In this document: piece after piece, positions 1 to 26,424 of the stretch
How positions within the stretch are numbered: the first letter of the stretch is position 1
Layout of the letters: each line of letters opens with the position of its first letter
Notes under the pieces: generated by a model
Told to the model about the DNA's origin: nothing
Database searches by the model: none
What the model saw: only the letters and a program-made list of their open reading frames with translations
Virus record (IMG/VR): IMGVR_UViG_3300008954_000237
Coordinates: 1-26,424 of that record
From: a virus
Lineage: Duplodnaviria; Caudoviricetes
Reading direction: 5' to 3' (one strand)
Length of the DNA stretch: 26,424 bases
Made by a program: the position numbers and the translations under genes

Positions 1-474
1 ACAGGTGTTTATTTTCACGACATTCCGCATGATCCTACAACAAATTTATCTACGATTAACTATAAGGAAGCCGAAGAATTAGGTTATTTTAAACTCGATT
101 TACTCAATGTAAACATCTATGAACATGTCAAAGACGAAACCCACCTAACTAGATTATTAGAACGAATCCCAGATTGGTCTTTGTTATTGCATAAAGAAAT
201 TGTTCAGCAATTATTTCACATACATGATCATTATGATATAGTTTCTCAAATGAAACCAAGGTCTGTTGAACAGCTTGCTATGGTATTAGCTATAATACGA
301 CCTGCCAAAAGGTACTTATTAGGACAGCCATGGATAGTAATAGAAGAACAAGTATGGCAAAAGCCTCAAGATGGTTCATATTACTTTAAAAAATCTCATG
401 CTATAAGTTATGCATATGCAATAACAGTCCAGCTCAATTCTCTTTGCGAATTAGCTGAATCTGCCTACGTTTGA
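1..474 (+). CDS. DNA polymerase III alpha (DnaE, C-family)-like protein, compact; 5' end outside the window
   Basis: Frame 1 is open from base 1 (TGVYFHDIP...EELGYFKLDLLNV...LAMVLAIIRP...YFKKSHAISYA). It matches DnaE motifs HAxGV, KxDxLG, LxRPG and FNKSHAxxY. The ORF-track start at 181 is internal. Confidence 0.75.
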   Translation, partial: TGVYFHDIPHDPTTNLSTINYKEAEELGYFKLDLLNVNIYEHVKDETHLTRLLERIPDWSLLLHKEIVQQLFHIHDHYDIVSQMKPRSVEQLAMVLAIIRPAKRYLLGQPWIVIEEQVWQKPQDGSYYFKKSHAISYAYAITVQLNSLCELAESAYV

Positions 475-814
475 CTCTTTTTTGTATTACATCTTGTAAA
501 GATATAGAAGGCCCGTACAATATTTCGAAATTTTTAATAGAAAAACTAGTTAATATATATCGAAAATCTTGAAATCTTTTTCCTAATATTATGTTAATAG
601 GAATCATTCTATTAGATTCCCACCACCATTCTTCTCCAAGCTCTAAAAATAATTTTTTCTTTTCTTTTTCTTTTAATTTATTGAATACATAAACAGATGC
701 TAAATTATTGCTTATATTTTGCACAATACCTATATATTCTTCATCTCCTTGTTTACATAAACTTAAAAAAGGAAATTTATCTAAAAATTCTTTTATTTCT
801 GATTCTAGTTCCAT
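434..814 (-). CDS. Hypothetical phage protein (WWWESNRMIP motif)
   Basis: Protein-like ORF. ATG at 814 is preferred over 865 because it lies just downstream of a minus-strand TAAATA (834-839) and avoids overlap with the divergent gene. Confidence 0.75.
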   Translation of the reverse strand: MELESEIKEFLDKFPFLSLCKQGDEEYIGIVQNISNNLASVYVFNKLKEKEKKKLFLELGEEWWWESNRMIPINIILGKRFQDFRYILTSFSIKNFEILYGPSISLQDVIQKRVKRRQIQLIRKEN

Positions 815-827
815 AAGTAAATTACGA

Positions 828-839
828 TAAATATATTTA
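828..839. promoter_or_regulatory. Two oppositely oriented TAAATA late-type promoter motifs
   Basis: TAAATA on + (828-833) and on - (834-839) in the gap between divergent genes; resembles the T4 late promoter TATAAATA. Confidence 0.6.
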
Positions 840-852
840 AGTGAGATATAAT

Positions 853-1647
853 ATGGCTGAAACAATTTATTTATATAAGTACGATATCAATATACATCTC
901 ATGTTAGCAAATGATAATAATAAAACGGTGAATCCTCCTATGAATAATAAAATAATAAAAGTTTACAAAGGTGTTAGTACTGTATTAAATTTTTTCATTA
1001 AAGATAACGACCGAAAACCTGTTAATTTAAATTCTGGTACACTTACAGCATATTTAGTAGACCATACAACCAAAAGTTTACTATTTTCTAGAGAATTAGT
1101 AGAAATAGAAAATGTTACAGGGAAAGCCACTTTAACAATATCTGATGTTGATTTAACTGTTATAAAATCAGGATTTTATGAATTAGCAGTGACATTAACA
1201 AATAATGACGGACAATCATTGCCTTTATTTGTAGATAGATCAGATAATACAAAAGTAACTATTGAACTTAAAGATGGGCCTATACCTGGATTTGAAGATT
1301 CGATAACTACTACTTTTTCTATTCCTGGAGGAATAGGCGATAAAACATATAGTTCGGCAATATCTGTTAGTGATACAAATAATGTTCTTCATACATTAGC
1401 AATTTATCATACCAATTATACAGGAAACATTTATGTAGAAGGATCAATAGAATCAACATCTGCTGCTTCTGGGTTTTTCCCTATATCAATTGGTTCAGGT
1501 GCGGATTATAAATCTTATACCGCATCAACATCAGGTCAATTAATTGATTCTGTTAATTTTACATCTAATTTAACATGGATTAGATTTGCCCATGATCCAG
1601 ATGCTGCTAATGTAGGAACGGTTGACAAAATCTTATATAGAAGTTAA
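853..1647 (+). CDS. Probable virion structural protein (beta-rich; N-terminal half resembles baseplate BppU-like domains)
   Basis: Long Thr/Ser/Gly-rich ORF; KGVSTVLNFFIKDNDRKPVNL...GKATLTI...GFYELAVTL pattern; TAAATA upstream; ATG at 853. Confidence 0.55.
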   Translation: MAETIYLYKYDINIHLMLANDNNKTVNPPMNNKIIKVYKGVSTVLNFFIKDNDRKPVNLNSGTLTAYLVDHTTKSLLFSRELVEIENVTGKATLTISDVDLTVIKSGFYELAVTLTNNDGQSLPLFVDRSDNTKVTIELKDGPIPGFEDSITTTFSIPGGIGDKTYSSAISVSDTNNVLHTLAIYHTNYTGNIYVEGSIESTSAASGFFPISIGSGADYKSYTASTSGQLIDSVNFTSNLTWIRFAHDPDAANVGTVDKILYRS

Positions 1648-1650
1648 ACT
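1622..1650 (+). promoter_or_regulatory. Sigma70-type promoter of primase
   Basis: TTGACA (1622-1627), 17 bp, TAAACT (1645-1650); the expected +1 coincides with the ATG at 1657. Confidence 0.7.
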
Positions 1651-1656
1651 ATATGC

Positions 1657-2652
1657 ATGAGTATAGTTCTGGATGTTGTTAAAGCAAATCTTCCAATAAA
1701 CGCAAAACAGACTCCATCTGGTTGGACCACTATAAATTGTCCATGTTGTATTCATTACGGCCAATCTAGACCCGACACAAGACATAGAGGCGGTTTTATT
1801 TTTACACCTGAAGAAGGTATAATATATCATTGTTTTAATTGTAATTACAAAACGGGTTGGAAGCCAACAGATAGATTTACTGATAGATTTAAAAAACTAT
1901 TAAGATATTTAGGCGTACCTAAATCGGATATACAACGTCTTCAACTGGAGACGATGCGAGAAGCAGATTTAGTTCAACCAGTAAAAGAAGAAACATCTGA
2001 ATATAAAATAAATTGGCCAGAAATAACTTTACCTAAAGGCTCTAAGCAATTAGATAAATGGGAGTTTAGTCCGTTATTTAATAGAGCATTAGAATATATT
2101 AGTAATAGAAAATTACTTGAATTAGCAGATTGGTATTATAGCGATGCAGTTATAGGTCAAATGCAAAACAGAATTATACTGCCGTATAAGTATAAAAATA
2201 AGGTAGTAGGTTTTACTGCAAGATGGACGGGAGAAAAACAAAACAAATATCCTAAGTATTATCAACAACAACCTAAGGACTTTGTGTTTAATTTAGATGC
2301 ACAAAAAAATAATAGAAAATATGTTTTAGTTACTGAAGGCCCGTTTGATGCATTAGCAATAGATGGTGTAGCAATAGGCGGTAGTAACATAAATTATCAA
2401 CAAGCACAAATAATAAATCAATTAGGTAAAGAAGTTATATTTGTTCCAGACCAAGACAAAGCAGGTATTGATGTAATACGGCAAGCAATTTATTATAACT
2501 GGCCTGTAAGTTTTCCTCCTTGGGAAGAAGCAAAAGATTGTGCAGATGCAGTGATTAAATATGGTAGACCATTTACTTTAAAAAGTATATTAGATTTTGT
2601 TGAAACAAATAAAACAAAAATAATAGTAAAAAGTAAGGTTATGAATGGCTGA
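1657..2652 (+). CDS. DNA primase (DnaG/T4 gp61-like)
   Basis: Zn-binding CPCC...HCFNC; TOPRIM motifs VTEGPFDA, PDQDKAG and KDCADA; adjacent to the helicase. Confidence 0.92.
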   Translation: MSIVLDVVKANLPINAKQTPSGWTTINCPCCIHYGQSRPDTRHRGGFIFTPEEGIIYHCFNCNYKTGWKPTDRFTDRFKKLLRYLGVPKSDIQRLQLETMREADLVQPVKEETSEYKINWPEITLPKGSKQLDKWEFSPLFNRALEYISNRKLLELADWYYSDAVIGQMQNRIILPYKYKNKVVGFTARWTGEKQNKYPKYYQQQPKDFVFNLDAQKNNRKYVLVTEGPFDALAIDGVAIGGSNINYQQAQIINQLGKEVIFVPDQDKAGIDVIRQAIYYNWPVSFPPWEEAKDCADAVIKYGRPFTLKSILDFVETNKTKIIVKSKVMNG

Positions 2653-4039
2653 AGAAGCAAAAGAATATACAGAAGATATGCAAAAACTTTATGTAGAGTT
2701 TTTGTTATCGGATTCTGAGTTGTATGGTAGGTGTCAAGCAATTATAGACTCAGAATATTTTGATAGAAAATTTAGAAAGAGTGTAAAGTTTATACAAGAA
2801 CATGTAGACAAATACACAACGGTTCCTACTATAGATCAGTTGAAGGCAAATACAGGTGTTGAATTTACATTAGTTAAAGATGTAGATGAACGACACCAAG
2901 AATGGTTCTTAGACGACTTTGAACAATTTTGTAAACACAAAGCATTAGCAAATGCAATTTTAGGTTCGACAGATTTATTAGAAGAGAATCAATTTGGTGC
3001 AGTAGAAAAAATAATTAAGGATGCAGTACAAGTTAGTTTAGCAAAAAACTTAGGTACAGATTACTACAACGAACCTGCAGATAGATTGCGTAATTTAAAA
3101 TCTAAGAATGGCGGTACTAGCACAGGTTGGACTTCTATTGATGCTAAGTTATTTGGAGGATTTAACAAAGGCGAACTTAATATATTTGCAGGTGGTAGTG
3201 GTGCAGGTAAGAGTATATTCCTGCAGAATCTTGCATTAAACTGGTCGCTAATGGGTTTAAATGTTATCTATTTAAGTTTAGAACTTAGTGAACATCTAAC
3301 TGCAATGCGAATGGATGCAATGGGTACAGGATATTCAACTAAGGATTTGTTTAAAAATTTAGATGATGTAGACCTGCGTGTTAAAATGCAACGTAAAAAA
3401 GCAGGAGCAATACAGATAGTACAGTTAGTAAATGGTTGTACAGTAAATGATATACGTGCATATCTAAAGGAATATACAGTACAAACAGGTATACGACCGG
3501 ATTGCATATTAGTAGATTATTTAGACTTAATGATGCCAGCACAACGTAAAGTACCGCCAAGTGATTTGTTTATTAAAGATAAATTTGTTAGCGAAGAATT
3601 AAGAAACTTATCTGTAGAATTAGATTTATTATTTGCAACAGCATCTCAATTAAACAGAGGTGCAGTAGACGAAATAGAATTTGATCATTCGCATATTGCA
3701 GGTGGTCTTAGTAAGATACAAACCGCTGATAATGTTATTGGTATATTCAGTTCCCGTGCAATGCGAGAACGTGGCAGAGTGCAAATACAATTTATGAAAA
3801 CTAGATCTAGTAGTGGTGTAGGACAGAAACTTGACTTAGAGTTTGATTTAAACACTTTGCGTATATCAGATTTACCAGATGATGAACAAGAAAATAGTCC
3901 TGCAGGAGATATATATGCAACTCTTAAAAAGAAATCTACATTATCAAAAGTAAAAGCAGGATTAGTAGAGAATCAAGTTGTAGAAGATAATGTTAATCAT
4001 AGTGATAAATTAAGAAGTATGTTGAAAGGAATGGATTAA
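2645..4039 (+). CDS. Replicative DNA helicase (DnaB/T4 gp41-like)
   Basis: Walker A GGSGAGKS, YLSLEL, Walker B ILVDYLDLM, TASQLNR, MKTR. Confidence 0.95.
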   Translation: MAEEAKEYTEDMQKLYVEFLLSDSELYGRCQAIIDSEYFDRKFRKSVKFIQEHVDKYTTVPTIDQLKANTGVEFTLVKDVDERHQEWFLDDFEQFCKHKALANAILGSTDLLEENQFGAVEKIIKDAVQVSLAKNLGTDYYNEPADRLRNLKSKNGGTSTGWTSIDAKLFGGFNKGELNIFAGGSGAGKSIFLQNLALNWSLMGLNVIYLSLELSEHLTAMRMDAMGTGYSTKDLFKNLDDVDLRVKMQRKKAGAIQIVQLVNGCTVNDIRAYLKEYTVQTGIRPDCILVDYLDLMMPAQRKVPPSDLFIKDKFVSEELRNLSVELDLLFATASQLNRGAVDEIEFDHSHIAGGLSKIQTADNVIGIFSSRAMRERGRVQIQFMKTRSSSGVGQKLDLEFDLNTLRISDLPDDEQENSPAGDIYATLKKKSTLSKVKAGLVENQVVEDNVNHSDKLRSMLKGMD

Positions 4040-4311
4040 CCGAGTATCAGTTGAAGAACTTTTAATAAAGCATGACTTTGGGTAGGCCTAACATCTCTAT
4101 TACTGGCCATCAAATTAACCGCAGCCATGGCATTATCTATCATCATTGCTCCGGTTTGAGGATCAGGATGTAACATACCAGGATCGATGTTTTGAATATT
4201 ATTAAGTAACCCTGTAGGATCAGCAGGTTCTTCGGCTTGATCTATAGCCTCTTCGCTAGGAATAGGTTGCCAATCTGCTTGATAATCTTCGCCTATATCA
4301 AATGCTTTCAT
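4036..4311 (-). CDS. Hypothetical acidic protein
   Basis: 91-aa ORF fills the gap; minus-strand TAAATA (4320-4325) 8 nt upstream of the ATG. Confidence 0.7.
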   Translation of the reverse strand: MKAFDIGEDYQADWQPIPSEEAIDQAEEPADPTGLLNNIQNIDPGMLHPDPQTGAMMIDNAMAAVNLMASNRDVRPTQSHALLKVLQLILG

Positions 4312-4318
4312 AACAACA

Positions 4319-4334
4319 ATATTTAGCTAAATAT
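4319..4334. promoter_or_regulatory. Palindromic back-to-back TAAATA late-type promoters
   Basis: Perfect 16-bp palindrome ATATTTAGCTAAATAT between divergent genes. Confidence 0.65.
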
Positions 4335-4351
4335 ATACATAAGGATCACAT

Positions 4352-4609
4352 ATGACATCCACAAAGAGTCTTTTTGAAGAAATTAGTACAATAGCAACTA
4401 AACGAGATAATTCTTTATTAGTTGAATCTAGAGCTGAACATATTATTGCAAGTGTAATTAATTTAGTACATTTAATCCAGGAATCGTATACTTCTGAACA
4501 AGCAGCCGATTTAAATAAAAGGTTAATTAATGCAATACGAACAGAAGATGTAAGAAAGTTTTCAAGGGGAATGCGAAAAATTAAGGAATTTCAAGAAAAT
4601 GAAAATTGA
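4352..4609 (+). CDS. Hypothetical protein (probable head-associated)
   Basis: SD AAGGA and TAAATA upstream; helical 85-aa ORF. Confidence 0.75.
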   Translation: MTSTKSLFEEISTIATKRDNSLLVESRAEHIIASVINLVHLIQESYTSEQAADLNKRLINAIRTEDVRKFSRGMRKIKEFQENEN

Positions 4610-4766
4610 AGAAATTATAAATTTACATGATATTAGTCCTCGTAAATTAGCGGCAAAAAATTTAGCTACTAAAAGGATTAAAAGGAAAAAGCAAAAAAAC
4701 TTTCATATTTCAAATATTATAAAAAGAATTAAAGGTAAATTGTGCGATGATGTTAACCACGATTAA
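4599..4766 (+). CDS. Small basic protein, 55 aa (absent from the ORF track)
   Basis: MKIEEIINLHDISPRKLAAKNLATKRIKRKKQKNFHISNIIKRIKGKLCDDVNHD*; AAGGA upstream; fills the gap between neighbouring genes. Confidence 0.65.
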   Translation: MKIEEIINLHDISPRKLAAKNLATKRIKRKKQKNFHISNIIKRIKGKLCDDVNHD

Positions 4767-5292
4767 TACGTTAACCGAAAGCAAATTGTTTAGACATAAA
4801 CAAACATTAAAAAATTTAGGCGAACAAGGGCTAAAAGATCTAACTTTTTTATATATGTTAATGTTATATGTTATGTATAATGAACCCGAAACCCACACAA
4901 AAGCCACACATTACGCAAAAAGAACTAAATCATATAGAGATTTCAAAGAATTTTATATAGGCGGAACAGATTTATATCTATTAATTAATGCAAATTTAGG
5001 CTCGATCAATAAGCCTCTGTTCCTCATGTTTCTTGATCGTTTGGCAAGTGCAGACATAAAAAGAGAATTTATTCATAGATTTTTATTAAATATGCAAACA
5101 ACTTTGAATATTCAAAATAGTTCTATAAGAACTATGCGAAGATATATACAAGATTGGCATTTGCAACATCATGCACGAAAAAATCAAATAATGACATCAA
5201 TAATGTCTTTTATTAAAACTAAAGCACGACATATAGAAATATATGATGAAATGGCAGATATACGAACAAAATATATGTTAAGAGATAAATAA
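4747..5292 (+). CDS. Hypothetical protein
   Basis: 181-aa ORF in operon context. Confidence 0.75.
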   Translation: MMLTTINTLTESKLFRHKQTLKNLGEQGLKDLTFLYMLMLYVMYNEPETHTKATHYAKRTKSYRDFKEFYIGGTDLYLLINANLGSINKPLFLMFLDRLASADIKREFIHRFLLNMQTTLNIQNSSIRTMRRYIQDWHLQHHARKNQIMTSIMSFIKTKARHIEIYDEMADIRTKYMLRDK

Positions 5293-5322
5293 ATAAAATA
5301 ACAGCTATTTAGGAGAATAAAA

Positions 5323-5592
5323 ATGGCAGCAGGAAATGTAGCAACAGGCACGCATGGCGGCAAACAAATGATGTTGGTGAAATTTGCTAAAACTCCCATC
5401 TCAGCCGAGGAGATAAACGCAGCAATTCAGCAATGTGCATACAACGGTAATACAATAGTAGCAACAAAAGTAGATACAAACGATGTTCAATGTATCATCG
5501 AAGGTGCTGGAATCCCTTCCACCGAAGTCGGCTCCAATTATGGTGAGGGTAATACAGGCGTTACCTCATCAGTTGAAATTACTTTTGGGTAA
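5323..5592 (+). CDS. Small probable virion (decoration-type) protein
   Basis: TAAATA at 5286-5295, strong SD AGGAG, Gly/Ala/Thr-rich, followed by its own terminator. Confidence 0.65.
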   Translation: MAAGNVATGTHGGKQMMLVKFAKTPISAEEINAAIQQCAYNGNTIVATKVDTNDVQCIIEGAGIPSTEVGSNYGEGNTGVTSSVEITFG

Positions 5593-5610
5593 TATAAAAT
5601 AAAAAAATAA

Positions 5611-5641
5611 AAAGGCGTCTATTATTTAGACGTCTTTTTTT
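5611..5641. terminator. Intrinsic terminator, probably bidirectional
   Basis: Stem AAAGGCGTCTA / TAGACGTCTTT with T run after and A run before. Confidence 0.85.
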
Positions 5642-5669
5642 ATGACCAATAAATATTAATAAAGGTTAT

Positions 5670-6188
5670 ATGTCTACATTTCATAATGCCGGGGAATTCG
5701 TCGGCGCCAATATAGAATTTTTCTCAATATTCAGTTTAATAGATTTTTCTGATTCAGATATGGGAGCAAATCCTTCTTTATACGATTCTAATGGTAACAA
5801 CTTAGATTTAACATCTGCAGATTCTAAACCTTATCATCAGGCACAAAATTTAAATATTTTACTTCAAAGTATAGGTATGAGATGTCAGCCAGCTATAGTA
5901 TCGGTTAATTCTCAGAATACAAACATAACTAATTTTAATGGTGCTCATAGTGTAAGTTTGGGTTCTGAATATAGTGGTACTTTAACTATATGGACTATTA
6001 AAATCGCCACTTCTAGTCCGGGAGCTTGGTCAGTAGAATTATTACAAAATGAATTACATAGTATACCTATAGAAGGTTCTAGTAATTTAACTGATACAAC
6101 AACAGACATTGTTGGAAATATAATAAATACTAATGTTAGTGATAATGTTAATAGAAACACTATCATTGAAATGGCTGAAATACTTTAG
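5670..6188 (+). CDS. Hypothetical, probable virion protein
   Basis: TAAATA 5650-5655, SD AAGG, Asn/Ser-rich. Confidence 0.7.
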   Translation: MSTFHNAGEFVGANIEFFSIFSLIDFSDSDMGANPSLYDSNGNNLDLTSADSKPYHQAQNLNILLQSIGMRCQPAIVSVNSQNTNITNFNGAHSVSLGSEYSGTLTIWTIKIATSSPGAWSVELLQNELHSIPIEGSSNLTDTTTDIVGNIINTNVSDNVNRNTIIEMAEIL

Positions 6189-6261
6189 GCAAATACTGGC
6201 TCCAAATCGATATTACTATATCGTGTAATTAAAAACACAAGTAAAAGGATTTGGTTAAAAC

Positions 6262-6573
6262 ATGTCAATAGAAAAACAGAGCTTAGAAGCTCATGTTGAG
6301 CTATGTGCAGAACGGTATGATAATTTAGAAGATAGATTAGAAGACATAGTTAGACGAATTGAGAGAAGTTATGTTCGTTTTGACAAAATGGAACAGTCTA
6401 TAGACAAAGTACAAGATTTTGTAACCAATCATCATACCGATAGATTTCAAGCACTAGAATCTCGACAAGGATCGCTAGAAGATAAAATTTCTAGTACAAT
6501 GAAAATTATGTACGGTACCCTAGTCACTCTATTAGTCGCTGTTATCGGTAGCCTCTTTCATATGATAAATTAA
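6262..6573 (+). CDS. Coiled-coil protein with C-terminal membrane anchor
   Basis: Heptad-like N-terminal region; hydrophobic IMYGTLVTLLVAVIGSLF at the C-terminus. Confidence 0.75.
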   Translation: MSIEKQSLEAHVELCAERYDNLEDRLEDIVRRIERSYVRFDKMEQSIDKVQDFVTNHHTDRFQALESRQGSLEDKISSTMKIMYGTLVTLLVAVIGSLFHMIN

Positions 6574-6599
6574 TAAATACAATAATAGGAATTCTATTT

Positions 6600-6878
6600 A
6601 TGCAGATATGTGACGTTACTGAGCCTCTTATTGAAACAAAAATTGTTTGGGCAAAAAAAGGTAAAGATAAGATTGTTAAAAAATATCGCTGTACTTTTGG
6701 AAAACGAAAAGGTAGAGCAGTATCAAATCCTTCTCAATGTGCTGCACCAATCGATATTAAAAAGAAATTTCAGCTTAAAAAAACAAAAGCTCGACTAGGC
6801 AAAAAAATGACTAGAAAAGCATTGAGAACAAAAAAATTTAATCCTGTAAGCAAACGAATAAGGTCGATGAATAAATGA
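6600..6878 (+). CDS. Very basic small protein (possible head-internal or DNA-binding)
   Basis: TAAATA 6574-6579, SD AGGA; Lys/Arg-rich after N-terminal MQICDVTEPLIE. Confidence 0.75.
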   Translation: MQICDVTEPLIETKIVWAKKGKDKIVKKYRCTFGKRKGRAVSNPSQCAAPIDIKKKFQLKKTKARLGKKMTRKALRTKKFNPVSKRIRSMNK

Positions 6879-7342
6879 AAGCATTATTATCGTTAAATGA
6901 AAGTACTGTTGAAGAAATTATCGTCGATCTAATCGGAGTACCTGAAGATCATGCAGCATATATGGCAAAAAATATGCGTCTAAGTGAAATATTAGATATG
7001 ATTCATGAACTTAAAGGTAATAATGTAGACGAAGCAACTAATATTTTAGAACCATATTTAGCAGAATTACATTCAGGCTCAGCAACAAAAACTGCTGCAC
7101 AAAATCAATCACAATCAACAATAAAACCTACTAGACCAACAGTAAAAGGCCAAAATGCAGATGCAGACGAAGAGATGCGTACAGGTGAACCTGCAGGAGA
7201 TGTTAATATCTCTATGACAGACCAAAATGGCAATGAACTATATTCTAAAAATGTTAAAAAATCAGGTGCTATGCGAGCAGCAAGACAATTACCTAAGTCT
7301 GCCAAAGGCTCGGCAATACGAAATATAGCAGGTATACAATGA
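6875..7342 (+). CDS. Hypothetical protein
   Basis: ATGA-type overlaps with both neighbours. Confidence 0.75.
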   Translation: MKALLSLNESTVEEIIVDLIGVPEDHAAYMAKNMRLSEILDMIHELKGNNVDEATNILEPYLAELHSGSATKTAAQNQSQSTIKPTRPTVKGQNADADEEMRTGEPAGDVNISMTDQNGNELYSKNVKKSGAMRAARQLPKSAKGSAIRNIAGIQ

Positions 7343-7536
7343 AAGTTGTAGAAGTAGCAGGACCTTGTCCTGTAATGATTTCAAATAAAGAAGCAACTGT
7401 TTATGAAAAGATTTGTAGTAAGGAAGGATGTTCTAAAGATGATTTATCGGAAAGAGAAAGTTCCATTGTAAAACAACTTACTACCAAAGGAGTCATTGAT
7501 AGAATTAACGGTCGCTTTTATCCTAGTTTTCGATAA
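7339..7536 (+). CDS. Small hypothetical protein, possibly winged-helix-like
   Basis: 65 aa, coupled to the upstream gene; LSERESSIVKQLTTKGVIDR pattern. Confidence 0.65.
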   Translation: MKVVEVAGPCPVMISNKEATVYEKICSKEGCSKDDLSERESSIVKQLTTKGVIDRINGRFYPSFR

Positions 7537-7566
7537 ATAATATAAATGAGTATGGGGATTTAAAAA

Positions 7567-8763
7567 ATGAATATTTCAGACTTTGATCATGGTAAAACTA
7601 AATTAGATAAAATTAATAATTATCTGCAAGAAACATTTGGTTTTTCGCTTAAAAAAGACGACGTCACACCTGAAGCAATACAAAACATATTGTATAAAGT
7701 GCGAGACAAACAATCAGAAATTGTCAATGAATCTAATATTAATGATTTTCATAAGCATCCAGATTATGCTAAGACAATTATGGTAGCAGAGGCTTTGGCT
7801 ATTATGCTAAAAGAAGTTTCCCCGACACAACGAAAAACAACACGAAAAGTCAAGGAATCTAAAATGACTAAAAAAGTTGCAGAGCATAAAGAAAAAGGTA
7901 TGAAAAAACATTCCCATCCAGGTAAAAAAATGGAAGCAAAACAAGAAGATACTAAAAAGGAAAAAGTGGAAGAAGTAAAAAAAGTAAAAGAAGATGGTGG
8001 TAAACGAATAGGGTCACGCTCATTTGGATCGATAAAAGATCCTAAAACAGGAGAATGGTCTTATACACAACGAATATCAACTCCTGGCATGAATGATTAT
8101 GTGGCTAAAGGTAAATTTAAAAAAGGAACAGATATAGAAAAAGTATCGAACGCCCAAGCAAAACACCAAACTAAACAATTTCATAGGGATCATAACTTAT
8201 CAGATTCGGTAAATCCCCGTTCTGTTACTTTAGAAAATCTTCGTCCGTTAATGGAACAAGATTTAGATCAAGCAGAACTTGTTCTTGCAGCCAAAGACAT
8301 GGTTGATAATATTCAAAAAATGGCAGAAGATTTAGCATCTATGCAAGTTGAAGATCTTATGCCTTTAACAGATGCAATGCGAGAATCTTTTGGAACAGAA
8401 CAAGCCGAAATCTTTAATCAATCTGTCGATACAATATTAGGTTCTGCATTAGATGCCATAAAAACAACTCGTGAAGGTGTAGATCAAGCAATTATGGTAC
8501 TTACCGGGGAAGCAGTACCTATGAATGATATGATGGGAGACGAAATGCCACCGGCAGGTGACATGGGAGACGAAATGGAAATTCCTGCTGAAGACGAATT
8601 TGCAGGCGACGAAGCAGAAGCAGGGAATGAAGGAGAACCATTAGGGCGTATCCCTAAAGAATCTATAGAAAATGCAAAAAAACTTTTGCTTCAACATGCA
8701 AAAAATGGTAAATTAACAAAAGCATCCATTCAAGAAGCCGCAAAAGTGATGGCCGGCAAGTGA
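7567..8763 (+). CDS. Probable prohead core/scaffold-like protein
   Basis: TAAATA 7534-7539; charged helical segments, acidic Met/Gly/Asp/Glu low-complexity tract, many (V/L/I)xE sites. Function is inferred. Confidence 0.5.
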   Translation: MNISDFDHGKTKLDKINNYLQETFGFSLKKDDVTPEAIQNILYKVRDKQSEIVNESNINDFHKHPDYAKTIMVAEALAIMLKEVSPTQRKTTRKVKESKMTKKVAEHKEKGMKKHSHPGKKMEAKQEDTKKEKVEEVKKVKEDGGKRIGSRSFGSIKDPKTGEWSYTQRISTPGMNDYVAKGKFKKGTDIEKVSNAQAKHQTKQFHRDHNLSDSVNPRSVTLENLRPLMEQDLDQAELVLAAKDMVDNIQKMAEDLASMQVEDLMPLTDAMRESFGTEQAEIFNQSVDTILGSALDAIKTTREGVDQAIMVLTGEAVPMNDMMGDEMPPAGDMGDEMEIPAEDEFAGDEAEAGNEGEPLGRIPKESIENAKKLLLQHAKNGKLTKASIQEAAKVMAGK

Positions 8764-8770
8764 GGCCAAT

Positions 8771-9112
8771 ATGCGAGTTTGTGAAATAATACTTCAGGAA
8801 AATAAATGGAATCCTGATAACATGAAACATGAGGTGCTGACATTATTAACATCAGCGGCAGCCGAAGGTATAACTCAAATATCTCCAGTCAATTTATTAC
8901 AAGATTTAAAAGCAATGGGTTATCCTATGACCATGTCAGGATTATATGATTTATTACAAGGGGAAGAACTTATTAAAAATATGAATAATAATGTAATCGA
9001 ACTTGCAATTACAGATGCTACTATGTTTACTAATCCTGAAAAAAGTAAAAAAGATGCTAATAAAATTCATAATACAGCAGTAAAACAAGTAAATAAGAAA
9101 ATAGGTATATAA
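8771..9112 (+). CDS. Hypothetical protein
   Basis: SD GAGG; N-terminus MRVCEIILQE. Confidence 0.75.
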   Translation: MRVCEIILQENKWNPDNMKHEVLTLLTSAAAEGITQISPVNLLQDLKAMGYPMTMSGLYDLLQGEELIKNMNNNVIELAITDATMFTNPEKSKKDANKIHNTAVKQVNKKIGI

Positions 9113-9126
9113 AAGGAGTATTTTTA

Positions 9127-9480
9127 ATGTCAAATTTTATTACTGCAACAGATGCAAGAAAACGTGGACAAAATATAGTAGTCATACATGGCGAACAAAC
9201 TACTCTAGAAAAAAATATATTAACCACAATGACCAGTACTTCAGGTAATGTTCTTACTGTATCTATTACAGATAATTCAACTATGACCGAATCAACTGAT
9301 CCCACTGGTAAAGCTGTAGCAGAATCTTATTATAATGTTTGGCAAGGTTCCTCTGTTGATGCAGCAAAATCTTACCAAATGGCAGAAGTTATAAAACATT
9401 TTACTGATTTAGGTTATTCTATTCATAGAGAACTAAACACATCAACAAATACAACATTTAAATGGGTTGTATCCTGGTAG
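9127..9480 (+). CDS. Hypothetical, probable virion protein
   Basis: TAAATA 9090-9095, SD AAGGAG. Confidence 0.75.
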   Translation: MSNFITATDARKRGQNIVVIHGEQTTLEKNILTTMTSTSGNVLTVSITDNSTMTESTDPTGKAVAESYYNVWQGSSVDAAKSYQMAEVIKHFTDLGYSIHRELNTSTNTTFKWVVSW

Positions 9481-9506
9481 ACATCAATATATAATTATGT
9501 TATAAT
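9478..9506 (+). promoter_or_regulatory. Sigma70-type promoter with extended -10
   Basis: TAGACA (9478-9483), 17 bp, TGn-TATAAT (9501-9506); the expected +1 coincides with the ATG at 9513. Confidence 0.75.
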
Positions 9507-9512
9507 TGTTAC

Positions 9513-10175
9513 ATGAATATTGTAGAGAAGTATGACTATCCATCTTTAAAAAGAGATGATAGCGGAAAAAGTAGATTATATAAAACACCTGATGGTGATT
9601 TTCCTTCTGTTACAACAATCCTAGATAAAACAAAAGACAAAACTTTTCTTTTTGAATGGCGCAAAAGAGTAGGCGAAGAAGAAGCCAACCGCATATCAAA
9701 AGAAGCCGCAGGATTGGGTACTGTATTTCATAAGCACTTAGAAAATTATATAGACAACGAAGAACGTCCAAATGGTTCTAATTTTGTTTATAAATTAGCA
9801 AAGGACATGTCTGATATAATTATAGAAAAAGGATTGTCTAATGTAGATGAAGTATGGGGTTCAGAAATAGGATTATATTATCCGGGATTATATGCAGGAA
9901 CAACAGACTTAGTAGGCACACATAAAGGTGATCCTGCAATTATAGATTATAAAAGTACAAAAAATCCTAAAAAAGAAGAGTGGGTAGAAGATTATTATTT
10001 ACAATGTTGTGCATATGCAATGGCACACAATGAATTGTTTGAAACCACAATTAACAAAGCAGTAATATTAATGTGTTCACGTAATTTGCAGTATCAAGAA
10101 TTTATTATTGAAGGAAAGAAATTTGAAGATCATTGTCAAAAGTGGACTGCAAGATTAGACGAGTTTTATAAATAA
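9513..10175 (+). CDS. PD-(D/E)XK (RecB/Cas4-like) exonuclease
   Basis: PSVTTIL, GTVFHKHLE, AGTTDLV, IIDYKS, LQCCAYA. Confidence 0.88.
   Translation: MNIVEKYDYPSLKRDDSGKSRLYKTPDGDFPSVTTILDKTKDKTFLFEWRKRVGEEEANRISKEAAGLGTVFHKHLENYIDNEERPNGSNFVYKLAKDMSDIIIEKGLSNVDEVWGSEIGLYYPGLYAGTTDLVGTHKGDPAIIDYKSTKNPKKEEWVEDYYLQCCAYAMAHNELFETTINKAVILMCSRNLQYQEFIIEGKKFEDHCQKWTARLDEFYK
10167..10174 (+). promoter_or_regulatory. TATAAATA late-type promoter
   Basis: Exact T4 late consensus upstream of the reductase gene. Confidence 0.55.
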
Positions 10176-10210
10176 AAAACATGCCGCAATACGAAATCAA
10201 GGAGAAAAAT

Positions 10211-12544
10211 ATGCAACAAATCTTTTACCCTAATGTCAGGTCATTCCATCCTGGCATGGGGCAAGCTGTAGCCGAACGAACTGTATTAAGAAAGAAACCA
10301 AACGGTGAATGGGAAACATGGCACGATGTCGCTAGTAGAGTGGCAATGGGTAATAGTTTGTTATGCCCTAAAGAAGAAGATAAAGATAGAGAATTTAGAT
10401 TATTAAAAAAACATATAGCAAAAGCAAGTCTATTGATGAGCGGTAGGCATTTACAACATGGTGATGAAAAACAGCCAGAAAGAAATATGGAAGTGTTTAC
10501 AAATTGTGCTACATCTAGCACAAGTTTTTTATTGTTTTATTTACTATTAAACGGGTCAGGTGTAGGAAGATGTTATGACGATGATATGATGTTAGTTAAT
10601 TGGAACAATGCCCCTCAATTGCGGTGTGTATTAGAAGAAAGTCATCCAGACTTTGATTATTCTGCTCATACGTCTGTGCGAGACGGAAAACACAAATACG
10701 GCCAAGGAGAAAATACACTTTGGTATGATATTCCGGATAGTAGAGAAGGCTGGGCAAAAGCATTAGAAATATGGGAAAATTCTGCTTTTGAGAAAATACA
10801 TAAAGATAAAATGCTTGTACTAGATTTTAGTAAAGTAAGAGCAAAAGGCACACCTATTGGTGGTATGCAAAATAGACCAGCAAGTGGACCTGTTTCTTTA
10901 ATGAATGCATTTGAGAAATGTGCAACTATTAAAGACGCCGGGATGGAACCATGGCGCCAAGCAATGTATATTGATCATTACATGGCTGAATGTGTATTAG
11001 TAGGCGGTGCAAGACGAGCAGCTAGAATGAGTACTAAATCATGGAAAGATAAAACGGTACTTGATTTTATTACAGTTAAACGACCTATAGAATACGCAGG
11101 ATTAAGCATGGATGATATTGTACAGTATAATAAAGATTCTGCGTATCCTCCTATGGGATTTTTATGGTCTAGTAATAACTCAGTAACTACTGATAAAGAA
11201 TTTTGGGACAAACTTAATGTAAAACGAGGCGATGAAAAATATAATGATGACTTGACAAAACATGCTAGAGCGGTATTTAAACTACTCACAGAGGCCGCTT
11301 ATGCTGATGGTACAGGAGAACCTGGTATATTAAATAGCGATATGTTAGTCCAAAATGATGAAGGATGGGACGATTTAAATCGCGGAGATTATGTAGGTAG
11401 TGCAAAATATCAACTACGTGATGACACACAAATATTAATGAGCAGGCTTGCTAAAAAAGCAAAACGTAAAAAATATCATACTATTACAAACCCATGTGGA
11501 GAAATTGCATTAAATGTATTAGGTGGGTTTTGTGTTATTGCAGACGTAGTACCTTATCATGCAGATACATTAGATGAAGCAGAGGAAGCCTTCCGTGTTG
11601 CTACAAGGTCGTTATTACGTGTAAACCTTATGTCTAGCGTGTATGATAAAGAAGTGAAACGTACAAATAGAATTGGTGTAGGTTTAACAGGTGTTCAAGA
11701 GTTTGCTTGGAAGTTTTTTAAATTAGGTTTTAGAGATTTAATTGATGAAGAAAAGTCTCAAGAATTTTGGCAAGCAATGGCTCGTTTTAATAGAGCAGTT
11801 AAAGAAGAAGCAAAAGAATATTCTGCTTACTTAGGTCAAAGTGTACCACACACAATGACAACAATTAAACCTGCCGGAACTACAAGTAAATTATTCGGAC
11901 TTACTGAAGGTTGGCATTTGCCTGCATTAGCATGGTATATGCGATGGGTACAATTTAGAAACGATGATCCGTTGGTTGAGCAATATAAAAACAATAGATA
12001 TCCTACTAGAGAATTAGTGCAGTATAGTGGAACAACTATTGTTGGCTTTCCTACTGAGCCCGTTATTGCAGGATTAGGATTAGAAGATAAGTTAGTTACT
12101 GCTGGTGAAGCAACACCGCAAGAACAATATCAATGGTTAAAACTTGGAGAAAAATATTGGATTCAAGGAGTTGATGAAGACGGAACTCTTGCCGAAGATT
12201 TAGGTAATCAAATTAGTTATACCCTTAAATATGTTCCTGAAGTAGTCGAATATAAACATTTCAAAGACATGATTAAGAAACATCAGTCTAAAGTAAGAGC
12301 ATGTTCAGTTATGCCTCAAGCAGATATTTCTGCATACGAATATCAACCAGAAGAAGCAGTTTCTAAGGCAAAGTATGAAGAAATTAGTAGAGCAATAGCA
12401 TACGCAATGTCTGAAGATATAGGACGTGAGCATGTAGATTGCGGAACACCTGGCGGATGTCCTATAGATTTTGACGAAGAACAAAAGCAATGGGAATTAG
12501 AAGCTGAAGAAGAAACTCAACCTCTTCTTAAAGAAGTTGCATGA
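10211..12544 (+). CDS. nrdJ: Class II adenosylcobalamin-dependent ribonucleotide reductase
   Basis: FTNCA, TNPCGEI, RIGVGLTG, TIKPAGTTS and C-terminal Cys pair DCGTPGGCP; no beta-subunit gene nearby. SD AAGGAG favours start 10211 over 10181. Confidence 0.85.
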   Translation: MQQIFYPNVRSFHPGMGQAVAERTVLRKKPNGEWETWHDVASRVAMGNSLLCPKEEDKDREFRLLKKHIAKASLLMSGRHLQHGDEKQPERNMEVFTNCATSSTSFLLFYLLLNGSGVGRCYDDDMMLVNWNNAPQLRCVLEESHPDFDYSAHTSVRDGKHKYGQGENTLWYDIPDSREGWAKALEIWENSAFEKIHKDKMLVLDFSKVRAKGTPIGGMQNRPASGPVSLMNAFEKCATIKDAGMEPWRQAMYIDHYMAECVLVGGARRAARMSTKSWKDKTVLDFITVKRPIEYAGLSMDDIVQYNKDSAYPPMGFLWSSNNSVTTDKEFWDKLNVKRGDEKYNDDLTKHARAVFKLLTEAAYADGTGEPGILNSDMLVQNDEGWDDLNRGDYVGSAKYQLRDDTQILMSRLAKKAKRKKYHTITNPCGEIALNVLGGFCVIADVVPYHADTLDEAEEAFRVATRSLLRVNLMSSVYDKEVKRTNRIGVGLTGVQEFAWKFFKLGFRDLIDEEKSQEFWQAMARFNRAVKEEAKEYSAYLGQSVPHTMTTIKPAGTTSKLFGLTEGWHLPALAWYMRWVQFRNDDPLVEQYKNNRYPTRELVQYSGTTIVGFPTEPVIAGLGLEDKLVTAGEATPQEQYQWLKLGEKYWIQGVDEDGTLAEDLGNQISYTLKYVPEVVEYKHFKDMIKKHQSKVRACSVMPQADISAYEYQPEEAVSKAKYEEISRAIAYAMSEDIGREHVDCGTPGGCPIDFDEEQKQWELEAEEETQPLLKEVA

Positions 12545-12825
12545 ATGTAATTTATACGTTAAACAATTGCTTTCATTGCGATCAAGCAAAAGAATTAATG
12601 GAGCAACGAGGCATTGAATTTGAAGAAAAAATTATAGGTAAAGATATAGAACCTAAAGTTTTTAAAGAAAAATTTAATGTTGAGAAAGCTCCGTTAATTT
12701 TTATCGAAGGCAAACAAATAGGCGGGTTTGGAGATTTATGGAATGGTATCTATAAAACACAAACAATCGCAGTTAAAAAAACTGCCCTCGAATTAATGAA
12801 CGAGAATATAAAGAAATCAAAATAA
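12541..12825 (+). CDS. Glutaredoxin
   Basis: IYTLNNCFHC, APLIFIEGKQIGGF; overlaps the reductase stop. Confidence 0.9.
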   Translation: MNVIYTLNNCFHCDQAKELMEQRGIEFEEKIIGKDIEPKVFKEKFNVEKAPLIFIEGKQIGGFGDLWNGIYKTQTIAVKKTALELMNENIKKSK

Positions 12826-12827
12826 AT

Positions 12828-13121
12828 ATGTTAGTAGAAACAAAAAAGAAAGGTGATGTTGTTACAGTTAAATTAACAACATCAGAAGAATTAATTTGTT
12901 CGTTTGAAGACGAAGATGATACTCATTATATGGTTGATAGACCGTTTATGATCGGATTAACACAACAAGGTGTTGCATTAATGCCTTGGTTACAAGCAGT
13001 AGATGTTCAATCAAGCAGAACTGTAAAAATTAGTAAAAAACATATTGTAGCTATTGCAGAACCAGTAGAAGCCATTGCAAAACAATATAGTTCGCAAATG
13101 AGTGGAATAACTTTAGCATAA
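12828..13121 (+). CDS. Sm-like fold phage protein
   Basis: VVTVKLTTSEELIC...LMPW...VKISKKHIV pattern seen in small proteins of T4-like phages. Confidence 0.55.
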   Translation: MLVETKKKGDVVTVKLTTSEELICSFEDEDDTHYMVDRPFMIGLTQQGVALMPWLQAVDVQSSRTVKISKKHIVAIAEPVEAIAKQYSSQMSGITLA

Positions 13122-13131
13122 GGAAATATAA

Positions 13132-13722
13132 ATGCCTGCGGCAATGAATCAAATAACAATACCTAAACCAAAACCAGGTAGTGTTAAAGGTCAAACAATG
13201 GATCATAGTAAAATTCATTGGATTAATAATCCTAATGTTAGATGTAATGATAAGTTTATATCATTACATAATTTAAAACCTAGTAATTCATATCAATTTG
13301 CAGTAAAAACAAAAAATCATCCTAAAAATACGCAAAGTGTTATGACACCTAAAAATGTTAGAATAAATGATAAAAGTGCAGGAAATGAAAATGATTTTCC
13401 GATGTGGTTAAATTTACGACAGAAATATGGTACTGCTTCGTCAACACCCCCAAGTAATACTGGTGCCCCATTAGGTGCTGGTAATACGCCCAATGGTGTG
13501 CCTGCACAGTATCAATATTATTTGCCTTCTATTATATCAAGTTTAGGAGATTATGAATGGGATAGATTAGATAAAACAAAACTAGATTTAGTTAGCACTG
13601 GTAATAATTATTTTCAACCACCTTCTAATCCTAATCCTGTTCAAAGTTATTATGGTATATACGATAGTGCAGTAAAGAAAAAGATAGAAGCAATGAAATC
13701 ACCTAATATGAATATAGGATAA
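13132..13722 (+). CDS. Diverged PAAR-like (spike tip) protein with insertion
   Basis: Starts MPAA; internal NVRCNDK and NVRINDK repeats; ends SPNMNIG (compare PAAR GSPNVFIG). Confidence 0.45.
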   Translation: MPAAMNQITIPKPKPGSVKGQTMDHSKIHWINNPNVRCNDKFISLHNLKPSNSYQFAVKTKNHPKNTQSVMTPKNVRINDKSAGNENDFPMWLNLRQKYGTASSTPPSNTGAPLGAGNTPNGVPAQYQYYLPSIISSLGDYEWDRLDKTKLDLVSTGNNYFQPPSNPNPVQSYYGIYDSAVKKKIEAMKSPNMNIG

Positions 13723-13727
13723 TATGA

Positions 13728-16346
13728 ATGAGCTATTCTGATTTTAAAAATGGTTTAACAACTTTTCACGAATACATAGCACCTGAAAATCAAAACATTC
13801 CGATTGCTACGCCGTTTGACGGTTCGGTAGTTAGAGTAGAATTAGGTGTAAATCCTAAACAAATGTTATGTGATTTACTTGCTGGTAAATTCCCCCCAAA
13901 ACTTCCACAAATTCAATTATGTTTAGATATGAATTTAGGAGCGTTAGAATCTGTAGCTTCTGCAAATGCCGCCTTAGTAGGTGCTATTCAGGGTTGTAGA
14001 GCAGCATTACAAGGGTTCAATGAACATACAGGCCTTCCATCGACATTAGCAAGGGTAAATGCAGTTATCGGCGAAGCTGCTGCCGTTGCTAGTATGATAG
14101 CATTTTGTTCCGATCCAATTAATCCTAAACCTATTCCTAATTTATTAGAAACTATTATGGGATCTTTTTTAGGTGCAGGCGAAGCAATTATGAATAAGTT
14201 AGGAAAAGTTATGGGAGGCGGCCAAACTGTTTGCATGGATTTTTCTACTAATCCTCCATCTATAAATCATAACATTTATATACCAGGCGGGTTGTTAGAC
14301 GATATTTGGAAAGCAATAGAATCAGGAATGAGTTGGGGACCGTTAGTAGACGATTGGATAAATCAATTTAATGCAATAAGAGATGAATTTTATTCATTAA
14401 TAGAAAAAGAAAATGCTATTGCAGAAGCGGCAATAGAAGCTGGCGGAGTAGGAGGATCTAACGAAATACCTACACTTGCAGATGCTAATCCGGTTGTTCA
14501 AACATCAACACCAGTTAAAGAAGGCGAAGCAACACCAATAGTAACAAGTGTTAAAAATCCATACGGAGGATGTTTTATTGGCGGCATTGTATATCCTGAC
14601 AACCATGATCCTAGATTCCAAAGCAAGTCGGATTGTGAAAATACAAATGTAGGAGGTACTTGGATTAAAAGTGGTGATACAAATCCTCAGTTTTTGGCAG
14701 GTGGTTATACCGGTAATGTATATACATTAGATGTTGCATTAAAATTTACAGAAAAAATGAATCCTAATACTATTGTTGTTAGAAAGAAAACGGATCATTC
14801 AGGTACTGTAGGAAATAATTTAGGAACAGGTTTTTGGGGTTCTGTTAGGTTACTATCACCTAACGGAAAAGAATGTTTATGGGCAGGACAAATGCAACGA
14901 CAAGATAGTCAATACACTACATTTCAAGGAACAGTTTATATACCTAAAGATGAAATTACTGCAAACTCTACATATACATTACAGGTTGGAAGTAATGCAA
15001 GAGGTGTAAATACAAATCCATCAAAAATATTGCCAACATCTGAAGCAGGTAAAGTAAAATTAACAACGTATGAAGCAAAATTTCAAATTAATGCTCCTGT
15101 TGCTCCTACTGCCGCAACTGATCCGATTGGTACTGCTAGAGATGAGAATGACTTAGATAGCGAAGATAGAGATACTCCTAAAATAATAGATAAGACAAGT
15201 AATAATAACTTATTAACACAAGGTATGAATGATGTTGTTACTTTATTTTCATTATGGAAACAATTAAGTGGTTATCCTCTTCAAAAAACAGATGGCACTA
15301 GTTTGGAAACAATTTTTCATGCAATATTTAGTGACGAAACTGTTAGCACACTAAACAATGGCGAAAATTATACAGCACCTGTTTTTACTACAACACCTGA
15401 ATATGATTATTGTGGTAATGTAATAGGATATAAAACCGAATTTGTTCAAGGATCAATTGAGACATCGGACACTACAAAAGCAACGCAATTAGATTCTCTT
15501 GTAAGTATACCGCCGACAGTTAAATCGGTAACACCGGCAGTAAGTGCAACAGGTGTTTTTACGGACGTAACCATAAAAATTATATTCTCGCAAGATATGG
15601 ATTCAGTATCTTTTACCACTCGAGATATCAAGACAACATGGAAACCAACAAAAATATATGATGCATTTACTGGAGGTAGTTGGCCTACAGGTGCTACAGC
15701 CACAAATACAGTAGAATACGAAGGTGCTGAGTATAGTTCAAATGCTAATAATAATACAAATAATTTGCCTACTGATACTACATATTGGACTAAAAGACAA
15801 GATGCTCATCCCACTAGTGGTAATTCTATAGATCATAATTTAGGACCGACTGGCCCTGGAACAGGTACAGTTCGATTATATAATAATACCACAAGTAAAT
15901 ATTTACTTGATATATCTATCGCGTATAATGCAAATAACAGAACATTAAATATTGCACCTAAAACAGCTTTATTAGCAAGTAATCAATATACAGTAGTTAT
16001 TATTGGAACATCAGGATCAGTAACCGCAAAATGCGATCCTGTAGAGAACAATTCCGGCGTGCCTTTAGAAAGTAATTTTTCATCTTCATTTACAATCAAT
16101 GCAGGAGGCAATACCGAAGCATCGGCTGTATTTTCTCAATCAGCAGGCGGAGCTATTAAATTTCCTAATTACACATACTCTGGTTTAGGTTCGTTGGCTA
16201 ACGGGTTAACCGCAACCGATTCAGGTGCTACTGCCTTTTGTCTAGATTGTACAAACGGATCAGGGGTTCCTAAGGAAGAAATTGTTTACTGGACAGGAAC
16301 ACAATGGAAACATGTTTCTGATGGTCAAGTAATTTCTAACCAATAA
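13728..16346 (+). CDS. Large virion structural protein with bacterial Ig-like (Big_5/SbsA-type) and CBM5/12-like domains
   Basis: PPTVKSVTPAVSATGV...IKIIFSQDMD and LNIAPKTALLASNQYTVVI (Ig-like); WKPTKIY...VEYEGAEYSS...P...YW (carbohydrate-binding-like); C-terminal YWTGTQW. Confidence 0.7.
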   Translation: MSYSDFKNGLTTFHEYIAPENQNIPIATPFDGSVVRVELGVNPKQMLCDLLAGKFPPKLPQIQLCLDMNLGALESVASANAALVGAIQGCRAALQGFNEHTGLPSTLARVNAVIGEAAAVASMIAFCSDPINPKPIPNLLETIMGSFLGAGEAIMNKLGKVMGGGQTVCMDFSTNPPSINHNIYIPGGLLDDIWKAIESGMSWGPLVDDWINQFNAIRDEFYSLIEKENAIAEAAIEAGGVGGSNEIPTLADANPVVQTSTPVKEGEATPIVTSVKNPYGGCFIGGIVYPDNHDPRFQSKSDCENTNVGGTWIKSGDTNPQFLAGGYTGNVYTLDVALKFTEKMNPNTIVVRKKTDHSGTVGNNLGTGFWGSVRLLSPNGKECLWAGQMQRQDSQYTTFQGTVYIPKDEITANSTYTLQVGSNARGVNTNPSKILPTSEAGKVKLTTYEAKFQINAPVAPTAATDPIGTARDENDLDSEDRDTPKIIDKTSNNNLLTQGMNDVVTLFSLWKQLSGYPLQKTDGTSLETIFHAIFSDETVSTLNNGENYTAPVFTTTPEYDYCGNVIGYKTEFVQGSIETSDTTKATQLDSLVSIPPTVKSVTPAVSATGVFTDVTIKIIFSQDMDSVSFTTRDIKTTWKPTKIYDAFTGGSWPTGATATNTVEYEGAEYSSNANNNTNNLPTDTTYWTKRQDAHPTSGNSIDHNLGPTGPGTGTVRLYNNTTSKYLLDISIAYNANNRTLNIAPKTALLASNQYTVVIIGTSGSVTAKCDPVENNSGVPLESNFSSSFTINAGGNTEASAVFSQSAGGAIKFPNYTYSGLGSLANGLTATDSGATAFCLDCTNGSGVPKEEIVYWTGTQWKHVSDGQVISNQ

Positions 16347-16347
16347 G

Positions 16348-16381
16348 TTGACACACCATTTTAAATATGTTATAATAAATA
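16348..16381 (+). promoter_or_regulatory. Consensus sigma70 promoter fused to a TAAATA late motif, driving the tmRNA
   Basis: TTGACA (16348-16353), 17 bp, TGn-TATAAT (16371-16376); TAAATA 16376-16381. Confidence 0.85.
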
Positions 16382-16462
16382 TTAATGTTGTTAAGGACTC
16401 TTTGTTGAAAACGACTGGACGAGGGTGCGAATCCCTCCACCTCCACCAAAGGAACATACTTT

Positions 16463-16549
16463 ATGGACGGTCGAGATATTATCTTAACAATTATCTTAAT
16501 GGGCGGAGCAGGCACGCTGGTATTAATTTTAGATGCTATGTTTCGTTGA
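16463..16549 (+). CDS. Putative 28-aa single-pass membrane peptide inside the tmRNA intervening segment
   Basis: MDGRDIILTIILMGGAGTLVLILDAMFR*; SD-like AAAGGA directly after CCA; stop ends 1 nt before tmRNA G1. Confidence 0.55.
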   Translation: MDGRDIILTIILMGGAGTLVLILDAMFR

Positions 16550-16610
16550 TGGGGGTGTAATAGAATTCGACACCGTGGGATATAAAGACGAGACGACAAA
16601 AACCATAATC

Positions 16611-16658
16611 GCAAACAATAACGATTATACATCAGCAGGACTTGCCTTAGCGGCATAA
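16611..16658 (+). other. tmRNA tag reading frame (A)ANNNDYTSAGLALAA*
   Basis: Resume codon GCA after ATAATC; ends LAA-TAA with the stop in a hairpin loop (TAGCG/TGCTA). Confidence 0.92.
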
Positions 16659-16823
16659 TTGCTACGGGCTTTTCGGGTTGGGCCTGGGAACAGAATCAAC
16701 CCATTATTATAGTATTACTTAACCACCAAAAACCTTTAAAATATGCCAAAAATAACTAAAAATGCCAAAAAACCAGGTAAATATACTAGTGATTCTTTAG
16801 AATCACCGAAAAAGGAGAATATC

Positions 16824-17051
16824 ATGGATATTATCAAAAATATATCAGCATGGATCAGAGGGCTCACAGAGATAGGACTTTCTGTATTAATGTTAGGCGT
16901 TGTATTCCAAATCATTTTTGGTGCAAACGTAGTATTCCTTCCAATCGACATCCTAGGTAATGTAATCAGTTTCGTGAAAGCATTAGGAGGCGAAGGACTT
17001 GTAGGCTTAATTGCTCTGTGGATTCTATGGGGAATCTACGACAAAAAGTAA
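16824..17051 (+). CDS. Small membrane protein, 75 aa, about two TM segments
   Basis: SD AAGGAG before the ATG at 16824 and TAAATA 16778-16783; hydrophobic; the 16743 start is disfavoured. Confidence 0.8.
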   Translation: MDIIKNISAWIRGLTEIGLSVLMLGVVFQIIFGANVVFLPIDILGNVISFVKALGGEGLVGLIALWILWGIYDKK

Positions 17052-17068
17052 CGAGGAATTCTGAACTC

Positions 17069-17110
17069 ATCCCTGTCTTATTTCACGATGATCCTAGGCA
17101 GGGATTTTTT
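17069..17110 (+). terminator. Intrinsic terminator
   Basis: ATCCCTGTCT / AGGCAGGGAT stem, long loop, T run. Confidence 0.7.
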
Positions 17111-17175
17111 CTATGCTCACACTCGCGGAAATTATTATGAGAAAACCAATTTAAAAATTAAGAGGAAATATTTGT

Positions 17176-17805
17176 ATGAAAAAACTTATACTTATAGTCT
17201 TCTCTTGTATCTTTTTTGTAGGGATGATACATGGAAGTAAAAATGACAATGCAGGCGTTATCGGAGTCATGCCTGTTCACGAATCACATTACAGGAACTC
17301 TAAAAAATCTATTTCTAAACACACTGAACCTAAGTTTAGAAATACATTCATGTTCTTTACACCTGAGGAAATTCAATGCCTTGCTATGAACGTATATCAT
17401 GAAGCAAGAAACGAAAGTTTAGCAGGCAAAGTAGCAGTTATTTTAGTTACAGTGAATAGAGTAGCAGATAAAAGATTTCCTAAAAGTATTTGTGAAGTAG
17501 TTCATGAAGGAAAACATTATTATCATAAAAGATTAAATAGAAAATTTCCAATAAAAAACCGGTGTCAATTTAGTTGGTATTGTGACGGTAAAAAAGATAC
17601 CCCTGCCAACACTAGAGCCTATGCATATTCAGTTGCATTAGCAAAATACTTTTTACAAAGGTCAATGTCATTTATAGACTTTACCGAAGGTGCTACACAT
17701 TATCATGCAGATTATGTTAAGCCGTGGTGGTCAAAACATAAGAGATTTACTAAAACGGTTAGGATAGATTCTCACTTGTTTTATCGTTGGTCTCATAAGC
17801 AATAA
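17176..17805 (+). CDS. SleB/CwlJ-like cell wall hydrolase (Hydrolase_2) with N-terminal signal or anchor
   Basis: CLAMNVYHEARNES, CQFSWYCDG, GATHYHADYVKPWWS, HLFY; hydrophobic N-terminus. Confidence 0.9.
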   Translation: MKKLILIVFSCIFFVGMIHGSKNDNAGVIGVMPVHESHYRNSKKSISKHTEPKFRNTFMFFTPEEIQCLAMNVYHEARNESLAGKVAVILVTVNRVADKRFPKSICEVVHEGKHYYHKRLNRKFPIKNRCQFSWYCDGKKDTPANTRAYAYSVALAKYFLQRSMSFIDFTEGATHYHADYVKPWWSKHKRFTKTVRIDSHLFYRWSHKQ

Positions 17806-17830
17806 CTATGGATTTTACATAAATATTTGT

Positions 17831-18508
17831 ATGTTTATATGTGAAGTAACAAAACCTTATGCACATAAAAAATTACTGGCTTCATTAAAAAGTATGGAGC
17901 CAGAAATTGTCGGGCAAAGACTTGACAAATATAAATTAACTAGTATAATACAAGATACGTTAGATCAGTTTAAAGTAGAAGTAGAATTTCAAAATACTCC
18001 TAACGTACCTAAAGATGAAATAAATATGAACGCTGGTTATTCGCAAGGAATAGATGCTTGGAATGATCCAGATATATATGCAACAAATTTAGATTTGTTG
18101 TTTAATGATAAACAAAGAACATATAGTTTTTCAAAAGAAGGTTTTGATGAATTAGTTGTTAGAATAAATGATGCGATTGGGCATGAACGAATTCATCAAC
18201 GACAAGCAAGAAAAAGGAAATTAAAAGTCCAAGGTACACCTTATAAGGGGCCTGGTAAAGACAAAGCAGAAAGAGATTATTTAGGACAACCCGACGAAGT
18301 AGAAGCTTTTTCGTACAATATAGCCAGTGAGTTATTACGTCGGCATGATAAAGAAACTATCATAAATGCATTTAGAACGGGTGATTTAAGTATTCTTAAG
18401 GATAGCGTAAATTTTGTTGCATATCTTTCTAGTTTTGAAGATACAGATAACAAGACTATGCGAAACTTAATTAATAAGATATTAAAGTATTTAGAAAATT
18501 TAGATTAA
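17831..18508 (+). CDS. Zincin-like metallopeptidase-motif protein
   Basis: GHERIHQRQ (HExxH) plus downstream YLGQPDEVEAFS; TAAATA 17820-17825. Confidence 0.6.
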   Translation: MFICEVTKPYAHKKLLASLKSMEPEIVGQRLDKYKLTSIIQDTLDQFKVEVEFQNTPNVPKDEINMNAGYSQGIDAWNDPDIYATNLDLLFNDKQRTYSFSKEGFDELVVRINDAIGHERIHQRQARKRKLKVQGTPYKGPGKDKAERDYLGQPDEVEAFSYNIASELLRRHDKETIINAFRTGDLSILKDSVNFVAYLSSFEDTDNKTMRNLINKILKYLENLD

Positions 18509-18520
18509 GAGGAAACATGC

Positions 18521-18880
18521 ATGTACGAATACAAAGCTCGACTCGTAAGAGTCATTGACGGAGGTACTATTGATGCTGATATAGATATGGGATTTCAAGT
18601 CCACATTGATCAACGTATTAAACTTTTTGGAGTTAATGCGCCTGATCCAAAATCCCATGATACAGAAGAACGTGAGCGAGGATTAGCATCAAAAAATAGA
18701 TTAATAGAAATTTTACCAAAAGAAATTATTGTACAAACAATGTTAAACAAACGAGGTAAGTTTGGTAGAATATTAGGTATAGTCATGTACAAAGAAGAAC
18801 ATGGCGAAATAATAAATGTAAATGATTTAATTATCAGTGAGGGTTTTGCAACAAGATATCCCTCAAATGATGATAAATAA
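18521..18880 (+). CDS. Staphylococcal nuclease (thermonuclease)-like protein with substituted active site
   Basis: RVIDGGTID, RIKLFGVNAPD, KFGRILG, VNDLIISEGFA. Confidence 0.85.
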   Translation: MYEYKARLVRVIDGGTIDADIDMGFQVHIDQRIKLFGVNAPDPKSHDTEERERGLASKNRLIEILPKEIIVQTMLNKRGKFGRILGIVMYKEEHGEIINVNDLIISEGFATRYPSNDDK

Positions 18881-18903
18881 ACTTAATAGTATAGGAGTTT
18901 TTA

Positions 18904-19629
18904 ATGGAAGCAGGATATATACAACCTCAAGTAAGGGCTTTTGCAGGTGACGGCATACCTCAACATACAACAAATGCATCTGGCGGTCAAACTGCTGGAA
19001 GTAATGTTGGTACAACTGATGGTGTTGCAATACCAGGTGTATTTAAATATGAGGTAACTATTTCAGGGTTAGCAGTACCGGCAGCAAATGAAGGAACTAT
19101 TAATAATCAAACTGTTAGTAACTCTTCCTATACTGTTGCTTCAGATGATCAAGCAAAACAAATTGTACGAGGTAATATGCGATTTAATAGTATGGTTTCA
19201 AGATTAGGTTCATCAAACCAAATTCATGAACTAACTGTTGAAGCAGTTACTGGAGGTACTAATGGAGCTACTGTCGGAGTTAATACAGAGATAAAATTTC
19301 ATGTATCATATTTAGACGAACCTATTTATCAAGTAGATCCTACTGTTACTGGTGCCAATGCAGTAAAACTATTAGCAGCCCAAGGTGCAGGCGGATACGA
19401 TTTTAATGGACTAAACCCTGCAACTTTATCATCTAGACAATCATTTGGGTGGGATACATCTAATAATAGCGTAATAAATGAAAAAATAGATGCGGTCACT
19501 TTAAATGCAACTCTATCAACCGTTCAGGGCTTGATTACAGTAACAGATATTTCCGCTAGTGATGCTGATGTTGCTACTAAAGTAGAACCTTCTGGCACAA
19601 ATCGCGAAACTGCAACTTCGTTGCCTTAA
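18904..19629 (+). CDS. Probable virion structural protein
   Basis: TAAATA 18874-18879, SD AGGAG, Gly/Ala/Thr/Val-rich. Confidence 0.65.
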   Translation: MEAGYIQPQVRAFAGDGIPQHTTNASGGQTAGSNVGTTDGVAIPGVFKYEVTISGLAVPAANEGTINNQTVSNSSYTVASDDQAKQIVRGNMRFNSMVSRLGSSNQIHELTVEAVTGGTNGATVGVNTEIKFHVSYLDEPIYQVDPTVTGANAVKLLAAQGAGGYDFNGLNPATLSSRQSFGWDTSNNSVINEKIDAVTLNATLSTVQGLITVTDISASDADVATKVEPSGTNRETATSLP

Positions 19630-19632
19630 TAT

Positions 19633-21177
19633 ATGTTTTTTGGATTTCTAGTTTTATTCACAGCATTATTAATTTCGGGTGTAGCCGCTTGGTATTCTAT
19701 TGTAGGGCTCATGGCAATTTTTAGTGGCGCCGCTTTAGCCATTGCAATTATGGGCGGTGTATTAGAAGTAGGTAAATTAGTTACCGCAAGTTGGCTTTAT
19801 AATTATTGGAAAAAAATCCCCGCATTTCTTAAAGTATATCTTACTGCCGCAGTTATAGGTTTAATGTTTATAACGTCTATGGGTATCTTTGGATTTTTAT
19901 CTAAAGCACACTTAGAACAAACTGCAATGTCAGACGAACAAGTAGCACAAATATCTGTACTAGAAGGTAAAATTATAAGAAGTAGTGCAAAAGTTTCGCG
20001 ATGGACAGATGAAATAGATAGATTAAATCGCGGAGAAAATGTTAGAGTTGATAATATTATTCAGGGTGAAGAGGCCCAATTACAACGATTATATGATCGT
20101 ATAGATGATGAAAAACAAACCATACGACTTACTGCCGAATCTGCTACTCAAGTATTGCTTGATAAAATAGAAGAATCAAAACGTAGAACAAAAGATGATA
20201 TTGAATTAGTTAAAAATAGAGAAGATAATCAAAAAGAAATAGATGAAATACGAAAACGAGATAGAGGTACTCAATGGGTTGCTCGTAGAGATATAGGTGT
20301 TCTAAACAATCAATTAAAAATAGATTTATTAGCAGTAGATAATCGTTATGCAGATAATATAGATAAAATCAATCAACGCATTAATAAACTTAAAGAAAAG
20401 TCTAATTTAAAAACTGAAGATATAGATAAACGTGTAAATGAATTAGAAGGATTCATAGAAACCGAGCAAGTAAAAGTAGATCAAGTACGGGAAGATAAGT
20501 TAGTATTAGAAAAAACGTACAGAGCATTAGAAGTAGAAGTAGGTCCAGTAAAATATATTGCAGAATTTATATATGGCGATCAAGCATTAGGTATGTTAGA
20601 TAGTGCAGTAAGGGCAGTTATTTTACTTTTAATATTTGTTTTTGATCCGTTAGCAGTATTGCTTATCATAGCAGGTAACATGACTATACGTGAAGCAATG
20701 GTCGCTCCTCCTAAACTTAAACCTAGAAAAAAAGAAAAAGAACCGGAAATAGATTTAGAAGTAGCAAAAAATGTAGGATTGTCAAAGGAGAACAAAGATG
20801 ATGCTAGAACTGAACCAGAAGTTGTACAAGAAAGATCGACTCCTGAGCCAGAACCCGAACACAAGTCGGAACCGCCTGCTCCTGAGCGAGAAACTAGAAT
20901 TGTTGAAGATGTTGTTGAGCATAAAGAGGAAGAAAAGATTAAAGCAACAATCGACGAAGAAATAAAAGAAGTATTAGAAAAAGCAGATCCGGAAGTAAGA
21001 GAAGAAGTAGTAAAAGAATTACAAAAAGAAGAACAACCAGAAGTGCAAACAGTATTAGTTGATAAAACAAATACACCGGTAGTACAACCATTACTTAACA
21101 AAGGGAGGTCATTATTAAAATCTTTAGCATCTGGCAAACCAGCAAAAAAAAGCTGGATAGATAATTCACATGAGTAA
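19633..21177 (+). CDS. Membrane protein with long coiled coil and Glu/Pro-rich tail
   Basis: Three N-terminal hydrophobic segments, long charged helical region, TM segment VILLLIFVFDPLAVLLIIAG, EPEPE-type tail. Confidence 0.8.
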   Translation: MFFGFLVLFTALLISGVAAWYSIVGLMAIFSGAALAIAIMGGVLEVGKLVTASWLYNYWKKIPAFLKVYLTAAVIGLMFITSMGIFGFLSKAHLEQTAMSDEQVAQISVLEGKIIRSSAKVSRWTDEIDRLNRGENVRVDNIIQGEEAQLQRLYDRIDDEKQTIRLTAESATQVLLDKIEESKRRTKDDIELVKNREDNQKEIDEIRKRDRGTQWVARRDIGVLNNQLKIDLLAVDNRYADNIDKINQRINKLKEKSNLKTEDIDKRVNELEGFIETEQVKVDQVREDKLVLEKTYRALEVEVGPVKYIAEFIYGDQALGMLDSAVRAVILLLIFVFDPLAVLLIIAGNMTIREAMVAPPKLKPRKKEKEPEIDLEVAKNVGLSKENKDDARTEPEVVQERSTPEPEPEHKSEPPAPERETRIVEDVVEHKEEEKIKATIDEEIKEVLEKADPEVREEVVKELQKEEQPEVQTVLVDKTNTPVVQPLLNKGRSLLKSLASGKPAKKSWIDNSHE

Positions 21178-22402
21178 AGATAAAAGTAAAAGTTTTATTT
21201 GTAGTTTTTGTGCTAAAAGCAGAGACGAAGTAAAAAAGTTAATACAAGGTCCAGATGACGGTGTGTTCATTTGTGACGAATGTATTACATTGTCCTTTAA
21301 TATTGTTCACGAAGAACAAAATGAAATAAACGAACATTATGTTTATACCCCGCAAGCAATCTATGATCATTTAAATGATTACGTAATTGGTCAGGAAGAA
21401 GCAAAAAAAGTCTTATCAGTAGCAGTATATAATCATTATAAAAGAATTAATCATATAGCAACAGACATAGAATTAGATAAGTCTAATGTATTGTTATTAG
21501 GTCCTTCTGGGTCAGGTAAAACATTATTAGCAAGTACAGTAGCAAAAATATTAGATGTACCATTTGCTATTGCTGATGCAACTACTGTAACAGAGTCTGG
21601 TTACGTAGGAGATGATGTAGAAAATCTAATAACTAAACTTTTGCTTAATTCGGAATATGATATTGACCGTGCAGAAAAAGGTATAATTTATATAGACGAA
21701 ATAGATAAAAAAAGTAGAAAGTCCGAATCAGCAAGCATCACAAGAGATGTAAGTGGCGAAGGTGTTCAGCAAGCATTGTTAAAAATGATTGAAGGCACTG
21801 AAGTACGTGTACCGCCAGGCGGAGGGCGTAAGCATCCTGGTCAGGAAATGTTAACTGTAAACACAAAAGATATATTGTTTATACTAGGTGGTGCATTTGT
21901 TGATTTAGAAAAGCACATTAAAAAACGATTAAACAAAACAAAGTCTATAGGGTTTGGATCTAATTTAGATGAATTTAAAGAAGAAAATTATTTAAATCAT
22001 ATAGAACCAGATGACTTAGTAGAGTTTGGCCTAATACCAGAATTAATTGGTAGAATACCGGTACGTGTAGGATTAGAAGAACTTACAAAAGAACAACTAA
22101 TACAAGTATTAACACAACCGAAAAACAGTATAGTTAAACAGTTTCAGCGACTATTTGAAATGGACAATGTAAAGTTAGAATTTACAAATGGTGCATGTGA
22201 AGAAATTGTTAAAGTTTGTAATGATACAAAAGTCGGCGCAAGAGGATTGCGATCAGTTATAGAAAATGTACTATTAAATGTACAATTTAACTTACCAACA
22301 TATCAAAAGAAAGGAATAATAAAGGTAGTTATAAATGAAAAAACGATCAAAAAACAACAAGACCCGTTTCTCGTTTACGGAAAGAAACAACAGACGAAGT
22401 AA
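21170..22402 (+). CDS. clpX: ATP-dependent Clp protease ATP-binding subunit ClpX
   Basis: C4 Zn finger CSFC...CDEC, Walker A GPSGSGKT, GYVG pore loop, YIDEIDK, RDVSGEGVQQ, RKH loop, IGF loop, GARGLR. Confidence 0.97.
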   Translation: MSKDKSKSFICSFCAKSRDEVKKLIQGPDDGVFICDECITLSFNIVHEEQNEINEHYVYTPQAIYDHLNDYVIGQEEAKKVLSVAVYNHYKRINHIATDIELDKSNVLLLGPSGSGKTLLASTVAKILDVPFAIADATTVTESGYVGDDVENLITKLLLNSEYDIDRAEKGIIYIDEIDKKSRKSESASITRDVSGEGVQQALLKMIEGTEVRVPPGGGRKHPGQEMLTVNTKDILFILGGAFVDLEKHIKKRLNKTKSIGFGSNLDEFKEENYLNHIEPDDLVEFGLIPELIGRIPVRVGLEELTKEQLIQVLTQPKNSIVKQFQRLFEMDNVKLEFTNGACEEIVKVCNDTKVGARGLRSVIENVLLNVQFNLPTYQKKGIIKVVINEKTIKKQQDPFLVYGKKQQTK

Positions 22403-22880
22403 TTATATTCATCATCCTATGTTAAGGTTAATAGGAGAAGATGGAGAACAATTAGGAGTCATGGAAACTAGAAAAGCCATAACCATAGCTTGTGAACGGG
22501 AATTAGAGGTAGTAATTGTTTCTGAGAAGGCCGATCCTCCAGTGGCAAAAATTACTGATTATAATAAATACGTATATAAAGAACAACAAAAAAAGAAGGC
22601 ACAAGCAAAGCAAGCTCGAGCAAATCGTGTAGATTTAAAAGAGATGCAGTTTAGACCCAAAATCGACGAACATGATTTTATTGTAAAAACAGATAAAATT
22701 AGAAAATTCTTAGAAAAAGGTGACCAGGTTAAAGTTGTTGTTAGATTCAGAGGCAGAGAAAAATATATGTACAAAGAATCTGGCATGGAACTTGTTGAGC
22801 GTATTTCGACAAGTTTAGAAAAAGAGTTTGTGTCTACGCCAAAATTTGTCGGTTCCAGTATCGTAGCAATAATAAAATGA
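22335..22880 (+). CDS. infC: Translation initiation factor IF-3
   Basis: RLIGEDGEQLG, PPVAKITDYNKYVY, KEMQFRPKIDEHD, FLEKGDQVKVVVRFRGRE. Confidence 0.95.
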   Translation: MKKRSKNNKTRFSFTERNNRRSNYIHHPMLRLIGEDGEQLGVMETRKAITIACERELEVVIVSEKADPPVAKITDYNKYVYKEQQKKKAQAKQARANRVDLKEMQFRPKIDEHDFIVKTDKIRKFLEKGDQVKVVVRFRGREKYMYKESGMELVERISTSLEKEFVSTPKFVGSSIVAIIK

Positions 22881-23089
22881 TTAGAATAGAAGTAAGAAAT
22901 AATAATGTTGATAAAGCAATTAAATTATTAAAAAAGAAAGTTAACGAAGAAGGCACTATAAAAGAATGTAGGGATAGACAATCCTACGAACAACCGTCAA
23001 AGAAACGGCGAAGGCTTAAAGCACAAGCCATTAGACGTATAGAAAGAAATTTAGAAAAACTATACGAAGGTAAAATAAAAAATTATTGA
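22877..23089 (+). CDS. rpsU: 30S ribosomal protein bS21
   Basis: VRNNNVDKAIKLLKKKV...EG...RQSYEQPSKKRR; 70 aa, basic. Confidence 0.92.
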   Translation: MIRIEVRNNNVDKAIKLLKKKVNEEGTIKECRDRQSYEQPSKKRRRLKAQAIRRIERNLEKLYEGKIKNY

Positions 23090-23125
23090 CATTTCTATTA
23101 TAGTTTGTTATAATAGAGATAAATA
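23086..23125 (+). promoter_or_regulatory. Consensus sigma70 promoter plus TAAATA motif upstream of hsp20
   Basis: TTGACA (23086-23091), 17 bp, TGn-TATAAT (23109-23114); TAAATA 23120-23125. Confidence 0.85.
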
Positions 23126-23132
23126 ATATGAG

Positions 23133-23199
23133 GAGAAGATTAATGCCATAATAGGGTTAATCTTGCTCTGTCTTGCTTATAAAAAAGGAGAATATTATG
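23133..23199 (+). promoter_or_regulatory. ROSE-like RNA thermometer in the hsp20 leader
   Basis: 5' hairpin AAGATTAA/TTAATCTT; 3' hairpin TCTT-G-CTT / AAGGAGA pairs the SD with a bulged G (U-U/C-G-C-U ROSE motif). Confidence 0.7.
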
Positions 23200-23652
23200 A
23201 CACATAGACACCTCACAACCGCTAATCTTAGCGACTTTATCACTTCATTAACACCATTTACAGTTGGTATGGACCGTATGTTTAGAGACTTAGAGCAGTT
23301 TTCTAATTCATATGTGGCGTCCTCTACAGGGTATCCGCCCTATAACATCGAGCAAGTTGATGACGGTAAATGGGTAATTTCTATGGCCATTGCCGGCTTT
23401 GGTGAAGAAGATATTGAAGTTTCGCAAAAAGAACGCAATCTTACAGTTAAAGGTAAGATTAAAAACAAAGACGACGATAATGATTTTGTTCATCGTGGTA
23501 TTGCAAATCGTTCTTTTGAAAGAACATTTCGCTTAGGCGAACATGTGCTTGTTAAGAATGCAACTCTTAAAAATGGCATGTTAGCAATAGATTTAGAACA
23601 GGAAATACCTGAGGAAGAAAAACCTAAAGTAATTCCTATCTCGGTTAACTAA
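23197..23652 (+). CDS. Small heat shock protein (Hsp20/IbpA family)
   Basis: GYPPYNI, AIAGF, HRGIANRSFERTFRL, NGML, IPEEEKPKVIPI; SD AAGGAG supports the ATG at 23197 rather than the TTG at 23173. Confidence 0.95.
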   Translation: MTHRHLTTANLSDFITSLTPFTVGMDRMFRDLEQFSNSYVASSTGYPPYNIEQVDDGKWVISMAIAGFGEEDIEVSQKERNLTVKGKIKNKDDDNDFVHRGIANRSFERTFRLGEHVLVKNATLKNGMLAIDLEQEIPEEEKPKVIPISVN

Positions 23653-23664
23653 GCAATTTTATAT

Positions 23665-23707
23665 GCGGCACTATGTATTAGCGCCTTGAGCCCAAATCGA
23701 GTGCCGC
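23665..23707. other. GC-rich inverted repeat after hsp20
   Basis: GCGGCACT / AGTGCCGC, 8 bp, 27-nt loop, no U tract. Confidence 0.5.
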
Positions 23708-23739
23708 CTCTAGTCAAATAAATATAAAAAAGAGGTAGT

Positions 23740-24048
23740 ATGTCTGATGTAGAAACTGTAGTTGAAAAAAAAGTTACAGAAAATTTAAATATAAAAGAAC
23801 CTGAAAAATATCAAGTAATATTTGTTAATGATAACTTTACACCGATGGAATTTGTTGTAAAAGTTTTAATGTCGGTATTTCATCATACACTACAAGATGC
23901 GGAAAAAATAATGATAGATATACACGAAAAAGGTAAAGGTACAGCAGGTATATTTTTTTATGAAATAGCCGAGCAAAAGGCAATAGAAACTACCAATCTG
24001 GCCAGAAGTAATGGCCATCCATTAAACGTAGAAGTTGAAACAGCGTAA
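23740..24048 (+). CDS. clpS: N-degron adaptor ClpS
   Basis: YQVIFVNDNFTPMEFVVKVL, IHEKGKG, EIAEQK, HPL; TAAATA 23719-23724, SD GAGGT. Confidence 0.95.
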   Translation: MSDVETVVEKKVTENLNIKEPEKYQVIFVNDNFTPMEFVVKVLMSVFHHTLQDAEKIMIDIHEKGKGTAGIFFYEIAEQKAIETTNLARSNGHPLNVEVETA

Positions 24049-24595
24049 CATAGTTGTTGTAGGAAATGGTATTAGTAGAAAAAATTTAGATTTATGGCAA
24101 CTTAAAAAACAATATACAGTATACGGATGTAATGCAATATATAGAGAATTTCATCCAGATATTTTATTTTGTGTAGATGATAGAATGTGCAATGAACTCC
24201 ATGTAAGTGGATACTCGAAAGCACATAATGTAATCACAACTAATAAATATAGTTGTCCGTCAGCGACACATATCAATATAAAAAGCCAATGGAAAAAATG
24301 GAATTGTGGTGCGTTAGCATGTTTGTATGCAGCCTCTCAAAATCCAGATATTGTATATCTAGTAGGATTCGACATTGTCCAAGAAAAATACAGAAACATC
24401 TATGAAGGGACTCTCCACTATCCCGGAAAGAACAGTAAAGCAGATATCAGAGTGGGACTTGCTACCAAAGAGCAACTTTGCTGGACCTTTCATTCCTTTC
24501 CCTATATCGAATTTAGAAGAGTTGGTGGAATGGCAATTAGAGAATTCGGAAGATTTAGAAATTATAGAAGAATAAAAAAATTTAATGCTAAATAA
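24035..24595 (+). CDS. Hypothetical Rossmann-like protein (GT29/DUF115-like motifs)
   Basis: VVVGNGISR, YGCNAIYRE, PDILFCVD, YLVGFD; TTG start uncertain. Confidence 0.6.
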   Translation: MKQRNIVVVGNGISRKNLDLWQLKKQYTVYGCNAIYREFHPDILFCVDDRMCNELHVSGYSKAHNVITTNKYSCPSATHINIKSQWKKWNCGALACLYAASQNPDIVYLVGFDIVQEKYRNIYEGTLHYPGKNSKADIRVGLATKEQLCWTFHSFPYIEFRRVGGMAIREFGRFRNYRRIKKFNAK

Positions 24596-24599
24596 TTTT

Positions 24600-24906
24600 A
24601 GGCGGATAAATGACGTCTTAAAAACAGGAAGAGCTGATCTAATCAATTACGTTACTGAAAAGTAATAAACTTGGTCGAGATGTGTTTTTTAAAGACAGTA
24701 AAGTCCGCCTTACACAGAATTACAGGATGTGGTAAAGCTCGGTCCGCACTAGACCACCTCTGCTTTAATTAGCATGTTTGGAATTGTCTATCGAGACCGG
24801 CATAGTAACTAGAGACTTACAAAAGTTAGCCTAATCCGGATAAGGGTTATAACAAAATAGTTTCTGTTTGTTCATAATCGAGTATATGGTAATAATACCT
24901 CTGAAC
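24600..24906 (+). ncRNA. Unassigned multi-domain structured RNA (~300 nt)
   Basis: Gap with no credible ORF in a gene-dense genome; TAAATA at 24589-24594; several helices, a GAAA tetraloop and loop-loop complementarities (see findings). Confidence 0.6.
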
Positions 24907-24941
24907 ACATGTTTATTTTTTAATATACTACAGGACACGGT

Positions 24942-25187
24942 ATGCAAAATTTAAGGAGAAGCATAGCTCATAGGGTAGACAAAGAAGAACTGTCGCCGTG
25001 TCAACTGAACATACGGGATAAAGACCACTTTTATGCTGTTGTTCATTATCTTAATAGAACGTTAGGAAGGCAGGGTTGGAGGGCCCAAAAGAATACACTT
25101 AAAAAATTTAAACAAGGTCGTTCAAATGTTAAGCGTATTTTTTGGTTAACTGACCCTTCCGTTTCTGTAATGCTAAAACTTTTATGA
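24942..25187 (+). CDS. Hypothetical basic protein
   Basis: 81-aa ORF, SD AGGA, coupled to the next gene. Confidence 0.7.
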   Translation: MQNLRRSIAHRVDKEELSPCQLNIRDKDHFYAVVHYLNRTLGRQGWRAQKNTLKKFKQGRSNVKRIFWLTDPSVSVMLKLL

Positions 25188-25465
25188 ATGATGTCCTTGA
25201 AGAATTATTCAAAGTAATTGATTCCTTTCAAACAAATATAGACGATGATCCTAATATGGAAACTTTTGTAAAAGAAGGACATATTGAAGTGCTTACTCAT
25301 GATAATGTTTTGTTTGAATTAGATGTAAAGAAAAATAATAACGGAACTTTAGAAAAATCAATAGCAGTTTCTAAAGTAGACGACGACGGGGAAGTCGTAG
25401 AAGTCTTTGAAGGTAAAGAGGATGATATATCTGAACTTATGCCAAATTCAAAATTATTAAATTGA
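25184..25465 (+). CDS. Hypothetical acidic protein
   Basis: 93-aa Asp/Glu-rich ORF with ATGA-type overlap. Confidence 0.7.
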   Translation: MNDVLEELFKVIDSFQTNIDDDPNMETFVKEGHIEVLTHDNVLFELDVKKNNNGTLEKSIAVSKVDDDGEVVEVFEGKEDDISELMPNSKLLN

Positions 25466-25490
25466 CATAATTTTTTGTATATGCTATAAT
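25462..25490 (+). promoter_or_regulatory. Consensus sigma70 promoter with extended -10
   Basis: TTGACA (25462-25467), 17 bp, TGC-TATAAT (25485-25490); ATG at 25496. Confidence 0.85.
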
Positions 25491-25495
25491 AATAC

Positions 25496-26035
25496 ATGAA
25501 AAATCATTTGATGGTAGATCTCGAGTCGCTTAGTACTCGACCTGATGCAGTTTTATTAACTTTTGGAGCAATGCGATTTCGTCCAACAGACAATGATGTA
25601 GGCAAAGATGCATTTGAAATGGAGCATTTTTACAGACGTATTGATCCAGAGTCTTGCACAAAACTAGGCTTACAAATAGATGAACCTACTATGGAATGGT
25701 GGGCCAAACAAGATGACGAGGTAAAAGAAGAAGCATTTGCGGGAGAGGATAGATGCGATATAGCAGATGTGCTAAAAGACTTTTACATGTTTTGTAAAGG
25801 ATGCGATCAGTTTTGGGCCCATGGTTCTATATTCGATATCATGATTATCGAAACCATAAATAGAATACTACAACGTGGCAATCCTTGGAAGTATTGGCAA
25901 ATACGAGACACAAGAACTTTGTATAGCCTTGTAAACATGCAACTTCCTAAGACTGCTAAACACCACAGTTTGTACGACTGCTATAATCAAATATTAGGAG
26001 TACAGGCTGCATTTGCACAACTTAATTTAACATAA
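25496..26035 (+). CDS. DEDDh 3'-5' exonuclease (Rv2179c/RNase AS-like)
   Basis: HLMVDLESL, TMEWW, WAHGSIFD, RDTRT, HHSLYD. Confidence 0.88.
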   Translation: MKNHLMVDLESLSTRPDAVLLTFGAMRFRPTDNDVGKDAFEMEHFYRRIDPESCTKLGLQIDEPTMEWWAKQDDEVKEEAFAGEDRCDIADVLKDFYMFCKGCDQFWAHGSIFDIMIIETINRILQRGNPWKYWQIRDTRTLYSLVNMQLPKTAKHHSLYDCYNQILGVQAAFAQLNLT

Positions 26036-26054
26036 TAAAATAAAGGAGAAAACT

Positions 26055-26291
26055 ATGGTAAATTGTATGCAAGTAACCGTTCCAGAATGTCTTACAGAAT
26101 GTCCGGAAACATATTGTACTGTTAGAGATTTAAGATTTGCAGTTCGTAATACAGATTATGTAGATTTAGTAGAACAGGCATTAGATGATCATTGGATGAC
26201 CGCGTACGATCATGGTGTAGCAGATACACTAGATGATATTAAAGACGGTGTGAAAGATTTTACAATATTATCTTATAAAGGCAATATATGA
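26055..26291 (+). CDS. Hypothetical protein
   Basis: SD AAGGAG; 78 aa, Cys-containing N-terminus. Confidence 0.7.
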   Translation: MVNCMQVTVPECLTECPETYCTVRDLRFAVRNTDYVDLVEQALDDHWMTAYDHGVADTLDDIKDGVKDFTILSYKGNI

Positions 26292-26424
26292 GCGACACCA
26301 TAACCTTAGAAAATAGGCAACCAAGAACATACAAATATAATAGCACGAAAGAATACGTTGATAAATTTCCATGTGCATATAGACAATGGAGAGCAGACAG
26401 TCATTGTAATATTATTCATGGTTA
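26288..26424 (+). CDS. queD: QueD-like 6-carboxytetrahydropterin synthase, N-terminal part, runs off the window
   Basis: ATG at 26288; MSDTITLENRQPRTYKYNSTKEYVDKFPCAYRQWRADSHCNIIHG contains the CxxxHG motif of PTPS/QueD; not in the ORF track. Confidence 0.8.
   Translation, partial: MSDTITLENRQPRTYKYNSTKEYVDKFPCAYRQWRADSHCNIIHG

Follow-up and report, generated by a model that had tools for sequence, protein, structure and literature searches.

The frame that fills the spacer of the permuted tmRNA gene described here is, by comparative evidence, a real protein-coding gene under purifying selection. It lies in the window, i.e. the whole stretch of DNA analysed, a 26.4-kb virus record (26,424 nucleotides) that also encodes primase, helicase, ribonucleotide reductase and structural genes. 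Beyond what a sequence-only reading of this DNA had proposed, the spacer serves many phages as a slot for exchangeable genes, and close relatives can dispense with its peptide. As the best explanation we favour, with a probability of roughly 0.6, a dual use of the precursor, in which the peptide would be made from nascent or uncut RNA, while closure of a stem would hide the Shine-Dalgarno (SD) sequence and close the spacer for excision.

The tmRNA gene is located on the plus strand and matches the Rfam model tmRNA_permuted (RF04321) at 16387-16658 with 85.8 bits, covering model positions 1-213 of 213 and exceeding the gathering threshold of 47 bits; alpha_tmRNA (RF01849) also matches it, more weakly, with 55.9 bits. 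ARAGORN missed the tmRNA gene of the window and called nothing. The acceptor piece (16387..16448) is delimited by the RF04321 alignment and by covariation of T-stem and acceptor in 13 relatives, its true 5' end probably lying near 16383, and comprises the T arm (16421-16437), the 3' strand of the acceptor stem (16438-16444), the discriminator A16445 and an encoded CCA (16446-16448). Beyond the spacer (16449..16550) lies the coding piece (16551..16702), which starts with G1 at 16551 and contains the acceptor 5' strand (16551-16557, pairing with 16438-16444), the tag frame ANNNDYTSAGLALAA (16611-16658) and a 3' hairpin (16675-16702). T arm, 7-bp acceptor stem and CCA all form across both pieces, and G16553 stands opposite U16442 as a G3-U70 pair, the alanine identity pair. 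The tag ends in small hydrophobic residues, LAA, and alike tags are found across the clade. An LAA end is a ClpX-type signal. Genes for ClpX, IF3, ribosomal protein S21, Hsp20 and ClpS form one block at 21170-24048 of the window, and with the ClpX block and the tmRNA on one contig, tagging as well as degradation may be supplied by the phage. By analogy with the tmRNA family, as portrayed in the accessible text of PMC11915505, the window spacer is predicted to be excised. Of twelve RNA runs matching the window (best share 0.14), four, consisting of contigs only, were compared with it, and one contig spans 16478-16637 across spacer and G1 with four other letters; it could be DNA or uncut precursor, contigs showing neither ends nor levels.

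Between CCA and G1, the sequence-only reading had described a 102-nt spacer with an ATG at 16463, a TGA ending at 16549 and a product with an 18-residue uncharged core, all of which is borne out by sequence and translation. The 28-codon ORF (16463..16549, plus strand) encodes a predicted single-pass membrane peptide of 28 aa, MDGRDIILTIILMGGAGTLVLILDAMFR, whose uncharged core extends from I6 to L23 and whose best 15-residue Kyte-Doolittle mean amounts to 2.31. An SD is indeed present directly after CCA, but it reads AAGGA (16449-16453) rather than AAAGGA, the first A belonging to CCA; it ends 9 nt 5' of the ATG and has an energy of -4.7 kcal/mol versus a generic anti-SD. In 100,000 shuffles of the spacer, with the first six and last four bases kept fixed and a start required at positions 8-19, an ORF of at least 25 aa arose in 13% and an equally hydrophobic one in 0.3%; since chance ORFs are that frequent, the window ORF alone is modest evidence and the relatives decide. 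Searches of the peptide, weak for a length of 28 aa, returned no Pfam or PHROG family, including none of type I toxins, superinfection exclusion or antiholins, no tblastn match at E 10 among 50,697 phage records, and no homologue outside tmRNA genes, an alignment-based scan finding just two identical copies. No nuclease domain was detected by Pfam or PHROG, which sets the peptide apart from homing endonucleases, and the locus is not an S23p element, its RNA being a tmRNA and its peptide lacking a Pfam match.

Relatives were gathered by three routes: a scan for neighbouring proteins, a metagenome pattern requiring SD and start, and a scan on the tag start that is blind to the spacer. The neighbour-protein scan yielded 21 loci, 16 of them with a permuted tmRNA, and all 16 of these carry a hydrophobic spacer ORF; the pattern presupposing SD and start added 11 loci. 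From the 74 loci of the tag-start scan, 68 were parsed into 46 unique spacers, and every long spacer among these (39 of 39) contains an ORF without frameshift or stop. Of the 46, 30 encode single-membrane peptides of 27-33 aa, one of which could also start earlier, seven encode a soluble basic protein 52-59 aa long, and two hold 56-aa ORFs that seem to enter the coding piece (L583, L601). The other seven unique spacers (13 of the 68 loci) are short, 14-51 nt, and devoid of the gene; their occurrence among close relatives indicates that the peptide gene is dispensable. The 42-nt spacer of L554 and L618 resembles an internal deletion of a MEK...GYDFR peptide gene in which both stem arms are kept. 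Spacers of 178-214 nt in L576, L578, L594, L596, L598, L619 and L624 encode a basic soluble family ending in WDxDLWD, and the tmRNAs of this family share the tag start with the window.

Selection on the frame was assessed in five disjoint pairs among twelve 28-codon relatives, which display 28 synonymous changes over 96.5 sites versus 17 non-synonymous changes over 308.5, corresponding to a pN/pS of 0.19 (binomial p 5e-8); dN/dS between L382 and L386 is 0.05. Nine pairs of the wider clade, including L583 and L601, whose G1 may be misplaced, gave a pN/pS of 0.41 (p 0.005) and of 0.42 when codons of the stem arms were left out; hence, RNA structure is no explanation for the synonymous excess. 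Two close pairs are without such an excess (0 and 2 changes in L377/L378, 1 and 2 in L021/L119), and some close pairs of the wider clade show too few changes or likewise no excess. Past the nearest relatives, peptide identity to the window drops to 14-36% with length and hydrophobicity kept, and at this level the sequence provides no clue to a target. SD-blind scans supplied 93 spacers between 75 and 500 nt long; an SD of -4 kcal/mol or lower accompanies 19 of the 33 with an end-reaching ORF versus 2 of the 60 without (p 4e-9, a value that ignores kinship). A purine-rich ribosome-binding site is present in most relatives and weak in some, e.g. L390. The proposal that the spacer ORF is a gene, which was to be checked in relatives by a conserved SD, an open frame, hydrophobicity and a pN/pS below 1, thus passed on each count, and the comparison of sequences makes translation very probable.

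The spacer proved to accommodate far more than this peptide. In a tree of 176 tmRNA backbones with the spacer left out, which predates the tag scan and the short spacers that it later revealed among tag relatives, the window belongs to a group of 19 rows, all coding (97/100). On this tree the coding state changes 22 times in undeterminable direction, at least seven changes being forced by well-supported branches; the count applies to strict labels (43 coding of 172) in a sample enriched for coding spacers by design, four probable chance ORFs and four mis-parsed spacers having been relabelled or dropped from a version with 26 changes. The backbones of L156, with a cargo of 41 aa, and L362, with none, are 98% identical. 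A scan selecting for SD recovered 28 permuted genes in 117 loci, and ORFs of 22-156 aa fill all 20 unique spacers of at least 80 nt; RF04321 was passed by 20 of 20 cargo loci checked. The largest cargo is a 156-aa homing endonuclease of HNH type (PHROG 655, E 7e-15) in the 482-nt spacer of L158 (823-1290), and the other 27 cargo proteins tested have no convincing family. The 113-nt spacer of L120 resembles the C-terminal end of an L158-like endonuclease without SD or start and has the look of a decayed relic. Outside the SD-selected sample, a broad spacer-blind scan of viral contigs, in which 86 of 120 loci were parsed as permuted genes with 83 unique spacers, contained clear cargo in about five of the 83 (eight flagged automatically, three judged to be chance).

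A second membrane-protein family, with 220 relatives and a pN/pS of 0.19 over 20 pairs, is likewise tied to this address: among its best 80 members, 73 sit in a tmRNA spacer, two at contig ends, three are free-standing (L535, L536, L548), and two precede a tmRNA 5' end with no acceptor upstream. In this family (L469-L548, L210, L230, L238) the SD after CCA often leads a short frame, and the start of the conserved protein seems to lie deeper in the spacer, behind a G-rich site. Spacer ORFs crossing G1 and stopping 12-96 nt into the coding piece were noted in L131, where the ORF is cysteine-rich, as well as in L200, L228, L214, L242, L031, L583 and L601. An SD and ATG right after a tmRNA-like CCA were also seen in L130, L135, L141, L142, L163, L164, L177, L215, L237 and others; no coding piece was found downstream in these loci, which are probably one-piece genes immediately succeeded by a protein gene, or have very long spacers. 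Among Alphaproteobacteria, 146 of 151 genomes pass RF04321 (a tally including the unpublished G042), and an SD-led ORF was found in none of 52 spacers, 49 of them parsed (median about 32 nt) and three viewed by eye, chosen as the 30 best-scoring, 20 picked for long matches and two others. L465 (G114:C5:288554-288812) is a second permuted tmRNA within an alphaproteobacterial genome; its spacer, some 80 nt long, is closed by a stem in the manner of phage spacers but contains no SD-led ORF, and the gene may be prophage-borne. A narrow pattern for SD-led spacers of about 70-100 nt ending in TGAT had 20 matches in 185,579 prokaryote genomes, none of them a tmRNA.

The SD and the last codons of the window frame are embedded in a stem that closes the spacer. 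In 13 relatives, approximately the first ten spacer bases pair with the bases preceding TGAT and thereby extend the acceptor stem; in the window, the 5' arm (16449..16458) holds the AAGGA, the 3' arm (16537-16546) consists of the last codons, and TGAT (16547-16550) pairs with the ACCA end and supplies the stop codon. Across these relatives 97.5% of cells are paired, compared with 43-53% in slid controls, and the long helix has changed on both sides at eight of its 20 pairs; the covariation was scored on the sequences from which the stem was drawn, a circumstance favouring the structure. At spacer position 6, the A-U pair of the window is a G-C pair in L245 at the cost of an amino-acid change. 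All 40 coding spacers pair at no fewer than nine of 11 positions, as opposed to 22% when arms are swapped between spacers, and in 28 of the 40 the stop codon lies at TGAT. The stem is equally good in 90 non-coding spacers, with 10.1 of 11 pairs in both classes, so it need not be an evolved switch; it is a general precursor feature onto which SD and stop are fitted. Moreover, TGAT closes 37 of the 83 unique phage spacers of the spacer-blind scan, most of them non-coding. The stop one base before G1, correctly placed by the sequence-only reading, is therefore no evidence of coding.

Folding predictions specify how the SD might be affected. In 13 of the 14 clade members modelled, imposing the tRNA-like pairs lowers the predicted openness of the SD relative to a nascent transcript (0.22 versus 0.56 in the window), and forcing the window SD open would cost about 7.7 kcal/mol. 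Against the dual-use reading, openness is 0.3 or lower even in the nascent model in six of the 14, and the ORF of the Coxiella 23S spacer is reported as not made in vivo (PMC4990558). Unconstrained folding of 16415-16575 prefers another structure (-43.8 versus -40.4 kcal/mol, 3.4 apart) and recovers neither the tRNA-like domain nor the closing stem, for which reason the closing stem rests on covariation.

The strongest competitor of a dual-use precursor is the view that the spacer is a safe harbour, in which a translated gene rides a strong promoter as a passenger, its insertion being harmless to the mature RNA and its interference with maturation negligible. The identical stem of non-coding spacers suits this view, as do the unrelated cargo proteins, which range from 22 to 156 aa and count a homing endonuclease among them, clean gene loss in relatives such as L554, and the three free-standing members of the second family. 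It is opposed by the pairing of the 5' arm with the 3' end in every coding spacer and by the stop at TGAT in most of them, which place both ends of translation on the processing helix, and by those ORFs that extend beyond G1. On balance, a mere passenger appears unlikely, though less so than the other alternatives.

Dual use of the precursor takes the frame, its selection, the covarying stem including the SD and the exchange of cargo as its basis, and would add to these transcription, translation, cutting and any regulatory effect. A promoter-like site of sigma-70 type (16348..16376, plus strand; TTGACA and TATAAT 17 nt apart, a TG preceding the -10 hexamer, all 12 of 12 consensus positions matched) lies 5' of the tmRNA gene; a like site occurs at equal distance in L377 and L379, the same pattern being absent in five other clade loci. 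From this presumably strong promoter, host polymerase would produce one transcript, and a ribosome could load during synthesis of the roughly 85 nt ahead of the 3' arm. The footprint of a ribosome at the stop would cover the acceptor stem. Terminating at the UGA beside G1, the ribosome would keep the acceptor stem open; upon its release the stems would close and host tRNA-processing enzymes would excise the spacer, the SD would pair with the last codons of its own frame, rendering the latter silent, and peptide output would be confined to early rounds on each transcript. A scaffold that begins with a near SD and finishes with a stop would also explain repeated gene gain. Translation and maturation were earlier suggested to be mutually exclusive; SD and last codons do lie in a covarying stem on top of the acceptor stem, but an equal stem is present in non-coding spacers. 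As modelled here, the two processes are likely to compete physically. What the peptide does is a matter of tentative suggestion: it may be active in the inner membrane during the early phase of infection, either targeting a membrane protein of the host or keeping other phages out.

An alternative raised by the sequence-only reading, that the excised spacer is itself an mRNA, is disfavoured, as the SD would stay paired to the spacer's own 3' end. In its more elaborate form, the excised piece would persist as a stem-protected mini-mRNA and be translated, perhaps, once a weak stem melts. The piece does contain SD, start and stop, and A-U and G-U pairs abound in the window stem, which the isolated spacer does not fold (z -0.63). 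Nevertheless, the SD sits at the extreme 5' end and is paired in most relatives, the ORFs of L200, L228, L214 and L131 stop inside the coding piece and could not be finished on an excised spacer, and an analogous 23S spacer RNA is described as rapidly degraded in the available text of PMC4990558. We regard this explanation as improbable.

Similarly improbable is a function of the peptide in timing lysis for the membrane protein and the cell-wall hydrolase encoded nearby. A 75-aa hydrophobic protein (16824..17051, plus strand), possibly holin-like, and a cell-wall hydrolase of PF07486 (17176..17805, plus strand) lie 3' of the tmRNA gene and were considered as context only. The former is conserved at 57-100% in 21 loci, mostly directly 5' of the hydrolase, and its Atlas neighbours are viral clusters without a Pfam family. 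The two genes remain paired in relatives whether the tmRNA adjoins or not: other genes intervene between tmRNA and pair in L377, L379 and L383, and the pair is also retained in L388, a fragmentary record that lacks a tmRNA. At the place of the tmRNA, L388 has a 319-aa gene (937-1896) resembling glutamine synthetase. In relatives, moreover, the slot holds soluble proteins or nothing, and the promoter-like site belongs to the host's sigma-70 class. These observations argue against lysis timing; our guess is that the peptide more likely works early, in the inner membrane, in taking over the host or in exclusion. Far less credible still is an untranslated ORF, i.e. a frame that arose by chance or is decaying within a U-rich hairpin, its TGA being taken from the conserved TGAT, for which the generality of TGAT and stem, the 13% of shuffles yielding at least 25 aa and the failure to find a database homologue (Pfam, PHROG, tblastn on phages) may be adduced, and against which stand the synonymous excess inside and outside the stem, 39 long clade spacers free of frameshifts and stops, and an SD strength that tracks ORF presence.

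The window resembles the permuted tmRNA genes represented by RF04321 and RF01849 and described for the marine phages Melnitz and Mosig (PMC11915505, PMC9004378) in its order of acceptor piece, spacer and coding piece, and in its encoded CCA, G3-U70 pair and tag ending in LAA, but differs from others in that its spacer holds a selected ORF; the 44-nt spacer of Mosig contains no SD-led ORF. Single RNAs that combine a non-coding role with a small peptide and a hidden SD are represented by SgrS/SgrT, RNAIII/delta-haemolysin and type I toxin peptides; unlike SgrS/SgrT and RNAIII/delta-haemolysin, the window peptide is coded in the part predicted to be discarded and not in the working RNA. Palindromic elements inserted in rickettsial tmRNA spacers were reportedly described by Mao in 2009. 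The available portions of the literature list 53 two-piece structures among phage tmRNAs (PMC9004378) and name only a tRNA-Ala gene and a repetitive element as spacer contents (PMC11915505, PMC9004378). Protein genes in tmRNA spacers were not found described in the literature searched, mostly without subscription papers, and the database of PMC11915505 may annotate such spacers. A parallel is provided by the intervening sequences with S23p in Coxiella 23S rRNA, where, according to the accessible text of PMC4990558, an ORF likewise lies in a segment excised without religation. There, one protein family, reported not to be made in vivo and decaying, occupies a segment cut by RNase III, whereas the tmRNA spacer is predicted to be removed by tRNA-type processing, has SD and stop within the processing helix, and holds varied cargo under purifying selection. 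Group I introns of tmRNA, 36 of 883 intron forms of which bear homing endonuclease genes in the available part of PMC11915505, similarly shelter protein genes in a removed part of the precursor, and the HNH-type endonuclease of L158 adds to this likeness; in contrast to them, the window involves neither intron nor splicing, and its cargo is a 28-aa membrane peptide.

The spacer of two-piece tmRNAs is usually regarded as a linker that is thrown away, and gene prediction would tend to mask any ORF located within an RNA gene. Selected spacer genes are held by many aquatic phages, however, as indicated by 39 of the 46 unique spacers in the clade and about 5 of the 83 in the broad blind sample, and small phage proteins, many of them membrane peptides, thus lie hidden at a fixed and searchable address. 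The arrangement would offer a compact case in which translation competes with tRNA-type processing for a single helix, and spacer cargo may give lytic phages an extra reason to retain a tmRNA gene. A further step, which we consider doubtful, is that the spacer is a self-limiting expression cassette in which translating an interchangeable small effector determines when mature phage tmRNA is made and how much of it. If true, this would link ribosome availability to the ribosome-rescue machinery, one helix would present the RNA to processing enzymes, hide the SD and supply the stop, and the spacer scaffold would be a nursery for the gain, exchange and loss of small genes.
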